From positions 1 to 59,504 of IMG/VR virus record IMGVR_UViG_3300015171_000005: a stretch of 59,504 nt of DNA. The stretch is one strand, 5' to 3'. Under the pieces are notes generated by a model. The model was given only the letters and a program-made list of their open reading frames with translations. It made no database searches and was not told the origin of the DNA. Below are positions 1 through 59,504 of the stretch, piece after piece (the first letter of the stretch is position 1; the number at the start of each line of letters is the position of its first letter). Made by a program: the position numbers and the translations under genes. Source of the stretch: a virus. Taxonomy: Duplodnaviria > Caudoviricetes.

Positions 1-121
1 ACTGCTCGACGATCGATGTGAACTCGTAGGTGTTGGGGTATGACGATTTTTCGATGCCGTTGGGGGTCTTCGTGAAGGTTTTGGTCAGGGGGATCGCGGC
101 CTTCAGGAACGTGATTTCCAT
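1..121 (-). CDS. 5' end of a gene truncated by the window edge; probably the large primase/replication protein
   Basis: Manual translation MEITFLKAAIPLTKTFTKTPNGIEKSSYPNTYEFTSIVEQ; sigma70-like promoter upstream; next to the origin-like region; no primase elsewhere in the window (function is inference). Confidence 0.5.
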   Translation of the reverse strand, partial: MEITFLKAAIPLTKTFTKTPNGIEKSSYPNTYEFTSIVEQ

Positions 122-156
122 GGCTCTCTTTGAATGTTGGGAAACTGCGGATCAAC

Positions 157-185
157 AGCATAGCCGCAGGCATGTTTGACTTCAA
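157..185 (-). promoter_or_regulatory. sigma70-like promoter
   Basis: TTGAAG-17 nt-TATGCT on the minus strand, upstream of the ATG at 121. Confidence 0.55.
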
Positions 186-200
186 CAGCGATTTTGCACA

Positions 201-465
201 GATGTTCCGATCTGCATCGGAACATCAGGACAGGATCGTAACGCTTAAGTGCTTGAAATTAAAGATTTGTTCCAAAGTTCCAATCCTTACCTCTACCCTC
301 TATTAGTAGTAGTAGTAGTAGTAGTAGTAGTTATATATAGAGGTTTCGAGAAAATCGGCGAATTTCGGAACAATCAAAGTAATCAACGACTTACTGAAAA
401 GTGGGTTCGGTACGTCTTTGATTTGATTGAGTTAAAATCAGAACACGCTTCGGAACGATCGGAAC
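201..465. other. putative replication origin
   Basis: AT-rich non-coding region; inverted repeat GATGTTCCGA/TCGGAACATC (201-226); repeated GTTCC(G/A)A / TCGGAAC motifs on both sides of a central (TAG)9; IHF-consensus match AATCAACGACTTA at 381-393 and a near match at 246-258 (minus). Confidence 0.55.
304..330. repeat. (TAG)9 trinucleotide tandem repeat
   Basis: Nine perfect TAG units counted directly. Confidence 0.95.
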
Positions 466-547
466 AGGGCTTTTTTGGCAGTCCGAGCCCCTCTGGCCCA
501 CTAATGCAAGCGGCGAGCCCTTGTGGGGCCCACCGCTTGTGTGCTGC

Positions 548-1522
548 TTACGCTTCGATCAGCGCGTGTTGCGTCTTCAGGACTTCCTTCTCGAAGGCGA
601 GACGCACTTCACTGTCTTTGTTCGCCATCGTGAGTTCGAGCAGGATTTCCTCGCAGAGCGTGTTCAGCGCTTTGCGATTGAAACGCTCGTCGCTCGGTTT
701 CTTGTCTTCCTGCGCGAGTGCCGAGATGCTCTGGTTGTACACGGAACGCGCGATCTGGAACTGCGCGTACAGCGGCAGCCGGTTCCACACGTCATCGGAG
801 AACTCTTCTCGTTGTGCCGTACGCAGCACGTGGTGCACGTGGTCGAGTTCGATCTGTGCCTTCCTCACCTTGCGCTCTTCCTCGCTGGCCGTCGTGCCCA
901 TGATCTTGGCCTTCAGGTACGGCGTGGTGGGCGACTTGGCGATGTCCGCCGATTCGAACTTGTCGTACTCGGCGAGAGCTTTCGCGCGTTCCTGCTCTTC
1001 GTCGCGCTTCAGCATGCGTCCGTAGATCACGTTCGGCTCGGGGCGCTCGAAGGTCGTGTTGGTCTGGTCGGCGCGCACGAGTCCCAACAGGTACTTGTAT
1101 GCACCGTGGAACTGCGAGCCATCCACGAATGGCAGCGCGTCGTGCCCCACTTCCTTGGTGTTGGCGATCGTCTGGGTGATCGCGTCGGCTTCGGAGATCA
1201 TGTCGTTCATGAAGTCGATCGTGCTCTCGTACTTCGGAGTCGCGTTCTGCTTCCTCATGTCCCACACGATGTTGGCCACCGAGTAGTAGCCGATCTTGTT
1301 GGTCAGCACGCGCAAGGCGACGGACCCCCAGAACGGGTTGGACTTGGTGAGTTCGTCGATGTACGCCAACGGGTTGGAGATCGTCGCCTTCATCGGGTTG
1401 CTGACGACTTGCGCGTTGTGGAGCGCGTCTTCGAGGACCGTGGTTTTCGGGACGCCGAGGTTGCTGATCTGGTGCGTCGCTTCGGCTTTGACGAGCTTGC
1501 GTTGCTTCTGTTTCGTTGCCAT
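548..1522 (-). CDS. hypothetical early protein (324 aa)
   Basis: ATG at 1522 with CAGGAGA RBS; GC-rich third codon positions. Confidence 0.8.
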   Translation of the reverse strand: MATKQKQRKLVKAEATHQISNLGVPKTTVLEDALHNAQVVSNPMKATISNPLAYIDELTKSNPFWGSVALRVLTNKIGYYSVANIVWDMRKQNATPKYESTIDFMNDMISEADAITQTIANTKEVGHDALPFVDGSQFHGAYKYLLGLVRADQTNTTFERPEPNVIYGRMLKRDEEQERAKALAEYDKFESADIAKSPTTPYLKAKIMGTTASEEERKVRKAQIELDHVHHVLRTAQREEFSDDVWNRLPLYAQFQIARSVYNQSISALAQEDKKPSDERFNRKALNTLCEEILLELTMANKDSEVRLAFEKEVLKTQHALIEA

Positions 1523-1839
1523 TCTGGATGTCTCCTGTTGATGTAGATATCGATGTACTCGTCGATGATCGGGATGCCTGTGATGAATACGGGCTTCCAG
1601 ATGCATGCGATCGAGGCTTGGTACGTTGAGGTTTCGATTGTGTGAATTGTCGCTGGCATCTGCCTCCTGAGAATGAGATCGACCAAGGGGCATTCGAGTG
1701 CTTCTTCGATACGTGAATACAGGGTCTCGGGTGACATGCACAATGAATCATCCAAGTTGTAGTAGTTATCCACGTAATGGGCGAACGGTGTTCCTGCTTC
1801 GTACAGCACTTCGTTCGGATTGTCTCCGCGTTGCGGCAT
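1390..1839 (-). CDS. hypothetical protein
   Basis: CAGGAG RBS before ATG; 3' part overlaps the next gene. Confidence 0.5.
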   Translation of the reverse strand: MPQRGDNPNEVLYEAGTPFAHYVDNYYNLDDSLCMSPETLYSRIEEALECPLVDLILRRQMPATIHTIETSTYQASIACIWKPVFITGIPIIDEYIDIYINRRHPEWQRNRSNASSSKPKRRTRSATSASRKPRSSKTRSTTRKSSATR

Positions 1840-1870
1840 TGATTACTCCTGTGTACGCGGTTGATCGGGT

Positions 1871-2089
1871 TCAGTACGGGTAGTCGCTTCCTTTCTCGTC
1901 GGTGAGACGGTGGGTTGGGGTGGTGATGAATGCACGGCGCACGTGATCCCAAGGCAGTTGGGATTCACCGATTGCGCCTCCGATGGGTGAGAAGAGATCG
2001 ATTGGTTGCCTGCCATGGCACGCGCATGTCATCTTGTTTGCGTCGCGAGGTGTGTTGATGATGGTTTGCTTCTGGTTGCTGGTGCTCAT
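1871..2089 (-). CDS. hypothetical protein
   Basis: GAGG RBS, ATGA overlap with upstream gene. Confidence 0.6.
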   Translation of the reverse strand: MSTSNQKQTIINTPRDANKMTCACHGRQPIDLFSPIGGAIGESQLPWDHVRRAFITTPTHRLTDEKGSDYPY

Positions 2090-2274
2090 GCGATCCTCTT
2101 GATTTGAAGTACTTCGTTGGTGGTGGATTCTCCGACTTGAAGCGTTACGATCTTGGTTATCTCTGTCTCTGTCAGACCATATCTTTCAATGACATGAGTA
2201 CAGAATTCACTAAGTGTGAATCTCAATCCTTTTGCGTATCGCTTTCCAATCTTGAAGCGAATGGTGAAATACAT
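2086..2274 (-). CDS. hypothetical protein
   Basis: TAGGAGA RBS before ATG at 2274 (MYFTIRFK...). Confidence 0.6.
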   Translation of the reverse strand: MYFTIRFKIGKRYAKGLRFTLSEFCTHVIERYGLTETEITKIVTLQVGESTTNEVLQIKRIA

Positions 2275-2343
2275 GTTGTCTCCTAGAGAGGGCTCTGGAT
2301 GTCCGAGAGAGCATCCAGAGGAAAAACAAAAAGCTGAAAGGAT

Positions 2344-2370
2344 GCAGCGCACGGGTTCACCGTGCGCTGC
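2344..2370. promoter_or_regulatory. conserved hairpin, copy 1
   Basis: GCAGCGCACGG-GTTCA-CCGTGCGCTGC; homologous to 3615-3641. Confidence 0.6.
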
Positions 2371-2418
2371 GAGTGATTGAGTTACCTCGCTATGCAATAG
2401 ATGTTGAATGCGAGTCGT

Positions 2419-2700
2419 TCATAGCTTGCTCGTCATGTCGTACATGCCGCGCACGTATTTGCCATTCTCGCGATAGCCCCAGAGTTTGCGGCCACCGGAG
2501 AGCAGCACGGAGCACATGAGTGCGCCGACTGTTGCAGCCATGACACCGCTGAATGTGCCCCAGTGAATCAGGGTCAACAGCGTGAAGACTAGGATGTCGA
2601 TGGCTAATGGATGCGACAGCATGAACATGCGTGTACGCCATCCGCATTTGCCAAACCACATGCAGAGACCCAATGCAACCAGCAGGCCGGATTCAAGCAT
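2419..2700 (-). CDS. small membrane protein
   Basis: AAGGAGA RBS; several hydrophobic segments. Confidence 0.75.
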   Translation of the reverse strand: MLESGLLVALGLCMWFGKCGWRTRMFMLSHPLAIDILVFTLLTLIHWGTFSGVMAATVGALMCSVLLSGGRKLWGYRENGKYVRGMYDMTSKL

Positions 2701-2823
2701 TTGAATCTCCTTGATGATGGTGAATGTATTTGAAATACTTGGTTTCGTTATCGACATCGATGTCGATTGACATTTCGATGTAAGCCACCCAGAACCAGAA
2801 GATCACTTCGTTCGGGGGCATGA

Positions 2824-3072
2824 TTACGCAACCTCGGCTTTGCCGGAGATTTGCGCCTTGGCGATAGCCGCAGCCTTGCGGGCGGCGTAGTCGCTGTTGG
2901 TGTTGTTGGAGTTGCTCGCTTTGCGCGCAGCATCTCGTTGCTGGCGATAGATGTTCGCCCAGTGCGCGTTATCAGCGCTGCGCTTGGTGACTTCCGCCAA
3001 TTCCACGCGGAGCGTGGCGATCTGAAGGTTGGCTTCGGCGAGTGCGGTAACGAGGGATTTGATCGTGGCCAT
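2824..3072 (-). CDS. hypothetical coiled-coil protein
   Basis: AAGGAGA RBS before MATIKSLV. Confidence 0.75.
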   Translation of the reverse strand: MATIKSLVTALAEANLQIATLRVELAEVTKRSADNAHWANIYRQQRDAARKASNSNNTNSDYAARKAAAIAKAQISGKAEVA

Positions 3073-3113
3073 TATGTTCTCCTTGATGTGAATCGTGACG
3101 ATGCTTGGACTAC

Positions 3114-3149
3114 GCATCGTGTTGCCCAGCACGCTGGGCAACACGCTGC
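3114..3149. promoter_or_regulatory. long intergenic hairpin
   Basis: GCATCGTGTTGCCCAGC-AC-GCTGGGCAACACGCTGC. Confidence 0.55.
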
Positions 3150-3168
3150 TTAGTGAGAAGCTCAGTGA

Positions 3169-3564
3169 TTAATGGACCAGCGCGCCTTCTTTGCGCGCGG
3201 CGAACCACGTGCGAGCGTTGCTGAATTTCGCTTTCGCGAAGTCGATGGCAACTTCACCGTTGTTGCACACGAACTGCACGACGGGCGTCGCTGTCGCGAG
3301 CATGAAGTACACCGCGCCGACGGTGATGAAAATCCACGCTACGAGCGTGATCCACGCAGGCATCATGAGCAGCGACACTGCCACGAGCAGGTTGCCCAGC
3401 ACCGTGCCGATGGTGTAGCCGTAGATGAAGGCGACGACGCCTTCGGCGAACATGCGCTTGAAGCTGGGGAGCTTGAGGCCCATGCTCTGCATGAGCGACT
3501 CGATGTCAGCGCCATGGAGTTCGTTGTTGATGTCATCACGTACCTGCTGCTTGGTCTTGGCCAT
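3169..3564 (-). CDS. membrane protein
   Basis: TAGGAGA RBS; two hydrophobic segments. Confidence 0.8.
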   Translation of the reverse strand: MAKTKQQVRDDINNELHGADIESLMQSMGLKLPSFKRMFAEGVVAFIYGYTIGTVLGNLLVAVSLLMMPAWITLVAWIFITVGAVYFMLATATPVVQFVCNNGEVAIDFAKAKFSNARTWFAARKEGALVH

Positions 3565-3614
3565 GTGTATCTCCTAATGAGTGATTGAGGGGAACAACAC
3601 AAAGCTCACAGGAT

Positions 3615-3641
3615 GCAGCACACGGATTCATCGTGTGCTGC
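3615..3641. promoter_or_regulatory. conserved hairpin, copy 2
   Basis: GCAGCACACGG-ATTCA-TCGTGTGCTGC; compensatory changes relative to copy 1. Confidence 0.6.
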
Positions 3642-3810
3642 GGGCCCGAAGGGCCTGCTTTGGGGCCCCCTTCACCGGGAAGGAGGCGAATCCGAAGTGG
3701 GGGGTGGTTTTGGGTCGGGGGAGAGAGGGCCCCGCCTCCCCGTCACTGAGGTACCCCCTTAAAAAAAATTATTTTTTTTGTACGACGGTTGTACTACCGG
3801 GGTAGTACAG
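3642..3810. other. candidate packaging-initiation/terminus region
   Basis: G/C runs, GGTACCCC, A8-TTA-T8 tract and TGTACTACC/GGTAGTACA hairpin in the divergent gap before terS; function is inference. Confidence 0.35.
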
Positions 3811-3825
3811 GAGCTTTTTTGAAAA

Positions 3826-3854
3826 TTGCAATAGGACGATGCTTACAGTATGAT
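3826..3854 (+). promoter_or_regulatory. sigma70-like promoter of the packaging operon
   Basis: TTGCAA-17 nt-TATGAT. Confidence 0.6.
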
Positions 3855-3881
3855 CGGCTCAATATTTTCAACAACTTAGGC

Positions 3882-4505
3882 ATGAATCCTATAGCCGCCA
3901 AGCAATTTGCGATGCGTGCGCCCCGTAACCTTCGGACGAAGAAGGGCAAGGACGCCGTCAAGGAGATCGAAAAAGTCAGGGTGCGTGGACTGCGTGCGCA
4001 TGTCGTCGATGCGCAGAAGCTTCGCGATGTCGAGAAGAAAAACGCCGACCGTTCCCTCACCGACAAGCAGCGCCAGTTCGTGCGCTTCTGGTCTTCGGGC
4101 GAGACGCCGCGCACGGCGTCGATACTGGCGGGCTACAGCGAAGAATCGCAGAGTGTCGTGTGGCGGATGCAGAACGACCCGGCCATTCTCAAGATATACC
4201 GCGAAGAAAAAAAGCTCTACGAAGAAGCCGGGCACATGACGCGCCGTCGTGTGATGAACATGCTGGAGGAAGCCTACAACGACGCGAAGCTGCTCTCCGA
4301 ACCGGCGACCATGGTCGCGGCGGCGCGCGAGCTAGGCAAACTCTGCGGATACTACGAGCCCGACAAGCATGTGCATGTGCACATGGGCGGCAAGTTGATG
4401 GACCGCATGAATTCGCTCTCGGACGCGGAGCTTCTGAAGATCATCAACGAGCCGGAACCCGATACGGTCGAAGGTGAAGTGCTCCAACTAGAGGGCCCGA
4501 CTTGA
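3882..4505 (+). CDS. terS: terminase small subunit
   Basis: LTDKQRQF...A.ILAGYS helix-turn-helix and ELGKLCGYY motifs; overlaps the terL start; start codon uncertain. Confidence 0.85.
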   Translation: MNPIAAKQFAMRAPRNLRTKKGKDAVKEIEKVRVRGLRAHVVDAQKLRDVEKKNADRSLTDKQRQFVRFWSSGETPRTASILAGYSEESQSVVWRMQNDPAILKIYREEKKLYEEAGHMTRRRVMNMLEEAYNDAKLLSEPATMVAAARELGKLCGYYEPDKHVHVHMGGKLMDRMNSLSDAELLKIINEPEPDTVEGEVLQLEGPT

Positions 4506-6973
4506 CGACGCCCGACGAGCTTGTCGCTCGCAAGGAGCTTGCCAATCGAATCTGGGCGCGCCGCCGCTTGCTGGCGTTCATACAGCGGCTCGATCCAGCC
4601 TATCTCGCGGGTTGGGTGCATGAAGATATTTGCAGGCGGCTGGAGCGCTTCAGCGACGACGTGGCGAAGGGCTTGAGCCCGCGCCTCATGATCTTGATGC
4701 CGCCCCGGCACGGCAAGAGCCGGATCGCGTCGATGGCGTTTCCTGCGTGGCACTTGGGACGCCATCCGAATCACGAGTTCATCGCGGCCTCGTACAACGT
4801 AGGTCTAGCGATGGGGTTCTCGCGTAAGGCGCAGGCCGTCATGAACGACCCGCGCTTCCCCTTTGAAGTGAAGCTGGACCCCAATAACCAGTCGGCTGAG
4901 TCGTGGGGCTTGCAGGGCTTCACGGGCGGCTATGTGGCTGCGGGTGTCGGCGGGGGTATCACCGGCAAGGGTGCGCACATCCTCACCATCGACGACCCAA
5001 TCAAGAACGCGGAGGAAGCTGACTCGCTTACCACGCGCGAAGCCCTTTCCGAGTGGTATGGATCGACGGCGTACACGCGCTTGGCCCCCGGAGGGGGCGT
5101 GCTTTTGATTCAGTGCATGACGGGGGATACCCCTGTGCTGCTTCCTGACGGTACGGAAAAGCGGCTGGATGCTATCCGCGCTGGGGATGTGATTGCCACG
5201 TATGAGAATAGTCGAATGACTGCCGCAAGGGTAGTCGCGTGGAGAAGTAATGGTAGTGATAATATCCTGAAAATAACTACGAAGTCTGGTAAAATCGTAC
5301 GAGCTAATGGGCGGCATCCATTCTTGGCCACGACTATTACCGGAGAACTCAAATGGATCAGGGTAAGAAGCTTAAGTACAGCGAACAAAATCGTAACCGT
5401 AAAGGGCAGCGAGGAAAGTGGATCGGAGTGGTCTGCTCTGTTGAAGGGTGCGCAGTACCAGCTAGGTGCCGTGGAATGTGTCACAAGCATTACGCCCGAA
5501 AGAAGTGGGCGGACGGACACCGCCCACCATCCCATAACCCCGAAGCGCTCCGAGAGCGGCATCTCAAACACCGATATGGGATCACCGCAGAGCAGTACGC
5601 CGCGCTTCTTGCCAAACAACAAGGCGCGTGCGCCGTATGTAAGGGAGATGGGTCTAATAACCCCGGAAGATGGAAGTACCGACTCGCCGTCGATCACTGC
5701 CATGAAGGTGGAAAAGTTCGTGGATTGCTCTGCAACGATTGCAACCTCGCAATCGGACATATTAGAACTGAGCCCGTCGCACTTGCCATTGCACGGTACC
5801 TCCGACTTCACGCTGGACGAGATCGTAAGCATCGAGCCTGATGGTGAAGAAGAAGTTTTCGATGTTCAGATTGACCGAACTACAAATTTCATCGCCAACG
5901 GAGTAGTAGCGTCGAACACCTGCTGGCATGATGATGATCTCGCCGGGCGCTTGCAGCAGGCCATGCAGGCTGACTTGAACGACCCCGACGTGGATCGTTT
6001 CGAGATCGTGAAGTACCCGGCCATTGCGGAAGCCGACGAGTGGATCGATTCCGTGACCGACGAGATCGTCCGCGTCGAGACCAAGCGCGCGGTCGTGCGT
6101 GACGACATGGTGGACCCGGCAGTCTGGAGCGCGAAGCGCCCAGCGGCGGTGAACGACGCGCAGATGGAGTTGGTGAAGCAGTTGGGGTTCACGAACTACA
6201 ACCTGAAGCTTCTGCGCGTCAAGGGCGAGCCGCTCCATCCGCAGCGCTACGATCTCACCAAGCTCGCACGGATTCGCAAGGCGCTGTCGAACAGGTTCTG
6301 GTCGGCGTTGTACCAGCAGAATCCGGTGCCTGATGATGGCAGCTACTTCCTGCGCGAGCAGTTCAAGCGCGACAAGACCCCCGACAAGAACGTGTGCAAT
6401 GTGTTCTTGGCGTTTGACTTCGCCATCACCGAGAAACAGGCCAACGACTACACGGTCGGCACGGTCGGGCTTCAGGACTACGACGACACCCTGCATGTCG
6501 CCGACATGGTCCGCTTCAAGACGCAGGATTCTTCGGTGATCGTCGAAGCGATCATCACGCTCATAAAGAAATGGCGCACCACGACCTTGCGCATGGGGTT
6601 CGAGAACGGCCAGATTTTCTTGGGCCTTGAGATGACATTGAAGAAGCGCATGCGGGAAGAGCGCTTGTTCATTCCATACGAAGTGTTGCAGCCCACCACG
6701 GACAAGAAGGTGCGCGCGAGCCCTTTTCAGGCACGCATGCAGCACGGGCGCGTTGCTTTCAAGGAGGGAGCCGAGTGGTTCCCGGTCATGCAGAACGAGA
6801 TGCTGCGCTTTCCTTCGGGCATTCACGACGATATCGTGGATTCGCTCGCGTGGATGGCGCGCTTGGTCACGCAGTACGAGCCCCCACGCAAACCGACACC
6901 CAAGGCCCAGAAGTCATGGCGCGACAAGATTCCCGGCATGGGTCGGCGTAACGCCGGGCCGATGGCGGCTTAA
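4502..6973 (+). CDS. terL: terminase large subunit, interrupted by an intein
   Basis: Walker A MPPRHGKS, Walker B LTIDDPIK, QT.WHDDDLAGR, C-terminal nuclease FP..IHDDIVDS. Confidence 0.97.
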   Translation: MTTPDELVARKELANRIWARRRLLAFIQRLDPAYLAGWVHEDICRRLERFSDDVAKGLSPRLMILMPPRHGKSRIASMAFPAWHLGRHPNHEFIAASYNVGLAMGFSRKAQAVMNDPRFPFEVKLDPNNQSAESWGLQGFTGGYVAAGVGGGITGKGAHILTIDDPIKNAEEADSLTTREALSEWYGSTAYTRLAPGGGVLLIQCMTGDTPVLLPDGTEKRLDAIRAGDVIATYENSRMTAARVVAWRSNGSDNILKITTKSGKIVRANGRHPFLATTITGELKWIRVRSLSTANKIVTVKGSEESGSEWSALLKGAQYQLGAVECVTSITPERSGRTDTAHHPITPKRSESGISNTDMGSPQSSTPRFLPNNKARAPYVREMGLITPEDGSTDSPSITAMKVEKFVDCSATIATSQSDILELSPSHLPLHGTSDFTLDEIVSIEPDGEEEVFDVQIDRTTNFIANGVVASNTCWHDDDLAGRLQQAMQADLNDPDVDRFEIVKYPAIAEADEWIDSVTDEIVRVETKRAVVRDDMVDPAVWSAKRPAAVNDAQMELVKQLGFTNYNLKLLRVKGEPLHPQRYDLTKLARIRKALSNRFWSALYQQNPVPDDGSYFLREQFKRDKTPDKNVCNVFLAFDFAITEKQANDYTVGTVGLQDYDDTLHVADMVRFKTQDSSVIVEAIITLIKKWRTTTLRMGFENGQIFLGLEMTLKKRMREERLFIPYEVLQPTTDKKVRASPFQARMQHGRVAFKEGAEWFPVMQNEMLRFPSGIHDDIVDSLAWMARLVTQYEPPRKPTPKAQKSWRDKIPGMGRRNAGPMAA
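5114..5917 (+). mobile_element. intein (268 aa) in terL
   Basis: Starts CMTGDTPVLLPDG (block A), has RANGRHPF (block B), ends VFDVQID..NFIANGVVASN followed by Thr+1; removal restores LLIQ-TCWHDDDLAGRL. Confidence 0.95.
5353..5841 (+). CDS. endonuclease VII-like (His-Me) homing endonuclease, nested out of frame in the intein
   Basis: GGAGA RBS at 5342-5346; CSVEGC..CRGMCHKHY Zn motif; YGIT.EQY..L...Q.G.CAVC...LAVDHCH..GKVRGLLC..CN.AIG EndoVII signature. Confidence 0.9.
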   Translation: MDQGKKLKYSEQNRNRKGQRGKWIGVVCSVEGCAVPARCRGMCHKHYARKKWADGHRPPSHNPEALRERHLKHRYGITAEQYAALLAKQQGACAVCKGDGSNNPGRWKYRLAVDHCHEGGKVRGLLCNDCNLAIGHIRTEPVALAIARYLRLHAGRDRKHRA

Positions 6974-6986
6974 GGGGGAGACATTC

Positions 6987-7223
6987 ATGCAGATGAGCGT
7001 CAAGTTCAAGATGGTGTGCGGTCACTCGTTGGAGCACTCGTGTTTTGCGACCGACCAGCACGCGCATGACCTCGTGTACGGATCGTCCGACGCGGCGAAC
7101 CGCGCAGTGACTAATTTCGCGGAGATGCTCCAGCACTGGATCACAACCCGCATGAAGAACCACGATTGCTCTTTGGTGAGCCCCGAAAATCCTACCGGCA
7201 ACAAGCACCAAAAAGGAATCTGA
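6987..7223 (+). CDS. hypothetical protein
   Basis: GGGGAG RBS; fills the gap between terL and portal. Confidence 0.7.
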   Translation: MQMSVKFKMVCGHSLEHSCFATDQHAHDLVYGSSDAANRAVTNFAEMLQHWITTRMKNHDCSLVSPENPTGNKHQKGI

Positions 7224-7224
7224 C

Positions 7225-9345
7225 ATGCCTTACAACGCCGAACTTACGAATACCCAGTGGTATCGCTACGCTTGGGTGCGCGATCAGGGACATACCGACT
7301 ATGTTGCCAAGCACGATCGTTGTGAGCGCTTCTTTCGCGGCGACCAGTGGAACCGATCCGACAAGGCGGCGCTCGCGTCGATACGCCGCCCTGCGCTCAC
7401 CATCAACAAGATCATCTCCACCATCGCCAACGTGATGGGAGAGCAGATTTACAACCGCTCCGAGATTTCATACCGCCCGCGTGGCGGTGCGAATGAGACC
7501 ACGGCGGACATTCTCACCAAGGTCTTCAAGCAGATTTCGGATCAGAACCAGTTGGATTGGAAGAGGAGCGACATGTTCGCCGATGGGATCATCGGCTCGC
7601 GCGGGTATCTCGACGTGCGCATGAAGTTCGACGAGAGCATGCAGGGTGATGTCGATATCGTGGGGTTGAACCCCAAGAACGTGCTGCCCGATCCCGATGC
7701 GGATGAGTACGACCCCGACACGTGGAACGAAGTCACCACGACGAAGTGGTTGACGGCTGATGACATCGAGATGCTGTACTCGGCAAAGGATGCCAAGCTC
7801 CTGCGCGGCAAGAACGAGAGTGCGTTTCCGTACGGATACGACTCGGTGGATCACAACCGCGATCGTTTCGCGAACCCCGACACGTACATGAGCATGCTCT
7901 ATGGGTCGGAATTCCAGACCGCCAGCGTGAGCCGTTCGATTCGCGTGATCGAGCGCCAGTACAAGAAGCTCGATTACCAGAAGCACTTCGTCTACCCGAA
8001 GACCGGCGAGTCGCGCGTGATCCCGGCAGCATGGGACGAAGACCGCGTTGCGTTCGTCATGCAGAAATTCGGCCTTCACGTGATTAAGAAGGCCACGCAC
8101 CGCATTCGCTGGACCATCACGGCGGATAACGTCGTGCTGCACGACGAATGGAGCCCGTACAAGCACTTCACCGTGATCCCGTTTTTTCCGTTTTTCCGGC
8201 GCGGCACGACGATCGGGCTGGTCGAGAACCTGACCGATGTGCAGGACTTGCTCAACAAGGCCACGAGCCAAGAGCTTCACATCGTGAATACCACGGCGAA
8301 TTCGGGGTGGAAGATCAAGGCTGGTTCGCTCACCAACATGAGCATGGAAGACCTCGAAGATCGCGGGGCCGAGACCGGGCTCGTGATGGAGATCAACGGC
8401 GACCCGGAAAAGGACGCCGTGAAAATCCAGCCGAACAACACGCCGCAGGGGCTGGACCGGCTTTCGTACAAGGCCGAGCAGGCAATCAAGACGATTTCCG
8501 GCGTATCGGACTCGATGCAGGGGTTCGATCGCGAGGATGTCGCTGCGAAAGCCATCCAGCAGAAGCGCCAAGCGGGAAATACGAATCTCGTGAAGCCGAT
8601 GGACTCGCTCGTGCGGACGGACTATATTCTTGCGCGCAACGTGCTCGATCTCGTGCAGGAGTACTACACGGAAGAGCGCGTGATGACGATCACCAAGGAC
8701 TCGATCACGGGGGAAACGGAGACCTTCACCATCAACGGCATGAGCCCGGAGGGCGAAGTCGTCAATGATTTGATGGCGGGCGAGTTCGAGACCGTGATTT
8801 CGAGCGTGCCGCAGCGCGAGACCCTCGAAGACAGCGAGTTCGACCAGTTGAGCGCGATGAGGAAGGACTTGGGTGTGAAGATTCCCGACTCCGTGCTCAT
8901 CAATGCGTCGCGGCTGCGCAACAAGAAGGAGATCATCACTAACATGGAGGGCGACAAGAACTCCCCGGAAGGCAAGCGTCAGGCAGAATTGCAGGCGCGC
9001 ATGCAGGAAGCCGAAGTCGGCACGGCAGAGGGCGAGCGCAAGGTGAAGGACGCGGATGCTACGCTTCGCACCGAGAAGTCCAAGCAGATCGCCGTGGAGG
9101 CGGGGCTCGCGTTGAGCGCCCCAGCGGAAGCTGGAGCCACGCCGGGGCTCGATGTGGCTGAAGCGCACCGCGAGCACGATAGGAAAGACGCCGAGTCGGA
9201 GGCGAAGATTCACTCCATCCACGAAAAGAGCAATCTGGAGCGTGACAAGGCGATCAATGACGCAAAACTGAAAGCGGAGGCGCAAGCGCAGAAGCTCGCG
9301 CAAGACCGTGTAGCTCGTATGACCCAACCTGAAGGAAACCAATGA
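7225..9345 (+). CDS. portal protein (P22-like, long C-terminal coiled coil)
   Basis: 706 aa after terL; FF.GDQW...RPALTINKI motif. Confidence 0.9.
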   Translation: MPYNAELTNTQWYRYAWVRDQGHTDYVAKHDRCERFFRGDQWNRSDKAALASIRRPALTINKIISTIANVMGEQIYNRSEISYRPRGGANETTADILTKVFKQISDQNQLDWKRSDMFADGIIGSRGYLDVRMKFDESMQGDVDIVGLNPKNVLPDPDADEYDPDTWNEVTTTKWLTADDIEMLYSAKDAKLLRGKNESAFPYGYDSVDHNRDRFANPDTYMSMLYGSEFQTASVSRSIRVIERQYKKLDYQKHFVYPKTGESRVIPAAWDEDRVAFVMQKFGLHVIKKATHRIRWTITADNVVLHDEWSPYKHFTVIPFFPFFRRGTTIGLVENLTDVQDLLNKATSQELHIVNTTANSGWKIKAGSLTNMSMEDLEDRGAETGLVMEINGDPEKDAVKIQPNNTPQGLDRLSYKAEQAIKTISGVSDSMQGFDREDVAAKAIQQKRQAGNTNLVKPMDSLVRTDYILARNVLDLVQEYYTEERVMTITKDSITGETETFTINGMSPEGEVVNDLMAGEFETVISSVPQRETLEDSEFDQLSAMRKDLGVKIPDSVLINASRLRNKKEIITNMEGDKNSPEGKRQAELQARMQEAEVGTAEGERKVKDADATLRTEKSKQIAVEAGLALSAPAEAGATPGLDVAEAHREHDRKDAESEAKIHSIHEKSNLERDKAINDAKLKAEAQAQKLAQDRVARMTQPEGNQ

Positions 9346-9605
9346 AAAAGCTTCTTCCGCTGCTGCTGGTCTCGTTCCCCGCGTTCGCTGCTGCGTCATT
9401 CAGCATCGAAGGTGTTGTGAACCTGCTCGTCGTGCTCATCATCGTCGGAATCATCATCGGAGCACTCTACTTCCTGATCGATCGCTCGCCCATTCCCGAC
9501 CCGTACAAGGGCTGGATCAAGTACCTGCTCCTTTTCATCATCGTTCTGGCCATCATCAACTTCCTGCTGAGTCTGATCGGCCATCCATTCGTGTCGATGC
9601 GCTGA
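9342..9605 (+). CDS. small membrane protein
   Basis: Signal-like N-terminus plus two TM segments; ATGA coupling. Confidence 0.75.
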   Translation: MKKLLPLLLVSFPAFAAASFSIEGVVNLLVVLIIVGIIIGALYFLIDRSPIPDPYKGWIKYLLLFIIVLAIINFLLSLIGHPFVSMR

Positions 9606-9796
9606 TGAAGGTAATTTTCGAGATGACGTTGCGTGATGTCGAGTCCCCGCATTACGCATTGCGCAGCGCTGCCTTGCTGGAAAAGATGGCGGCGGCGCTG
9701 CGCGCCGAGATTGCTGGTGGCCCAGTCGTGTCGAAGCCGAATGGCAAGGTGGAGATTTTCGAAGAATCGCTGGTGCATGTCTGGATGATCCCCTAA
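9605..9796 (+). CDS. hypothetical protein
   Basis: TGATG coupling. Confidence 0.6.
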   Translation: MKVIFEMTLRDVESPHYALRSAALLEKMAAALRAEIAGGPVVSKPNGKVEIFEESLVHVWMIP

Positions 9797-9812
9797 CAAC
9801 GAGGAATAAACC

Positions 9813-10790
9813 ATGTTCAAGCAGATGGCTCTCAAGGATGGCGAAGACACTGGCGGCGACGATCGCGGCGACGTGCTCGACGAAGCTGCACTCGCCGCGA
9901 CGGCGGAAGAGGAAAAGCTCGCCAAGGAACTGAAGGAGAAGGAAGCCAAGGACGCCGCCGCCAAGCTCGAAGCCGAGAAGAAAGATGGCGACGAAGAAGA
10001 AGAAGAAGACTCCGACAAAGAGAAAAAGAAAGACACGCGCATTCCGATCGGTCGGCACAAGGAGCTTCTCGAAGCCGAGCGCGCCGAGCGTGCTCGCGTT
10101 GAAGCCAAGCTTGCGCAGTACGAGCACGGTGAAGATATCGGCAAGGTGAATGCCGAGATCGACAAGGCCGAGAAGGAGCAGGCCAAGCTGGAGGGCGAGT
10201 ACGCCACGCTCTTGACGGACGGTAAGAAGGACGAAGCCGCCAAGGTGATGGGCGAGATTCGCAAGCTCGATCGCTTCATCAACAAGCAGACGACCGCCAT
10301 CCAGTCAGCGGCTGCGGAAGCTCGCGCGTACGAGCGCGCGCGCTACGATGTGACTGTGGAGCGCATCGAAGCGGCGTACCCGGAGATGAACCCGGACGAC
10401 AAGGAGAACCACGATCCGGCGCTCGTGCGCAAGGTCTTGCGCGTGATGAAGGCATACCAAGTCGATGGCATGCCGCCCGGCCCGGCGCTTCAGGAAGCGG
10501 TCAAGGACTTGATCGGCGAGCCCGCCAACAAGAAGCAGGAGAGTGCGGTCGAAGTGAAGCCGAAGGTGGACGCGGCAGCGGCGAAGAAAGCCGAGCGCGA
10601 GGAAGCTGCGCGCCTGAAGGCAGCGGACGCGGCTGGCAAGACCCCGCCCAGCACGAAGAACGCGGGCGTGGACAGCGACAAGCTCGGCGGCACGTTGTCG
10701 GCAGAGAACGTGATGAAGATGTCGTATTCGGAATTTTCCAAGCTGGACGACAAGGCGTTGTCGCGCATGCGTGGCGACGAGCCGGAATGA
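9813..10790 (+). CDS. capsid scaffolding protein
   Basis: Highly charged helical protein between portal and capsid; GAGG RBS. Confidence 0.8.
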   Translation: MFKQMALKDGEDTGGDDRGDVLDEAALAATAEEEKLAKELKEKEAKDAAAKLEAEKKDGDEEEEEDSDKEKKKDTRIPIGRHKELLEAERAERARVEAKLAQYEHGEDIGKVNAEIDKAEKEQAKLEGEYATLLTDGKKDEAAKVMGEIRKLDRFINKQTTAIQSAAAEARAYERARYDVTVERIEAAYPEMNPDDKENHDPALVRKVLRVMKAYQVDGMPPGPALQEAVKDLIGEPANKKQESAVEVKPKVDAAAAKKAEREEAARLKAADAAGKTPPSTKNAGVDSDKLGGTLSAENVMKMSYSEFSKLDDKALSRMRGDEPE

Positions 10791-11050
10791 CATCACAAGA
10801 ACAGCGCGTATTGGAGCGCGTACTGGGCGTCCAGTGGGACTACGCGCTGTTTGATTACGACACGGTGCTGGGTGTCGCCGGTGCGACGAACACGGGCAGG
10901 CGCGCGACGTATCGCATCGAGATACACGGAGGCGTCGGAAGAAGGCAGTCGATACATCAACTCATAACCACGACGCACAAGGACGCGGTCTGCCAAGCGC
11001 AGGCCGCGATCATCAAGCAGTTCGTATCACCATCGAAGGAGAAACCATGA
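10787..11050 (+). CDS. hypothetical protein
   Basis: ATGA coupling at both ends. Confidence 0.6.
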   Translation: MTSQEQRVLERVLGVQWDYALFDYDTVLGVAGATNTGRRATYRIEIHGGVGRRQSIHQLITTTHKDAVCQAQAAIIKQFVSPSKEKP

Positions 11051-11448
11051 ACGTGCCGGAAATTGCCAAGCTGTGCCACGAAGTCAACCGCGCCTACTGC
11101 CTTGCATTGGGCGACGATTCCCATCTGCCGTGGGACTCCGCGCCTGAGTGGCAGCGCGACAGCGCGGTCAAAGGCGTGCAGTTCCATCTCGCCAACGACA
11201 ACGCCACGCCGGAAGAAAGCCACAACAACTGGTTGAAGGGCAAGATCAACGACGGCTGGGTGTACGGCCCGGCGAAAGACCCCATCAACAAAGAACACCC
11301 CTGCATCTTGGCGTACCACATGCTGCCTGCGGAGCAGCGCGCCAAGGATTACATCTTCTCGGCCATCGTGCGCTCGGTTCGCGCCATCGACGCCGAGCGT
11401 CTGGGCGACGGTGTCGCAGGCACGCGGAGCGTCGAACACGCCCGCTGA
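11047..11448 (+). CDS. RyR-domain phage protein
   Basis: H..W...K...GWVYGP.KD...KEHPC...Y..LP.EQRAKD motif; AAGGAG RBS. Confidence 0.8.
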   Translation: MNVPEIAKLCHEVNRAYCLALGDDSHLPWDSAPEWQRDSAVKGVQFHLANDNATPEESHNNWLKGKINDGWVYGPAKDPINKEHPCILAYHMLPAEQRAKDYIFSAIVRSVRAIDAERLGDGVAGTRSVEHAR

Positions 11449-11635
11449 TTGGTATGCCGCAGCGCTGGCCGAGTATTTTCGCAAGCGCAAGATCGACGAC
11501 CCCGTCGTGCGTGGCCAGATCGATGTGCTTGCGCGGCGCATCACGATGCGCGCCGGGCTTTACGCAAATGCTGATGTCAGCGTGGTTTTCGAAGCTGCGG
11601 AGCGCGAGCTTGGGCTGGTGTATCAGAAGGCTTGA
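11411..11635 (+). CDS. hypothetical protein
   Basis: ORF fills the gap; start uncertain. Confidence 0.5.
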   Translation: MSQARGASNTPADWYAAALAEYFRKRKIDDPVVRGQIDVLARRITMRAGLYANADVSVVFEAAERELGLVYQKA

Positions 11636-11703
11636 CCGTAGAAGCGCAGGCGTGAGACCCTGCGGTTTCTCGTCTCCTTAAACCTGATTAGGAAGGAAAA
11701 GAC

Positions 11704-12429
11704 ATGACCAAACGCTCTTCAATCTCCGATCGTGACGCCGCCCATAAGTCGTTCGGGCGCATCTTCGTCGAACTCGCCGAAGACGCTATCACCGCAGCCG
11801 CAGGCGGTGGCCAAGCCAACGCATACCCCCTGAATGCCCAGACCAACCGCATCACCGTCGTGGCCACCGCTGGCGACAGCGTGATGCTGCCACCGGCAGT
11901 TTTGGGCTACGAGATCAGCATCATCAACGCGGCTTCGAAGCCGGTGCAGGTGTTCGGCGTGGGTACCGACACCGTGAATGGCGTCGCGGCGGCAACCGGC
12001 GTTTCGCAGATGGCGCTCTCGACCGTCATCTACTCGTGCGGCTCGCCCGGCCTGTGGCATACCGAAGGGCTCGCGTCGGGCTATTCCGGTTCCTACGCCA
12101 CCGCGAGCTACAAGGACGCCATCACCGCGCACGCGGGCGGCACGCAGGCCGGTGCCATCGGTGACGCGGCGGCGCAGCTTCCGGCCATGATCAACCGCAT
12201 CACCACGGTCGGCACGGCGGCGGATTCCGTCGTGCTGCCGCTGGCTGTCCCCGGCATGTCGATCGTGGTGGCGAACGCGGCGGCGGCGAACTCGCTGAAC
12301 GTCTTCCCGTTCACGGGAGATGCCATCGACGCGGGCGCGGCGAACGCCGCCAAAGCGCTGGCGGCGGCGAAATCGGCGACCTTCTACTGCACGGCGGCAG
12401 GCTTCTGGCACTCGATTCTGTCCGCGTAA
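11704..12429 (+). CDS. virion (head decoration-like) protein with an internally duplicated domain
   Basis: Two copies of DAITA.AGG.QA.A...NRIT.V.TA.DSV.LP.A..G; followed by a terminator. Confidence 0.7.
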   Translation: MTKRSSISDRDAAHKSFGRIFVELAEDAITAAAGGGQANAYPLNAQTNRITVVATAGDSVMLPPAVLGYEISIINAASKPVQVFGVGTDTVNGVAAATGVSQMALSTVIYSCGSPGLWHTEGLASGYSGSYATASYKDAITAHAGGTQAGAIGDAAAQLPAMINRITTVGTAADSVVLPLAVPGMSIVVANAAAANSLNVFPFTGDAIDAGAANAAKALAAAKSATFYCTAAGFWHSILSA

Positions 12430-12450
12430 AGCGTTTTGGGCGCAAGTCTT

Positions 12451-12476
12451 AACGGGGCCGAAAGGCCCCGTTTTTT
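12451..12476 (+). terminator. Rho-independent terminator
   Basis: AACGGGGCC-GAAA-GGCCCCGTT followed by a T run. Confidence 0.9.
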
Positions 12477-12521
12477 GTTGTAGGCCACCGCCTATTGACA
12501 TCCGGGTATTGCGTTTCCTTT

Positions 12522-12684
12522 CCGGGGGTTGTACTCTTCGCGTACGTCCATCGGGTACGACAACCCGGTAGGGGGTAGCCCACCACTTCCTGATACCTCG
12601 CCAGTCGATGCTGACATTCGACACGCGCGCTCCGAGAGCGCACATGCGGATTTCTTTTTTGGCATCCAACGGAGGTATCAGACA
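12522..12684 (+). promoter_or_regulatory. structured 5' leader of the major capsid gene
   Basis: CTGATACCTC (12590-12599) is the exact complement of GAGGTATCAG (12672-12681), which covers the SD; further nested stems. Confidence 0.55.
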
Positions 12685-13797
12685 ATGCTTACCAATTTCG
12701 GTCTCCTGACCACCAACCAGAAAACCATCTGGTCGATGGACCTGTGGAAGCAGGCTCGCAACCTGTCTTTCATCAATCGATTCCTTGGCGATGGCCCCAA
12801 CTCCATCGTCCAGCACATCACCGAACTGAAGAAGGACGAGAAGGGCGCGCGCGCGGTCATCACGCTGCTCGCGGACCTGACCGGCGACGGCGTGGCGGGC
12901 GACCGCATGCTGGAGGGCAACGAAGAGGCGATGCAGACGTTCGACCAAGTCATCCGCATCGACCAGCTTCGCAACGCCAACCGTCTGGAAGGCCGCATCG
13001 CCGACCAGAAGTCGATCGTTACCTTCCGCTCCAATTCCAAGAACCTGCTCGCGTACTGGCTCTCGGATCGTATCGACCAACTCGCGTTCCTGACGCTCGG
13101 CGGTGTCTCGTACACCAAGAAGCCGAACGGTGCCACGCGCGTGGGCTCGGACCTTCCGTATCTGGAATTCGCTGCCGACGTGACCGCCCCGAGTGCCAAC
13201 CGCCGCCTGCGCTGGGACGGTACCAACAAGGCCCTCGTCGCTTCCGGTGCGTCGTCTTCGATCACCGCCGCCGACCAGCCGTCGTGGGAAATGTTCGTGC
13301 AACTGAAGGCGTACGCCAAGGACCGCTACATTCGCGGCACCAAGCTGGACGGCGGCGAAGAGATGTACCACGCCTTCCTCACGCCGACCGCCATGAGCAA
13401 GCTGAAGCTCGATCCGACTTACCTCCTGAACCTGCGTCACTCGGTCTCGGGCAAGGTCAATGACGAACTCTTCAAGGGCGGCTACGGAGTGACGATCGAC
13501 GGGATCACGCTGCATGAATTCCGTCACGTGCCGAATACACAAGGTGCCGCGTCGGGCTCCAAGTACGGTGCCGCAGGCACCATCGAAGGCTCGCAAGTCA
13601 TCTTCTGTGGCGCGCAAGCACTCGGCATGGCCGACATCGGTGCCCCGGAGTGGGTCGAGAAGGAGTTCGACTTCGGCAACCAGCCTGCCATCTCGTGCGG
13701 CAAGATTCTCGGCTTCCTGAAGCCGCGTTTCGGGTCGATCTACGAGAACCTGTCCGTCGAGGATTTCGGCGTGATCAACGTGTACATCGCCAACTAA
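12685..13797 (+). CDS. major capsid protein (N4-gp56/DUF4043-like)
   Basis: GGAGG RBS; LTNFG.LT...WS, ITELKK.EKGARAVITL..DL.GDGV.GD..LEGNEE, IDQLR.A motifs; strong codon bias. Confidence 0.92.
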   Translation: MLTNFGLLTTNQKTIWSMDLWKQARNLSFINRFLGDGPNSIVQHITELKKDEKGARAVITLLADLTGDGVAGDRMLEGNEEAMQTFDQVIRIDQLRNANRLEGRIADQKSIVTFRSNSKNLLAYWLSDRIDQLAFLTLGGVSYTKKPNGATRVGSDLPYLEFAADVTAPSANRRLRWDGTNKALVASGASSSITAADQPSWEMFVQLKAYAKDRYIRGTKLDGGEEMYHAFLTPTAMSKLKLDPTYLLNLRHSVSGKVNDELFKGGYGVTIDGITLHEFRHVPNTQGAASGSKYGAAGTIEGSQVIFCGAQALGMADIGAPEWVEKEFDFGNQPAISCGKILGFLKPRFGSIYENLSVEDFGVINVYIAN

Positions 13798-13808
13798 GGA
13801 GAATCCTC

Positions 13809-14294
13809 ATGGCCCTTCTTCAAACTGCTCGTGGTGCCCAGTACGTGTTGGAATCGGAGCTTGTGATCAACTGGAACGACACCATGGTCGAAGTTGGTGG
13901 CGTCACCAAGGACATGGGAGCCGTCACGGCGGGCGACGTGTTCAAGGCGGTGTTCCTGCCGCCCAACTCCGAGATCGTCGGCGGCGAAGTGCAAGTGGAA
14001 GTCGCGGGCGTCGGTCCCACGGCGTTCACCATCGAAGCCGGAACGTCCTCGGACGGCACGGCGGCGAACTTCGTTAACAACATGCTGGGTGTTTCCGACC
14101 TGAAGGCGGCGGTCGGCGTGACCTACCCGCTGGTGAAGACGGCTGCTGCCGTCAACCCCGGCTTGCAGAGCGCGGTGCCGAACGATGTCTTCATCCGGCT
14201 CATCCGTTCGGTCGCTGTTGCGACCGCAGGAAAAGCCGTGCTGCGCGTGCAGTACATCCTGCGCGGCAAGATCAACGAAGCGGTTCCGTCGTAA
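13809..14294 (+). CDS. virion protein (cement/decoration-like)
   Basis: TAAGGAG RBS directly after the capsid gene; LPPNS.IVGG motif. Confidence 0.75.
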   Translation: MALLQTARGAQYVLESELVINWNDTMVEVGGVTKDMGAVTAGDVFKAVFLPPNSEIVGGEVQVEVAGVGPTAFTIEAGTSSDGTAANFVNNMLGVSDLKAAVGVTYPLVKTAAAVNPGLQSAVPNDVFIRLIRSVAVATAGKAVLRVQYILRGKINEAVPS

Positions 14295-14303
14295 CAAAAC
14301 GCA

Positions 14304-14330
14304 GCGGGGCCGAAAGGCCCCGCTTCGTTT
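14304..14330 (+). terminator. Rho-independent terminator (weak U tract)
   Basis: GCGGGGCC-GAAA-GGCCCCGC-TTCGTTT; same core as the 12451 hairpin. Confidence 0.7.
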
Positions 14331-14360
14331 CACCCCCACGTTTTCCCATAGGAGTGACAC

Positions 14361-14729
14361 ATGAACTTCACGATGCCGGTGAACAAGACCGTTGCAACGA
14401 TGCAGGGACATACCATCGAATTTCTGGCGGGCGTGCCTACGCACGTTCCCAAGGAATGCTGGAGAGCCGTGCAGACCGAAGGCGCGGTGCCGGAAGACCA
14501 GCAGGCAGCACAAGCGCAGACCCCGCAGGCCGATCCGGTCGTGGACGATCCCGTCGAGCGCCGCTCGCGCATCTTTGCCGCGTTCGAGACCATGGTGGCC
14601 GCGAACAAGCGGGAGGATTTCGCCGCGTCAGGTTCCCCCGCCATCAAGTCGCTCACCGCTGTAGTCGGTTTCGATGTGGACGTGAAGGAGCGTGACGCGC
14701 TCTGGACCGAGTTCCAGCAGAGCATGTAA
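14361..14729 (+). CDS. hypothetical morphogenesis protein
   Basis: AGGAG RBS; ends next to the following ATG. Confidence 0.8.
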   Translation: MNFTMPVNKTVATMQGHTIEFLAGVPTHVPKECWRAVQTEGAVPEDQQAAQAQTPQADPVVDDPVERRSRIFAAFETMVAANKREDFAASGSPAIKSLTAVVGFDVDVKERDALWTEFQQSM

Positions 14730-15434
14730 ATGAACAGCCAAGAACTCGTCGATCTGTTCCGGTTGGACATGAGCGATGTGGCTACGCCGCCGCTCTGGTC
14801 AGACGACGAGATTTTTGGTTACGCCGACGAAGCGCAGAAGTCGTTCGTGCGCGCGATCGGCGGCATCGCGGATTCTTCGACTCCGAACTTGGCGGTGATC
14901 CCGGTCGCCGTCAACGACGTATCGTTTCTGTACGACGCTCGCATCCTCAAGATCAGAAAAGCTTTTCGCCAGTCCGATGGTGCGCCCGTGCTCGTGATGA
15001 ATTACGAGAACGTCGAACTACAAGGGTTGAAGTTCGACGGCAGCAAAGGCCCCGTGCAGATGTTCGTTACCGGCATGGATGATGGGCTCGCTTACTACAA
15101 GCCGATCCCGAGCGTCGCCGATACCTTGCAGATGATGGTCGATCGGTTGCCGCTCAACACGCTGTCGCTGGCGGATGCACCGCAGGATTTGGAAATACCC
15201 GAGCATCATCATCGACATCTCCTGAAGGGGATGAAGGCGCTGGCATACGGCAAGCAGGACGCCGAGACATTCAACAAGTCGAAGTCGGAAGACTTCGAGA
15301 GGCAGTTCAACGTGTACGGCGAAAAAGCGATGCGTGAGCGCGAGCGCCGCATCCACAAAAATCGTAGCGTGGCGTATGGCGGGCTTTCGGTCGGCTCGTA
15401 TCCGTATTTGAAGACTACCAGCACCAATTACTAG
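14730..15434 (+). CDS. head-tail adaptor-like protein
   Basis: FR.D..D...P.LWSD.E...Y..EAQ and EIPEHHH..L....KALAY.KQDAET motifs; position after the capsid gene. Confidence 0.7.
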   Translation: MNSQELVDLFRLDMSDVATPPLWSDDEIFGYADEAQKSFVRAIGGIADSSTPNLAVIPVAVNDVSFLYDARILKIRKAFRQSDGAPVLVMNYENVELQGLKFDGSKGPVQMFVTGMDDGLAYYKPIPSVADTLQMMVDRLPLNTLSLADAPQDLEIPEHHHRHLLKGMKALAYGKQDAETFNKSKSEDFERQFNVYGEKAMRERERRIHKNRSVAYGGLSVGSYPYLKTTSTNY

Positions 15435-15442
15435 GAGCGAGC

Positions 15443-15811
15443 ATGGAAAACGCCAACGTAGTGGTCGCAGTGTTTCCTTCGGCGGTTCGTGCCGCGAATA
15501 ACGATTCCGGTGAGCAGCAGAACCAATATGCGCGTGGTGCGCATATCGTCATCGACATGCAGGCGGTGCCCGGCGTCGATACCGTCACGTTCACGCTCGA
15601 AGGCAAGGACGCGTTCGGGAACTGGTACACGATCCTCGCCAGCGCGGCGCTGTCGGCGGCTGCTGTCACGGTGCTGCGTGTGTTCCCCGGCCTTGTGGCT
15701 GCGGCCAACGCTGCGGCCAATGACGTGATCCCGCGCGCGTGGCGGCTGCGTGCGGCGCACTCGGCGGGGACGAACTTCACCTATCGCGCGACTGCGAACC
15801 TCATCCTCTGA
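15443..15811 (+). CDS. virion structural protein
   Basis: AGGAG RBS; beta-rich composition. Confidence 0.75.
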   Translation: MENANVVVAVFPSAVRAANNDSGEQQNQYARGAHIVIDMQAVPGVDTVTFTLEGKDAFGNWYTILASAALSAAAVTVLRVFPGLVAAANAAANDVIPRAWRLRAAHSAGTNFTYRATANLIL

Positions 15812-16407
15812 TGTCTACCAAGACGCACTTCGACATCGTCCAAGGCAAGACCTTCTCGCGCGTCGTGCGATGGGAGTCGTTGCCGTTCATCTACAAGGCG
15901 ATCTCTGCGATCCCGAACGTTGCCCCGGCGCAACTTACCGTGCCGACGCATGGGTTGGTCGATCAGTGGCGCGCGGCGGTGCTGTCGGTCAAGGGCATGA
16001 CGGAAATCAACGCGATCAATACGCCCCCGCGTGCGTCGGATTTCCACAAAGCCACGGTGATCGACCCGAATACGATCCAGTTCAACGACATCAACGCGAC
16101 TGACTTTTCAACGTACAAGTCGGGCGGCTACATTGTGTACTACACGCCCGTGGATATGACGAGCTTTTCGGCGCGTATGATGCTGAAGACGAAGCCGGGC
16201 GGCACGCTGCTGGTCTCGCTCGTGTCCCCCGCCGACATTGCCATCGACAACACGCTGAAGAAAATCACCATCACGATCTCGGCGACGGCGACCGCAGGCT
16301 TCGCGCCCGGCACGTATCTCTACGATCTGGAGCTTGTGAGCCCCGGTGGCGTCGTGACTGGCCTTCTCGCCGGTGACGTTACCGTGAGCGCGGAAGTAAC
16401 GGTGTGA
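15811..16407 (+). CDS. virion structural protein
   Basis: TGATG coupling; I.QG.TF ... Y.YDLEL....G.V..LL.G.VTV motifs. Confidence 0.75.
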   Translation: MSTKTHFDIVQGKTFSRVVRWESLPFIYKAISAIPNVAPAQLTVPTHGLVDQWRAAVLSVKGMTEINAINTPPRASDFHKATVIDPNTIQFNDINATDFSTYKSGGYIVYYTPVDMTSFSARMMLKTKPGGTLLVSLVSPADIAIDNTLKKITITISATATAGFAPGTYLYDLELVSPGGVVTGLLAGDVTVSAEVTV

Positions 16408-16583
16408 TCGACGACACTGTATATGCGTCCGCGCTCATTGACGACGTTCGTGCGTCGGCTGTCGTCAACGATGTGCTCATTCCTGCGCTCAATACGGACA
16501 TTCGCGCGGCTTTTTTTCTTCCTGATGTATATCTTCTCGGATTCGTAAGCGACTTCACCGTCACTCAAAAGTTGGGGGTGTAA
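16404..16583 (+). CDS. small hypothetical protein (59 aa; not in the ORF track)
   Basis: GTGA overlap with the upstream stop; TAA abuts the next ATG. Confidence 0.6.
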   Translation: MIDDTVYASALIDDVRASAVVNDVLIPALNTDIRAAFFLPDVYLLGFVSDFTVTQKLGV

Positions 16584-17066
16584 ATGAACGCCTTCAACGC
16601 GACGATCGATCAGCCGGTCGTCTCTGTCGTCACAGTTGGCGAAGCGGGGCCAGCAGGCCCGGCTGGTGCTGCGGGCGGCGACCCCACTGCCATTATTTCC
16701 GTACAGAGCGGCGAAGGCGTGATCATTTCGCGCGGCACGCCCGTGGCCATGGTGGCCGGTGTGGTGATGCGTGCGTCGTCCCTCGGCCCCGGCAAAGTGT
16801 ATGGGCTTGTGTACGACACGACTATCGGTGTTGGTGGCTTTGGGCGCGTCATTACAGGCACTGTGCTGCCTGCTTCGACGACTGAGTGGGACAACATTAC
16901 GGGCGGATCAGGCGGGCTCGTTGCTGGCAGCACGTACTACCTGAGTACCGTTGCTGGTCGTTTGGTGCTTGTCCCGAATCTGACATCCGGCGTGAACTCG
17001 CTCGTCGGGTTTGCAATTTCTTCTACACAGCTTCGTCTTTTTCTTGGCAGTCCGATCACCCTGTAA
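16584..17066 (+). CDS. virion protein with a short collagen-like segment
   Basis: GEAGPAGPAGAAG; C-terminal domain similar to the C-terminus of the next gene (WD.ITG.SGGL..G..YYLST..G). Confidence 0.75.
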   Translation: MNAFNATIDQPVVSVVTVGEAGPAGPAGAAGGDPTAIISVQSGEGVIISRGTPVAMVAGVVMRASSLGPGKVYGLVYDTTIGVGGFGRVITGTVLPASTTEWDNITGGSGGLVAGSTYYLSTVAGRLVLVPNLTSGVNSLVGFAISSTQLRLFLGSPITL

Positions 17067-17078
17067 GGGAGTATCACA

Positions 17079-18851
17079 ATGGCCGACCAGAAACCCCTAC
17101 GAATACTGACGACTGGCGAACAGTCGCAGTTCCAGACCGGCGATACGGTCGCCGTCGCCAACGGCGGCACGGGAGCCACTACTGCGTCGGCGGCGCGCAC
17201 GAGCTTGGGGCTCGTGATCGGTACCGACGTACAGGCGTACTCGGCGACCCTCGCGGCGTTCGCGGCGTACAACACCAACGGGCTCATCACACAGACGGCA
17301 GCGAATACCTACACGGGTAGGACGATCACCGGCACGGCGTCGAACATCACCGTTACGAACGGTGACGGTGTGGCGGGGAACCCGACGATCAACCTTGCGA
17401 CGGTCGCCAACGGCGGTACTGGCACGTTCGTCAAGATCACCATCGACACGTTCGGTCGCGTGACCGGCACGACTGCCGTGGTGTCTGCCGACATTTCAGG
17501 GCTGGTGGACTCGCGCTACTTGCAGCTTGGTGGCGGCACGCTGACGGGTAACTTGATCCTCAACGCCGATCCTTCATCGGCGCTTGGTGCTGCGACCAAG
17601 CAGTACGTCGATGGCGTCGCGGCGGGCCTCACCTACAAAGCGGCTGTGCGCGCAAAGACGACGGGCTCCAACATCACTCTGGCGAGCGCGGCTCCGAATA
17701 CGCTCGACGGCGTGACGCTCGCCGCGAACGACCGCATCTTGGTCACGGACCAGACAGCCCCTGCGGAAAACGGCATCTACTACGTCTCCACGCTCGGCAC
17801 GGGTGCGAACGGCGTATGGACGCGCTCGACGGACGCCAACACATCGGCGCAGGTTCCGGGCGGCACGACAGCCTTCGTGAACGAAGGCACAGCGAACGCG
17901 GATACCGCGTGGACCCTCATCACGAATAACCCCATCACGCTCGGTACGACGGGCCTGACTTTCTCGCAGACTTCAGGGCTCGGACAAGTTGTTGCGGGCG
18001 CGGGCCTCACCAAGACCGGCAACACGCTGGACGTGGGTACGCTCGCCACCACGCGCATCGTAGTGAACGCGGACACTATTGATTTGGGTCAGCCGGTCAT
18101 CGGCGGCTCGGGCGCAGCGTCGGGCATCACTAAGGTCACGGTGGACGTGTACGGGCGCGTGACGAACACCAGCACGGCGGTGCCTTCGGACATCGGCGCG
18201 CAGCCCGCGACGACCGCACTCACGAACCTTTCGGCGCTGGCAGGTACGGGGTTCCTCGCACAGACGAGTGGCACAGCGAATAACGGCGTCTTCGTGGAGC
18301 GCTCGCTGACGACGACCACGCTCACCATCACCAACCCGGCTGGCGTGGCGGGCAACCCGACGATCGACCTTACTTCCGGCATCGTCACAGCGTCTACCTA
18401 CACCAGCGTCACGGTGGACACCTACGGTCGCGTGACGGCGGGAACCAACCCCGCAGTGACGCAGTCCGGCGTGATGCTGACCAACAGCACGGGCTCGACG
18501 ATCGCCAAGCTGAAGGCTCTCTACAAGACGGCCACGGCAGACCAGATTGCGTTGGCCAACGCGAGCGCCTCGGGCACGATGCGCTTCATCGGCTTCGCGT
18601 CTGCGTCGATCAATACTGCGTCTACCGGCCTCGTGCTTACCAACGGCACGGCGGTCGGGCTCACGACGGACTGGGATGCGGTGACGGGCCAGTCGGGCGG
18701 CTTGACTCCGGGTGCCGTGTACTTCGTCTCCACAGTGACGGCGGGCAACATCACCAGTACGGCACCCACGACGGGGTGGCTGGTGCGCGTGGGTGTAGCG
18801 GTCTCCACGACGCAGATGCTCATCAACAAAGGCGAGCCGGTTCAGTTCTAA
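17079..18851 (+). CDS. fibre protein
   Basis: T/G/A-rich; repeated (V/I)T(V/I)D.(Y/F)GRVT and GVAGNPTI motifs; DRILV.DQT..AENGIY domain. Confidence 0.8.
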   Translation: MADQKPLRILTTGEQSQFQTGDTVAVANGGTGATTASAARTSLGLVIGTDVQAYSATLAAFAAYNTNGLITQTAANTYTGRTITGTASNITVTNGDGVAGNPTINLATVANGGTGTFVKITIDTFGRVTGTTAVVSADISGLVDSRYLQLGGGTLTGNLILNADPSSALGAATKQYVDGVAAGLTYKAAVRAKTTGSNITLASAAPNTLDGVTLAANDRILVTDQTAPAENGIYYVSTLGTGANGVWTRSTDANTSAQVPGGTTAFVNEGTANADTAWTLITNNPITLGTTGLTFSQTSGLGQVVAGAGLTKTGNTLDVGTLATTRIVVNADTIDLGQPVIGGSGAASGITKVTVDVYGRVTNTSTAVPSDIGAQPATTALTNLSALAGTGFLAQTSGTANNGVFVERSLTTTTLTITNPAGVAGNPTIDLTSGIVTASTYTSVTVDTYGRVTAGTNPAVTQSGVMLTNSTGSTIAKLKALYKTATADQIALANASASGTMRFIGFASASINTASTGLVLTNGTAVGLTTDWDAVTGQSGGLTPGAVYFVSTVTAGNITSTAPTTGWLVRVGVAVSTTQMLINKGEPVQF

Positions 18852-18860
18852 GGAAACCCC

Positions 18861-19064
18861 ATGGCCAACAAGAAACCGCTGGTTCTGGATGTCAACAACA
18901 CGGTCGTGCAGCAGATTCAAGCTGCCGACCTTGTTGATCCCGTGGCGCTCGGTACTGGGGCCGCAAGCTCTGCCAACTTCCTGCGCGGGGATGGAGCTTG
19001 GGCGACACCGCCCGGCACCATCGCTTCATACGAGTTTTCCTACTTGATGTACGGAGGTATGTGA
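18861..19064 (+). CDS. small virion protein
   Basis: TAAGGA RBS; LGTG.A....FLRGDG.W motif. Confidence 0.75.
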   Translation: MANKKPLVLDVNNTVVQQIQAADLVDPVALGTGAASSANFLRGDGAWATPPGTIASYEFSYLMYGGM

Positions 19065-19065
19065 T

Positions 19066-19464
19066 ATGGCTGCTTCTCCCGTTTATCCCGGCGCACCGAA
19101 GAACCCGGTCATCACCATCGTCAACGCGGACGGCACAGCGAAGAAAACGCTGTACACCGCTGGTGCGAGCGGCGCGAAGATCGGCTCGCTCAGTGTCGCT
19201 TCGGATGACACAGCCGCGCATGACATTCAGGTGTGGCTCACGAAGAGCGCCGTGGATTATCTCGTCGCGACAATCGCCGTGGCGGCAGGCGCGGGGAATA
19301 CGAGCGGCGTCGTGCAGTTGAATATGCTGCCGCTCCTTCTGAGCCTCATGGACCCGGCTGGCTTCCTGCTCCTTGAAGCTTCGGCGATCTTGAAGGTGAA
19401 CGCGGTCGTGGCTGTCACCGCCGCGAAGACGATGTACTTCACCGGCACCGGGGCAGACTTCTAA
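19066..19464 (+). CDS. virion structural protein
   Basis: GGAGG RBS; TAATG coupling downstream. Confidence 0.75.
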   Translation: MAASPVYPGAPKNPVITIVNADGTAKKTLYTAGASGAKIGSLSVASDDTAAHDIQVWLTKSAVDYLVATIAVAAGAGNTSGVVQLNMLPLLLSLMDPAGFLLLEASAILKVNAVVAVTAAKTMYFTGTGADF

Positions 19465-20804
19465 TGCGCGCGGGCCTGTACGCGGATTTCCCGAACCCGA
19501 CGCAGCGCGTCCATACGATTGGCACGTCGCCTGCGCCTTGGCACGCCTCGTACTTCAGTGGCGTGTTGCAGGTTGGTGTGAATGCTTTTGCGACGGGGGC
19601 GGGAGTAGGAGAGTCGTACGTCAGCAATAATTTGTACTACGAACTGCGCGGTTGGGTTTATCAGTCAGCGATGGCGGGCAGTCTTTTTAGCCAAGTGCTT
19701 GGCCGGTTCGAGTGGTACACCGCACCTACGGGAGTTGCTAAAGCTGTTGCAACGACCACGCTGCGCATGACGTTGGATGCGAACGGCAATCTCGGCATCG
19801 GGGTGACGCCTTCTGGCGGCCTACTTCATGTCCACTCGACCTCGCTCGACAGCCAAGTCTATGTATCCAGCGGTGCGCCGCGCATCGCGCTCGGGGATAA
19901 CGCCGTCTATGCGTCAGCCACGAATCGTGTTCGTATTGCGATGCCGACAGCGGCGAATAACTTTCTCGCTGGTACAGCCGCAGGCGACTTGCTTGTCTTT
20001 ACCGAGCACGTAACAGGATCGGGTTACGCCTCGCCGGAAGGCAACATCATCTTCGCTACAGCCTCGGGCAATTCATCCGCGATCACGGAACGTATGCGGA
20101 TTTCTGGCGCAGGCAACGTCGGCATCGGCGGAACGCCTAGCGGAATTTTCCATGTGTACGCCGCTCAACCGACGATGTACTTCTCCGACACCACGGCGGG
20201 CGCGGCAAACAACACCACATCTTTTATCTTTCACCAGAAAGACACTAACGCCACGCTGCGAGAAGCCGCCGCGATCAAGGCGATCTCGATAGCACCCGGA
20301 GCTTCGGCCGTAGGGTCCGATCTTGCTTTCTTCACGGCGAACAACGCCGCAGATGCCGAGCAGCTTCGCCTGACGTCAGATGGTCGCTTGTACGGCAAAT
20401 CGCTCCACAACAACGCCGGAGCCATCACCGGCACCACGAATCAGTACATCGCCAGCGGGACTGAAGCGACCTACACCGCAGCCCCCGTCGCCGTAGGCAA
20501 CTGCTCTGCGTTAACGGTCAACAAGGCCCTATATACGCGACTCGGCAACATCGTTGATGTCGCTGTAAGCGTCAACCTGACCGTCACAACTGGCGCCGTT
20601 CAAACAACATTCAATGTGACCGTTCCAGTGGCCTCCGCGTTCGCTCTTGGGGAAAACGCAATGGGGGTCGTGATGGACATAAATAATCTGGTTGCGGGGC
20701 AGGTTGTCGCCCCCGGCGCCGCGAATACGGCGCAGGGGACATGGATACCAACCACGAACGGCGTCCACACGGTTCGACTGCATTTCAGATATGTAGTGAC
20801 GTGA
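19464..20804 (+). CDS. tail fibre / receptor-binding protein
   Basis: Repeated RM.(L/I)...GN.GIG..P...LHV motif. Confidence 0.8.
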   Translation: MRAGLYADFPNPTQRVHTIGTSPAPWHASYFSGVLQVGVNAFATGAGVGESYVSNNLYYELRGWVYQSAMAGSLFSQVLGRFEWYTAPTGVAKAVATTTLRMTLDANGNLGIGVTPSGGLLHVHSTSLDSQVYVSSGAPRIALGDNAVYASATNRVRIAMPTAANNFLAGTAAGDLLVFTEHVTGSGYASPEGNIIFATASGNSSAITERMRISGAGNVGIGGTPSGIFHVYAAQPTMYFSDTTAGAANNTTSFIFHQKDTNATLREAAAIKAISIAPGASAVGSDLAFFTANNAADAEQLRLTSDGRLYGKSLHNNAGAITGTTNQYIASGTEATYTAAPVAVGNCSALTVNKALYTRLGNIVDVAVSVNLTVTTGAVQTTFNVTVPVASAFALGENAMGVVMDINNLVAGQVVAPGAANTAQGTWIPTTNGVHTVRLHFRYVVT

Positions 20805-21091
20805 TGGAACATTCTTGGCACCCACGCGCCGCCGCAATCGTGTTGAATCGAGCCATGACTAAAATCCTGACCGTCATCCTGCTGGCCCTTTCGCTCACCG
20901 CTGCGGCGCAGAACCCGTTGGCGCGCGTCGCCACAACGGAGCCCGCGCAAGCCGTTACGAGTTTTGTGAACGGATGGAGTAGCGGCTTCGCGTGGAACGT
21001 GCCCGCTCGGTTCTTCTGTGCCGGCGGGATGGTGCATCTGCAAGGCATAGCCATGAACGCTGTCGACCACCACCACCACGAGGAGCCACAA

Positions 21092-21475
21092 ATGAAAGTC
21101 ACCACGAAACAAGTCCGCGAAGCCGCCCCTGCACTCACCGAACTCGCGCAAATGCCGCTGCCGTCCGCTGTCGCCTTGCGCGTCATGCTGACCATCCGCG
21201 CGCTGCGCGATCCGATGAGCGCCTTCGATGAAGTGTGGGCCAAGCTGCTTACCGAAGTCGGCGAGCCCATCAAGGAGCAGCCGGGCCAGTTCACCATCAA
21301 CGACATCGAGAAATTCAATACCGAGAGCAAGGCGCTGCATGAGCAGGAAATCGAAATCAAGGTGAAGCAGATCGCGTTCGCCGACCTGAAGCCATTCGCG
21401 CTCAAGGCGCAGACGTTGCTGGCGCTCGACTGGCTCATCACCGGGCTGGACGAGGGCATGGAAGCAGATGTCTAA
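21092..21475 (+). CDS. hypothetical protein (fibre-associated position)
   Basis: GAGGAG RBS before MKVTTKQ; the frame is open upstream to an ATG at 20855. Confidence 0.7.
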   Translation: MKVTTKQVREAAPALTELAQMPLPSAVALRVMLTIRALRDPMSAFDEVWAKLLTEVGEPIKEQPGQFTINDIEKFNTESKALHEQEIEIKVKQIAFADLKPFALKAQTLLALDWLITGLDEGMEADV

Positions 21476-21492
21476 CGTATTAGGGAGATGTG

Positions 21493-21798
21493 ATGTTCGA
21501 ACTGAAAACGGCTTTCGAAATTCTGCTGATGATCGCGGGTGCCAGCTTGGCGCTTGTAGTTCATAACAACAAGGAGTCCATCTCGGAAGTCAAAAAGGAA
21601 ATCATGCACATGAAGAATGATCATCAAGCGCATGCGCTCATCGTCGCTGACTTGCGCGAAGATATTCCACGCAGGTACGCGACGATCGAAGACCTCGATA
21701 AATCGGTGCGTCGTTTCGACGACACCGTTGAGAGGGTGTTCAGTTCTCTGGCGCGTATCGAAGATCGCATCAATCACATCAATAGAACCGGGAAATGA
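21493..21798 (+). CDS. small TM + coiled-coil lysis-cassette protein
   Basis: N-terminal TM segment; coupled to the endolysin. Confidence 0.65.
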   Translation: MFELKTAFEILLMIAGASLALVVHNNKESISEVKKEIMHMKNDHQAHALIVADLREDIPRRYATIEDLDKSVRRFDDTVERVFSSLARIEDRINHINRTGK

Positions 21799-22328
21799 TC
21801 TCTGTGCAGACCTTGCGCTACATCATGCCGCTCATCACGGATGCGCATGCGCAGGCGTTTGTACAGCCGCTGGAAGATGCCATGGAGCTTGGCGAAATCA
21901 ATACGCCGCTTCGTCAGGCGATGTTCTTGGCGCAGCTTGCGCATGAATCGGGGGAGTTCCGGTACATGCGCGAGCTTGCCAGCGGCAAGGAGTACGAAGG
22001 TCGTCACGACCTCGGCAACGTGCATGATGGTGACGGCGAGAAGTATAAAGGGCGCGGGCCGATTCAGATCACGGGGTACGACAATTACCAGAAGTGCTCG
22101 CTGGCCCTGTTCAACGACGAGCGCTTGCTCGACAACCCCGGCCTTCTGGAGCAGCCCGAAGTAGGGTGCGTCGCGGCTGCGTGGTTCTGGGGCGAGCACA
22201 AGCTGAACGAGTTCGCCGATCTCGGCGATATCCGCACCGTCACCAAGCGCATCAATGGAGGCTACAACGGCATCGACATGCGCCAGCACTACTACACACG
22301 CGCCAAAGAAGCGCTGGGGGTCGAATGA
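21795..22328 (+). CDS. endolysin, glycoside hydrolase family 19
   Basis: FLAQ.AHESG, YKGRGPIQITG..NY, AAWFW, TKRINGG.NG...R motifs. Confidence 0.95.
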   Translation: MISVQTLRYIMPLITDAHAQAFVQPLEDAMELGEINTPLRQAMFLAQLAHESGEFRYMRELASGKEYEGRHDLGNVHDGDGEKYKGRGPIQITGYDNYQKCSLALFNDERLLDNPGLLEQPEVGCVAAAWFWGEHKLNEFADLGDIRTVTKRINGGYNGIDMRQHYYTRAKEALGVE

Positions 22329-22750
22329 AAAATCTGTGGCTCGATTTCTGGCATGAACTGAAAGAACTTACAGCGGACGCCGTGAACGCCATGAGTTTCT
22401 GGGAGGCGGCGATCGTGGCGCTGTTCGTTCTTTTCTGCGTCGTGTTGTATCGACTTGATCGCGAGCGCGGCGGCAGCAAGTTCTACTTTCGTGATTTCTT
22501 TTCATCCGGTGACTGGGACGGCAAGGCCAGCACGCCCCGGCTTGGATATTTCTGCGCTTTGCTCACGCATTCGCTCGTTATCTTGCATCAGGAGATGAAG
22601 AACGGCATTGAATATCCGATGGCTTCCTTGTACGCGCTGATCTGGTCTGGTGCCTACGTCGCGCTGAAAGCCATTGACATGAAAGCTGCCCAGACCGTTT
22701 CGACTGAACCTAAAAAGGAGCCGACCAATGCTGCGCCTGCTACTCCTTAG
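22325..22750 (+). CDS. holin-like membrane protein
   Basis: About three hydrophobic segments; coupled to the endolysin. Confidence 0.6.
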   Translation: MKNLWLDFWHELKELTADAVNAMSFWEAAIVALFVLFCVVLYRLDRERGGSKFYFRDFFSSGDWDGKASTPRLGYFCALLTHSLVILHQEMKNGIEYPMASLYALIWSGAYVALKAIDMKAAQTVSTEPKKEPTNAAPATP

Positions 22751-22976
22751 CATTTTCATGGCCCCCGCGTCGGCTGACGATACCGTGCAGCTTCGCGTCA
22801 ACGAATGCAAGATGCCCGACTGCGTGATGGTGAACGCTCGCGATTTGGAGAGCGCACTTGCGCAGCACAACGCCATGGTGGATCGCATTGCTGAACTCGA
22901 AGCGCAGTTGGCGCACAGCAAGGAGTTCCCGAAGTGCGGTGTTCTCGAAGTCGTTCCTAAAGGAAGGGGAGTCTGA
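22728..22976 (+). CDS. small exported protein
   Basis: AAGGAG RBS; signal peptide-like N-terminus. Confidence 0.65.
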   Translation: MLRLLLLSIFMAPASADDTVQLRVNECKMPDCVMVNARDLESALAQHNAMVDRIAELEAQLAHSKEFPKCGVLEVVPKGRGV

Positions 22977-23389
22977 TGGGCCCGATCGCTTGGATCAAGA
23001 ATAACCTCATCATCATCCTGCTGGTGATCTGCGGAGTCCAGTTCGTCTTCGGCGGTGTCGGCACGCTCTGGTACAGGCATCTGTACCACAGCGCGCAGGC
23101 CGACGTGAAGGTCGCGGAAAGCAACTTCGCTTTGTGCAAAGCAGGCAACGAAGCCTTGTCTAAATCGATCGAGCGCGTGAATGAAGCCACGCTCGCCAAT
23201 AAGAAGGCGAGCGACGATCTTGCGGCATCGGCTCAAGCACTCACGGCGAGTGCCGAGATCATCGCCAAGGGCCCGCAGAGCGTCGCCCAGATGCTGCACA
23301 ACTTCAAGCCCACCGCCGCTGCCAAGACGCCGTGCGATGCCGAGCATCAGGGTATCGACGCGTTCTTCAAAGCGAAGGAGCCGAAATGA
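22976..23389 (+). CDS. i-spanin (Rz-like)
   Basis: N-terminal TM then coiled coil; precedes a lipoprotein. Confidence 0.7.
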   Translation: MGPIAWIKNNLIIILLVICGVQFVFGGVGTLWYRHLYHSAQADVKVAESNFALCKAGNEALSKSIERVNEATLANKKASDDLAASAQALTASAEIIAKGPQSVAQMLHNFKPTAAAKTPCDAEHQGIDAFFKAKEPK

Positions 23390-23760
23390 AAACGATGGAA
23401 ATCCGCATCATCTTTCTCGTTCTCGTGCTGCTTTGCGTCGTCATGCTGACCGCGTGCAGCGGCGTGGCTCCGGTCGTCGTCACGTCGAAAGACGTGCTGA
23501 TCCCCGGCACTCAGGTACCATGCCCGGCAGTTCCGCCACCCATGCCGGTGTGGGCGACGGACGTACTGCCGAAGACCGCAACGTACATGCAGAAGATTCT
23601 CGCGATGGGTGAAGAGATCAACCAGCGCGCTGCGTACGAGATCAAGGTCAAGGCAGCACTCGAAGGATGCATCGGCAAGCAAGTGCAGTCCCCTGTTGTA
23701 CAACCAGCACCAACCACGTTCGCGGATCGCTTCAAGGCAATCCTGAATCGTGGTCACTAA
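23386..23760 (+). CDS. o-spanin (Rz1-like lipoprotein)
   Basis: Lipobox LTAC; Pro-rich segment; AAGGAG RBS. Confidence 0.75.
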   Translation: MKTMEIRIIFLVLVLLCVVMLTACSGVAPVVVTSKDVLIPGTQVPCPAVPPPMPVWATDVLPKTATYMQKILAMGEEINQRAAYEIKVKAALEGCIGKQVQSPVVQPAPTTFADRFKAILNRGH

Positions 23761-23770
23761 AGGAGCACCC

Positions 23771-24511
23771 ATGGACTTCGGAACAGTTCTCATCATTGCG
23801 TTCGTCGCGTTGGCGATCGTCGGCGGGCTTATCGCCCTCGCTGTCTACAAGCACAACAACCCCAGCAAGCTCGCGCAATTTGAAGCGCAAGCAAGGGCTG
23901 AGTACAACGGCCTTCGTTCGAGCTTCGGACACAGTCCTGCCGCCGATGCACCCGAGCCGCCGCACCCTGCCATCGTTGCCGCAGTCACGGCGCTCCAGCA
24001 GGCCACCGCAGCGGTCGTGCAGGCCAAGGCTCCGGTATCCGGTGCGCCGTCGAACTTCGGTTACGGCGGTGATAGCCCGTACGCGGGCAAGGTCGGCCCC
24101 AACGGCTACCCGCTCGACACGCGCGGCTTCGAGATCGTGCCGGAAGCGGTAGCTGCTGCAAAACCCTTTGACGCGGACTCGTGGGCGCTGGGGCAGGGCT
24201 ACGCTTGGACTGCCGTCGTCGGGAGCATGGATGCGAAGCCCGGCTTCGATTTCCCGGTGCTCGCCGATGGCAACTACCACATCGACGGCGGGTGGGGCGC
24301 TGCGGACAGCGAGGCGAAATGGCGCATCGTGAAAGACGGCCTGCTGCTGAAGGAAGAAGACTGCGGCGGCACTCCGTTCAAGCTCACCGCAGGTGTCGCT
24401 CAGTTCTATTGCGAGGCGAACAAAGCCGCGCTGCCTGACGCGGTGCTTGCGGCTCGTGCCGGTAGCGGCGGCGTGACGCGCGTGAATTACATCTTGCGCA
24501 GGGATTTCTAA
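23771..24511 (+). CDS. membrane-anchored hypothetical protein
   Basis: AAGGAG RBS; N-terminal TM segment. Confidence 0.75.
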   Translation: MDFGTVLIIAFVALAIVGGLIALAVYKHNNPSKLAQFEAQARAEYNGLRSSFGHSPAADAPEPPHPAIVAAVTALQQATAAVVQAKAPVSGAPSNFGYGGDSPYAGKVGPNGYPLDTRGFEIVPEAVAAAKPFDADSWALGQGYAWTAVVGSMDAKPGFDFPVLADGNYHIDGGWGAADSEAKWRIVKDGLLLKEEDCGGTPFKLTAGVAQFYCEANKAALPDAVLAARAGSGGVTRVNYILRRDF

Positions 24512-24535
24512 AGTATCGCGGCCATCTGTCCACCA

Positions 24536-24591
24536 GCGGGGGGTGTGGGGCCGGATCGGGACGTGGCCCGGAATAACCCCCCGCACTTTTT
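24536..24591 (+). terminator. terminator-like long hairpin
   Basis: GCGGGGGG...CCCCCCGC with an inner GGGCC/GGCCC stem, followed by a T run. Confidence 0.55.
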
Positions 24592-24607
24592 CTAGGGAGC
24601 ATTTTTA

Positions 24608-25891
24608 ATGGCTGACCTGCAAGTCCCCCCCTACAAAGGTGGCCCGATGAAAGGGTGGGCCGAAGGCATGGACAATAGGTTGTCCAATACCGAGATGCCC
24701 GCTTCGCGCTTGCGCAACATCGTGAACGGCGTCATGACGGCGCAGAATAGAATTCGTCGTCGTCGGGGTATTTCTCAAGTCATCGCCGACGCCAATGCTC
24801 ACAGCGTCTATTCGGACGGCTCGCGGCTTTTCTGGGCGACCCCGACTGCGTTGAAGGTCGCCACCCCGCCGTTCTTCGCTCCCGTCACTGTGCTCACGAA
24901 TGTTCGGCTCGTCGCGCCGTTGAGCTTTGTTTTCGTGAACGGCGTCGTTTACTTCTCGAACGAGCAGATCAACGGCACGATCGACGTGAACGGCGTGTAC
25001 GCGCCTTGGGGCATCATTCCTCCTTCCGTAGCTCCTGCTTGTGTGAGTGTCGATTCCTACGCCACCAAGGACAAACTATTCCAAGTGACATGTACATTCG
25101 CGTTGGCTTCGGGCGAAGAGTCTGGTGCTCCGTTGGGCGTGCAAGTGTCTTGTGGAGATGTTCCTTCTATTGCGCTCACCAACATCCCGCAGTCGTCGGA
25201 TTCCCGCGTAACGGGGACGCGAATCTACGCGACGGACATAGACGGCGATAATTTCTACTTTCAGGCGTTCGTCCCTGCTGGCGTGACATCGACGACGATC
25301 CAAGGGCCGTTTAGCGGCGGCGATATGCTTGATACGCAGTTCATGCAGCCTCCTCCCCCCGGCCAGCTTCTGTCGTTCATCAACGGGCGCATCTATATCG
25401 CTTCGGGGAACATCGTCTACATGACTCAGCCGATGCGCTACGGCATATGCAATTTGGGCGCTCTCGGCGACAAGCAGCACGACTTCTACATGTTCCCGCA
25501 ACGCGTCACGCTGCTGAAAGCTGTCGATAACGGCTGTTTCGTGTCTTCGGATATTACTTATTTCATGTCCGACAGCGGCACGCCGAAAGCGCAGCTTCAA
25601 CCGCGCTTGCCTTACAAGGCGTACGAAGGCATGGCCTGCGACGTGCCGAATACTCGCGATGTGATGTGGTTTTCCGAGCGGGGTTTTGTTCTCGGCAAAT
25701 CGGACGGAGCAGTAAAAAATCTGGTCGAAGACCAGATAGCCGTCGATAGCATGCTGCGTGGTTGCATCGGCTTCATCGAGCAGAATGGCGTCAAGACGGT
25801 GGTCGCTATCTCTCGCGACAGCGTCGTTAGCCCGTTGGCGGCGGATGACTATGTTTCTGCCGAAGCTACGCGCATCTCGGAGCTTGCGTGA
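24608..25891 (+). CDS. tail structural protein (nozzle/head-closure-like)
   Basis: 427 aa; G.DN...LRN..N...R.RRRG N-terminus; beta-rich. Confidence 0.65.
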   Translation: MADLQVPPYKGGPMKGWAEGMDNRLSNTEMPASRLRNIVNGVMTAQNRIRRRRGISQVIADANAHSVYSDGSRLFWATPTALKVATPPFFAPVTVLTNVRLVAPLSFVFVNGVVYFSNEQINGTIDVNGVYAPWGIIPPSVAPACVSVDSYATKDKLFQVTCTFALASGEESGAPLGVQVSCGDVPSIALTNIPQSSDSRVTGTRIYATDIDGDNFYFQAFVPAGVTSTTIQGPFSGGDMLDTQFMQPPPPGQLLSFINGRIYIASGNIVYMTQPMRYGICNLGALGDKQHDFYMFPQRVTLLKAVDNGCFVSSDITYFMSDSGTPKAQLQPRLPYKAYEGMACDVPNTRDVMWFSERGFVLGKSDGAVKNLVEDQIAVDSMLRGCIGFIEQNGVKTVVAISRDSVVSPLAADDYVSAEATRISELA

Positions 25892-27996
25892 TCCGCTACA
25901 AGATCATTCAGCTTGATGCCGGTACTGAAAAGTATCTGCCGTTCGCAAAGCGGGAGGTTGTCAAGAAACTCGCGACGATGACCAGCATCAACAAGGATTT
26001 TAATCGCACGTGGATCGTGGACGGCGTGACGATCAGGGCTCGGTCCATAGGGTTCGCGTCGGCTTCGTCGATCGTCTCGGAAAATTCCAATTTCAACGAA
26101 GACGACCAGTTGGTGAAGCTGTGGCTTTCGAAGTCTTCAGTAGTCACATACAACACTTTGTACGATTGGCCGATGTCTACGCGCTTGTCTGATTTCACAC
26201 TCACTTACCCAAACAATCTCAGCAACATCTCAGGCGTTGCGTTGACCCCTCTTGCGCCGTTCTTGAGTTTTTCTATCGACGCCCCGCAAGACAACCACTT
26301 GAGCGCTGCAAAATTCAGCATGTTGTGCCGCCGCCAAAACTGGATGTTGCGCCGGTATTTTTCAGCGCTGGCTGGTTCTATTTTCGTTGACCGCAGATCG
26401 GGTGATCCCGGCGAACTCGTGTCCCCGCCCGGTCAGCCCGCGCCGTTGAATCTCGCACAATACAACGCGCTGACTGATGATGGGAAGGAGCGATATCTTC
26501 AATCCGTTGCTTACTGGCGCGTCGGGTTGAAGATAAATTCGGATGATTGCTTTATGTCTGTGCCAGTGATCACGCCTGCCGTCGCGGCGACACCGACCAA
26601 GAAAGCGGTACCTGAAAAAATCGAATGCTATTTTCTGTTTGGGCAGTTTCAGAGTCCGAACAAATCACAAGGTGTGCCCTACTCTGCACTTGAACTCGGT
26701 TCTCCGACTGGTGATGATATCAAGCAGTACTTCAGGGGCGTGATTATTTCTTATTCGTCGCTTGTTGCCATGCAGGCGACACCGTTCAACGGCAGCGTCG
26801 ATTTTTCAATTTACAATCCTAATTCGAAAGCGCCGGTAAAAATTCTTTTGCCTACGGACTACGTCCGCTCACAGCCGGGTGTGCGCCGCTCTCTTGCTTT
26901 TTCTACGCAATATCCTATATCGGCAGTTCAGTTTGCTTATGTAGAGTCTCCATTCAATGCGACTTATTGGAGGCAAGAGCAGTGGACTTACACATACAAC
27001 GTGATTTATCAGGACATGTCCGTCTTCAACACTACCGGCGCGCGTAAAGAGTTCCTGGAGCAGCACACGCTGGACTCTAGTGGGCAGATTCATATAACTC
27101 CTGTCGATACGAGCCCGTTGGAAGGAGCCAAGACGATCACCACCGGATCGACTTCCAACCTTGATCAAAGTGGGTCTGCGTCTTCTGTTAATTGCAAGCT
27201 GGCGTTTTATAGTGGAGACGCTTTGATTCCTGTCGCGGACTACGCACTCACGGCAGCGTCATACGCTGTAGTTGGCGGTATAGGAACGAGTACACCGGGG
27301 ACAGTGACGATCACTAGTGCGTTGCCCTTTGTGGCGGCACCGATAACACCGGCCATGTATGCAGATGAGTACTTGCCTGAATACGGGTTGATCAGGTCCG
27401 GGGCTGCTGTGCTGAACACGGATTTTTCATCCCGCGTCTATAGCCGTTCGTATCCCTACGACATAGGCAGCGGCGTTCAGTTCTATCAAACGGAAGCTTA
27501 TCGTGGGTCGATAAGCAACAGTTCGACAAATCGTACTGGCGTATTCGTACGCACCGATACGACGACAGGCTTTGTGTATGGACTAACGGGGTACGACGGA
27601 TTCAACGTGCCTACGGAGTTCCGCGCTGCGAAAACAGGCGTGCCGCAGAACTATGTTTACGGCCAATCGACTCCTCAGACGGTTGTCGGCGGCATCTACT
27701 GGCATCGCGACGGCCCTACCGGCGTTTTTACTTTTTCAGTTCCTTACCTCCAATTTAAAAAACGTGCAGATGACTGCTTGAGATATCAGCGGGTGTACGA
27801 CAAATTCAACGCTGATTACTTGCCTTCGGTGTTCGACAAAGTCAGTGGAATTACGACCCCTGCTGGCAAATTCTACGAGCCGCTCCCGGTCATACTCGCG
27901 AGGATCGTGGCCAACACGACGGTGCTCATCAACAACTTCGCATCCACGGATTTGTACCCGTGGGTAGCTCCTAATTTTCATGGAGTGATCATTTAA
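25888..27996 (+). CDS. large hypothetical virion protein, AT-richer codon usage
   Basis: 702 aa ORF with GTGA coupling. Confidence 0.75.
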   Translation: MIRYKIIQLDAGTEKYLPFAKREVVKKLATMTSINKDFNRTWIVDGVTIRARSIGFASASSIVSENSNFNEDDQLVKLWLSKSSVVTYNTLYDWPMSTRLSDFTLTYPNNLSNISGVALTPLAPFLSFSIDAPQDNHLSAAKFSMLCRRQNWMLRRYFSALAGSIFVDRRSGDPGELVSPPGQPAPLNLAQYNALTDDGKERYLQSVAYWRVGLKINSDDCFMSVPVITPAVAATPTKKAVPEKIECYFLFGQFQSPNKSQGVPYSALELGSPTGDDIKQYFRGVIISYSSLVAMQATPFNGSVDFSIYNPNSKAPVKILLPTDYVRSQPGVRRSLAFSTQYPISAVQFAYVESPFNATYWRQEQWTYTYNVIYQDMSVFNTTGARKEFLEQHTLDSSGQIHITPVDTSPLEGAKTITTGSTSNLDQSGSASSVNCKLAFYSGDALIPVADYALTAASYAVVGGIGTSTPGTVTITSALPFVAAPITPAMYADEYLPEYGLIRSGAAVLNTDFSSRVYSRSYPYDIGSGVQFYQTEAYRGSISNSSTNRTGVFVRTDTTTGFVYGLTGYDGFNVPTEFRAAKTGVPQNYVYGQSTPQTVVGGIYWHRDGPTGVFTFSVPYLQFKKRADDCLRYQRVYDKFNADYLPSVFDKVSGITTPAGKFYEPLPVILARIVANTTVLINNFASTDLYPWVAPNFHGVII

Positions 27997-28070
27997 GGAT
28001 CAATAGCTTATTTGCTGTTCTTGCTGCAAAATACGCACCAGCCGGTGCCCTTCATACATAGGAGATTCAA

Positions 28071-28484
28071 ATGGCCCTGATCGTCCCTTCCGCAGCCGAA
28101 AAAACGATGCTCGACTTCACGCTCGGCGTTACCACACCGGGCAACCAGATTCTGAAATTGTTCGTGAACAACGTGACGCCCGACGATACGTTCGTCGCGG
28201 CGAGCTTGACCGAGATGAGCACGCTCGGCTACGCCGCCAAGACCCTCACCAAGACTTCGTGGGTCTCGGTCGCGGGCGCGACAGGACAAGTCTGCACTTC
28301 GACCTACGCGCAGCAGACGTGGACCTTCACGGCAGGCACCGCCGTCACGGTGTACGGCTACTTCGTGACCGACACCACGACCGGGCTCCTGCTCTGGGTG
28401 GAACTCTTCGCGACCGCCAAGGTGGTGCAGAACACGGGCGATCAGATCATCATCACCCCGACGATCACTGGCTCGCGTACATAA
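28071..28484 (+). CDS. small tail-associated structural protein
   Basis: TAGGAGA RBS; GYA...L....W motif shared with 39303-39743. Confidence 0.75.
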   Translation: MALIVPSAAEKTMLDFTLGVTTPGNQILKLFVNNVTPDDTFVAASLTEMSTLGYAAKTLTKTSWVSVAGATGQVCTSTYAQQTWTFTAGTAVTVYGYFVTDTTTGLLLWVELFATAKVVQNTGDQIIITPTITGSRT

Positions 28485-28493
28485 GAGCTAGAA

Positions 28494-30104
28494 ATGGCCG
28501 CTACCACTTGGAACCCATCAGATAAGAACGCTGGCATAACGCTGTCAGGTGGAAGCCTGACAGCGGCTGCTGGCGGGGCGTCTCAGGGCGTTCGCGCTAC
28601 GACTGGGGTTGCGAGTGGTAAGTGGTACTGGGAAATTACATGCACCACTCTTAGTGGTGGCGGCGCGGCGGAAGTCGGTGTAGCTGGCGCAGCAGCGTCT
28701 CTTTCTGCGGCGCTGTATAGCTCTGCTGTCGGATGGGTGTACTGGTCTAACGCCACGAAGGGTAATAACGGCACTAACCCGGCATACGGCGCTGCATTTG
28801 TTTCTGGCGACATCATCGGTGTTGCGCTCGACATGAATGCGGGCACCATCACGTTCTACAAGAACGGTACTAGCCAAGGCCAAGCGTTCTCGGGCATTAC
28901 GGGCACGATCTACCCGGCGATGGATGCGTTCAGTGGCACGTGGACCGTCACGGCTAACTTTGGCGCGTCTTCGTTCACGTATACGCCACCATCCGGGTTT
29001 CTCGGACTCGACTCGAACCTCCTGAGCTACACCGTGCCGGTGTCGGGCGGCTACATCTGGGGCGGTGCCGCGCCGGTCTCGATCAACTTCACAGTCTTCA
29101 CGCCGAGCGGCGGGCTGCTGTGGGGCGGCTCCGCGCCGGTTAGCACGCTGATAATACAGGCGTACAACATTCCTGCGCCTACGGGCGGATATCTCTGGGG
29201 CGGCACGGCCCCCGTGGTCTATACCCCCGTCTCCATCTACCCCATCACTCCTTCTGGTGGATTCACGTGGGGTGGCTCCGCAGGAATTTCAGAAAACCTT
29301 ATCTACATACCAACGGGCGGATTGCTGTGGAGCGGCTCGGCACCTGTCTTGGAGAAAATCCCATACACGCCGACTGGTGGGCTTCTGTGGAGCGGGTCAG
29401 CGCCAGTTCAATACGTGTCCGCGCCGGTGCCGTCCGGTGGATATCTATGGGGTGGCGTTGCTCCCGTCGCTGTAGTGACGAGCCACCCCCCAAGCGGCGG
29501 CTTCGTGTGGGGTGGCGCTGCCGTTGTTCGTGCATACCAAGCGTTCTTCGCGCCGAGCGGTGGCTTTGCGTGGGGCGGCAGCGCCATCGCGTATCTGGTG
29601 ACTTCGTCGCGCGTTGTAACGACCGAGAATCCATACGCTGATCCGTTCCCCGGCTGGGCGGTCAACTTTGATAATTTCGCGCCGTCGCGTTACATGGACA
29701 TGCCCGCGAATTCCATGGCGCAGTTGGGCGGCAAGACGTATGTGACAAATGCTGGCGGCGTCTACGTTGTCGGTGCGGACGATGATGCGGGGCAACCCAT
29801 TCGTGCGTCCGTTGATTTCCCTTACACGGATTATCAGGATGCGCACGAGAAGCGTATGGAAGCGGCGTACTTCGGTTTCAAGTGCACAGGGTCGATGAAA
29901 CTCAAGGTGTTCACCAATCGCGCTTCGCCGCAGTACTACTTGCTTATCCCTTCGGGGGCTTCGGTCAAGGGCAACCGCGTACGTCTTGGTAAAGGGCTGG
30001 TAGGCCGCTATTGGGGTTTCCGGCTCAATAACGTCGCCGGGGCTGACTTCGAACTCGAAAGCGCGGAATTCATCCCGCACGCCGGTCAACGTCACGGAGC
30101 ATAA
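28494..30104 (+). CDS. virion protein: SPRY-like domain, nine Gly/Trp repeats, C-terminal domain
   Basis: SGKWYWE...GDIIGVALD...G.ITFYKNG; 9 x (S/T)GG..W(G/S)G.A. Confidence 0.8.
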   Translation: MAATTWNPSDKNAGITLSGGSLTAAAGGASQGVRATTGVASGKWYWEITCTTLSGGGAAEVGVAGAAASLSAALYSSAVGWVYWSNATKGNNGTNPAYGAAFVSGDIIGVALDMNAGTITFYKNGTSQGQAFSGITGTIYPAMDAFSGTWTVTANFGASSFTYTPPSGFLGLDSNLLSYTVPVSGGYIWGGAAPVSINFTVFTPSGGLLWGGSAPVSTLIIQAYNIPAPTGGYLWGGTAPVVYTPVSIYPITPSGGFTWGGSAGISENLIYIPTGGLLWSGSAPVLEKIPYTPTGGLLWSGSAPVQYVSAPVPSGGYLWGGVAPVAVVTSHPPSGGFVWGGAAVVRAYQAFFAPSGGFAWGGSAIAYLVTSSRVVTTENPYADPFPGWAVNFDNFAPSRYMDMPANSMAQLGGKTYVTNAGGVYVVGADDDAGQPIRASVDFPYTDYQDAHEKRMEAAYFGFKCTGSMKLKVFTNRASPQYYLLIPSGASVKGNRVRLGKGLVGRYWGFRLNNVAGADFELESAEFIPHAGQRHGA

Positions 30105-30107
30105 GAT

Positions 30108-31550
30108 ATGGCACAGCAAATCAAAGTTGACATCGCTAACGCAGTACTTGAGCCCACCCCGACCTCATTGACCGGGCCGTGGACTAATTCTGCGGATGCC
30201 AGCGCTGCCGCGAAGCTCATTACGTTTCTTCAGGGCGTGTCGCAAGCTTCTTTGTACGGCGCGACCGCTTCTGCCCCGTGGATCATCGAAGCTGCGGACC
30301 AAGGACAGAATGCTGACCAGAACTCTCTCATCAAGAAGCAGATCACTGCACCGGTTGCCATAGATTCGAGCAGTGTCTTCAAAGGGTGGGTCGCACCGAC
30401 AGTGCCGTCGCTGCCAAATTTTCCGACCCTGCCCACCAACCTGACGCTCGATTTCAACGCGCTGAAGACTCAGGTCGCGGCTGATGTGACCAATCTACAG
30501 AATTCATGGATGGCGAAGTTTCTTCCGGCGAGCCCTCCTGATTTTTCGCGTGTCGACGCACTGAATGTGGAAATTCTCAGTGGCGCAAACGCTGCCGCTG
30601 CGAAAGCTCTGTTGGATAGTCTGGAAACGGATTTGAAAGCAGCGCTCACTAATTCCCTCACTACATTGAACAACGGCATCACCAACAACATCGCGGCGTC
30701 GAAAGCGGCGCTTTCGACGAATGTTGCGGGGTTGCAGCCGAAAATCGATGCCGCGATCAACTTGGCTACTTCCAATATTGCGGCAATCGCCGTGGCTCGC
30801 GCGCGCGATCAGGCTGCGCGTGAAGGTGCCCGGCTTGAATCCGAAGCGATCAGCGATCTCGCGTCTCGTGGTTTTGCGTTGCCTTCCGGTATCTTGACCG
30901 CACTGCAACAGTCTGCACGGCAAGCCACGCTCAATGCGGCGTCAAGCGTGGCAGGTGACATGGCGATTCGTGCACAAGTGCAATACGTAGAACTGGCCAA
31001 GATGTCCGTCAACGAATGGCAACGGGTGGCAGAGTTCCAGTTGAAGTCCGAGATCGAGGCGTATCGTAATTTTGCTGAAATCCAATTGCGCGGCGCTGCA
31101 TTGGAAATGGAAAACAACCGCGCCAAGGTCAAGCAGGCATTCGATCATCTCGGGCTGCGGCTCGACTTTTCGAAGTTCAGCGGAGACCTTGCGGTGAAGT
31201 ACCGGCTCGGTGTGATCGAGTCGATGAATCATCTCATTGCTGCGTACGCGCAGTTGAACCACAACGAGACGGAATACCTTACGGCGATCGCAGCCGCGCA
31301 GCGCGCGAATCTTGCCGCGCTCATCGATTACTACAAGCTCTCGCTGCAAGAAGCGGAGATCGGCATCAAGGTCTCGCTCGCCAACAACGAGAACACGTTG
31401 AAGTATGCCGAGATCGCGGCGCAGTTCATCGGCACTTCCGTGGGCCACCACGTGACTGCCGCCGCGCAGGCGGCGGATATCTACGCGAAAGTTTCGGCGC
31501 TGGCTTTCAGCGGGCTCAATGGCGTGGCTTCCGCGACATCGACGGGCTGA
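30108..31550 (+). CDS. internal virion protein (helical)
   Basis: Ala-rich coiled coil with ASRGF.LP.G motif. Confidence 0.7.
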   Translation: MAQQIKVDIANAVLEPTPTSLTGPWTNSADASAAAKLITFLQGVSQASLYGATASAPWIIEAADQGQNADQNSLIKKQITAPVAIDSSSVFKGWVAPTVPSLPNFPTLPTNLTLDFNALKTQVAADVTNLQNSWMAKFLPASPPDFSRVDALNVEILSGANAAAAKALLDSLETDLKAALTNSLTTLNNGITNNIAASKAALSTNVAGLQPKIDAAINLATSNIAAIAVARARDQAAREGARLESEAISDLASRGFALPSGILTALQQSARQATLNAASSVAGDMAIRAQVQYVELAKMSVNEWQRVAEFQLKSEIEAYRNFAEIQLRGAALEMENNRAKVKQAFDHLGLRLDFSKFSGDLAVKYRLGVIESMNHLIAAYAQLNHNETEYLTAIAAAQRANLAALIDYYKLSLQEAEIGIKVSLANNENTLKYAEIAAQFIGTSVGHHVTAAAQAADIYAKVSALAFSGLNGVASATSTG

Positions 31551-31566
31551 GAAAAGGAGACTTCTC

Positions 31567-34500
31567 ATGGCGAAAATCACAACCAAGCAGCGCAAGCATC
31601 TCGACGACGGTGTTTTCGGCTTGCCCGAGCAGCGCAAGTATCCGATGCCCGACGCGGGCCACGCCCGCGTGGCGAAGTCTTACGCGGCAAAAGAATTCGA
31701 CGCGGGCAGGCTCTCGGCGGAAGACAAGTCTCGCATCGACGAAAAAGCGGACGGCATTCTCAAGATGGCCGATGGCGGCATGGTATCTCTCAGGGGGAGC
31801 GGCATGAAAAGCAACATGACGAAGCACTTCGACAAAAAGGCGACGCTGCGCTTGACGCAACCGCACTACGCGGACGGCGGCATCGTGAAGAAGATCACGG
31901 ACACCGCGCAGAACGCGTTCGCCGACACTTTCAACGCGCCGACGCTCGCCGCGTTCGACGCTAGCCAAACTACCGATCTGCGTGGTTCGCCGGGCCCTCT
32001 CGTAGGTCCGCAGATGCCGACTCAGGACCGCGTCCCCGTCAGCGGGGCTTTCGCGCCCAATCCCAATCCGGTCAAACCGGCGTTGCAAGCCAATAACATC
32101 GGCGGCATCCGCGCAGCAGATGGTGGAGACGTGGATGATCTGGTCGCTCGCCAAGGGCTGCGTGGCGCGATCCGGCACGGCGAAGTGCACGGCCCCGGTG
32201 GCCCGCGCGACGACAAAGTTCCGGCCATGCTCTCCAACGGCGAGTTCGTGATCCCGGCTGATGTTGTAGACAAGGTCGGCGAAGGCAATCTCAAATCGAT
32301 GATAGACAAGTACCACGCGCCGCACGCCAATGACGCGAGCCTGCGTGCACAGAATCACTTCGCGGGCGGCGAAAAAGTAGGAGGGCAAGGGCCCATCGAC
32401 TTTAATAGCATCAACTACGAACCGACTACGCCGCAGGCTGCGGTCGAACCGACGATGACTGGTGGCTCTCGTGCGGCCCCGGTGGAATTCAATAATGCGC
32501 CGGGGACAGCTTCGCCTGCGTCCGAGCCGCCCGTAGGAGCGCGCGCCGCGCAAATGCAAGATGTTCTGGCTGAAAATGAAGCGCGTCGTAGTGCGTGGCG
32601 CACGAACAACCCCGGTGTGACGCCGGAACGCATGGCCCGTGCGCAGTCGTTTGGAACGGCTACGCCACCCCCCGCCGCTGCTGCCGCTGAAGTCGCTGCT
32701 CCTGCTGCCGCTGAAGCTGCTGCTCCTGCCGCTGAAACGGCTGGCAATTTCCTCACTCGGTCGCGCAGCGCTGCTGGTGCGGCGGCGGATGTCGCCAAGG
32801 GCGCGTATGGCGCGGGGCGTAGCCTCGCGGGTGCGACGCTGCGTGCGGCTTCTGGATTGCCCGCACTCGCTGCAATTCCGTACCTTATCGGGCGCGGTGA
32901 TTACGAAATCAAAGACGATACGCCGTCTCTTCCTGACGCCATGTTCAAGCGTGCCGGGCAGCTTTTTACTGGTACGGCGCTTCCGAGTGATCGTGAAGAA
33001 GGGCGTGAGTCGGTGCGCAAAGCGGGGCTCGAAGTCGGGCTCGATACGGCATCCGGCGCAGCGAAGATGGTGGACTACGGCGCGGGCTTGGTGGGTGCGC
33101 ACCCCGATCTGTCGGGGCGGTTGCGTCGGCAGGCACAAGGCGATCTCGGGGAATTTCTCGATAAGCCGGGTGGTTCGCGCGGCGGCGATACGTTCAAATC
33201 GCCGGGCTCCGTGTCGAGTGATGAAGGCGGCATGCTGGAAGGCGGCGTAGCGCCGCGCGTGCCACTCAAGTCGTCGTCCGACATGGATTTGATGGGCCCG
33301 ACCGCAGACGGCAATCGGCACATCCAGATCGGCTTCGATGGCCCCGTGGGTGGTGCGGATCATCAACGCGCGGTCAAGGCGTACGAAGATTCGATCGCCG
33401 CTGGTGGCCCCGGCTGGCGCGGCGGCGAAGATTCTCTTCGCGGGCGTTATCTCGAAGCGCGTAGCCGTGCGCTCGATCCTCGTTATCAACGCGCGCAAGC
33501 CGAGAACGACGCGCGTATCGACGGCGCATCCGCCAAGACCGACGCCGAGATGGCGAGTCTTCGGGCTCAGACACTGGCGGGGATGCAGGGTAATGGCGGT
33601 GGTGGTGGTGGTGGTGATTTTTACAAGCCCTACGGTAACGCCGCGCCGGGCTCGTGGGATGACTTTTTCAACAAGCGCGCGAACGCGCGCACAATGAATG
33701 CGCGTATTGGTGCTGAACAACAGGAGCGTGACAGCCTGCGTAGCGCGGGCACTCTTCGGCGCGGGCAGGACATCGTCGCGCGTACGGCGCAAGGCGAGCA
33801 AGGCGTTCAGAATCGCGGGCATGAATTGCAATACTCCGCATCGACCTACGGCCATGAGCTTTCGGCTCGTACGGCGGCGAATTCTGCGCGTCTCGCGCAG
33901 ATGAATGCCGATCGTAAGTACAACTACGACGCGTACAAGGACTTCGGTGCCAATGGCCCCGGCTCGGGCGGCGGCGAGCAAGGCCGAGCGGAAGATGCTG
34001 CGCGTCAGAACGCGCAAGCGGCGCATACGAAGCAACTGGAAGCCATGTACACCGATCCCGCCACGGGCAAACCGGACATGGCGCGGGTATCCGAGCACAA
34101 GCAAGCCACGACCGAAGGTCTGGGTGCCATTATCAGAACTTTGGGCGAAAGCTCTAATCCCGCCGACCGCGAGACAGCGAAGCGGATCAACGAGCGTGGA
34201 ATGAACGACGCGGACCATCAAAAAATTCGCGCCCTTATCGATCTGAAACATCGTGCGCAGGAGACTCACAACGGGCTCGATCCTTGGGGTACGAAATTCA
34301 AGGACTCGTCCAATCCCTACGATTATGAAGTTCTGCATCCCGAAGAAGTCGCCAAGGGCGGCGACGTACGGCTCGGACCCCCGATCGATCCGAATAACCC
34401 GAACGGCCCGACCAAGGGCGGCACGATTCGCGCGAACCATCTCAAGTACAACGAGAAGGGGAATTTCTTCGGTGTGAATTTCGGCAAGATCGATACATCG

Positions 34501-34767
34501 ACGTTCGACCCAGCCAAGGCGAACTTGCGTGTGAACCCACATGACAACATTCGGGCGCATACCACTCCCGAAGACCAACGTAACGCAGCCGAACTTCACG
34601 CTGCTGCTACTCGGGCTGTGGGCGGCTCGGCGCAACCGCGAAACATAGCTGAGTTGGAAGCCTCACTGCGCGCCCCCCTGACCCGTGCTCAAATCCGTCA
34701 AATGAACGGAGGGCGCGAGCCACGTTGGGGCGACCCCGGCCATGAAGAATGGCACAGCGCTAAATGA
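31567..34767 (+). CDS. large internal virion/ejection protein
   Basis: AAGGAGA RBS; repeated ADGG motifs; GPG..RDD.VPAMLSNGEFVIPA.VV motif. Confidence 0.75.
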   Translation: MAKITTKQRKHLDDGVFGLPEQRKYPMPDAGHARVAKSYAAKEFDAGRLSAEDKSRIDEKADGILKMADGGMVSLRGSGMKSNMTKHFDKKATLRLTQPHYADGGIVKKITDTAQNAFADTFNAPTLAAFDASQTTDLRGSPGPLVGPQMPTQDRVPVSGAFAPNPNPVKPALQANNIGGIRAADGGDVDDLVARQGLRGAIRHGEVHGPGGPRDDKVPAMLSNGEFVIPADVVDKVGEGNLKSMIDKYHAPHANDASLRAQNHFAGGEKVGGQGPIDFNSINYEPTTPQAAVEPTMTGGSRAAPVEFNNAPGTASPASEPPVGARAAQMQDVLAENEARRSAWRTNNPGVTPERMARAQSFGTATPPPAAAAAEVAAPAAAEAAAPAAETAGNFLTRSRSAAGAAADVAKGAYGAGRSLAGATLRAASGLPALAAIPYLIGRGDYEIKDDTPSLPDAMFKRAGQLFTGTALPSDREEGRESVRKAGLEVGLDTASGAAKMVDYGAGLVGAHPDLSGRLRRQAQGDLGEFLDKPGGSRGGDTFKSPGSVSSDEGGMLEGGVAPRVPLKSSSDMDLMGPTADGNRHIQIGFDGPVGGADHQRAVKAYEDSIAAGGPGWRGGEDSLRGRYLEARSRALDPRYQRAQAENDARIDGASAKTDAEMASLRAQTLAGMQGNGGGGGGGDFYKPYGNAAPGSWDDFFNKRANARTMNARIGAEQQERDSLRSAGTLRRGQDIVARTAQGEQGVQNRGHELQYSASTYGHELSARTAANSARLAQMNADRKYNYDAYKDFGANGPGSGGGEQGRAEDAARQNAQAAHTKQLEAMYTDPATGKPDMARVSEHKQATTEGLGAIIRTLGESSNPADRETAKRINERGMNDADHQKIRALIDLKHRAQETHNGLDPWGTKFKDSSNPYDYEVLHPEEVAKGGDVRLGPPIDPNNPNGPTKGGTIRANHLKYNEKGNFFGVNFGKIDTSTFDPAKANLRVNPHDNIRAHTTPEDQRNAAELHAAATRAVGGSAQPRNIAELEASLRAPLTRAQIRQMNGGREPRWGDPGHEEWHSAK

Positions 34768-37700
34768 GCACCTTTCTCGATTCGGCGCTCGCACGCGCAC
34801 GCGAAATAGAGGGTAGTGCTGCGCCAGAAGGCGGCGCAGCACCCCCGGACGACGGCGCATTCTCGCAGGGTCTTCGCTCGGGCTGGACCGGGCTGAAGGG
34901 CGAAGGTCATGCGTTTCTGGGGGGTCTGACAGAGCCTTTTGCGCCCGATTACGCTCGTGATCAATACGCTCAGTCCAAAGCTCTTCAGGAGCAGGCCGCG
35001 ACCGAAGCCCCCAAGGTCAACTCCTTCGATCAGGTGACGGACCTTCGCTCGGGGTTCGACTATGGGCTGGGCAAGTTGGGCCAGATGATCCCCGGTGCCC
35101 TGCCAGCGGTCGGAGCCATGATCGCCACCCGTGGCCGCTCCCCGATTCTGGCCTCCACCGCCGCGACCATCCCCAGCGAGATGGGCGGGGCCATCCAAGC
35201 GCAGCAAAACGACCCCATAGCCGCCGCCAAACCGGTCTCTGAGCGCCTTTCGTCCGCTCTGGGTACAGGTACAGCCGCGAGCCTCGTGGAGAACGCTGTG
35301 CCCGGCTACATGGCCGGGAAACTCATGAATAAAGGGGTAGCTGCTGGAGCCCGGCAAGGACTCGCCCCGATCATTGGCCGCAACATCGCCGAAGGCTCGG
35401 CGGGCCAAGCTGTCGCGGCGACCGGAGCCGAAGCGATCCGGCAGGGCGGCGAGAGCGATCTCAACCCCGACCGGGACACATCCGGCGACGCCGCCCGCCT
35501 GAAGGAAGCCGCCATCGGCGGGGCGGTCATCGGGGCCCCCTTCGGGGCCTTGGGCGCGGCAGGGGAGGCATTGCACCGCCCGCCCCGTGAAAGTGCCCCC
35601 AGTGCCCCCATTGACGCGGCCAAGAATCTTGTCGCCAGCGCCAAGGACAAGATCACCGGGCTCTTCACCAAGGAGAGCAGCACCGACGACGCTATCGCCC
35701 GGCGCGTCGAAGCCGATCTGCCGATCGATCCCCTGCCGCCCGGAGCCGACCCCAACGCGCACGTCGAGAAGAGCGACGCCAAGGCTGTCGAGTGGGCCAC
35801 CGCGAAGGCGAAAAGCTGGATCGAGAGCGACTACTTTCCGCAGGCAATGAAAGAACGCGCCGCCGAACTCCTGCCGAAGATTCATGAATTCGCCGCGCGC
35901 CAAGAGATCGCGGCCATGGACTTGAGCGACAAGGCGGTCAAGCAGGGCTCGGCTTTCTATCAGCACATGGCCGAGAAGAGCGGCACCCTGAAAGCCGCAG
36001 GCGACAAGATCAGCGAAGGCACAGCGGCGCTCTTGGGTACGGTCAAGGAAGCGGTCGCGAGCTTCGACACGCAGTCGGTGATTCAGAAAGCCACGCAGAC
36101 GCGCGACGCCGCGCTCTCGCTCCTGAAGAGCAAGAGCCTGCCACCCGAGACCAAGGCCAACCTGCAAGCCGCCGCCGACAACGTGCAGGACCGCTCCAAG
36201 CAGTTGTACGTCGCTGCGGTGGCCCAGTACGAAAAAGCCATGGCTTCGGCCAAGGACGGCACGGCGCAGGAAGCCATAAAGAAGAAGCTGGCCGAGATCG
36301 ACAAGTGGGCCAACAACGGTGCCCCGCCCGACAAGCTCCAAGGCATTCTCGATGTCGCATCGATGATGCTGTTCAGCAAGGACTACGCGGGTCCGCGCAA
36401 GATCATCAGCGACGAATTGACCCAAGCCATCAAATCGACACGCCCCGAACTGGTGAAGAACGCCGACGCGCTGCGCGATGTCTCGGAAGGCATCCGGCTG
36501 TATATGGATGAAGCGCGCAAAGGTGCGGCCCCCGAGAAAAGCTCGACGACGCGTGCGTACATCCGCTCGTTGCTGGGCGATCAGGCGGTCCCGTTCTTGG
36601 ACAACCTGCACACCAAGCTCTACGGCGACACCGACCACAAGGATTTCTACAAGAGCTTGGCTTCGCTCGACACGCGCGAGACCAATCACAAGTCGATGGC
36701 CGACGTGGTGCGCGAGAACAAGCTCCCCACCAGCGACGCGGACGTGAATGCAACCGTGCCGTTGCTGCGCCGCTATACGCGCGGCGACCACGTGAAAGAC
36801 ATGAGCCCGGAGAAGACGCAAGTCCGCGAGAAAGCGTTTCGCTCCGAGATCGAAAAACACTTCGGCAAGAACACCGACAAGGTATTGAAGGCATTCCAAA
36901 AGGAGCATGAAGCCAGTGGAGAATCTCCCACCGAATCCCGAGCCACCCCAAGAGCCGACAGCGGAGATGACAGAGACCATGAGTCCTCGAAGAATGCTGC
37001 GCGCGGAGGAATTGCTGAACACACCCTCGAAGCAACGGACCTATCTCAAGAGAGACCGCGATACTACGCTGGCAAGGGCGGCGCGTTCGTTCTCTCCCAT
37101 GAAGCCCACGTCCGCGAGTACGGACACGAAAACAGTCAAGCGGCGGGGCTTCTCGAACATGCAACGAAGCAAAACGAAGATCGTTCTGTAAGTTTCGTGA
37201 AAGCAGCCGACTTCATGAAGGAGCGGCGCGAAGCGATCCAGCACGAGATCGACAACGAGCACAGCCCGAAGAAGATCGAAGCACTGAAGGAAAAGCTCGC
37301 TCAGTATTCCGATGAAGAGCTTCATGCCGCGACAAACGGCAAGCCGGAAGACTACGGCGTGGTCGCTGCTGGCGGGCAGAAGATCGAAGGACGCATCACG
37401 CATGACGAAGCGCGTGCGATGCTGCTCGATACGAAGAGGTTCCCCAAATCCGAGAGCCGCATCAGCACGGACAAGCACAACGTCACGCTGGATGCGGTGC
37501 GTATCACGCAGGAGACCAAGAAGAAGCTTCCGTACATCGACGGCGAAGGCGACGACCGGCGTACCGCGCGCGCCTTCATGGAAGGGCTGGCGTCAGTGAT
37601 GAAGCACTACGGCGCGGGATTGGAAAAGCCCTTGCCCGACGATCTGGTGATCCTGCGCCGGGCAGGCGGCGGCGTCATGACCTTCGGCGAAGCCAAGAAG

Positions 37701-38279
37701 CTTTCCAGCATGCGCGATCCGCTCACCAAGAAGGCAGGGCGCGATGAGCATCTGATGAAGGAACTCGACGAGTACAGCAAAGAAGAATTGACGGCTCTGC
37801 ACAAAGACGCCATCGACGCGCGCGATGAATTCGCCCAGCGCGGCGCGGATGTGCTGGCCAAGGGTAAAGAACGCTTGGCCGAGCGTCTTGAACGCGAGCT
37901 TGATTCTCGCAAGGTGGACGACAATCGGGATGGGCGCGAAGCAGATTCTACGTTGCGTGACAACGTGCATGAAGCGGCCCTTGTTCATGGCAAGGACGGC
38001 AAGCTCCAACAAAAAGTCGGGCTCGACGACAACCCGCTGAATGCGCGCAAGGGCGATCCGTTGAAGGCCGAGCGCATCGGCTTGGAGAAGAGCGTCGAAG
38101 GCAAGCCGCTGAAAGACATCATGGTCAACATGAAGCTGGCTGACGAGCACGGCACCGTGCTCGATTGGAAAGGCGACGCCAAGGAGCATCCGGGGCGCAT
38201 GAGCGCCGAAGACGCGTTGACCGACATCCACCAGCGCAAGAAAACACTCGATCTCCTGATGGCATGCCTGAAGGGATGA
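34764..38279 (+). CDS. large internal virion/ejection protein
   Basis: 1171 aa; Gly/Ala-rich hydrophobic N-half, charged C-half; ATGA coupling. Confidence 0.75.
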   Translation: MSTFLDSALARAREIEGSAAPEGGAAPPDDGAFSQGLRSGWTGLKGEGHAFLGGLTEPFAPDYARDQYAQSKALQEQAATEAPKVNSFDQVTDLRSGFDYGLGKLGQMIPGALPAVGAMIATRGRSPILASTAATIPSEMGGAIQAQQNDPIAAAKPVSERLSSALGTGTAASLVENAVPGYMAGKLMNKGVAAGARQGLAPIIGRNIAEGSAGQAVAATGAEAIRQGGESDLNPDRDTSGDAARLKEAAIGGAVIGAPFGALGAAGEALHRPPRESAPSAPIDAAKNLVASAKDKITGLFTKESSTDDAIARRVEADLPIDPLPPGADPNAHVEKSDAKAVEWATAKAKSWIESDYFPQAMKERAAELLPKIHEFAARQEIAAMDLSDKAVKQGSAFYQHMAEKSGTLKAAGDKISEGTAALLGTVKEAVASFDTQSVIQKATQTRDAALSLLKSKSLPPETKANLQAAADNVQDRSKQLYVAAVAQYEKAMASAKDGTAQEAIKKKLAEIDKWANNGAPPDKLQGILDVASMMLFSKDYAGPRKIISDELTQAIKSTRPELVKNADALRDVSEGIRLYMDEARKGAAPEKSSTTRAYIRSLLGDQAVPFLDNLHTKLYGDTDHKDFYKSLASLDTRETNHKSMADVVRENKLPTSDADVNATVPLLRRYTRGDHVKDMSPEKTQVREKAFRSEIEKHFGKNTDKVLKAFQKEHEASGESPTESRATPRADSGDDRDHESSKNAARGGIAEHTLEATDLSQERPRYYAGKGGAFVLSHEAHVREYGHENSQAAGLLEHATKQNEDRSVSFVKAADFMKERREAIQHEIDNEHSPKKIEALKEKLAQYSDEELHAATNGKPEDYGVVAAGGQKIEGRITHDEARAMLLDTKRFPKSESRISTDKHNVTLDAVRITQETKKKLPYIDGEGDDRRTARAFMEGLASVMKHYGAGLEKPLPDDLVILRRAGGGVMTFGEAKKLSSMRDPLTKKAGRDEHLMKELDEYSKEELTALHKDAIDARDEFAQRGADVLAKGKERLAERLERELDSRKVDDNRDGREADSTLRDNVHEAALVHGKDGKLQQKVGLDDNPLNARKGDPLKAERIGLEKSVEGKPLKDIMVNMKLADEHGTVLDWKGDAKEHPGRMSAEDALTDIHQRKKTLDLLMACLKG

Positions 38280-38280
38280 C

Positions 38281-38658
38281 ATGAAGACACTCAGTCTCGA
38301 AGAGATCAACAAGCTGGGCATGCGGATAAGGAAGCCCGATGGCTCGCCCGCCGTCGAGCGTACGCGCGAGCCCGAGCCCGACAAGAGCGAAGAACTCCTG
38401 ACCATGCTCTTGGAAGCGATTCGCGCCATGCGCGAGACCAAGACCAACGTCGTGGTGGAAGCCAATCCGCAACTCGAACTCCTGTCGTCGAGCATCCTGA
38501 AAGTCCTGAAACAAAATACCGAACTCATGCAAGTCGTGCGTGACGCGATGAAGAAGGAAGAACTCGAAGTGCCTGAATCCCCTCCTTGTGAATGGAGCTT
38601 CGAAGTGATATACGACAAGGGCAAAATCACTCACATCAAAGCCAAGGAAATCAAATGA
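38281..38658 (+). CDS. hypothetical protein
   Basis: Abuts the upstream stop; phage-like codon usage. Confidence 0.75.
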   Translation: MKTLSLEEINKLGMRIRKPDGSPAVERTREPEPDKSEELLTMLLEAIRAMRETKTNVVVEANPQLELLSSSILKVLKQNTELMQVVRDAMKKEELEVPESPPCEWSFEVIYDKGKITHIKAKEIK

Positions 38659-38663
38659 GTGTG

Positions 38664-39275
38664 CTACCGCTCTTTCGACTTCTTCTTGAGTTCGCGTATA
38701 CGACGTTCTGCCAACTGCCATTCATGGTAGTAGGTGCCGTATCCGGGGCAGCTTCCGGGCTGCTGCTTTCCACGCAGGTAAATACGCAGATTCTTTATTT
38801 CGTTGTTGGTCTTATTGCCATCGCGATGATCAACACATTCATACGATTCAAGCGCGCGTCCCAAATGCATCGCCATGATGAAGCGATGAGCCATAACAGG
38901 CTGGCCGCATCTCTGCATCTTGCGGTAGATGGGCAAAAATTTCATCGGCACATCGCGCGGCAGGAATTTCGTATACCCCATATTCGTGGTTCGGCCCGGA
39001 GTAAGGCGCAAGCCGATGCGCCATTTATGGGTGCCGTCTTTGACTTTCTTGATTGCGCACGGGCGGCACAAACCGAGAAAGTTAGGCCGCTTCATTTCTT
39101 TTCGTATTTCCGTAGCCGGTCTAATGCGTTTTCCTTTACATTCAGGGCAGCGCACTGTAACAAGAACTCTGGAATATCCTTTGTATTTGGCTAGAACAGG
39201 AGCCGAAATTACAGAAGGATGCTTGATAGCGGTGAAGATAGGGGCGCGAGGCACACATAGTTCCGTAGAGTTCAA
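38664..39275 (-). CDS. HNH homing endonuclease, antisense to the late operon
   Basis: AHR.IMA.HLGR.L...E.VDHRDGNK.NN.I.NL plus CPEC/CRPC Zn motifs; AT-richer; real start may be GTG 39254. Confidence 0.88.
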   Translation of the reverse strand: MNSTELCVPRAPIFTAIKHPSVISAPVLAKYKGYSRVLVTVRCPECKGKRIRPATEIRKEMKRPNFLGLCRPCAIKKVKDGTHKWRIGLRLTPGRTTNMGYTKFLPRDVPMKFLPIYRKMQRCGQPVMAHRFIMAMHLGRALESYECVDHRDGNKTNNEIKNLRIYLRGKQQPGSCPGYGTYYHEWQLAERRIRELKKKSKER

Positions 39276-39302
39276 ACGTATATCTTATCAATAGAGGTAA
39301 AA

Positions 39303-39743
39303 ATGTCAAAATCTGACGCGTTCGAGGCCGATTTTCTGAAGCTGATCTTCAACGCCACGCCGATCGCCAACATCGGGGATAACGCGGCGGCTTCGCCGCT
39401 CACGCAGTTGTTCGTCGCTCTACACACGGCTGACCCCGGCGAAACGGGCACGCAAGCCACCAGCGAAACGGCGTACACCGGCTATGCGCGCCAGCAGGTT
39501 GCGCGCACCACGGGCGGATGGACGGTGAGCGGCACGGCACCGACGCAGGTTGCGCCGGTTGCCAACATCGACTTTCCAATCTGCACCGCGTCACCGGGTG
39601 CCGCCATCACGCACTGGTCAGTCGGTGTGGCGGTCTCGGGCGCGACCAAGCTCCTGTACAGCGGGACGGTCTCACCCAACATTACAATGGCAATAAATGT
39701 CATTCCCCGGCTCACTACAGCTTCAACAATTACGGAGGATTGA
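39303..39743 (+). CDS. small tail-associated structural protein
   Basis: GAGG RBS; LFVALHTADPGE.G.Q..SE..Y.GYARQ.V.R...GW motif. Confidence 0.8.
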   Translation: MSKSDAFEADFLKLIFNATPIANIGDNAAASPLTQLFVALHTADPGETGTQATSETAYTGYARQQVARTTGGWTVSGTAPTQVAPVANIDFPICTASPGAAITHWSVGVAVSGATKLLYSGTVSPNITMAINVIPRLTTASTITED

Positions 39744-40185
39744 AATGACTCCTGAAGAGCGCAAAAAATTGCGCAACGCCGCAGTGCGTCGATACGAAAA
39801 GCGCAACCCGGATAAAAAGAAAGCATGGGCGCGTAAGACGTATTTGAATCGATCAGCAGAAGAAAGGCAGAAGCAGGCTGATCAGAACTTGAACGCCGCG
39901 CGGGCAATGCGCCAAATGCTTTTGAAAGCCATGGGCGGCAAGTGTGTGCGCTGTGGTTTCGATGATTGGCGCGCCCTTCAGGCTGACCACATACATGGCG
40001 GTGGCGGTAAAGAACGCGCAGTAGTCACGAACCGGAACGCGTACTACAAAACCATTCTGGCGAACCCGGATAAATATCAGTTGCTCTGCGCAAATTGCAA
40101 TTGGATCAAGCGGTATGAAAAAGAAGAATACCGCTGGAACGTGATCCCGCGCCTGACCACCGCCAGCACGATCACGGAGGATTAA
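39696..40185 (+). repeat. protein-level direct repeat NVIPRLTTASTITED* at 39696-39743 and 40138-40185
   Basis: Identical 15-aa peptide; the first 12 codons are all synonymously different, the last 3 identical. Confidence 0.95.
39745..40185 (+). CDS. HNH endonuclease fused to the duplicated C-terminal peptide
   Basis: GGAGG RBS; GGKCVRCG....ALQ.DHI.GGG...YQLLCANCN.IK. Confidence 0.88.
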   Translation: MTPEERKKLRNAAVRRYEKRNPDKKKAWARKTYLNRSAEERQKQADQNLNAARAMRQMLLKAMGGKCVRCGFDDWRALQADHIHGGGGKERAVVTNRNAYYKTILANPDKYQLLCANCNWIKRYEKEEYRWNVIPRLTTASTITED

Positions 40186-40189
40186 GCGA

Positions 40190-40462
40190 ATGCCGAATCC
40201 CAACGAACAGGCAGTAGGGCTAGCAGCCGGGTTAACGGGCCTGAAGGCCCGGATGCTCGAAGTCACGCAGCAAGTGGCTGGCCAAGCGGTCACGTCAGAA
40301 ATGCAAGTGGTGTGTATTTCTGACGCAGCAGGCAACATCGTTGGTGTTTTTCCAGACCCTGCGGTACAGCAGGGCATGCTTCAGGAATTACGTGCGATAC
40401 GCGGTCTTCTTGCTCGCAGGAACGGCGAACTCGATCTCAGTGGCGATATCATTCAACCTTAA
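40190..40462 (+). CDS. hypothetical protein
   Basis: GGAGG RBS. Confidence 0.7.
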   Translation: MPNPNEQAVGLAAGLTGLKARMLEVTQQVAGQAVTSEMQVVCISDAAGNIVGVFPDPAVQQGMLQELRAIRGLLARRNGELDLSGDIIQP

Positions 40463-40474
40463 AGGAGAAATAAA

Positions 40475-41227
40475 ATGCCGTCCCCCGCAGCACTCATTCG
40501 TGGTCTCGTATCCCGCGTCCTGCCCCAACTTTCGCCTGACGGTACCGACAGTGAAAAAGCATTTCGCTTGGGTCGTGATGGCTCCGTCTTCACTACCTTC
40601 GCACACAGCACCAAGCACCCGCAAGCGCATGAAGGGGCGTACTTTGCAATAGGCAACCCCACCGAAGGTACGGGTGTCGCAGGGGGTATCACGTCGGCCT
40701 TCACCAACACCGTCGCTGCGTTCGCCATCTTCAACAACAACGATGCGAACAACCCGGTGTCGCGTTCCATCGACATCGATTTCTTGAAGCTGCTGTATAC
40801 GGTGGCTCCAGCGACGGCGTCGGCCATGCGCTACGCGATTGCAATCGATGACATCGCACGCACGCCTTCGGCTGGTTTCGCCAAGCTGACGGGATCAGCG
40901 GGGGTGAGTGCAGCAAACCCGGTGGGCCAAGTCATCAACCTCTCCGGTGCCATCGCTTATGCCTTCACGGGCGGTGTGCTCATGACGGTTCCGGCCCCCG
41001 GCCCCGCTGTGCGTTACGTGGCGCGTGGTGGTATCGCTGGTCTTCCGGTCGTGGGTACTGAACATCTGATCCGCTTCGGCGCAGACGGTGCCAACTCCGC
41101 ACAGGGAACCATCGATGCTCCGGTATCGATCGCGCCCGGTAAATGGTGCGTCGTGCATATCTGGTGGCCGGGCAACGCCACCACGGGACCGAGCGCCGAA
41201 TACTCGCTGGGCCTGATCGAGAAGTAA
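40475..41227 (+). CDS. putative virion protein
   Basis: AAGGAGA RBS; beta/Gly-rich composition. Confidence 0.75.
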   Translation: MPSPAALIRGLVSRVLPQLSPDGTDSEKAFRLGRDGSVFTTFAHSTKHPQAHEGAYFAIGNPTEGTGVAGGITSAFTNTVAAFAIFNNNDANNPVSRSIDIDFLKLLYTVAPATASAMRYAIAIDDIARTPSAGFAKLTGSAGVSAANPVGQVINLSGAIAYAFTGGVLMTVPAPGPAVRYVARGGIAGLPVVGTEHLIRFGADGANSAQGTIDAPVSIAPGKWCVVHIWWPGNATTGPSAEYSLGLIEK

Positions 41228-41228
41228 C

Positions 41229-42299
41229 ATGCTGATCGTTCTACAGCAGCCTTACCCCCTCTCGGGGGTAGGGTCGTCTGATGGCGTGGCGACGGTCCCC
41301 GGCGTCGGCGCTGCGCTCTGGGCGATCACCGCCATATCAACAGGTGTCGGCGCTGCCAGTGGCACGGGCAACGCGGTGTGGGCCGTTGCAGGAAGCTCTA
41401 CGGGGCTGGCGACGGTCCCCGGCGTCGGCGCTGCGCTCTGGGCGATCACGGGTAGTTCCGCTGGTGTTGCTACAGCCCCAGCAGCGGGGGCTGCGCTCTG
41501 GGCCGTCGCAGGAAGCGCCGCTGGGGTGGGAGCGGCTCCTGCGATGGGGAACGCGCTCTGGGCCGTCGCAGGAAGCTCGGCGGGCGTGGCATCGGCCAGC
41601 AGCGTGGGCGACGCGCTCTGGGCCGTCTCGGGAGCGGCTGCGGGCGTGGGTGCCGCCAGCGGTACCGGCGTGGCCCTCACCTTGGCCGCAGGCACCAGCA
41701 CCGGGGTGGCAACGGCCCCAAGCGTCGGAGATGCGATCTGGGCGGTCGTAGGTAGCTCGGCAGGCGCATCCACCGCTCCGGGCGTCGGGGCCGACGCTGC
41801 CGCGCCCAGCGCCGCCGTAGGTACGTCGGCAGGTGTAGCGGCGGCTCCTGCGGTCGGAGCGGCCCTCTGGGCGATCACAGGAGCGTCGGCTGGTCTCGGG
41901 GTAGCCACGGCCACCGGCAACGCGCTGTGGGCTGCTACAGGGCAATCCGCAGGGGTGGCTGGCGGGCAGGCGGTGGGGGCTGCGATCCTCCCGAGCGTTG
42001 GATCAGCCAGTGGAACAGGAGTGGCGGCAGCGGTCGGGATGGACGGCAACGTGGCTACGGTCGTCGCGGCTGCGGGGACGGCAGCGGGCACCAGTGATGC
42101 GCCCGGCGTAGGTTTCGCCGTCACCAAGACCACAGGTGGCACCGCGTACCAGCGAGCGGTCCAGAAGGCGCTCGACGAATACCCGCTGCCGGTGGCGGCT
42201 GACAGAAATGACAACCAGAACGATGTCGTACTCGCGTGCGTGCACGCATTCTTGAAGATCAAAGGAAAACGCCATGAGCATCGGAGATTGTCTCGCTAA
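41229..42299 (+). CDS. Gly/Ala-rich repeat protein (20-aa period), fibre-like
   Basis: G.S.G.A....VG.ALWA(V/I) repeats; 43-bp exact repeat at 41287-41329 and 41407-41449. Confidence 0.8.
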   Translation: MLIVLQQPYPLSGVGSSDGVATVPGVGAALWAITAISTGVGAASGTGNAVWAVAGSSTGLATVPGVGAALWAITGSSAGVATAPAAGAALWAVAGSAAGVGAAPAMGNALWAVAGSSAGVASASSVGDALWAVSGAAAGVGAASGTGVALTLAAGTSTGVATAPSVGDAIWAVVGSSAGASTAPGVGADAAAPSAAVGTSAGVAAAPAVGAALWAITGASAGLGVATATGNALWAATGQSAGVAGGQAVGAAILPSVGSASGTGVAAAVGMDGNVATVVAAAGTAAGTSDAPGVGFAVTKTTGGTAYQRAVQKALDEYPLPVAADRNDNQNDVVLACVHAFLKIKGKRHEHRRLSR

Positions 42300-45200
42300 A
42301 GTCGGTGTGGACCCCAAGCACGAGGAAGCGATCCTTCGTGGGGTAGACGATCTCGTCACCAAGAAGCGCATGAGCGAAGCGGGCGCCGCCGAGCGCGTGC
42401 TGAAGCGCGAGATCGCCGCCGTGGAAGCCGAGCACGCGGACATCGTGAAGCAGATCGAAGCTCAGATACCCAAGAACAAAGCCAATCCCGAAGACCGGGG
42501 TGCTGCCGACCACGTGGCGCTTGCCAACCACATCGTCGAGCACGGGCCGATCGATACCGCGCCGAAGCGCGAAGTCACTCCACCCAAGCAGGAAGCGCCG
42601 ATCCAAGCCAAGGAGCCCACCGAGCACGTGGCCGCGCGCGAAGCCACGGTGCAGGACGCTGCCAAGGACATCATCATCAATAGCCCTGCTTCCGGCCAGC
42701 ACATCGACAAAGCCATCAAAGCGGGCCCGAAGGACGCACGCACGCTGGTGGACGCCATCAACGCGGCGATGAAGAAGAACAAGGACCGCGTGCAGACCAT
42801 GACGGCCAACGCCGCCATCGACCGGTTGAACAAGGGCATCGGAGAGAAGCTCCGCGACAACCCCGACATGCAGTACAGCATGATGCGCGAGCACACCAAG
42901 GATGAACGTCGTGCTGGCCCCGAACACATGGTGAGCGAAGCCGACATCAAGCATGTCGAGAAGTACATCAATGACGCCTTCGGCGGGAAGATCAAGGTGG
43001 CATGGTCCGACACCATGCACGCGGGCGACTTCACGCACACGCCGGGCGACAAGAAGAACGGCATCGATCCGATCTATGCGCTGCGCGTTTCCGTGCACGC
43101 GCTCGACCCGCAGGGAACCGCGTATCACGAGAGCCTGCATGCGCTCTTTGCCCACCTTCGTGAACAAGGCAACAAGGACGTAATCAAGGTGCTGGCGCGT
43201 GCGGCTGAGACCGCCCCGGTGCTGAACCAGTTGAAGAAGCTCCTGAAAGACGAGCCCGAAGCTCTCAAGCAACTGGACAACCGCGAAGAGCGGATCGCTT
43301 ACATGTACCAGTTCTACGCGCAGGAGAAGCTGACACTCGGCACCGACACCCGCAACGTATTCGGGAAGATCAAGGACTTCCTCTACAAAGTGATGGGCAT
43401 GTGGACCAATGACGAGCGCGCGATGCACATCATGGATTACTTCGGCCAAGGAGAATTCGCCAAGAACATCGGCGACCGGGAAGCCACTACCAAGGCGTTG
43501 ATCGAAACACATACCAACAAGACGATCGAATACGCCAAGAACGCACTGCAACCGTTCGTGCATCTTGAGCGCGCGGTGCTCTCCACCGGGGCCGCGCGGC
43601 TGCGCAATTCGGGCCTGCCGTCGTTGATGGAACTCGCGGATCACATCCAGCCCGCGCTCGCGGGCGACGCCACCAACCCCGGCTTCATCCAGAGTGTCAA
43701 CAATGAGCGCATGCAGCGCATGAATACGTGGGTGCAGAAGCTGAAGGGTATTTCCGCCGACGAAATCCACGCGGCGGGCGAAGCGATGCGCCGGGGCGAG
43801 AAGGGAGCCAATGCCCGCGAGCAACAAGTCATCGACGCCACGCAGAAGCACTTGCGTGAGATGCTCGGCTACATGAAAACCGCAGGGGTCGATGTCGGCG
43901 ATCGCGGCCCGGACTATTTCCCGCGTGTGTGGAACCCGGAGTTCATCTCGAAGAATCAGGACGCCTTCAAGGCGATGATGGCGAAGTACGAGACCAGCGG
44001 CAAGTTCAAGGGCAACGTACAGGATGTCATGAACAAGCTCATGGCCCGCGACGGCATGGAGCAGGGTGTGGTCGTGGACATGCCCGGCATGCAGCACGTA
44101 AAAAGCCGCGTGCTGGACTTCATCACCGCCGAAGATGCCGCGCCGTTTCTGGAAAAGAACCTCTTCCAGACCGTCAAGAGCTACACCGATCAAGCCGCGC
44201 GGCGCGCGGAATGGGCCAAGCGCTTCGGCGACGATGGCAAGGGCATGCGGAAGCTCATCGATCGCGCCAAGGCAGATGGAGCCGCGCCGGAAGAACTCGA
44301 CATGGCGCAGGACTTCATTCGCGGCATCGACGGGACTCTCGGCGACAACGTGAATCCGATCGCCCGCAGGCTCATGGGCAACATGATCGTCTACCAGAAC
44401 GTGCGCCTATTGCCGCTCATGATCTTCTCTTCCCTTATCGATCCGGGCGGGATCATGGTGCGCGGTGGCACGATGGGCGACGCCTTCAAGGCGTTCAAGC
44501 GCGGCGTCATGGAGATTCCGCGCGGCTTCAAGAAGAACGCCGAGAGGGACGAGTGGTACCAGTTGGCGCAGGACATGGGCACCATCGACGACACGACGCT
44601 GGTGCATGCGCTGGGTAGCGCCTACACGCAGGGCATGGTCTCGGAGACCGCTCGCAAGGTGAACGATACGTTCTTCAAATACAACTTGGGCGAGCAGTTC
44701 AATACATCGATGCGCGTGTCTGCCACGGAAGCCGCCAGCAGGTTCTTGGCGCGTCATGCCGATGGCAAGAATAGCGAGCACTCGGAGCGTTGGCTGGCCG
44801 AGCTTGGGCTGAAGCCCAACGAAGTGATTGTGAAAGACGGTCATCCGTTGGTGCGCCAAGCCGAATTCATGGCGCATGGCATGGGTGAAGAAGAAGCCGC
44901 TAGCGCGTCGAACAAGATGCGCGGAGCGCTGAACCGCTGGGTGGATGGAGCCATTCTTCGGCCCAACGCCGCCGACAAGCCGATCTGGATGAACGACGCG
45001 CGCTTCGTCCTCTTTGCGCATCTCAAACAGTTCACTTACGCTTTCCAGAACACGATCTTGAAGCGCGTCTGGAACGAAGCCGAGTACGGCAACTACGCCC
45101 CGGCTGCGGCGCTGGCGAGCTACGTGCCGGTGATGATGGCTGCGGACTTCATGAAGGGCTTCATCCAAGGCGGTGGCCAGCAACCTACGTGGAAAGAAAA

Positions 45201-45474
45201 CTGGGGTGCCAGCGACTATGTCGGTAGCGGCATCCAGCGCGCGGGGCTTCTTGGCGTGGGCCAGTACGGGTCGGACATCATCAAGGACATCCGGCAGGGT
45301 GGGGCTGGCATCAACGCGGTGCTGGGGCCCACGTTCGAGCAGGGGCTCGAAGGGTTGAAGACCTTGGCCGGGCATGAGATGTTCAAAACGTTTGCCATGC
45401 ACTCGTTGCCTGCGAACGCGCTATACTCCCACGCGTTTCATGAGGCATCGACCGATCCGAACTTTTCCGAATAG
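42274..45474 (+). CDS. large internal virion protein
   Basis: 1066 aa; AAGGA RBS; YHESLH (HExxH) and DYFPRVWN motifs. Confidence 0.8.
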   Translation: MSIGDCLAKVGVDPKHEEAILRGVDDLVTKKRMSEAGAAERVLKREIAAVEAEHADIVKQIEAQIPKNKANPEDRGAADHVALANHIVEHGPIDTAPKREVTPPKQEAPIQAKEPTEHVAAREATVQDAAKDIIINSPASGQHIDKAIKAGPKDARTLVDAINAAMKKNKDRVQTMTANAAIDRLNKGIGEKLRDNPDMQYSMMREHTKDERRAGPEHMVSEADIKHVEKYINDAFGGKIKVAWSDTMHAGDFTHTPGDKKNGIDPIYALRVSVHALDPQGTAYHESLHALFAHLREQGNKDVIKVLARAAETAPVLNQLKKLLKDEPEALKQLDNREERIAYMYQFYAQEKLTLGTDTRNVFGKIKDFLYKVMGMWTNDERAMHIMDYFGQGEFAKNIGDREATTKALIETHTNKTIEYAKNALQPFVHLERAVLSTGAARLRNSGLPSLMELADHIQPALAGDATNPGFIQSVNNERMQRMNTWVQKLKGISADEIHAAGEAMRRGEKGANAREQQVIDATQKHLREMLGYMKTAGVDVGDRGPDYFPRVWNPEFISKNQDAFKAMMAKYETSGKFKGNVQDVMNKLMARDGMEQGVVVDMPGMQHVKSRVLDFITAEDAAPFLEKNLFQTVKSYTDQAARRAEWAKRFGDDGKGMRKLIDRAKADGAAPEELDMAQDFIRGIDGTLGDNVNPIARRLMGNMIVYQNVRLLPLMIFSSLIDPGGIMVRGGTMGDAFKAFKRGVMEIPRGFKKNAERDEWYQLAQDMGTIDDTTLVHALGSAYTQGMVSETARKVNDTFFKYNLGEQFNTSMRVSATEAASRFLARHADGKNSEHSERWLAELGLKPNEVIVKDGHPLVRQAEFMAHGMGEEEAASASNKMRGALNRWVDGAILRPNAADKPIWMNDARFVLFAHLKQFTYAFQNTILKRVWNEAEYGNYAPAAALASYVPVMMAADFMKGFIQGGGQQPTWKENWGASDYVGSGIQRAGLLGVGQYGSDIIKDIRQGGAGINAVLGPTFEQGLEGLKTLAGHEMFKTFAMHSLPANALYSHAFHEASTDPNFSE

Positions 45475-45483
45475 GAGACAACA

Positions 45484-45720
45484 ATGCACTACAAGAACGG
45501 GCGTGAAGCAAAGAACGGCGACAAAGTGATGGTGATCCCCGGCTACGGCGCGCCGTATGTCGGTATCCTGCACAACGCCGTCGCGGGCAACGACTACTGC
45601 AACGGCATGGTCGCGCCGATTCTTCCGCAGGGCGTCGTGAACCTGAAGGAAGTCCTGCACTTGGACGATGTTCTCAAAGCGCTGCCCGCCGACGTACCCG
45701 ACAGTTCGCAGGTAGGCTAA
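45484..45720 (+). CDS. hypothetical protein
   Basis: TAGGAGA RBS; last + strand gene. Confidence 0.8.
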   Translation: MHYKNGREAKNGDKVMVIPGYGAPYVGILHNAVAGNDYCNGMVAPILPQGVVNLKEVLHLDDVLKALPADVPDSSQVG

Positions 45721-45763
45721 CGCATGTGACAGAGTTCGGCGCACTCTGTTAAAGGGAGAAAAG

Positions 45764-45789
45764 AAAAACGGGGCCTAGGCCCCGTTTTT
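45764..45789. terminator. bidirectional Rho-independent terminator
   Basis: AAAAACGGGGCC-TA-GGCCCCGTTTTT where the two gene arms converge. Confidence 0.9.
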
Positions 45790-46224
45790 ATTGTGGTGGT
45801 CCCTCATGCATGACTTTGTTCTGTCTTCAGAATGTGCTCCACCGCTGACTTTTTGCAGCACGAGAATCTTGGCGATCGCACCAATCAAGTCAGTGCCTTC
45901 AGGCACGAGGTAGTAGCTTTCTCCTTGATGCGTCCCTTCAATGCGATTAAAGGACAACACTGACGGCTTGCGATACTTGATGATCTTGCCGTTTTCGGCG
46001 TCGATGATCGTGAACTGTTGGCCACCTTCGAGCGTGTCGCGCTTGATGGCGTTCTCGGCTGCATCTGCGCCGAAAAAAGGCTCGTCCGCTTTTGGTTTCT
46101 TGGAGAACAGGATGTCCCAGAAGCTACGTCGAGCTAACGCTCGATGCGCACTATCCCGATAGTTGGGACCAGCTTCCACGGCAGCGCCGTAGAAGCGCGC
46201 GTCTTTGCCTTCGCTCTGGCTCAT
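45775..46224 (-). CDS. hypothetical protein
   Basis: ATGA coupling (MSQSEGK...). Confidence 0.65.
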   Translation of the reverse strand: MSQSEGKDARFYGAAVEAGPNYRDSAHRALARRSFWDILFSKKPKADEPFFGADAAENAIKRDTLEGGQQFTIIDAENGKIIKYRKPSVLSFNRIEGTHQGESYYLVPEGTDLIGAIAKILVLQKVSGGAHSEDRTKSCMRDHHNKNGA

Positions 46225-46544
46225 TGCGCTTCGACCGGATCGTGCCCAACGATCTCGATGGCGTGCGGCGCGTAAGTGACTTCGACGGTCTTGTACTTCT
46301 TGCCGAAGGTGTTGAAGATATGCCTGCCTTCGATATGGATCGCGGGCTGCTTGCCGATCTTGCGCACCTTGCCGTTCTCTGGCACGACGCGCGTGTCGTT
46401 CATGAGCGTGAGGCGCTCTTCGTTCCAGAGTTGCAGGTACTGATTGCCCGCTTGGAATCCGGCTTGGGTAAGGCGCGGGCCTTCGAGCCACAGGTGATGG
46501 CGCTCGGCACCTTTAGACGCGAACAGCTTGACGATCTGCTTCAT
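46221..46544 (-). CDS. hypothetical protein
   Basis: GGAGG RBS. Confidence 0.75.
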   Translation of the reverse strand: MKQIVKLFASKGAERHHLWLEGPRLTQAGFQAGNQYLQLWNEERLTLMNDTRVVPENGKVRKIGKQPAIHIEGRHIFNTFGKKYKTVEVTYAPHAIEIVGHDPVEAQ

Positions 46545-46833
46545 GGTTCCTCCAGTGTTGAAACGGTTTCATTGCGATTTCTGCCCCTGTGCGCATCAGG
46601 GATTGCTTGATGAGCACTTCCATCTTTTCGTCGGTGATGACAGGCCAAGAGCGTATGCCCATCTCGGTCATGTGGCGACCCGTGGTGGGCCCCCATGTAT
46701 TTTCCAGTCGCCTGCCGCCTTCTTCGGTGGTGATGGCGATGATCGTATTGTACGAGATGTAGAACACCGTCGTGCCGATCCACAGCTTGTAGCACTCGGT
46801 CCTGCGGTGAGAACCTTTGCAGATCTTGATCAT
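46513..46833 (-). CDS. hypothetical protein
   Basis: GAGG RBS, ATGA coupling. Confidence 0.7.
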   Translation of the reverse strand: MIKICKGSHRRTECYKLWIGTTVFYISYNTIIAITTEEGGRRLENTWGPTTGRHMTEMGIRSWPVITDEKMEVLIKQSLMRTGAEIAMKPFQHWRNHEADRQAVRV

Positions 46834-47030
46834 CTTTTCCTCTTGATAAGCAAACTAGGATGTTTAACGCGCACTTCGACGTAACCAGAAGGCGGGTCAT
46901 GTTGAATCGTGAATGAATCCACATCTGCGTCTTCGATTTCGCTATCTGTCAACGACAAAATCAGGCAGCGGTCGCCGCCCATAAGGGTTCGTGCTTTACA
47001 CAAAACTGTAATGGCTTCGTTGATTGTCAT
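46830..47030 (-). CDS. hypothetical protein
   Basis: GGAGA RBS. Confidence 0.7.
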   Translation of the reverse strand: MTINEAITVLCKARTLMGGDRCLILSLTDSEIEDADVDSFTIQHDPPSGYVEVRVKHPSLLIKRKR

Positions 47031-47249
47031 CTTTTCTCCAAGGCCCGCCTGACATCGGCTTGCCAGTTTTTTTTAATGCACGGCGATCGGTATTTCGGCT
47101 GGGATCGCCCGCGAAGATAATGACCTTTCGCTTGTCCGGGGTCGTGACGGCGATGCGTAGGTGCGCAGAAGCCGCGATACGCACGTCGTCGATGGTGCCG
47201 CCTAAGCTCTCGATGTACTCGCGGAAGAAGCGCATGTCCTGTGTTTCAT
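47027..47249 (-). pseudogene. HicA-like small gene with apparent frameshift(s)
   Basis: HLRI.V..PD...D.RALK continues as NWQADVRRALEKR* only after a -1 shift in an A8 run (47067-47074); that stop overlaps the next ATG. Confidence 0.5.
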
Positions 47250-47356
47250 CTAGGAGCCCCTAAATAAATCCAGAATATGAACAAGCCGAGCACGTAGCTG
47301 ATGCACACAGCAAAGAAGGTGAAACAAGCGGCTTTCCAATAGGAATCGAATTTCAT
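47246..47356 (-). CDS. small TM peptide (36 aa)
   Basis: ATGA coupling; single hydrophobic helix. Confidence 0.55.
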   Translation of the reverse strand: MKFDSYWKAACFTFFAVCISYVLGLFIFWIYLGAPR

Positions 47357-47610
47357 TTCTCTTCCTCGCGGATATCGATGATTTCACCCAAGCAGTATTC
47401 ACCGCTCGGGTCGTTGTCGCCATGCACCGGATTCCCGAGACCGTCTTTGATCCAGTACGAGAGATCGACGCCGCATGCCGAACAGCGGCCATAGCGATCC
47501 CACCCTTGGAAGCCTTTGTTGGTGGACATGCGCGCAGCTTCGATGATGCGCTCGTCGCCGCCCCATGTTTCGATGAGGTTGATGTAGCCGCAGTCGAGGA
47601 CTTCGATCAT
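47353..47610 (-). CDS. small protein with a ThyX-like N-terminus (truncated/chimeric)
   Basis: VLDCGYINLIETWGGDERIIEAARMSTNKGF resembles ThyX N-termini; no RHR catalytic motif. Confidence 0.55.
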   Translation of the reverse strand: MIEVLDCGYINLIETWGGDERIIEAARMSTNKGFQGWDRYGRCSACGVDLSYWIKDGLGNPVHGDNDPSGEYCLGEIIDIREEEK

Positions 47611-47726
47611 GGTTTCTTCTTCCCTCTGTAAAAGAACGGCCCGATGCTGATCCACCAAAACGGTTGCGTCGGTGCCCAGCACCAATTGATGAAACTGTCG
47701 CAATGTCGGCAGTGGCTACGTTTCAT
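47607..47726 (-). CDS. small hypothetical protein
   Basis: ATGA coupling at both ends. Confidence 0.5.
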   Translation of the reverse strand: MKRSHCRHCDSFINWCWAPTQPFWWISIGPFFYRGKKKP

Positions 47727-47932
47727 TTCTTCTTCACCTTTCCTTTTCTGAAGTTGGTGTACTCCATGATTTGATACTGCGTGATCCAAATCGCGTTACA
47801 CGCTACGCAGCGAGTATTTCGGTAAATCAGTCCCAGCGTAGTGATTTCCGGCGATTCGAATTTGGTCGCACCACCGCAATCAGGGCATTGCTCGCCGCGC
47901 GCATTGATGTAGCGGGCAAAATCGAGCTTCAC
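47723..47932 (-). CDS. small Zn-ribbon protein
   Basis: CPDC...CVAC. Confidence 0.65.
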   Translation of the reverse strand: MKLDFARYINARGEQCPDCGGATKFESPEITTLGLIYRNTRCVACNAIWITQYQIMEYTNFRKGKVKKK

Positions 47933-48357
47933 TTACGGGTTTCCTGCAAGAGCGCGATGCCCAAGAAGCAATAATTGATGATGTCGCGCAAGCGCCCTTC
48001 GATGGGCTCCGAGAGCTTGCTATCGACGATACCCATGGCGGCGGGCACGGACGCATTGATGAGCCCAAGAACTTCCGCGCCGGTCAATCCTTGCCACGCG
48101 GTCATGCTGATCATACGTGCGGTTTCTTCGAGAGCACCTTCGTTCACCCGCTGGAAATAGGTATCCACGGCATCGACGTGCTTGCCGTAATACTGCTTCC
48201 AGATTTGCAGCGGAGTCGTGCCTTGTTTCTCGGCGTTCCTCTTGAAGTTTGCCAGCCGATCGCCGTCACCGGCGTACTCCGCGCCTTTGGCGATCAGGAG
48301 ATCAGCCGTGGCGCGAATGTTGGCTTGAACGAGTTCATCGAATTCAGTGCGTGTCAT
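47929..48357 (-). CDS. DUF1599 / nucleotide-modification-associated domain protein
   Basis: LL..KG.EYA...D.LANF...K...E.IE.R..D.INY motifs. Confidence 0.7.
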   Translation of the reverse strand: MTRTEFDELVQANIRATADLLIAKGAEYAGDGDRLANFKRNAEKQGTTPLQIWKQYYGKHVDAVDTYFQRVNEGALEETARMISMTAWQGLTGAEVLGLINASVPAAMGIVDSKLSEPIEGRLRDIINYCFLGIALLQETRK

Positions 48358-48629
48358 TAGGAGACCCTATCTTTAACGGCTTTGGGAGTGTACTTCTCGC
48401 GAAACAGCTTCTCGACGTGGGGGTCAATATGGAACACGGCTTCGAATCCAGTGAACAGACTGGTACTCATTTCGAGCCGATTGTGCCCCAGCATGTTCAT
48501 CGCCATTTGATTATTGTTGTGCCGCAACTTGACCTTGTACAACTTGACGTTGTGTAACGATGCGCCATCAATGTCGAACTCCACGAAATACAGGTCAAAT
48601 CCACATTCGAAAAGAGTTGAGTGATTCAT
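48357..48629 (-). CDS. hypothetical protein
   Basis: Coupled at both ends. Confidence 0.65.
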   Translation of the reverse strand: MNHSTLFECGFDLYFVEFDIDGASLHNVKLYKVKLRHNNNQMAMNMLGHNRLEMSTSLFTGFEAVFHIDPHVEKLFREKYTPKAVKDRVS

Positions 48630-48781
48630 TTCCGCCCCAGTCGATGCCGGATTGGTTGTTGGGTGAAGTCACGGTGCTTGCGATGCCTGAATTGCATGGA
48701 CAGGCAATACAGCAGCCACGTGAAGAGCACGATTCGATATACCGCATGTACCGCGTTCGCCGTGTTCATCAAAAAACGCAT
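48626..48781 (-). CDS. small hydrophobic protein (51 aa; not in the ORF track)
   Basis: MRFLMNTANAVHAVYRIVLFTWLLY...; AGGT RBS; ATGA coupling downstream. Confidence 0.6.
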   Translation of the reverse strand: MRFLMNTANAVHAVYRIVLFTWLLYCLSMQFRHRKHRDFTQQPIRHRLGRK

Positions 48782-48787
48782 GGATTA

Positions 48788-49279
48788 TTACCTGTGACGA
48801 ATACATTCGGGGTGGAGCTTACATTTTGCTTCTATGTAAGCATCGTAAGCAGCTTCGGCGGTTAGATAAGTCCCTAAATATTTTCCTTTTCCATTAACTT
48901 GAATTTTGGCTCTAAAACGATTTCTCTCGTAAGAAACGCCTCTAAACCCTGTCATATTATTTTTTTGCGGCTTGTATTGATTTTGCATATTCATTAAATG
49001 AGTAGCATCACGCAAATTTGCCATCCTGTTATTGCTTCGATTTCCATCACGATGGTCTATGCTATTTTTTGGGTATGTGCCATGTGTATAAAACCAAGCA
49101 AGCCGATGAGCGTAATAGTCCACAGCATCTATCGAAAGTGTTATGTATCCTTCCTTAGTTAAGCATCCAGCTATCGACCCTGCCAAGCAATGCGACGTTC
49201 TAATACGACGCGTGAATATCCCGGTTTTAGGGTCGTAAATCAAAACTTCTTTCAATCTTTCATGAGATAGTTTCTTCAT
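48788..49279 (-). CDS. HNH-AP2 homing endonuclease
   Basis: L.YDP.TG.F, AHRLAW.Y..G..P...IDH.DGN..NNR..NLR, G.RGV..F.A.I...GK.KYLG.Y; markedly AT-rich. Confidence 0.92.
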   Translation of the reverse strand: MKKLSHERLKEVLIYDPKTGIFTRRIRTSHCLAGSIAGCLTKEGYITLSIDAVDYYAHRLAWFYTHGTYPKNSIDHRDGNRSNNRMANLRDATHLMNMQNQYKPQKNNMTGFRGVSYERNRFRAKIQVNGKGKYLGTYLTAEAAYDAYIEAKCKLHPECIRHR

Positions 49280-49722
49280 GTACAGCGTTCACGGCGGTTG
49301 CGAGATTGAGTAGGTGCTTCATATTTTCCCGTGGTTGCCCGGCTGATCCATTCGGCGATGTCCTTGCGGTTCATGACATTCTCTTCGAGCATGCTCTTGG
49401 TGTGTCCGTCCTCCCAGTTAAGGTCTTGGAAAATGATGCCGCCCTGCTCCATACCCAAGATCACGTACACACGCCGACCTTCGAGATAGCGCGCATGCAG
49501 CCACTCCGATTGCAGCGGAGTCAGGTCAAGCACGTAATCATTTTGTGATTTGGGGATGTGCGTGGCGTACTTGTATTCGACCCAGATGTCTGCGACATGC
49601 CCCGAGTACCACACATCGGCTGGGCCGCTGATGTAGGCGTTGTGGGTTTTCATGTGGTACAGATCGACCGGCAAATGCCGGTGCACGCTGGCGATGAAAG
49701 TGTTCTCAGGTTTACGGCTCAC
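49276..49722 (-). CDS. VRR-NUC / PD-(D/E)XK nuclease (resolvase-like)
   Basis: PE..F, G.AD, WVEYK, LTPLQ..WL motifs. Confidence 0.8.
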   Translation of the reverse strand: MSRKPENTFIASVHRHLPVDLYHMKTHNAYISGPADVWYSGHVADIWVEYKYATHIPKSQNDYVLDLTPLQSEWLHARYLEGRRVYVILGMEQGGIIFQDLNWEDGHTKSMLEENVMNRKDIAEWISRATTGKYEAPTQSRNRRERCT

Positions 49723-49892
49723 TTCCCCTCCTTGGACGCGTGTTGCTTGTCGGGGTGCGTGAAGATGATGTTCAGCAAGTCGGCGATGATCTTTCGATAC
49801 GCCGATGCCGGGTACAGCACATCTTTCGACCCGTCTTTCAAGGCTTCGTACGCAGCGTCCGTGATGGCGCGGTCTTTGTCATTGAGTTTCAT
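49719..49892 (-). CDS. small hypothetical protein (57 aa)
   Basis: Start and stop both overlap neighbouring genes. Confidence 0.6.
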   Translation of the reverse strand: MKLNDKDRAITDAAYEALKDGSKDVLYPASAYRKIIADLLNIIFTHPDKQHASKEGK

Positions 49893-50434
49893 TTGATGCT
49901 CGTCAGGTCATTAGTTCCAATCCATGTATGAATCGCTTGCACGTGCTGCGCTTGATGGATGGCGTCAGCAAACGCGTTGTGCCTGTTACCGATGAATTCC
50001 GGTTTCGGGACGTGTTTGTACATGTTCTTCAGCGTGCGGAAGCAGCGGTGATTCCAGTGCGGGACCATCGGCTTGATGCTGTGCTTGTCGAGCGCGTGGT
50101 TGATGATGGGGATGTCGAAGTCCGCACCGTTACTCCACAGCAGCGGTGTTTCCCAGTCGTTCCACTCCACAAGATCGACGAGAGCCGCGAAAAGCTGAAC
50201 TTTGCCGGGGTCGCGAAATACTTCCTTCGCGGCTGTCTCCTGCCCCATCCACCATGACAACGTGTCGTGCTGGATGACACGATCTTTCTGACTGTCGAGA
50301 TCGCAGACGCGGTAGAAATAATCAGGGTCGATATCTCCATCCAGATTGAACTTCACCGCGCCGATGCTGACGATGACGGCATCCGGCGTGACGGCGAGTG
50401 TTTCCAGATCGAGCATGACGTGTCCATACTTCAT
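49889..50434 (-). CDS. DEDD 3'-5' exonuclease
   Basis: MLDLETL, SIGAV.F, WSNGA.FD, RC.RT, HNA..DA..QA; AAGGAGA RBS. Confidence 0.9.
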   Translation of the reverse strand: MKYGHVMLDLETLAVTPDAVIVSIGAVKFNLDGDIDPDYFYRVCDLDSQKDRVIQHDTLSWWMGQETAAKEVFRDPGKVQLFAALVDLVEWNDWETPLLWSNGADFDIPIINHALDKHSIKPMVPHWNHRCFRTLKNMYKHVPKPEFIGNRHNAFADAIHQAQHVQAIHTWIGTNDLTSIK

Positions 50435-50444
50435 TTGGTCTCCT

Positions 50445-50639
50445 TTATGGTTTTCTGTTCTGCGAATGACACTCGCGCTGCGCACAGTCACATTCTGGCC
50501 AGCGACAGTTGAAGTAGTCGCGGCAGGGCTTGTCTGCTACTGGGTCGCGTCCATTGCGCCATCCAGCCGCGATGCGCTCCAAGGCCGCGGGGCAACGCCA
50601 ACTCTTACAGCTTGGCTCGCAGGTGTGTTTCCATCTCAC
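50445..50639 (-). CDS. small Cys-rich protein
   Basis: GTGA coupling. Confidence 0.45.
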   Translation of the reverse strand: MRWKHTCEPSCKSWRCPAALERIAAGWRNGRDPVADKPCRDYFNCRWPECDCAQRECHSQNRKP

Positions 50640-50827
50640 TTGTCGCGCCCCTCGGAAGGCAGCGTTTTTGCCATTTTCGCTTTGACCGCAGCAATAGCCC
50701 CTTCCTTGGTCGGCGCGTATGCCCCGGCTCCGCGAGGGCCGACGGTGTAGGCGTAATACGCACCACCCTTTCCGGCAATCGGGGCAACGAACTCGACCTT
50801 GATTTCAGCATCGCCGTTCGACATCAA
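50636..50827 (-). CDS. hypothetical protein
   Basis: AAGGAGA RBS. Confidence 0.6.
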   Translation of the reverse strand: MMSNGDAEIKVEFVAPIAGKGGAYYAYTVGPRGAGAYAPTKEGAIAAVKAKMAKTLPSEGRDK

Positions 50828-50898
50828 TCTCTCCTTGTTAGGGCATCGTCCATCGCCGGATGGGTCGCAATGAACGCAGTAATCGGAGCCACAGGAAA

Positions 50899-51144
50899 TT
50901 ATGGCAATTCATTCGCTCGTTCGACGCTCATGGCGACAGGCGGGTGCGCTCCGCTCCACACATCGAGTCGGATGTGAGCGCCGTTGTTGAGCATGATTAA
51001 GTCCTCGGGCGACGGCTTCCAGAACGACGCCATCACTCCGCGATCAGGAAAGATGATGATGGGAAGCGCCCCGCACTCGCCGCACCGCGTCCCGCGTGGA
51101 GGACCGAGTAGCGTTGTCTGCCCCTCAAACTCAACGGCCTTCAT
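50899..51144 (-). CDS. hypothetical protein
   Basis: CG.LP...S.WKP..E.L..LN.G...HPPV motif; ATGA coupling. Confidence 0.7.
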   Translation of the reverse strand: MKAVEFEGQTTLLGPPRGTRCGECGALPIIIFPDRGVMASFWKPSPEDLIMLNNGAHIRLDVWSGAHPPVAMSVERANELP

Positions 51145-51371
51145 AAGCTGCCTTTCCTAGGCGTAGCCTTCCTCTGTGCTTTGAACCGGCCACACCAATC
51201 GCTGCAACTGACCGCCGGGAACAGCCCCTCCAGCCCGAGGCCGCAGTAGTTCTCGGAGTTGGGAGTGATCTTGGGCGGCTCAACGCGGCACAGGCCCATA
51301 TCGGGGAACGGCCCCGACTTGACGAAGAACGTGCAGCGCTTGCAGTTGTTCATGGTTTCCTCGAATGACAT
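51141..51371 (-). CDS. small Cys-rich protein
   Basis: C..C.FF...G.CR..PP...FP.V...DWCG.F. Confidence 0.7.
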   Translation of the reverse strand: MSFEETMNNCKRCTFFVKSGPFPDMGLCRVEPPKITPNSENYCGLGLEGLFPAVSCSDWCGRFKAQRKATPRKGSL

Positions 51372-51459
51372 TGCAAATTCAGCGTTTTCATACGTTCCCT
51401 GCCGTATTCCGCGTCACAGAACGGGCGTTCACTTGCCTACGCCCTCCTCGTTCCGCGTT

Positions 51460-51675
51460 TTAGTCATTGCACGCGATCTCGCGCAGGCATCGACCGACCG
51501 GCCCGCACTTCTCGGGGTGGTGGCAGAACGGCGCGTTGTAGTTGCTGTGGTCGCGGAGAGCGCGGATAGCCGCCGCCTGCGGATCGACGTGGCCCTGTGG
51601 CAGCGTGTCGATTGCTGCGCTAATGGCCGCATTCCAGCCGTCGCGGAAGACCTCTCGGTGTTCTTCGGGAGTCAT
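51460..51675 (-). CDS. hypothetical protein
   Basis: AAGGAG RBS. Confidence 0.65.
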   Translation of the reverse strand: MTPEEHREVFRDGWNAAISAAIDTLPQGHVDPQAAAIRALRDHSNYNAPFCHHPEKCGPVGRCLREIACND

Positions 51676-52358
51676 TTGCTGCTCCTTTCATGGCACGTTT
51701 TCGAGCGCACCTCGCCGGATAACTGTTGGGAGCCGCGCGTGTAGTCAATGTCCGTGTCGGTCGGCCCCTTGATGGCAACCCACTTCACGCCGCACTTCTC
51801 GCATGCAACGTAGTAGCCGCCCGACCAGAACACCAGCGAGTCGTGTGTGCAGGGGGTCATGTAGTTCGGATTCAGGTCAATCGTGAACTCGAAGCCCGCG
51901 GGGCCGAAATCGTTCCTCTGTGCATGTACCTCGCCGTCGATGGCGTGGAGATCGCAGCCAACATCTTTTGCCCACCTGATCCAGCCGTAGGGGAGCGCCG
52001 CGTAGATCGTCCTGAGTCGCCCTTCGTGGTCGAACGTGGTCTGCTTCAAGATGCCCGCCACGAGCCGCCGCAGGGAGTCGATGGTGTCGGAGCCGGAAGG
52101 GTTGGGATTCTTGGCGAGCGCGGCGCGGGCCTCTGGATAGAGGCAGTCCGACAAGTGCGCTGCGGGGAGCGTGGTGCCGCACCAGTCGCAATACCCGTCA
52201 GCGTCACGCTCGAACTCGCAGAAGCGGCTCAATGCGTCCGCGATGCGCCCTGCATAGGCAGCGTTTTCGCGCGCCGTGCAGGTGTCGTCGTTCTCGCAAT
52301 CGCTGCGATAGCAGTAGCCCTCGCAGAACTCGCACTCGACGCCCTTGCGGCTGCTCAT
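51672..52358 (-). CDS. mosaic Cys-rich hypothetical protein
   Basis: Several CxxC motifs; ATGA coupling. Confidence 0.65.
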   Translation of the reverse strand: MSSRKGVECEFCEGYCYRSDCENDDTCTARENAAYAGRIADALSRFCEFERDADGYCDWCGTTLPAAHLSDCLYPEARAALAKNPNPSGSDTIDSLRRLVAGILKQTTFDHEGRLRTIYAALPYGWIRWAKDVGCDLHAIDGEVHAQRNDFGPAGFEFTIDLNPNYMTPCTHDSLVFWSGGYYVACEKCGVKWVAIKGPTDTDIDYTRGSQQLSGEVRSKTCHERSSK

Positions 52359-52458
52359 TCCGACCCCCTGGACGAGTAGGCGATGGCCCACGCCACGCCA
52401 ACAACCATGATAGGAAGGCCGATGGCCTTGATGATCTCCACGAGGTTCGAGCACTCCA

Positions 52459-52845
52459 TCATTTCGGGGCCTCCGGTAGCGGCATCCAGTGGGTGGCCTC
52501 GAAGCGCATCGCGGCGCTCGGGAACTTCCACTCCTGCGAGCGGGGCTTGTATCGCGCTTCGCCGGGGTTGATCCCCTTCGCGCCGACTAGATAGCGGCCA
52601 GCCGCCTCCGGCACGCGGTCGGCCAGGGCGATCCACGAAGTCGCGCCCTTGGAGAGGCGTAGATTCAGCTCGGCGATAGCGCCCTTGGCGACATCAATAT
52701 CGGTGAGCGCCTCGGCCAGCTCGCGCTTCAAGGCTGCAACCACAAGGCCATGACCATGACGCACGCAATAGCCCATGATTTCGCAGCTACGGTCCCCACA
52801 GCCGCCATTCGGCGTGTCACATTCGGTCCTCGGCGTGTCGCTCAT
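52459..52845 (-). CDS. DUF551-like protein
   Basis: WI...DR.PE...THWMPLPEAP; GAGG RBS. Confidence 0.8.
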   Translation of the reverse strand: MSDTPRTECDTPNGGCGDRSCEIMGYCVRHGHGLVVAALKRELAEALTDIDVAKGAIAELNLRLSKGATSWIALADRVPEAAGRYLVGAKGINPGEARYKPRSQEWKFPSAAMRFEATHWMPLPEAPK

Positions 52846-52867
52846 GGCTTCCTCACTTTCTCCTTGT

Positions 52868-52945
52868 TGGTGCCCGGAGAAGGGTTCGAACCTTCGACCT
52901 ACCGCTTACAAGGCGGTTGCTCTACCACTGAGCTATATACCGGGC
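52868..52945 (-). tRNA. tRNA-Thr(UGU) with 3 extra nt at the acceptor/D-arm junction
   Basis: D arm GCTC/GAGC, anticodon arm ACCGC-CTTGTAA-GCGGT, T loop TTCGAAC, encoded CCA. Confidence 0.85.
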
Positions 52946-52946
52946 A

Positions 52947-53023
52947 TGGGGGTGACGGACGAGATTCGAACTCGCAACCACCGGAACCACAATCCGGGGC
53001 TCCACCAATTGAGCTACCGTCAC
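52947..53023 (-). tRNA. tRNA-His(GUG), atypical ends
   Basis: Acceptor GTGACGG/CCGTCAC, anticodon arm CCGGA-TTGTGGT-TCCGG, C73; T at -1 and a CCCA tail. Confidence 0.88.
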
Positions 53024-53034
53024 AGCAGGCTGTG

Positions 53035-53235
53035 CTACTTCGACGCGAGCTTCTCGTGCGCTTTGGCGTGCTTGTCGTACGCTTTCTGGTCGGCGGCGGC
53101 GGCTTTGGCCGATACTTTAGCCTGCGCTTTCAGGTCGGCCAACGTGGCCTTGCTGTCCTTCACCGCCTGCTTGTGATCGAACTTCTTCTGCTTGGCTTCG
53201 GCGCTACTCAGAATCCTCGACGGGGTACGCGACAT
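53035..53235 (-). CDS. small basic Lys/Ala-rich protein
   Basis: GAGG RBS. Confidence 0.7.
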   Translation of the reverse strand: MSRTPSRILSSAEAKQKKFDHKQAVKDSKATLADLKAQAKVSAKAAAADQKAYDKHAKAHEKLASK

Positions 53236-53449
53236 GGTGTGCTTTCCTCAAGTTGTTGATGTACGCCTTTTTGTTGAACCGTGCGGCGCGACGGATGAGC
53301 GCTTCAACGAGCGTCTTGCGGCGACGAGTCCCAGCTTCCAGAGTAAGGCAATGATGAACTTCCTTCTCCGTTAGCTGGGGCATCATCTCCGCAAGAAGCA
53401 CCGCCGATTCGAGCGCTCGATGAATATGCCACTTGCGGATTTTTTCCAT
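53204..53449 (-). CDS. hypothetical protein
   Basis: TAAGGAG RBS. Confidence 0.75.
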   Translation of the reverse strand: MEKIRKWHIHRALESAVLLAEMMPQLTEKEVHHCLTLEAGTRRRKTLVEALIRRAARFNKKAYINNLRKAHHVAYPVEDSE

Positions 53450-53456
53450 GGGCTCC

Positions 53457-54206
53457 TTACTTGCGTTTTCCGCGCGCCGGGGCCGGTGCCTTGTAGCCGG
53501 TAACATCCGGCTCCTTGGCAAGCCGCGACTTGGCGATGCCGCGCATGTTGTACGCGAGCGCCTTCATGTCGGCTTCCACCGGGCGCGGGTTGCCGAACAC
53601 CAGCGTCGGGTAGTCGGCTTTCTCGTCGAACGACACTTCGGTGATGACCCCGAACGGCAGCGTATCGAACTTGGCGGCGATCGAAGTCACGTAGCTGTCG
53701 AACCCCTTGAGCGCCGTCGCCGACACCTTCAGGATGTACAACGGCGTGTCCACGTCGGCGTCGGGCGGCAGGCAAGCCACCACGCGGTACTCCTTGCACG
53801 CCTTGCCATTGCCGTTGGAGCCGAACTCGTTCATCGGGCAGACATTGCACGACGATGCCTGCTTGTTCGGCGCATCCTTGCTGGGCACCATTTCCTTCGG
53901 CGACGTGGCGAGCGCGAAGCAGGCAGGCGGCGTGATGTTCTTCGGATCGTACGCGCCTTCGTAGAAGTAGCGGGCGGTCGCGAAGTCCACGATCACGATG
54001 TCGATCGGCTTGTTGCTCTTGACGCCGTTCGGGAGCTTGAACGTCTTGTCCAGCCCGATCTGGATCGCGTCGCCGCTGGGTGCCCCGACCCTGTCGCCGA
54101 GTGTGGCGAGTTCGCGTTTGATATCGGCTTCCATGGTCGCGACGTTGGTGCCGGGGCGCAGTGCCACGGCGGTCTTCGGCTTCGTTGCTGCTTTGGCTGC
54201 TGCCAT
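53457..54206 (-). CDS. ssDNA-binding/annealing-like replication protein
   Basis: TAAGGAG RBS; P.CF...C..CP.N.FGS..NGKAC motif; located in the replication module. Confidence 0.6.
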   Translation of the reverse strand: MAAAKAATKPKTAVALRPGTNVATMEADIKRELATLGDRVGAPSGDAIQIGLDKTFKLPNGVKSNKPIDIVIVDFATARYFYEGAYDPKNITPPACFALATSPKEMVPSKDAPNKQASSCNVCPMNEFGSNGNGKACKEYRVVACLPPDADVDTPLYILKVSATALKGFDSYVTSIAAKFDTLPFGVITEVSFDEKADYPTLVFGNPRPVEADMKALAYNMRGIAKSRLAKEPDVTGYKAPAPARGKRK

Positions 54207-54216
54207 TTGATGCTCC

Positions 54217-54645
54217 TTAGGTGAGGGTACGGATGTTGACCTTGCGCTTCTTGAACGCCGTCAAGCCGGGGATGGGCTTCCCCTGCTCGAAGAGTTCACG
54301 GCAGGCAAGGTCGGAAACGCGCCGTTGAAAAAGGTGGAAGTACTTGGTCTTGAGCACGTAGTTATTGAACACGGTGTTGTCGTCGATGGTGAAGGACACC
54401 ACTTCGCTGATGCTGGCGCTGGCCTTGCCGCCCGTGCTCTTGGGCACGCCTTCGCTGTCCATGCGGACAATGAGTGCATCTTCCTTCTCGTGGATCACCG
54501 CTTCGATGTCCTTAATTGCCGCTTCGAGTTGACGCTTCTTCTCGCGCTCGGCCCAGATGTCGTCGATGAGCCCGGCGATAGTCGAAGGACGAACGCGTTC
54601 GACGACCTTGGTAACGGCTTTTGCAGCCGCTGGGGTGCGTGCCAT
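54217..54645 (-). CDS. replication-module protein
   Basis: AAGGA RBS; coiled coil then FQRRVS...IPG. Confidence 0.75.
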   Translation of the reverse strand: MARTPAAAKAVTKVVERVRPSTIAGLIDDIWAEREKKRQLEAAIKDIEAVIHEKEDALIVRMDSEGVPKSTGGKASASISEVVSFTIDDNTVFNNYVLKTKYFHLFQRRVSDLACRELFEQGKPIPGLTAFKKRKVNIRTLT

Positions 54646-54685
54646 GAATGGTCCTTTTGCGTGGTGAAACGTGAATAAAAAAGCG

Positions 54686-54714
54686 ATGATACATGAAAAA
54701 AATTATAACGACAA
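54686..54714 (-). promoter_or_regulatory. sigma70-like promoter
   Basis: TTGTCG-17 nt-TATCAT. Confidence 0.5.
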
Positions 54715-55422
54715 CTTTAACTGTTTTTCCTCTTTCGGGATAGAGTGCTTGAATTCGCTACTGAGTTCTTCGAATGCATAATCGCCCCCGACGAATCCAA
54801 AACAGCTATTGCGGTTCGGCTGCTCGACGTATGTGCCACCTGATTTCTTGAACTCGGTAATGACATACCCCCAGCAGTCGCCGCTGACCCATTTGTTGTA
54901 TTCCTCCAACATCGATGCGACTGTGCTGTCAACGCACTGCTGTCGCTTATTCGGCTTCAAGCCGGCGAGATAATTCGTCATTTCTTTGTCAGGTATCCAC
55001 ACGGCATCTGTTCGATCGTCTTCACTGATTTCATATTCATCGTTGTATGAAGTCAGGCAAACAGCGTAAGGCGTTCCTAATTTGCCAGCAGCGCAGGCTT
55101 CTTCCCAGAGCAAGACAGCTACACGCTCGCGTCGTTCTTCCTCATGGATGTTTACCCGAGTGAGGTAGTCTTCAAACTGCGAATAATCGGGCTCGCCGTC
55201 CGAGTCGCGGCCAATGTGCTCATTGAAATTCCGAGTGATGATTTCGCCGTTACCATCGCCTTCGAATGGATTCGAACAATCTGTATCGGGAATCAGATAC
55301 CCGACGATGACATACGTTTTGTCGTGGTTTGTCCAGACATGCAACTCCTGCATGTCTCTTTCTTCTATTTCTATTTCAAGTTCTTCCAGCAGGGATGAAG
55401 CAGCGTTGTCGGTAAGGATCAT
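54703..55422 (-). CDS. acidic hypothetical protein, AT-richer
   Basis: ATGA coupling to the polymerase. Confidence 0.75.
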   Translation of the reverse strand: MILTDNAASSLLEELEIEIEERDMQELHVWTNHDKTYVIVGYLIPDTDCSNPFEGDGNGEIITRNFNEHIGRDSDGEPDYSQFEDYLTRVNIHEEERRERVAVLLWEEACAAGKLGTPYAVCLTSYNDEYEISEDDRTDAVWIPDKEMTNYLAGLKPNKRQQCVDSTVASMLEEYNKWVSGDCWGYVITEFKKSGGTYVEQPNRNSCFGFVGGDYAFEELSSEFKHSIPKEEKQLKLSL

Positions 55423-57413
55423 TTCGAGTAATGCCGTGCGTGCCCGCCTTCCGCGAAAAGCGGAAGGTCAGGACACCACGGTGGGGGGACGGCCATGACG
55501 TGCATCAAATCCTTGAAGCACTTCGGGGCCTGCTTGGTGGGCGCAAGACATACCAATTCGTCGTACGTCATCATCACGACGCGCCAGCGCTTGCCGATCT
55601 CGATCATCTGATCCGTGATGATGACGTTAGCCAACGCCTGAACGATGTTCTCCGTGAGCAGCCCGCCATAAATTTTGGAAGGCGAACCCTTGCGGTCATA
55701 CACCCAGTCGATGCCGGTTTCGCTGTGTTTCTCGCGGACGTTCGGATACTTGAGACACATGCCGTTGGGGAGCCATACGCGTTCTTTTTCCCAGCGCAGG
55801 CATTTCCATTCACCTTCATGCCCGCGCACCATGTCGCGGATGATGTCGCTGCATATTTCCCAAAATTCAACGATCTTGTCATGCTGCTTGCGATAGAGAT
55901 AGACGATGCGCTGGCATTCAGGAAGCTCCATGAAGACAGGATCGCCTCCAAGCGCGCCCACGGCCAACGTCGTCTGGAAACGCGGGGGGCCCATCTGGTA
56001 GCCGAGCCCGAGCTTACCGACCTTGCCGATGAAACGCTGCGTCGGGTGGTCTTCTTTGTTGATCTCGTAGCCGTAGATCGAATCGGCGAAGATGCTGTAG
56101 GGATCGCGACCCGTGCCTGCGTCGGCGGCACGGAATTCATTCAATGAATCTTCCTGCCCGCTGATCCACGCGACCACGCGAGCTTCGATCTGGCCTGAAT
56201 CCGCCACGATGACCTCATGCCCGGCTGGTGCAAGGATCGACTTACGAAGCTCGCCGCCGCGTTTCAGGTTCAGCATGTTCATCTTGTTGCCGCCCGATGG
56301 CCTGCCGGTGTGCGCGCCGTAGTACTGGATCATCACCGGGAGCTTGGCTCCGTTCGCACTGGCTGACAGGAAGCGTCCTGCTCGTGTTTCATTGGTCGTG
56401 GACTTGACGGAGAGCCGCGCTTCGACCAGTTCACGTACCTGTGGATTGTGGTGCTCTTGCAGCGCGAGGAATTCTTCGTCGGTCTTCGAGAAGGCGAAGA
56501 TTTTTTTGGCCGGATTCGTTGGGCTGCTTTTCATTGGAGGCACCACGCCGCAAGCAGTCAGCATATCGGCGAAAACAGCAGGCTTGGCGATCTCTTTTTT
56601 GGCGTATTCAAGCGCCTTCGTGCGCCCCATCATGATGATGAGTTTGACTTGTTCAGTCTTGCTACCGACTGCTGCCAGTATCTTGCGCTCCTTGTCGGCG
56701 ATCTCACGTTCCAGTTCCTTCTCGACGCGGGCACGATCGACTTCAAGGATCGGATCGCAGAACATGCGCAGGAATTGATCGACAAGAAGAAGTTCGCGTT
56801 CGGGGAAGAACGGCAGCATCCTGTGAAATATGGCGTAGCAGAGATCGACATCGACCGTGCAGTATTCTGCCATTTGGTCGTAAAGTGATGTGCGTTTGTA
56901 GTTTGACGCGTCAGTGATTGCGTGAAGATCAAGCACGCCGCATGAGCGCACTAATATGTCTTCGAGCTTATTGCCTTCACCATAGAACTCGGCAACCGAG
57001 TTCAAACCCTTGTCGATGTCGTTGCCATGCAGGCCGCGCGCCATCGAGAGCGTGTCGAGATAGCGCCGAGGGACGACGTTGTAGTGCGTCTTCATGATGA
57101 AGCCGTCGAACGCGGTGTTGTGGCACAGGAGATCGGTCTTGGTCCAATCGATCTGTCCGAAGCGTCGATTGATTTGCTTGCTTTCGAGCACGATCGTCGG
57201 GCCGGTACCGACTTTCACGCCGCACATGTGCGCCTTGAAGCGCTTGTCGCGGATGTACTCGCTGGTAGAAAGCTTGCGCAGCGTGTAGTCCTTGTCCCAG
57301 TAGGTTTCGAAGTCCAGCGTTATGATGTCTTCGCGATACTCGACCTTCTTTGGTTTGGCGCGCGGTGCAAGCTTGACCACTTCCTTCTTCTGAACTGCCG
57401 ATCCCCACCCCAT
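55419..57413 (-). CDS. DNA polymerase family A with 3'-5' exonuclease
   Basis: Exo LDFETY / HNTAFD / YC..D; motif A DSGQIEARV, motif B R..GK...LGLGY, motif C TYDE; TGATG start at 57413. Confidence 0.93.
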   Translation of the reverse strand: MGWGSAVQKKEVVKLAPRAKPKKVEYREDIITLDFETYWDKDYTLRKLSTSEYIRDKRFKAHMCGVKVGTGPTIVLESKQINRRFGQIDWTKTDLLCHNTAFDGFIMKTHYNVVPRRYLDTLSMARGLHGNDIDKGLNSVAEFYGEGNKLEDILVRSCGVLDLHAITDASNYKRTSLYDQMAEYCTVDVDLCYAIFHRMLPFFPERELLLVDQFLRMFCDPILEVDRARVEKELEREIADKERKILAAVGSKTEQVKLIIMMGRTKALEYAKKEIAKPAVFADMLTACGVVPPMKSSPTNPAKKIFAFSKTDEEFLALQEHHNPQVRELVEARLSVKSTTNETRAGRFLSASANGAKLPVMIQYYGAHTGRPSGGNKMNMLNLKRGGELRKSILAPAGHEVIVADSGQIEARVVAWISGQEDSLNEFRAADAGTGRDPYSIFADSIYGYEINKEDHPTQRFIGKVGKLGLGYQMGPPRFQTTLAVGALGGDPVFMELPECQRIVYLYRKQHDKIVEFWEICSDIIRDMVRGHEGEWKCLRWEKERVWLPNGMCLKYPNVREKHSETGIDWVYDRKGSPSKIYGGLLTENIVQALANVIITDQMIEIGKRWRVVMMTYDELVCLAPTKQAPKCFKDLMHVMAVPPPWCPDLPLFAEGGHARHYSK

Positions 57414-57694
57414 CAGATTTCTCCGCGCATACGTGCGAGCACAAAGGATTTCATCATTGGTTCGTCGTCTTTCAATGCGTGCCAAAGTTCGGGGTTCGCG
57501 GCCCGGTCGAATCCGAGTTCCAAGTTGAACTCTAGAACGAACTCAGGCCCCAAGTACGTGAGCCTTCCGTATTTCACATACTTCAATTCCATATGTTGCA
57601 AAGTGCGCTCGTCGATGATGTGGAAGGTAAAATGTATGCGACGGTGTTCAATGGCCGCGTTGACCGATATGAATTTGAGGTCTTCGATTTTCAC
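57413..57694 (-). CDS. hypothetical protein
   Basis: Stop overlaps the polymerase start. Confidence 0.65.
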   Translation of the reverse strand: MKIEDLKFISVNAAIEHRRIHFTFHIIDERTLQHMELKYVKYGRLTYLGPEFVLEFNLELGFDRAANPELWHALKDDEPMMKSFVLARMRGEI

Positions 57695-57706
57695 CGGCTG
57701 TCTTTT

Positions 57707-57934
57707 TCACGAGACTCGTCTCTTTACCCAATGAGTAGCAGCAGCCGCATTAGCGAGATCATCTGCTTCGCTTCGATTTTTGGATGTACCGTTCTTGATG
57801 TGTCTACATGTTGCACTCAACCAAGATACATCGCGAATCGGACTTGACGCGTGCGACGTGTCATACCAGACCGTCCACGTGATGTTATAGATTCGGAACC
57901 GATAGCCTCTGGATTCAAGTTCGTGTCGGTTCAT
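57707..57934 (-). CDS. hypothetical protein
   Basis: ATGA coupling to the helicase. Confidence 0.6.
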   Translation of the reverse strand: MNRHELESRGYRFRIYNITWTVWYDTSHASSPIRDVSWLSATCRHIKNGTSKNRSEADDLANAAAATHWVKRRVS

Positions 57935-59271
57935 TCCATCAGTTCCAGCAGGTTGTCCATCCGCGCTTGCTTCAGTTCGAGCTTCTTGAAGATGCCGGGT
58001 TCGATCGTGCCATCCGCTAAGATGGCGATGATCTCGGTTTTCTGGGTCTGCCCTGCGCGCGCATGCCTGCGATTGCCCTGCACCCACCATTCCAGATCGT
58101 CGGGCGGCGACGGCCAGATCGTTGCCGTGGCCTTGGTCAGCGTCAGGCCATGGGCGGCTGATTTGGGGTGCGCGAACATGGCTTGGTAGAAGCCCGCTTG
58201 GAAGTGCTGCTTCATGTCTTCGCGTTGCCGGTCAGTGGCCTCACCGTCGAAGACACAGAACTTCATCTTGCGCGCCTTGGCCATCAACACCATTTCATCA
58301 CGCTGGTGCTTCCAGAGGTAGAACACGATCACGTGCTTGCGAGCTTCGATCAAGTCCATGACCAGTTCATATCGCCCGTCGTCGATCACGTGATATTTGT
58401 TGGGGCTTTCGTACACGGCTCCTGACGCGATCTGGAGCAGCTTGGTGCGTGCGGCGGCGGCGTTGATGGCTGTCACCATGCCTTTGTTCATGAGCGCGAT
58501 GGCGTCCTGCCTCATGGATTCGTAGGCCACGCTTTGCTTCTTGGATGGGTAATACTTGACGACGACGGTCTTGGTTGCCGGGATGTCGATGCAGTCTTCG
58601 AATTTGTGCCGGATGGTGATGTCGGCAAGCTGGGCTGCGACGGCTTCTTCGGCTCCGGGCTTGTCGATCCACTTGATCATTTCCGTCCGGGGGCCGACTT
58701 GTTCGGGAATGCACACGGCCTGCCGGAATGCATAGAAGCTCTGGCCCAGCCGCTTACCGTCATCCAGAAAGAAAGCCTGATTCCAGACATCGCAGATTGT
58801 GTTGGAGTTCGGTGTGCCAGTCATGTTGCGGCGGATGTCAAAATGCTTCTTGATCAAGTTCAGCGCCCGGCTGCGCCCGCTGGTGTGGTGCTTGAACGAC
58901 GACGATTCATCGACCACGATGCGGTCGAATTTCTTGAAGAAATCCTTGGGCTGCTTGGCGATCCAGTTCACCGCGTCGATGTTGGTGATGTAGATGTCTG
59001 CGGGAGTGACGAAAGCATCCATGCGATTGGACGCATGTGCAATGCTGGTCACGAGATGTGGAGTGAATTCCTTGGCGTCGTCGCCCCATGCGTTGCGCAA
59101 GATCGACTTGGGTGCTAACACCAGCATGGACTTGCCACGCGTTCGATTGCGGTCGAAGTCTTCGAGTTCAACTCGCGTCTTGGCGGTGCCCGGATCGCTC
59201 ATGTCGAAGACGCGCTCGCGCGATTTCAGAAACTTCAGGCTTTCCTTCTGGTGAGAATAGAGCGGTTTCAT
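57931..59271 (-). CDS. SNF2-like SF2 helicase
   Basis: YSHQ, DPGTAKT (Walker A variant), VVDESS, MTGTP, HGLTL, Q.N.R..R.GQ. Confidence 0.92.
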   Translation of the reverse strand: MKPLYSHQKESLKFLKSRERVFDMSDPGTAKTRVELEDFDRNRTRGKSMLVLAPKSILRNAWGDDAKEFTPHLVTSIAHASNRMDAFVTPADIYITNIDAVNWIAKQPKDFFKKFDRIVVDESSSFKHHTSGRSRALNLIKKHFDIRRNMTGTPNSNTICDVWNQAFFLDDGKRLGQSFYAFRQAVCIPEQVGPRTEMIKWIDKPGAEEAVAAQLADITIRHKFEDCIDIPATKTVVVKYYPSKKQSVAYESMRQDAIALMNKGMVTAINAAAARTKLLQIASGAVYESPNKYHVIDDGRYELVMDLIEARKHVIVFYLWKHQRDEMVLMAKARKMKFCVFDGEATDRQREDMKQHFQAGFYQAMFAHPKSAAHGLTLTKATATIWPSPPDDLEWWVQGNRRHARAGQTQKTEIIAILADGTIEPGIFKKLELKQARMDNLLELME

Positions 59272-59447
59272 TTGGGCCAATGAAGAAAGAAATCAGAGAT
59301 CGGTCGTACTTGCTCATCTTCCAAGCACGATGCCTTGGCGGAATCTTCCGAACGAAAAAGTTGGGCGTGCAGGATGTTTCAAGTGTATGAGTTGGGTCCA
59401 CCCGGCATCGCTAGAAAATCCTTACCACGAACGATGACGTATTTCAT
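59268..59447 (-). pseudogene. small gene with an internal TGA
   Basis: MKYVIVRGKDFLAMPGGPNSYT*NILHAQLFRSEDSAKASC...WPK*; the final stop overlaps the helicase ATG. Confidence 0.5.
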
Positions 59448-59504
59448 CCGACGCACCTGTGAAGGAGAAAAACCAACCCCAGCAGTACGCTCGTCATGAG
59501 ATAG

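What the first reader, a model, noticed from the sequence alone, without database searches (positions are those of the whole stretch)
5114..5917. TerL intein whose homing endonuclease is a separate gene overprinted in another reading frame
Seen: the 268-aa intein has both splicing halves (Cys1...Asn, Thr+1). Its central region in the TerL frame is Ser/Thr/Pro-rich and has no LAGLIDADG or HNH motif. The same DNA in a shifted frame on the same strand (5353-5841) encodes a complete 162-aa EndoVII-type nuclease with an N-terminal Cys/His Zn motif. It has its own GGAGA Shine-Dalgarno (5342-5346) and stops inside intein block F, so both frames stay open for 489 nt. Established: canonical mobile inteins carry the endonuclease in frame and release it by splicing. 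Inference: this is a dual-coding mobile element in which the intein excises an overprinted linker while the nuclease is translated independently, uncoupling homing from terminase synthesis. I do not know of a description of this architecture but cannot check the literature.
Basis: partly seen in the sequence, partly recalled or inferred. Interest (0 to 1): 0.93.

Follow-up and report, generated by a model that had tools for sequence, protein, structure and literature searches.

The report
Terminase intein with overprinted homing nuclease
A phage packaging gene carries a self-splicing protein insert whose DNA also encodes, in a shifted reading frame, a separate DNA-cutting enzyme; the arrangement is real and widespread but was first described in a 2025 preprint.

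Summary
TerL (4502-6973) carries a 268-aa class-1 intein (5114-5917). Its -1 frame holds an intact 162-aa Endonuclease VII/HNH ORF (5353-5841; Pfam E 1.2e-20).

It is not an assembly error. The same frame offset, TerL site and junctions recur in 99 loci: 6 named Gordonia/Mycobacterium phages, IMG/VR contigs and genomes labelled as several bacterial phyla. No locus has the nuclease in frame.

Selection acts on the nuclease frame (dN/dS 0.09-0.30) and not on the TerL-frame loop (1.1-1.9). AlphaFold models that loop as disordered inside a mini-intein fold.

The start codon overlaps the intein's invariant Trp codon. A Shine-Dalgarno core lies in Gly-Glu codons, with synonymous bias towards GGA. 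Many members also carry a -10-like box about 60 nt upstream.

The architecture is already in print for actinobacteriophage TerL inteins (bioRxiv 10.1101/2025.01.02.630785). This is therefore a new member of a known kind, apparently in a KPP25-like phage outside the actinophages. Expression, splicing and cleavage remain untested.

The parts
4502..6973 (+). Large terminase subunit (TerL) gene, uninterrupted 823-codon frame including the intein
   Evidence: ORF; Pfam Terminase_6N E 1e-08, Terminase_6C E 3.7e-08; 44% identical (225/510 aligned) to intein-less Pseudomonas phage KPP25 TerL
5114..5917 (+). Class-1 intein, 268 aa: Cys1 ... Asn268, Thr+1; inserted at GVLLIQ|TCWHDDD
   Evidence: Pfam Intein_splicing E 2e-16; same site in all 92 parsed relatives and the 10 first loci; Foldseek hits to mini-inteins, TMt 0.75-0.86
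5114..5422 (+). N-terminal splicing half of the Hint fold (intein residues 1-103)
   Evidence: AlphaFold pLDDT 88-97 per 10-residue block, beta strands; invariant C1, H68, W81
5423..5746 (+). Overprinted TerL-frame loop (intein residues 104-211), Ser/Thr/Pro/Ala-rich
   Evidence: pLDDT <50 and no secondary structure; pairwise identity 19-53% against 40-75% for the nuclease frame on the same DNA; apparent dN/dS 1.1-1.9
5747..5917 (+). C-terminal splicing part (residues 212-268, strands from about residue 232, ...EEVFDVQIDRTTNFIANGVVASN)
   Evidence: pLDDT 92-97 from about residue 231; invariant V248 F249 D250 ... N268
5353..5841 (+). Nuclease gene in the -1 frame, 162 aa, ATG start, TGA stop
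   Evidence: Pfam Endonuclease_7 E 1.2e-20; 56-74% identical to IMG/VR relatives and 40-48% to actinophage copies; dN/dS 0.09-0.30; AlphaFold mean pLDDT 86.5
5413..5532 (+). N-terminal Cys/His-rich domain of the nuclease (about residues 21-60); invariant C28, C33, C43
   Evidence: Invariant columns of A2; pLDDT 89-93; duplicated in relatives whose inteins are 297-305 aa. Zinc binding and DNA recognition are inferred.
5557..5805 (+). Endonuclease VII / beta-beta-alpha-Me catalytic core (nuclease residues 69-151): CxxC ... DHCH ... GKVRGLLCNDCN
   Evidence: Pfam stretch 69-151; the genome search match 5557-5805; profile hit to T4 endonuclease VII 1e7d, E 2.4e-08
5342..5346 (+). Shine-Dalgarno core GGAGA, written in the intein codons Gly-Glu (GGA GAA)
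   Evidence: Sequence; an SD core lies at -16..-4 in 53 of 65 family representatives against 10.7% of 13-nt windows in the TerL ORFs; the Gly codon is GGA in 43 of 60 against 17% elsewhere in the N-splicing domain
5353..5356 (+). ATGG: nuclease start ATG (5353-5355) overlapping the intein's invariant Trp81 codon TGG (5354-5356)
   Evidence: Sequence; an ATG or GTG overlaps this Trp codon at intein nt 236/239 in 91 of 92 parsed relatives
5267..5295 (+). Candidate internal promoter: CTGAAA - 17 nt - TGgTAAAAT; the -10 hexamer starts at the 3rd base of the Gly59 codon (lead, not shown)
   Evidence: Consensus scan hit (region total 2 against 1.4 expected, so not significant alone); a TAnnnT hexamer at this exact position in 40 of 64 representatives; GGT 44/64 against 30% and AGA 16/22 Arg against 19% background

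Best explanation
The window is a metagenomic phage contig whose essential TerL gene carries a mobile class-1 intein. The intein protein is effectively a mini-intein: a Hint fold of about 160 residues interrupted by a disordered loop of about 108 residues. That loop has no function of its own. It is the read-through of a separate gene on the same strand in the -1 frame, which encodes a 162-aa Endonuclease VII / HNH-type nuclease with an N-terminal Cys-rich, probably zinc-binding DNA-recognition domain.

The nuclease is most likely translated independently. Its ATG overlaps the intein's invariant Trp81 codon (aATGg), and its Shine-Dalgarno (GGAGA) is written in the preceding Gly-Glu codons. It may also be transcribed from a -10-like box embedded in the Gly59 codon region.

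Inferred mechanism: during mixed infection the nuclease cuts intein-less TerL alleles at or near the conserved ...VLxIQ|T(C/R/W)WHDDD coding sequence. Recombinational repair then copies intein plus nuclease into the empty allele. Protein splicing removes the intein and its passenger loop, so terminase function is preserved.

Shown here: both ORFs and their domains, conservation of the frame and junctions across 99 loci, frame-specific selection, the predicted folds, sporadic presence among related TerLs, and local intein/extein tree conflict. Inferred: translation from 5353, splicing, the cleavage target and promoter use.
For: (1) Domains: Intein_splicing E 2e-16 and Endonuclease_7 E 1.2e-20 in different frames of the same DNA.
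(2) Conservation: the nuclease sits at frame offset +2 in all 10 first loci, namely the window, 3 IMG/VR contigs and 6 named Gordonia/Mycobacterium phages. It does so in 95 of 97 further loci found with intein-only patterns, with 0 in frame and 0 antisense. After removing 3 duplicate contigs there are 99 loci, 84 distinct intein DNAs and 65 nuclease clusters at 80% identity, with no stop in either frame from the chosen start. The chosen start in L094 lies downstream of a nonsense codon.
(3) Selection: substitutions peak at nuclease codon position 3, for example 45/47/98 for window against L008. Nei-Gojobori dN/dS is 0.09-0.30 in the nuclease frame and 1.1-1.9 in the TerL frame over 8 pairs. 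Amino-acid identity is 40-75% against 19-53%.
(4) Structure: nuclease mean pLDDT 86.5. The top PDB folds are T4 endonuclease VII, probability 1.0, and the profile hit to 1e7d has E 2.4e-08 with CxxC/DH.H/CN aligned. In the intein, residues 104-211 have pLDDT <50 while the rest matches mini-inteins at E 1e-8 to 1e-6.
(5) Initiation: the start overlaps the Trp codon in 91 of 92 loci. An SD core is present in 53 of 65 representatives against a 10.7% background, and GGA is used in 43 of 60 against 17%. A slippery heptamer occurs in only 4 of 65, at scattered positions, and the nuclease frame is closed 0-93 nt upstream of the start.
(6) Mobility: 11 of 11 nearest C-extein relatives and KPP25 lack the intein at a contiguous ...IQ|TCWHDDD site. 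The extein tree groups the window with L008/L010/L015/L022 (support 1.0), whereas the intein tree groups it with L012 (0.935) and L013 (0.992). Intein GC is 0.526 (GC3 0.48-0.52) against 0.60-0.63 (GC3 0.79-0.83) for the exteins.
Against: The window's intein ends ...ASN and so lacks the penultimate His found in 86 of 92 relatives. From recall, some active inteins lack it, but splicing could be slowed.

Foldseek support for the Endo VII fold is weak numerically (E 0.011-0.029, TM 0.29-0.35).

Extein and intein patristic distances correlate (Spearman 0.72), so much of the family's history looks vertical or local. Current homing activity is not demonstrated.

Given the nuclease protein, an open TerL frame is not improbable in a single locus (P 0.105 for the window).

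The codon-bias tests treat 64-65 related sequences as independent, so their P values are overstated. The promoter-like box is absent from all 6 actinophage representatives, and the scan of the region is not above shuffles.

Only the best 80 of 249 IMG/VR relatives were examined.
Confidence: 0.8

Rival explanations
1. Assembly or sequencing artefact: two compensating frameshift errors displaced a nuclease domain that is really in frame with the intein.
For: The window is a metagenome-assembled viral contig, where indel errors can occur.
Against: The same +2 offset, the same start at intein nt 236/239 and a stop 43-100 nt before the intein end occur in finished genomes of 6 named phages and in 95 of 97 independent loci; none has the nuclease in frame.
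Confidence: 0.01
2. The nuclease is made by programmed -1 ribosomal frameshifting from the TerL frame, as a fusion of N-extein and N-intein to the nuclease, not by independent initiation.
For: The nuclease frame is exactly the -1 frame of TerL. In the window it is open for 45 nt upstream of the ATG (5308-5352).
Against: A canonical X_XXY_YYZ heptamer occurs in only 4 of 65 representatives, at non-conserved positions, and none in the window. In 7 of 65 representatives a stop codon directly precedes the start. A conserved ATG/GTG (91 of 92) and synonymous bias towards an SD are not needed under frameshifting.
Confidence: 0.03
3. The nuclease ORF in this phage is an unexpressed or inactive relic, and the intein is now inherited only vertically.
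For: Extein and intein distances correlate at 0.72. One relative (L094) has a nonsense codon in the nuclease frame while the intein frame stays open. The preprint found the distribution of the Endo VII inteins 'more ambiguous' (section 15).
Against: The window's ORF is intact, with ATG, SD, CxxC/DHCH/CNDCN motifs and a confident fold. dN/dS against its relatives is 0.09-0.18. The intein's GC3 of about 0.5 against 0.8 for the exteins suggests acquisition too recent for the composition to have converged. The intein tree conflicts with the extein tree around the window.
Confidence: 0.06
4. The nuclease is domesticated and serves the phage, either as an HNH partner of the terminase or as a branch-resolving enzyme for packaging like T4 gp49, rather than driving homing.
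For: Its catalytic core is homologous to T4 endonuclease VII. From recall, T4 endonuclease VII clears branched DNA before packaging, and HNH proteins assist some terminases. Its location inside TerL would give co-expression.
Against: It is present only where the intein is present: 11 of 11 close intein-less TerL relatives and KPP25 lack it at this site. Its phylogeny departs locally from the TerL extein. Its composition is foreign to the host gene. The loci of the Mycobacterium phages Phlyer, Pipefish, Vincenzo and phi1_186018 carry a separate annotated RuvC-like resolvase next to TerL.
Confidence: 0.06

Closest known systems
[quoted passage not shown]
   Same: Same family. The intein sits at the same TerL site and the Endo VII-type nuclease is in 'frame 3' (+2) relative to the intein. 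The window nuclease is 48% identical to the copy in their cluster-47 phages (Sedona, Keitabear, Affeca, Angelicage) and 40-44% to the other 5 actinophage loci compared.
   Different: The window is an environmental contig whose portal and TerL extein resemble Pseudomonas phage KPP25 (45% and 44%), not actinophages. The preprint surveyed PhagesDB only and calls the type rare. Its main text has no occurrence of promoter, start codon, ribosom- or metagenom-. Its supplements could not be read.
[quoted passage not shown]
   Same: A contiguous intein whose homing endonuclease is read in another frame; it is proposed to be a secondary invasion of a mini-intein by a free-standing endonuclease gene.
   Different: Different host gene and organisms. 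According to the 2025 preprint, the dnaX case is an antisense LAGLIDADG enzyme, not a same-strand Endo VII type.
ShiLan element: out-of-frame HNH endonuclease inserted in a phage DNA methylase (Genes 2025, PMC11855218; abstract and section 4.3 read)
   Same: A nuclease gene hidden in a shifted frame of an insertion that stays open in the host gene's frame.
   Different: ShiLan has no splicing domain and is thought to stay in the protein as a loop. Its authors found no ribosome-binding site and proposed leaderless GTG initiation. Here a Hint fold flanks the insert and an SD is detectable.
Fractured genes: split inteins with a free-standing endonuclease gene between the halves (Dassa et al. 2009; known to me only through the preprint's discussion, and recall)
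   Same: Splicing halves flank an independently translated homing endonuclease gene.
   Different: There the host gene is broken into two ORFs and spliced in trans. Here the host frame reads through the nuclease gene and splicing is in cis.
Canonical mobile inteins with an in-frame LAGLIDADG or HNH domain
   Same: The Hint splicing fold is interrupted at the same structural position by the endonuclease-coding DNA, and the inferred homing cycle is the same.
   Different: The nuclease here is not part of the intein polypeptide, so it is not released by splicing and its amount need not follow that of the host protein.
Phage T4 endonuclease VII (gp49; PDB 1e7d, 1en7, 2qnf)
   Same: The catalytic beta-beta-alpha-Me core with CxxC...CxxC zinc ligands and the DH.H / CN motif aligns, and these are the top fold hits.
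   Different: T4 gp49 is a free-standing structure-specific resolvase. The window protein has an extra N-terminal Cys-rich domain, matches only residues 9-70 of gp49 by sequence, and shows weak whole-chain fold similarity (TM about 0.3).

Membership tests
Class-1 intein (Hint fold) | N-terminal nucleophile (Cys/Ser1) | tested here: met
   Cys at 5114-5116; C1 is invariant in 60 aligned inteins
Class-1 intein (Hint fold) | Block B His (TxxH-type motif) | tested here: met
   H68 is invariant within ...RANGRHPF.... The residue three positions before it is Asn (N65, invariant) rather than Thr. The motif name is recalled.
Class-1 intein (Hint fold) | C-terminal Asn followed by a Ser/Thr/Cys +1 nucleophile | tested here: met
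   N268 then Thr (ASN|TCWH); N268 is invariant
Class-1 intein (Hint fold) | Penultimate His | tested here: not met
   The window has Ser267 (ASN). 86 of 92 relatives have SHN; L012 (ASN) and L013 (SSN) also lack it. This residue is common but, from recall, not obligatory.
Class-1 intein (Hint fold) | Hint fold | tested here: met
   AlphaFold pLDDT 88-97 outside residues 104-230; Foldseek hits Ssp DnaB, Npu DnaB and Mtu RecA mini-inteins, E 1.5e-08 to 1e-06, TMt 0.75-0.86
Class-1 intein (Hint fold) | Protein splicing activity | not testable with these tools
   Inferred from TerL being essential and its frame being open in 99 of 99 loci
Endonuclease VII / HNH (Pfam PF02945) | Profile match above the curated cut-off | tested here: met
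   73.6 bits against a cut-off of 23.6, E 1.2e-20, profile positions 2-81 of 82
Endonuclease VII / HNH (Pfam PF02945) | Zinc ligands CxxC...CxxC and catalytic DH.H ... N | tested here: met
   CAVC ... VDHCH ... CNDCN aligns to T4 endonuclease VII residues 9-70. C93, C96, D114, H115, C130 and N131 are invariant; H117 and C127 are nearly invariant. Residue roles are recalled.
Endonuclease VII / HNH (Pfam PF02945) | Fold similarity to solved Endo VII | tested here: inconclusive
   The top three PDB hits are T4 endonuclease VII with probability 0.99-1.00, but E 0.011-0.029 and TM 0.29-0.35
Endonuclease VII / HNH (Pfam PF02945) | Nuclease activity | not testable with these tools
   -
Out-of-frame Endo VII-HEN TerL intein (Gosselin et al. 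2025) | Endo VII-like ORF in frame 3 (+2) relative to the intein, within the region between the splicing blocks | tested here: met
   5353-4502 = 851 = 3n+2. The ORF starts 239 nt into the intein and ends 76 nt before its end
Out-of-frame Endo VII-HEN TerL intein (Gosselin et al. 2025) | Homology of intein and nuclease to the described actinophage copies, at the same TerL site | tested here: met
   Against Sedona: nuclease 48%, N-splicing half 55%, site ...|CMTGD...N|T.WH
Out-of-frame Endo VII-HEN TerL intein (Gosselin et al. 2025) | Actinobacteriophage host (the scope of the survey, not a mechanistic feature) | tested here: not met
   The best portal hits are Pseudomonas phages KPP25/phiR18 (45%), Acidovorax AP1 and an Aeromonas phage. 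None of the 15 listed records (of 74 matching) and none of the 10 genus names tallied is an actinophage; 6 further organism names were not shown. The host itself is unknown.
Homing endonuclease gene (functional definition) | Sporadic presence among closely related host-gene alleles | tested here: met
   11 of 11 nearest C-extein relatives (41-55% identity) and KPP25 are intein-less, whereas L008, L010, L015 and L022 in the same extein clade carry the intein
Homing endonuclease gene (functional definition) | Element phylogeny incongruent with the host gene | tested here: inconclusive
   Local conflict around the window with support 0.94-1.0, but overall Spearman 0.72. No topology test was run.
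Homing endonuclease gene (functional definition) | Cleavage of the empty allele and copying of the element | not testable with these tools
   -

The most novel reading that the evidence does not exclude
The shifted-frame arrangement is not a rare, transient product of a recent nuclease invasion, as the 2025 preprint suggests. It is a single, old and co-adapted 'gene within an intein' that has spread among phages whose genome records are labelled Pseudomonadota, Bacillota, Actinomycetota, Chloroflexota and Verrucomicrobiota. The intein's own codons supply all the expression signals of the nuclease. The Gly59-Lys/Arg-Ile codons spell a -10 box (TA[AG]AAT), Gly-Glu spells the Shine-Dalgarno, and the invariant Trp81 codon carries the start. 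The two proteins also divide the DNA between them, each being disordered where the other is folded. This would let the nuclease be made on its own schedule, independent of late TerL synthesis.
Probability: 0.4. Interest if true: 0.65.

Novelty: new member of a known kind. Interest (0 to 1): 0.5.

Why it matters
How inteins acquired their homing endonucleases is an old question: did splicing come first, followed by invasion by a free-standing endonuclease gene? A contiguous intein that still carries its nuclease as a separate, overlapping gene is the predicted intermediate between mini-inteins, split 'fractured' genes and canonical fused inteins.

This window shows that the type recently reported in actinophages also occurs in an apparently proteobacterial phage. 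The comparative set assembled here (99 loci, 65 nuclease clusters) indicates that it is widespread and uniform rather than rare. It also shows measurable selection on one frame and on synonymous sites that form translation signals and possibly transcription signals.

On the practical side, gene callers do not report the nuclease, because it is nested in TerL. Such genes are therefore missed systematically in phage annotation.

Tried and rejected
1. Antisense ORF 5110-5832 (240 aa, no Pfam hit). It is a by-product. The antisense frame complementary to the nuclease codons stays open in 36-86% of synonymous resamplings and is open in 6 of 10 loci.

2. Terminator-like GC hairpin at 5084-5098, just upstream of the insertion site. 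I considered it as a structure-specific target for an Endo VII-type enzyme. It is not conserved: the best perfect stem is 2-6 bp across 75 loci (3-6 bp in the 18 printed), at shifting places. It follows from the Ala-Pro-Gly-Gly-Gly codons.

3. Programmed -1 frameshift. No conserved slippery site was found.

4. Near-identical phage genomes. Megablast of window 1-25000 against 50,697 phage records found nothing. blastn of TerL found only short 66-77% stretches.

5. Kelley et al. 2016 (PMC5050341). Six terms were searched in the main text; there was no mention of Pipefish, Phlyer, endonuclease VII or an alternative frame. PMC3029335 mentions only a free-standing Endo VII-like protein in phage LeBron.

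6. Novelty searches. In the listings, only the 2025 preprint combines Endo VII, intein and terminase as its topic. The other papers were judged from titles and abstracts only. The library lacks most subscription journals, and supplements were closed, so the preprint's supplementary tables (cluster lists) were not seen.

7. The promoter scan alone gave 2 sites against 1.4 +/- 1.1 in shuffles, which is not significant. The promoter lead rests on positional conservation and is kept as a lead only.

8. Rows dropped. In one search, 5 of 97 loci were not parsed by my motif patterns. L050 is cut by its contig end. L078 is a regular member in a TerL with a second intein. L100 is regular by its printed C-terminal junction, and one search found the nuclease in frame +2. 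L107 and L108 are different mini-inteins without a nuclease. L019, L043 and L044 were removed as the same contigs as L010, L008 and L009. L027 was not parsed. In one search the Vincenzo (L006) start was wrongly set to TTG 1965. The family-typical GTG 1857 (offset 239) was used from then on, so the start tally should read 52 ATG and 13 GTG, and the SD count may shift by one. L094 was left out of alignment A2 because of its nonsense codon. In one search it still passed the 'no internal stop' check, because its chosen start lies downstream of that codon.

9. Not done: a topology (AU) test, the remaining 169 IMG/VR relatives, the metagenome-contig collection, and complex prediction of a nuclease dimer.

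Full report
**Observation.** The window is a 59,504-base IMG/VR virus record, classed as linear with CheckV completeness 89%.
- The ORF 4502-6973 (+) encodes an 823-aa large terminase with Terminase_6N, Terminase_6C and an Intein_splicing domain.
- The intein runs from Cys (5114) to Asn (5915-5917), 268 aa, followed by Thr. The junctions read GVLLIQ|CMTGD...VVASN|TCWHDDD.
- The frame offset by +2 (the -1 frame) holds an ATG-started 162-codon ORF, 5353-5841. It matches Pfam Endonuclease_7 at E 1.2e-20, 73.6 bits against a cut-off of 23.6 (confirmed at 5557-5805).
- GGAGA lies at 5342-5346, 6 nt before the ATG.
- The nuclease stop is 76 nt before the intein end.

**Not an artefact.** tblastn of the 162-aa protein against 50,697 phage records matched 1,507 records. 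All of the best 39 lie inside terminase genes of Gordonia and Mycobacterium phages at 41-48% identity.
- In the six I fetched (Sedona, Nordenberg, Phlyer, Pipefish, Vincenzo, phi1_186018), the match is at offset 3n+2 from the annotated TerL start. TerL is uninterrupted, and the intein sits at the same site.
- Three IMG/VR contigs with 56-62% identical nucleases show the same arrangement.
- I then searched with an alignment of the intein only; the patterns came from its N-terminal splicing half, so the search was blind to the nuclease frame. IMG/VR held 249 relatives, of which the best 80 were returned. The species-representative genomes held 17.
- An HMM of the nuclease, run on all six frames of these 97 loci, hit frame +2 in 95, the intein frame in 0 and the antisense strand in 0. 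The two misses (L107, L108) are different mini-inteins.
- Of 92 loci that my patterns parsed, all share the site hhhh[Q/M/...]|CMTGDT...N|T[RW]W. In 91 an ATG or GTG lies at intein nucleotide 236 or 239, and every nuclease stop lies 43-100 nt before the intein end.
- After removing three duplicate contigs there are 99 loci, 84 distinct intein DNAs and 65 nuclease clusters at 80% identity. None has a stop in either frame from the chosen start. In one locus (L094) that start lies downstream of a nonsense codon in the nuclease frame, while its intein frame stays open.

**Which frame is under selection.**
- On the same DNA, pairwise amino-acid identity is 40-75% in the nuclease frame and 19-53% in the TerL frame (divergent pairs).
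- Substitutions concentrate at nuclease codon position 3, which is TerL position 2: 45/47/98 for window against L008 and 27/21/58 for L008 against L010.
- Nei-Gojobori dN/dS over eight pairs is 0.09-0.30 in the nuclease frame and 1.1-1.9 in the TerL frame. Values in overlapping frames are biased, but the contrast is clear.
- The TerL frame needs little help to stay open. Synonymous resampling of the nuclease protein leaves it stop-free in 1-60% of trials per locus, 10.5% for the window, with 0.5-3 stops expected. Stop avoidance is therefore cheap. The evidence for it is the 99-of-99 count, not the single locus.

**Structures.**
- With 59 relatives aligned, the nuclease model has mean pLDDT 86.5. 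Residues 1-20 and the last 8 or so are poorly defined.
- Its best PDB fold matches are the three T4 endonuclease VII entries (probability 0.99-1.00, but E 0.011-0.029 and TM about 0.3), followed by Hpy99I.
- A profile search hits T4 endonuclease VII at E 2.4e-08, aligning CxxC, DH.H and GKVRGLLCN.CN.
- An N-terminal Cys-rich module (invariant C28, C33, C43) is confidently folded. It is duplicated in relatives whose inteins are 297-305 aa. I infer zinc-dependent DNA recognition.
- The intein model (60 sequences) has pLDDT 88-97 for residues 1-103 and from about 231 to 268. Residues 104-211 have pLDDT <50 and no secondary structure.
- The intein model matches mini-inteins (Ssp DnaB, Npu DnaB, Mtu RecA) with target TM 0.75-0.86.
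- Nuclease residue n overlaps intein residue of about 80+n. The disordered ends of the nuclease therefore lie over folded intein strands, and the folded nuclease lies over the disordered loop.

**Expression signals (new here as far as my searches show).**
- The start codon overlaps the intein's invariant Trp81 codon (aATGg in the window; cgGTGg in Phlyer) in 91 of 92 loci.
- A GGAG/GAGG/AGGA core lies at -16..-4 in 53 of 65 representatives, against 10.7% of 13-nt windows in the TerL ORFs.
- That core is spelled by Gly-Glu codons. The Gly codon is GGA in 43 of 60, against 17% of other Gly codons in the same domain and 11% in the exteins.
- Canonical slippery heptamers occur in 4 of 65 representatives, at scattered positions. 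The nuclease frame is closed 0-93 nt upstream of the start. Independent initiation is therefore the best reading.
- A further lead: 60-63 nt upstream of the start, a hexamer beginning at the third base of the nearly invariant Gly59 codon reads TAAAAT, TAGAAT or TAAGAT in 33 of 64 representatives. It has the TAnnnT form with at least 4 of 6 matches to TATAAT in 40 of 64.
- At that spot GGT is used in 44 of 64 (background 30%), and AGA in 16 of 22 Arg codons (background 19%). AAA is not enriched (P 0.22).
- In the window the element reads CTGAAA-17-TGgTAAAAT (5267-5295), which the consensus scan also lists.
- Caveats: the representatives are related, so the Fisher P values are overstated. All 6 actinophage representatives lack the box. 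Nothing shows that it fires.

**Mobility.**
- KPP25 TerL, and 11 of 11 nearest C-extein relatives in IMG/VR (41-55% identity), have a contiguous ...VLxIQ|T[CWR]WHDDD site with no intein (...VLLIN|TRWHDDD in KPP25). Their DNA matches the window's flanks at 12-15 of 18 and 15-18 of 21 positions.
- In FastTree trees of 56 representatives, the window's exteins group with L008, L010, L015 and L022 (support 1.0). Its intein plus nuclease groups with L012 (0.935) and L013 (0.992). L012 has a C-extein only 42% identical but a nuclease 74% identical.
- Overall the extein and intein distances correlate (Spearman 0.72), so much of the history is vertical or between related phages.
- The intein is compositionally foreign to its host gene. 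GC is 0.526 against 0.60-0.63. GC3 is 0.48 (N-splicing half) and 0.52 (nuclease) against 0.79-0.83.

**Context.**
- The portal protein (7225-9345) is closest to Pseudomonas phages KPP25/phiR18 (45%), Acidovorax AP1 (39%) and an Aeromonas phage. No actinophage appears among the 15 listed records or the 10 genus names tallied. A Gram-negative host is therefore likely, by inference.
- Genome records carrying the element are titled Sulfuritalea, Oleiphilaceae, Kistimonas, Gallionellaceae, Caulobacteraceae, Anaerolineae, Chloroflexota, Oribacterium, Dysosmobacter, Clostridiaceae, Mycolicibacterium, Opitutaceae, one 'uncultured bacterium' bin and one archaeal bin. Most are MAG bins, where phage contigs can be mis-binned.

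**Literature.**
- The architecture is in print. [quoted passage not shown] It is one of four non-canonical types that together comprise 63 inteins across four host protein types, TerL among them. They name Sedona, Keitabear, Affeca and 'Angelicase', and call this the first report. They propose invasion of an intein by a free-standing endonuclease gene (abstract, sections 8 and 15, and passages).
- Related cases are the ShiLan out-of-frame HNH (PMC11855218) and the cyanobacterial dnaX intein (bioRxiv 10.64898/2026.09.14.751524; abstract).
- The preprint's main text does not mention metagenomes, promoters, start codons or ribosome binding. I could not read its supplements.

**Verdict.** This is a real, well-conserved dual-coding mobile element and a new member of a recently described kind.
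- its presence outside actinophages;
- the size and uniformity of the family;
- frame-specific selection;
- the expression signals embedded in intein codons.

Noticed in passing
window 5110-5832 (-): A 240-aa antisense ORF spans almost the whole intein and has no Pfam match. Resampling shows this antisense frame stays open in 36-86% of synonymous recodings of the nuclease, and it is open in 6 of 10 loci, so it is a by-product.
   Followed up: yes
window 5084-5098 (+): A perfect 6-bp GC hairpin followed by a T-rich tail lies inside TerL, 16 nt before the intein insertion site. It is not conserved in relatives and follows from Ala-Pro-Gly-Gly-Gly codons.
   Followed up: yes
window 52872-53023 (-): Two adjacent tRNA genes, tRNA-Thr(TGT) and tRNA-His(GTG).
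   Followed up: no
window 3789-4505 (+): A 238-aa ORF directly upstream overlaps the TerL start by 4 nt. By position it may be the small terminase subunit. TerL itself starts with TTG in the ORF listing.
   Followed up: no
L078:1163-4408: A TerL with two inteins. An upstream one ends ...FFANGLLVHN|CAIIDDP, next to the Walker-B-like motif. The second is the family intein with its shifted-frame nuclease at the usual site.
   Followed up: partly
L094:2501-3316: A family member (uncultured bacterium bin) whose nuclease frame has one nonsense codon (...HYRR*MWADG...) while the intein frame is open. It is either a decaying copy or a sequencing error.
   Followed up: partly
L107:1229-3790: A TerL in a Geobacter-labelled MAG with two Hint-type domains (Hint module at 233-354, Intein_splicing at 434-573). 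The tblastn match to the family's N-terminal half (...TIIVLH|CMTGDTPV, query residues 1-95) starts at about residue 425, so the related one is a mini-intein of about 140 aa with no nuclease hit. It may be a nuclease-less relative at the same kind of site.
   Followed up: partly
L049, L052, L055, L063, L067-L072, L082, L087-L091, L104, L106; also L006 (Vincenzo): A subfamily with inteins of 297-305 aa, whose nucleases (184-200 aa) carry a second copy of the N-terminal Cys-rich module.
   Followed up: partly
L098 and L099: Records titled Oribacterium sp. and Dysosmobacter sp., from one isolate series, carry elements with identical coordinates, junctions and HMM scores. This may be the same phage in both, or cross-contamination.
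   Followed up: no
L006 (NC_028934.1) and L002 (NC_012027.1): Database annotators already flagged these. Neither record annotates the shifted-frame ORF as a gene.
   Followed up: no

Follow-up and report, generated by a model that had tools for sequence, protein, structure and literature searches.

The window analysed here is a complete IMG/VR virus record of 59.5 kb. As judged from the sequence and its relatives, a Gp80-type fibre gene has very probably been entered, within its last ~20 codons, by a free-standing HNH homing endonuclease gene of the PHROG-2255 type. The incoming DNA reaches from about 39681 to 40137 and brings an AT-richer replacement gene end that codes for the same C-terminus and carries its own stop and the ribosome-binding site (RBS) of the nuclease. 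The resident end, consisting of 15 codons, the stop and the RBS of the next gene, has been pushed downstream, where it continues the reading frame of the nuclease and forms its disordered tail. Since the replacement end encodes the same conserved C-terminus, the fibre protein is complete without an intron or intein, and since the native end was retained with its RBS, the next gene keeps its translation signals. The features of this part of the locus are as follows.

39303-39743, + strand: intact gene of a Gp80-type fibre or neck protein (146 aa; Pfam PF23140)
39681-39743, + strand: putative replacement for the 3' end of the fibre gene, low in GC3, ~20 codons and stop, including copy 1
39696-39743, + strand: copy 1, the end of the fibre gene, 15 codons and TGA
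39734-39739, + strand: GGAGGA, RBS of the HNH gene, within the last codons of copy 1 and 5 nt before the ATG at 39745
39745-40137, + strand: HNH endonuclease proper, 131 codons, without a stop of its own (PHROG 2255)
40138-40185, + strand: copy 2, 15 codons and TAA, probably the native end of the fibre gene in a displaced position, forming the in-frame tail of the HNH protein
40176-40181, + strand: GGAGGA, RBS of the downstream gene, retained in copy 2 and 8 nt before the ATG at 40190
40190-40462, + strand: downstream gene of 90 aa, with a homologue in sequencing run X2 only

Two spellings of one gene end

The peptide NVIPRLTTASTITED* is the shared C-terminus of the 146-aa fibre ORF at 39303-39743 and of the HNH ORF that stops at 40185. 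The two copies differ in 12 of their 15 codons, namely the first 12, and every change is synonymous; the codons identical in both are ACG GAG GAT, followed by TGA in copy 1 and TAA in copy 2. At the DNA level 33 of the 48 bases are the same, with a longest identical run of 10, and the pair was not detected by a DNA repeat finder. Within the window, tblastn matched each 15-aa tail to the other protein (E about 5e-5) and to nothing else. The 15-residue identity at the ends of two consecutive ORFs is not due to chance. A preliminary description of this DNA had reported the common ending, the synonymous differences in the first 12 codons and the retention of ACG GAG GAT as the seat of the next gene's Shine-Dalgarno sequence in each copy, all of which is as written: both copies hold GGAGGA at these codons, and copy 1 supplies the RBS of the nuclease, as had also been proposed. 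The stretch 37000-41316 is reproduced with 0 differences in a separate assembly of run X1, which is probably from the same sample, and the locus is therefore not an assembly chimera.

The fibre protein matches Pfam PF23140 (Gp80, podophage GP4 fibre I protein) with an E-value of 5.6e-14 and 53 bits, against a curated cut-off of 27, and PDB entry 8jou_a both by sequence (E 7.5e-5) and by fold (Foldseek E 4.4e-5, TM 0.61-0.65). Its AlphaFold model has a pLDDT of 92.9, with values of 86-96 over the last 21 residues. The C-terminus is conserved, with D146 invariant and E145 present in at least 90% of 45 sequences. These data support a fibre gene that is whole without splicing, as the preliminary description had suggested of copy 1.

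The HNH ORF matches PHROG 2255 (E 6.2e-17), while its score against Pfam Endonuclease_7 (20.2 bits) is under the cut-off of 23.6. Its protein has all 16 columns that are invariant among 60 homologues, including C67, C70, D81, H82, C115, N117 and C118; two CxxC pairs, D81-H82 and N117 are among them, and the HNH motif, of the beta-beta-alpha-metal kind, is intact by sequence. The start is most likely the ATG at 39745, with a single base between it and the fibre stop ending at 39743; indeed, methionine is the first residue in at least 90% of the rows of the 60-sequence alignment. No credible promoter for this gene was returned by a promoter scan. The nuclease model reaches a pLDDT of 89-98 in its core versus 56-59 in the tail (residues 131-146). 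A Foldseek search with this model returned nothing at E 0.001 or better; its fold matches are HNH nucleases only, but weak (E 0.1 or more). A sequence search of the PDB with the nuclease gave only matches to de novo TIM barrels, which were judged spurious.

The two copies also differ in codon usage. The log-likelihood of copy 1 under phage codon usage is -24.7, a value as low in only 0.05% of 200,000 random synonymous codings, and its usage is highly atypical for the phage (P about 0.0005); that of copy 2, at -12.2, is typical, which bears out the earlier view that copy 2 is spelled in the normal codons of the phage. Rare codons (ATT ACA .. GCA ATA) run from 39681 onward, ~5 codons before copy 1, and the GC3 of the fibre gene is 0.38 over its last 21 codons vs 0.81 in the body. 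Among 135 distinct Gp80 genes, for which the difference has a mean of 0.007 (sd 0.117), the drop over the last 21 codons is largest in the window, followed by L083, L238 and L082; the probability of three marked genes all falling within the top four by chance is about 1e-5. The Gp80 gene ranked third (L238) has an HNH_3 gene downstream. Since copy 1 is atypical in its codons and contiguous with the low-GC nuclease gene, the proposal that it came with the element stands, with the amendment that the foreign tract is longer and begins at about 39681. The saturation of synonymous sites, which had been called striking, is present; it would be expected from a diverged, AT-richer donor, and no special selection is needed. 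Where homologous tails have the same residue as copy 2, they spell it with another codon in 41-65% of cases. ACG GAG GAT is present in 8 of 128 tails.

The empty site and a second insert at the 5' end

Comparison with relatives lacking the HNH gene, which the preliminary description had put forward as a check, relies on a near-identical relative in run X2, an independent sequencing run from another study than the probable source run X1. Bridging or departing contigs are the evidence used here; the absence of X2 contigs on 39760-40127 and 38840-39207 was not counted. An X2 contig of 725 nt matches the window at 289 of 290 positions over 38370-38659, skips an insert at the 5' end of the fibre gene, matches at 324 of 377 positions over 39315-39691 and then departs with 49 letters, the first 30 of which read A-V-N-V-I-P-R-L-T-T-A. 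In a hand alignment of these 30 of the 49 loose letters, 24 of 26 bases are as in copy 2 and 19 of 26 as in copy 1; this 3'-site evidence is one contig with a depth of about 7.5, with no joint called there by the program. A second X2 contig, of 232 nt, has its start within copy 2, at 40159, and extends into the next gene as far as 40305. The X2 gene thus ends in copy-2-like codons, in keeping with the proposal that copy 2 is the original gene end.

The closest relative in the collections (L162, 82% aa identity) is syntenic and devoid of both nucleases, its fibre gene ending directly before the next gene; its gene end discriminates weakly, with 36 of 45 bases matching copy 2 and 33 of 45 matching copy 1. 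Of 77 high-GC3 homologues, 63 are nearer to copy 2 than to copy 1. The nuclease is hence polymorphic in its presence at the 3' site, where the X2 contig passes from the gene body to copy-2-like codons and L162 has no nuclease gene. Matches to Gp80 in isolate phages, searched by DNA and protein, are distant (67% or less), and the HNH gene has one weak match there. Apart from run X2, whose contigs match at 135 of 147 and 238 of 243 positions, no viral, metagenome or genome contig gave a homologue of the 90-aa downstream gene.

At its 5' end, the fibre gene is preceded by the following features.

38281-38658, + strand: upstream gene of 125 aa, no Pfam or PHROG match
38655-38659, + strand: ATGAG, apparently the orphaned native start of the fibre gene, overlapping the upstream stop
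38660-39314, strand not applicable: 655-nt insert missing from X2, with a second HNH gene, a promoter-like site and a replacement fibre 5' end
38664-39275, - strand: HNH_3-type endonuclease gene, 203 aa (Pfam PF13392, E 8.9e-10; PHROG HNH families)
39309-39282, - strand: promoter-like TTGACA-16-TAAGAT, from the promoter scan
39303-39314, + strand: putative replacement for the first four fibre codons (MSKS), from the 5' insert

A second HNH gene has thus inserted where the fibre gene begins, as a mirror image of the 3' case. In HNH-free relatives, the stop of the upstream gene overlaps the start of the fibre gene, which begins with MSKG spelled in other codons, and a homologue of the upstream gene directly precedes gp80 in L162. 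In X2, ATGAG is followed by 7 letters and then by the window from 39315 onward, giving the start MSKGD, as in L162; the formal joint, 38659 to 39315, lies in one contig (side 255, depth 7.5). A further virus (L184) has an HNH_3 gene at the same place, and its fibre gene also begins ATG TCA AAA. The upstream gene is low in GC3 towards its end (38550-38600); a co-conversion tract was considered as the reason and ruled out, the insert-free X2 contig being 289/290 identical there.

Recurrence of the layout in other viruses

The tripeptide TED ends 15 of the 120 best HNH homologues and is absent from 17,067 other positions; the homologues that end in it are, without exception, among the best 66 of the 120 (Fisher P 1e-4). 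Eight of the 120 match a 28-column profile of the fibre-gene end, each to the last column, with matches starting at column 11, 11, 13, 14, 18, 18, 20 or 22. Identities for the tailed homologues are 45-70%. A tail in frame is seen in about 10 of the 23 closest homologues vs 1 in 3 expected, and chance could account for the tail being in frame.

DNA context was covered for the three Gp80-linked nucleases only. The two best IMG/VR relatives of the nuclease among 80 loci (L082 and L083) both lie directly after a Gp80 homologue, and that of L083 ends in TED with the RBS of the next gene. An out-of-frame remnant of the fibre end was considered at L082 and rejected (profile E 16), leaving no recognisable remnant there. 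No HNH-free relatives of these two viruses were found among the loci examined. In another virus (L089), a PHROG-2255 HNH gene lies after the gene of the terminase large subunit, and the two ends agree in 9 of the last 15 residues. An IMG/VR search for the loci of two tailed homologues (P0015 and P0023) did not find their own contigs, the best match being the L082 contig at 45-53%. Taken on these sequences, the layout is recurrent and not a singleton.

Mechanism, alternatives and known systems

How such an element would move can be outlined. The nuclease would cut or nick the uninterrupted gene end of HNH-free relatives, and repair would copy the cassette, with the body of the fibre gene giving homology on the left and the native end, kept in place, on the right. 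Neither the re-spelled copy nor the native one, being interrupted, would be a good substrate, and the two copies would be too unlike, with no more than 10 nt of uninterrupted identity, to recombine the nuclease out. Destruction of the cut site and avoidance of deletion are plausible roles of the recoding.

The imported tract may be larger than the ~39681-40137 cassette, since the body of the fibre gene also differs from X2 (324/377). The sequences flanking the gene body are 98-100% identical to X2, and the divergence is highest at the fibre gene, declining rightward. Because the gene body differs by 14% from this HNH-free relative, we suggest that the two nucleases may bound an exchanged fibre allele. 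This leads to an alternative which overlaps with the preferred explanation and which we regard as possible but considerably less probable, namely that 38660-40137 (the HNH_3 gene, the fibre allele and the HNH gene) was imported by gene conversion from a related phage, copy 1 being simply the end of the imported allele, as a co-conversion tract, with no dedicated role in a nuclease cassette. The divergence extends across the whole gene body, while X2 is nearly identical to the left of the 5' insert and its identity recovers to the right (135/147, then 238/243, 377/386 and 181/181), in favour of such an import. Furthermore, free-standing phage endonucleases are established as causing co-conversion of flanks and marker exclusion (PMC2988022), and nuclease genes at exchange boundaries are reported for ICP1-type phages (PMC10448857). 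The imported allele would, however, have to be a mosaic, its body being like the phage in GC3 and its last 21 codons like the nuclease gene; the tail-specific GC3 drop is also found in L082 and L083, and the retained native end requires an additional step.

It is unlikely, and the idea is disfavoured, that a one-off illegitimate recombination joined a nuclease gene of other origin to the fibre end, with a duplication and fusion that were accidental and irrelevant to mobility. This would suit the presence of a long remnant as DNA at one locus only, the prior of 1 in 3 for an in-frame fusion and a downstream gene unique to the lineage. It would not account for TED in 15 of 120 homologues, the longer fibre tails in 8 of 120, which comprise at least 6 different sequences, the occupation of the same site in L083 and L082, or the terminase gene with the same layout; the identities of 45-70% for the tailed homologues also argue against near-identical copies of one contig family.

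Somewhat less probable still is a fibre-type tail that serves the nuclease as a functional module, for instance by docking to the fibre's partner or into the virion, instead of being a passive remnant. All 15 residues are intact in the window, tails occur in many homologues, and the same peptide is confidently folded in the fibre protein model; yet the tail is of low confidence in the nuclease model, varies from 3 to about 18 residues while being always anchored at the stop, and shows internal losses in some homologues (P0015, P0019), what is always kept being the stop and the RBS of the next gene. Finally, the preliminary description raised splicing as an intron, and HNH genes are often found in group I introns; yet a self-splicing intron or intein with the two gene ends as alternative exons is extremely improbable, as no intron family was matched by Rfam over 38200-40700 at E up to 1, copy 1 stops after a complete and conserved C-terminus, and the nuclease ORF, with its own RBS, is separated from the fibre ORF by a stop codon and a frame change and has no in-frame protein-splicing domain.

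Homing nucleases are usually said to survive within genes by being hidden in introns or inteins, and otherwise to lie between genes or to split them. The preferred reading, a nuclease gene arriving with a spare gene end, would make the window locus a phage version of a solution known so far from fungal mitochondria, in which the element carries a spare, re-spelled gene end. That duplicated gene ends with homing endonucleases are established there, as the preliminary description stated, is borne out by the mobile-ORF 'gene hybrids' of Allomyces macrogynus atp6 (Paquin et al. 1994, as cited in PMC3630166) and of Glomus sp. atp6, atp9, cox2 and nad3, described in PMC3630166. According to that source, an endonuclease ORF inserts into a conserved gene, within its 3' part, and brings a foreign C-terminal piece in phase with the core; the native piece persists downstream and resembles close relatives, which the inserted piece does not. 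The window likewise has a foreign-looking C-terminal piece in phase with the gene core, an endonuclease ORF directly after it and a native-like piece kept downstream that is closer to the X2 relative. In contrast to these organelle elements with LAGLIDADG or GIY-YIG enzymes, the window is a phage with an HNH enzyme and its pieces, at 15-21 codons, are very short. The nuclease has an ORF of its own, which is not fused to the gene core but runs on into the native remnant, and the remnant keeps the RBS of the next gene. By analogy, the element would work like a fungal mobile-ORF hybrid while standing outside that set.

Among phages, the Seg and Mob enzymes of T-even phages home without introns by double-strand-break repair from the nuclease-carrying genome, and the free-standing nuclease genes of T4 are described as lying between genes and as having cleavage sites at a distance of hundreds to thousands of bases (PMC2988022). 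They share with the window a free-standing nuclease gene between or beside essential genes and an own genome that differs at the target, and the co-converted flanks with which they are inherited may have a counterpart here, whereas the window insertion lies inside an ORF and keeps a duplicate gene end; the word 'duplicat' is absent from this review. The same source describes gene splitting by mobE in nrdA of Aeh1, mobA in the T4 topoisomerase gene and seg in gene 43 of phage 25, which similarly place a free-standing nuclease within an essential phage coding region with no intron or intein; there, two polypeptides must reassemble, while the window gene would be made whole by the carried end and the leftover would not be needed. 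As in ICP1-type phages (PMC10448857, accessible part), nuclease genes lie on either side of a segment in which phages that are otherwise nearly identical differ; that text does not mention carried replacement gene ends, 'recod' and 'synonymous' occurring 0 times and 'duplicat' 2 times, both about the nucleases' own coding sequences. A literature search, with most subscription journals outside its coverage, found the fungal cases but nothing that describes, for a phage, a replacement gene end brought by the nuclease.

The spare-end layout may be common, as suggested by TED at the end of 15 of the 120 closest nuclease homologues and by the terminase gene with the same layout. Odd C-terminal tails on phage HNH proteins and breaks in codon usage at gene ends could then be read as marks of past invasions, and the two nucleases bracketing an apparently exchanged fibre or neck allele point to nuclease-driven shuffling of virion surface genes. 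More tentatively, and with rather less than even confidence, we propose that this HNH clade and, independently, HNH_3 genes are widespread 'self-patching' homing cassettes which enter essential genes for structure and packaging at their conserved ends and bring a re-spelled replacement end. If true, homing nucleases would have a third means, in addition to introns and inteins, of residing within an ORF; the retained native end would be the only right-hand homology arm where downstream genes are unrelated, and pairs at both fibre-gene ends would drive whole-allele exchange of fibre or neck genes between phages. The X2-type empty site and the window form a natural allele pair for studying target recognition by this small, uncharacterised HNH clade.

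Two copies of the fibre-gene end

Within the window, a single IMG/VR virus record of 59.5 kb and 58% GC, a fibre gene and the HNH ORF directly after it (the 3' nuclease) share the terminus NVIPRLTTASTITED*, which occurs at 39696-39743 as the fibre-gene end (copy 1) and at 40138-40185 as the nuclease tail (copy 2). The first 12 codons all differ between the copies, all synonymously, and the final three are identical; 33 of 48 bases agree, with a longest common run of 10. Comparison of ORF ends, codons and DNA thus bears out the duplicated, recoded gene end as first described.

Features at the duplicated gene end
39303-39743, + strand: Gp80-family fibre gene of 146 codons (Pfam PF23140, 53 bits; cut-off 27)
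39745-40185, + strand: HNH ORF, the 3' nuclease, from ATG 39745 to TAA 40185 (PHROG 2255, E 6.2e-17)

Both sequence and fold (fold E 4.4e-5) relate the fibre protein to chain 8jou_a ('Fiber I and fiber-tail-adaptor of phage GP4'), neck/connector proteins of other phages being weaker fold matches. The gene is whole: across 45 sequences D146 is invariant and at least 90% carry E145, and the predicted structure gives the protein's final 21 residues a pLDDT of 86-96. No intron signature was found at the fibre gene and 3' nuclease, and the proposed repair of the gene without splicing is supported. One base separates the fibre-gene TGA from the nuclease ATG, and GGAGGA lies 5 nt ahead of that ATG, confirming that copy 1 supplies the nuclease ribosome-binding site; the motif is kept before both downstream starts, that of the HNH ORF and that of the next gene. 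The 3' nuclease retains 16 of 16 invariant columns in a 60-sequence alignment, including both CxxC pairs, D81-H82 and N117. It has no stop of its own, using that of the displaced gene end, and structure prediction points to a disordered tail (pLDDT 56-59 versus 89-98 in the core).

Under a codon table of 12 long ORFs of the phage (8,350 codons), copy 2 has a log-likelihood of -12.2, typical coding of this peptide. Copy 1 scores -24.7; when 200,000 synonymous codings were sampled at random from phage usage, only 0.05% came out as low. The rare codons start near 39681, about five codons ahead of the duplicated part, and from there GC3 is ~0.4; the gene body has 0.8 and the codon window over copy 2 has 1.0. 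Among 135 distinct Gp80 genes drawn from viral, metagenome and genome contigs, the window shows the largest GC3 drop over the last 21 codons (-0.43; mean 0.007, sd 0.117), followed by L083, L238 and L082. Of these contig loci, L083 and L082 are the sole others with a nuclease of the window's 3' family after the Gp80 gene, and L238 has an HNH_3 gene there; the chance of three marked genes all falling in the top four is ~1e-5. In L238 (1-1031), the HNH_3-type ORF (509-1006) is complete and has no fibre-type tail, and the fibre gene ends in TITID, not TITED.

The preliminary description also called the synonymous saturation striking. The 12 differing codons stand, but they are not exceptional. 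No special selection is needed, since 41-65% of the same-residue codons in homologous tails already deviate from copy 2, the share rising as GC3 falls; at 65% per codon, 12 or more differences in 15 have a probability of ~0.17 by our own arithmetic. Among 128 distinct tails, 8 contain ACG GAG GAT, and one of the 128, from L045, carries the same 15 residues though the whole gene is only 63% identical. Copy 1 is explained by a donor that was diverged and richer in AT but had the same strongly conserved C-terminus.

The HNH-free allele and the 5' insert

The closest relative in the collections, L162 (82% aa identity), lacks both nucleases and is syntenic for the upstream gene, fibre gene, repeat protein and large downstream protein. 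Its gene end is weakly discriminating at this divergence, with 36/45 bases matching copy 2 and 33/45 copy 1. A near-identical phage is contained in X2, a public sequencing run from a study other than that of the probable source run, X1. One 725-nt X2 contig follows 38370-38659 with one difference, has 7 other letters, skips 38660-39314, continues along 39315-39691 at 324/377 and ends in 49 further letters, for which automatic placement on the window found no position. The first 30 of these read in frame as A-V-N-V-I-P-R-L-T-T-A and agree with copy 2 at 24/26 bases, versus 19/26 for copy 1 (hand count; one contig, depth ~7.5). A second X2 contig begins at 40159, within copy 2, and extends into the 90-codon downstream gene; others span this gene and the following one at 97.7-100% identity. 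Hence, the HNH-free allele ends in copy-2-type codons with the downstream gene directly after, on one contig of depth ~7.5 aligned by hand. Together with the phage-typical codons of copy 2, this agrees with the proposal that copy 2 is the original gene end and with the expectation that HNH-free relatives end copy-2-like before the gene at 40190.

The same X2 joint marks 38660-39314 (655 nt) as an insert too.

Feature within the 5' insert
38664-39275, - strand: HNH_3 gene, the 5' nuclease (Pfam PF13392)

This insert also carries a promoter-like site and gives the fibre gene a new ribosome-binding site together with four replacement codons at its start (MSKS). It enters the fibre gene after the fifth base, so that the native start ATGAG remains as an orphan overlapping the upstream gene's stop; the fibre genes of X2 and L162 start with MSKG, in codons different from those of the window. 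Only one other locus, L184, has an HNH_3 gene in the same place and orientation, and its fibre gene likewise starts ATG TCA AAA. Both ends of the fibre gene have thus been entered by nucleases bringing replacement ends. The fibre-gene body between them differs from X2 by 14%, whereas the left flank agrees at 289/290 and the right rises from 135/147 to 181/181, a pattern that resembles the co-conversion tracts of free-standing phage nucleases (PMC2988022) and is similar to exchange boundaries near phage nucleases (PMC10448857). A 200-codon open frame at 38592-39194 (+), antisense to the HNH_3 gene, holds the orphaned fibre start in frame (GC3 0.48) and may be due to chance.

Recurrence in other viruses

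Of the best 120 homologues of the 3' nuclease in a collection of 5.8 billion proteins, 15 end in TED, which is absent from the set's 17,067 other positions, and all 15 lie within the best 66 (Fisher P 1e-4). A 28-column profile built from 94 fibre-gene ends matches 8 of the 120, the window's own protein included; all matches reach the last column and begin at column 11, 11, 13, 14, 18, 18, 20 or 22. At least six distinct local versions of the fibre end are seen among the tails, two of which (P0015, P0019) have internal losses, and the tails are anchored at the stop codon and the ribosome-binding site of the next gene. They look like decaying remnants of a displaced gene end, eroding from the junction. 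L083 presents the short form at the DNA level, its nuclease ending in TED and a stop, with the next gene starting 5 nt further. Since the longest remnants (~18 residues) begin within the conserved 'MAVGV' stretch, close to the onset of the foreign codons in copy 1, they fit an original insertion ~20 codons ahead of the stop.

When the tails of 124 distinct HNH genes in the collected loci were compared with upstream ORF ends, the window repeated 8/8 last residues and one additional case emerged, L089; the other 122 genes reached at most 3/8.

Feature in L089
2840-3405: terminase-linked HNH gene with a diverged repeat of ~12 terminase terminal residues (same contig as L277 and L359)

Directly upstream of this PHROG-2255 nuclease is a terminase large subunit gene (PHROG 2, E 5.4e-9), whose protein end the nuclease repeats at 9 of 15 terminal residues, with ~26/33 bases identical by hand count. 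The architecture is that of the window, with another gene as its target. The close homologues P0002 and P0006 of the 3' nuclease have a further C-terminal tail in common (..NHQFTLF, then V/I, K, R/G, A), which may represent a displaced gene end from a third type of target.

Proposed mechanism, known systems and neighbouring genes

At the level of sequence, the core of the preliminary description is supported: the finding is real and part of a wider pattern. The enzyme would break the uninterrupted gene end of HNH-free phages, and repair would copy the cassette using two homology arms, namely the gene body and the native end that was kept. The latter may be the sole right arm available, because downstream genes differ among relatives. 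The re-spelled copy would escape cleavage, and the low DNA identity of the two copies would hinder nuclease loss through recombination.

Duplicated gene ends accompanying mobile endonucleases are, as had been stated, established in fungal mitochondria (Allomyces atp6; Glomus atp6, atp9, cox2 and nad3). There, according to PMC3630166, a foreign C-terminal piece arrives with the endonuclease ORF and is joined in phase to the gene, and the native piece, which resembles close relatives, stays behind downstream; on that account, the window element is of the same kind. A T4 review (PMC2988022) covers nucleases that lie between genes and show co-conversion, as well as mobE, mobA and seg, which split genes; its text has 0 occurrences of 'duplicat'. 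No description of a carried replacement gene end in a phage was found in the literature searched, although this does not prove that none exists.

For the 90-codon gene that follows the 3' nuclease (40190-40462), searches of viral, metagenome and genome contigs gave no homologue, and neither Pfam nor PHROG assigned it a family; it was found in the X2 relative only.

Further features of the window
41229-42299: repeat gene of 356 codons, with Gly/Ala/Val-rich repeats at 60- and 120-nt spacing (families D1 and D2)
48788-49279, - strand: third nuclease-like ORF of 163 aa, with an HNH_3-type motif (tblastn with the 5' nuclease, E 5e-4)

The repeat gene has a 266-codon counterpart in L162, and short assembly contigs of X1 pile up on it.
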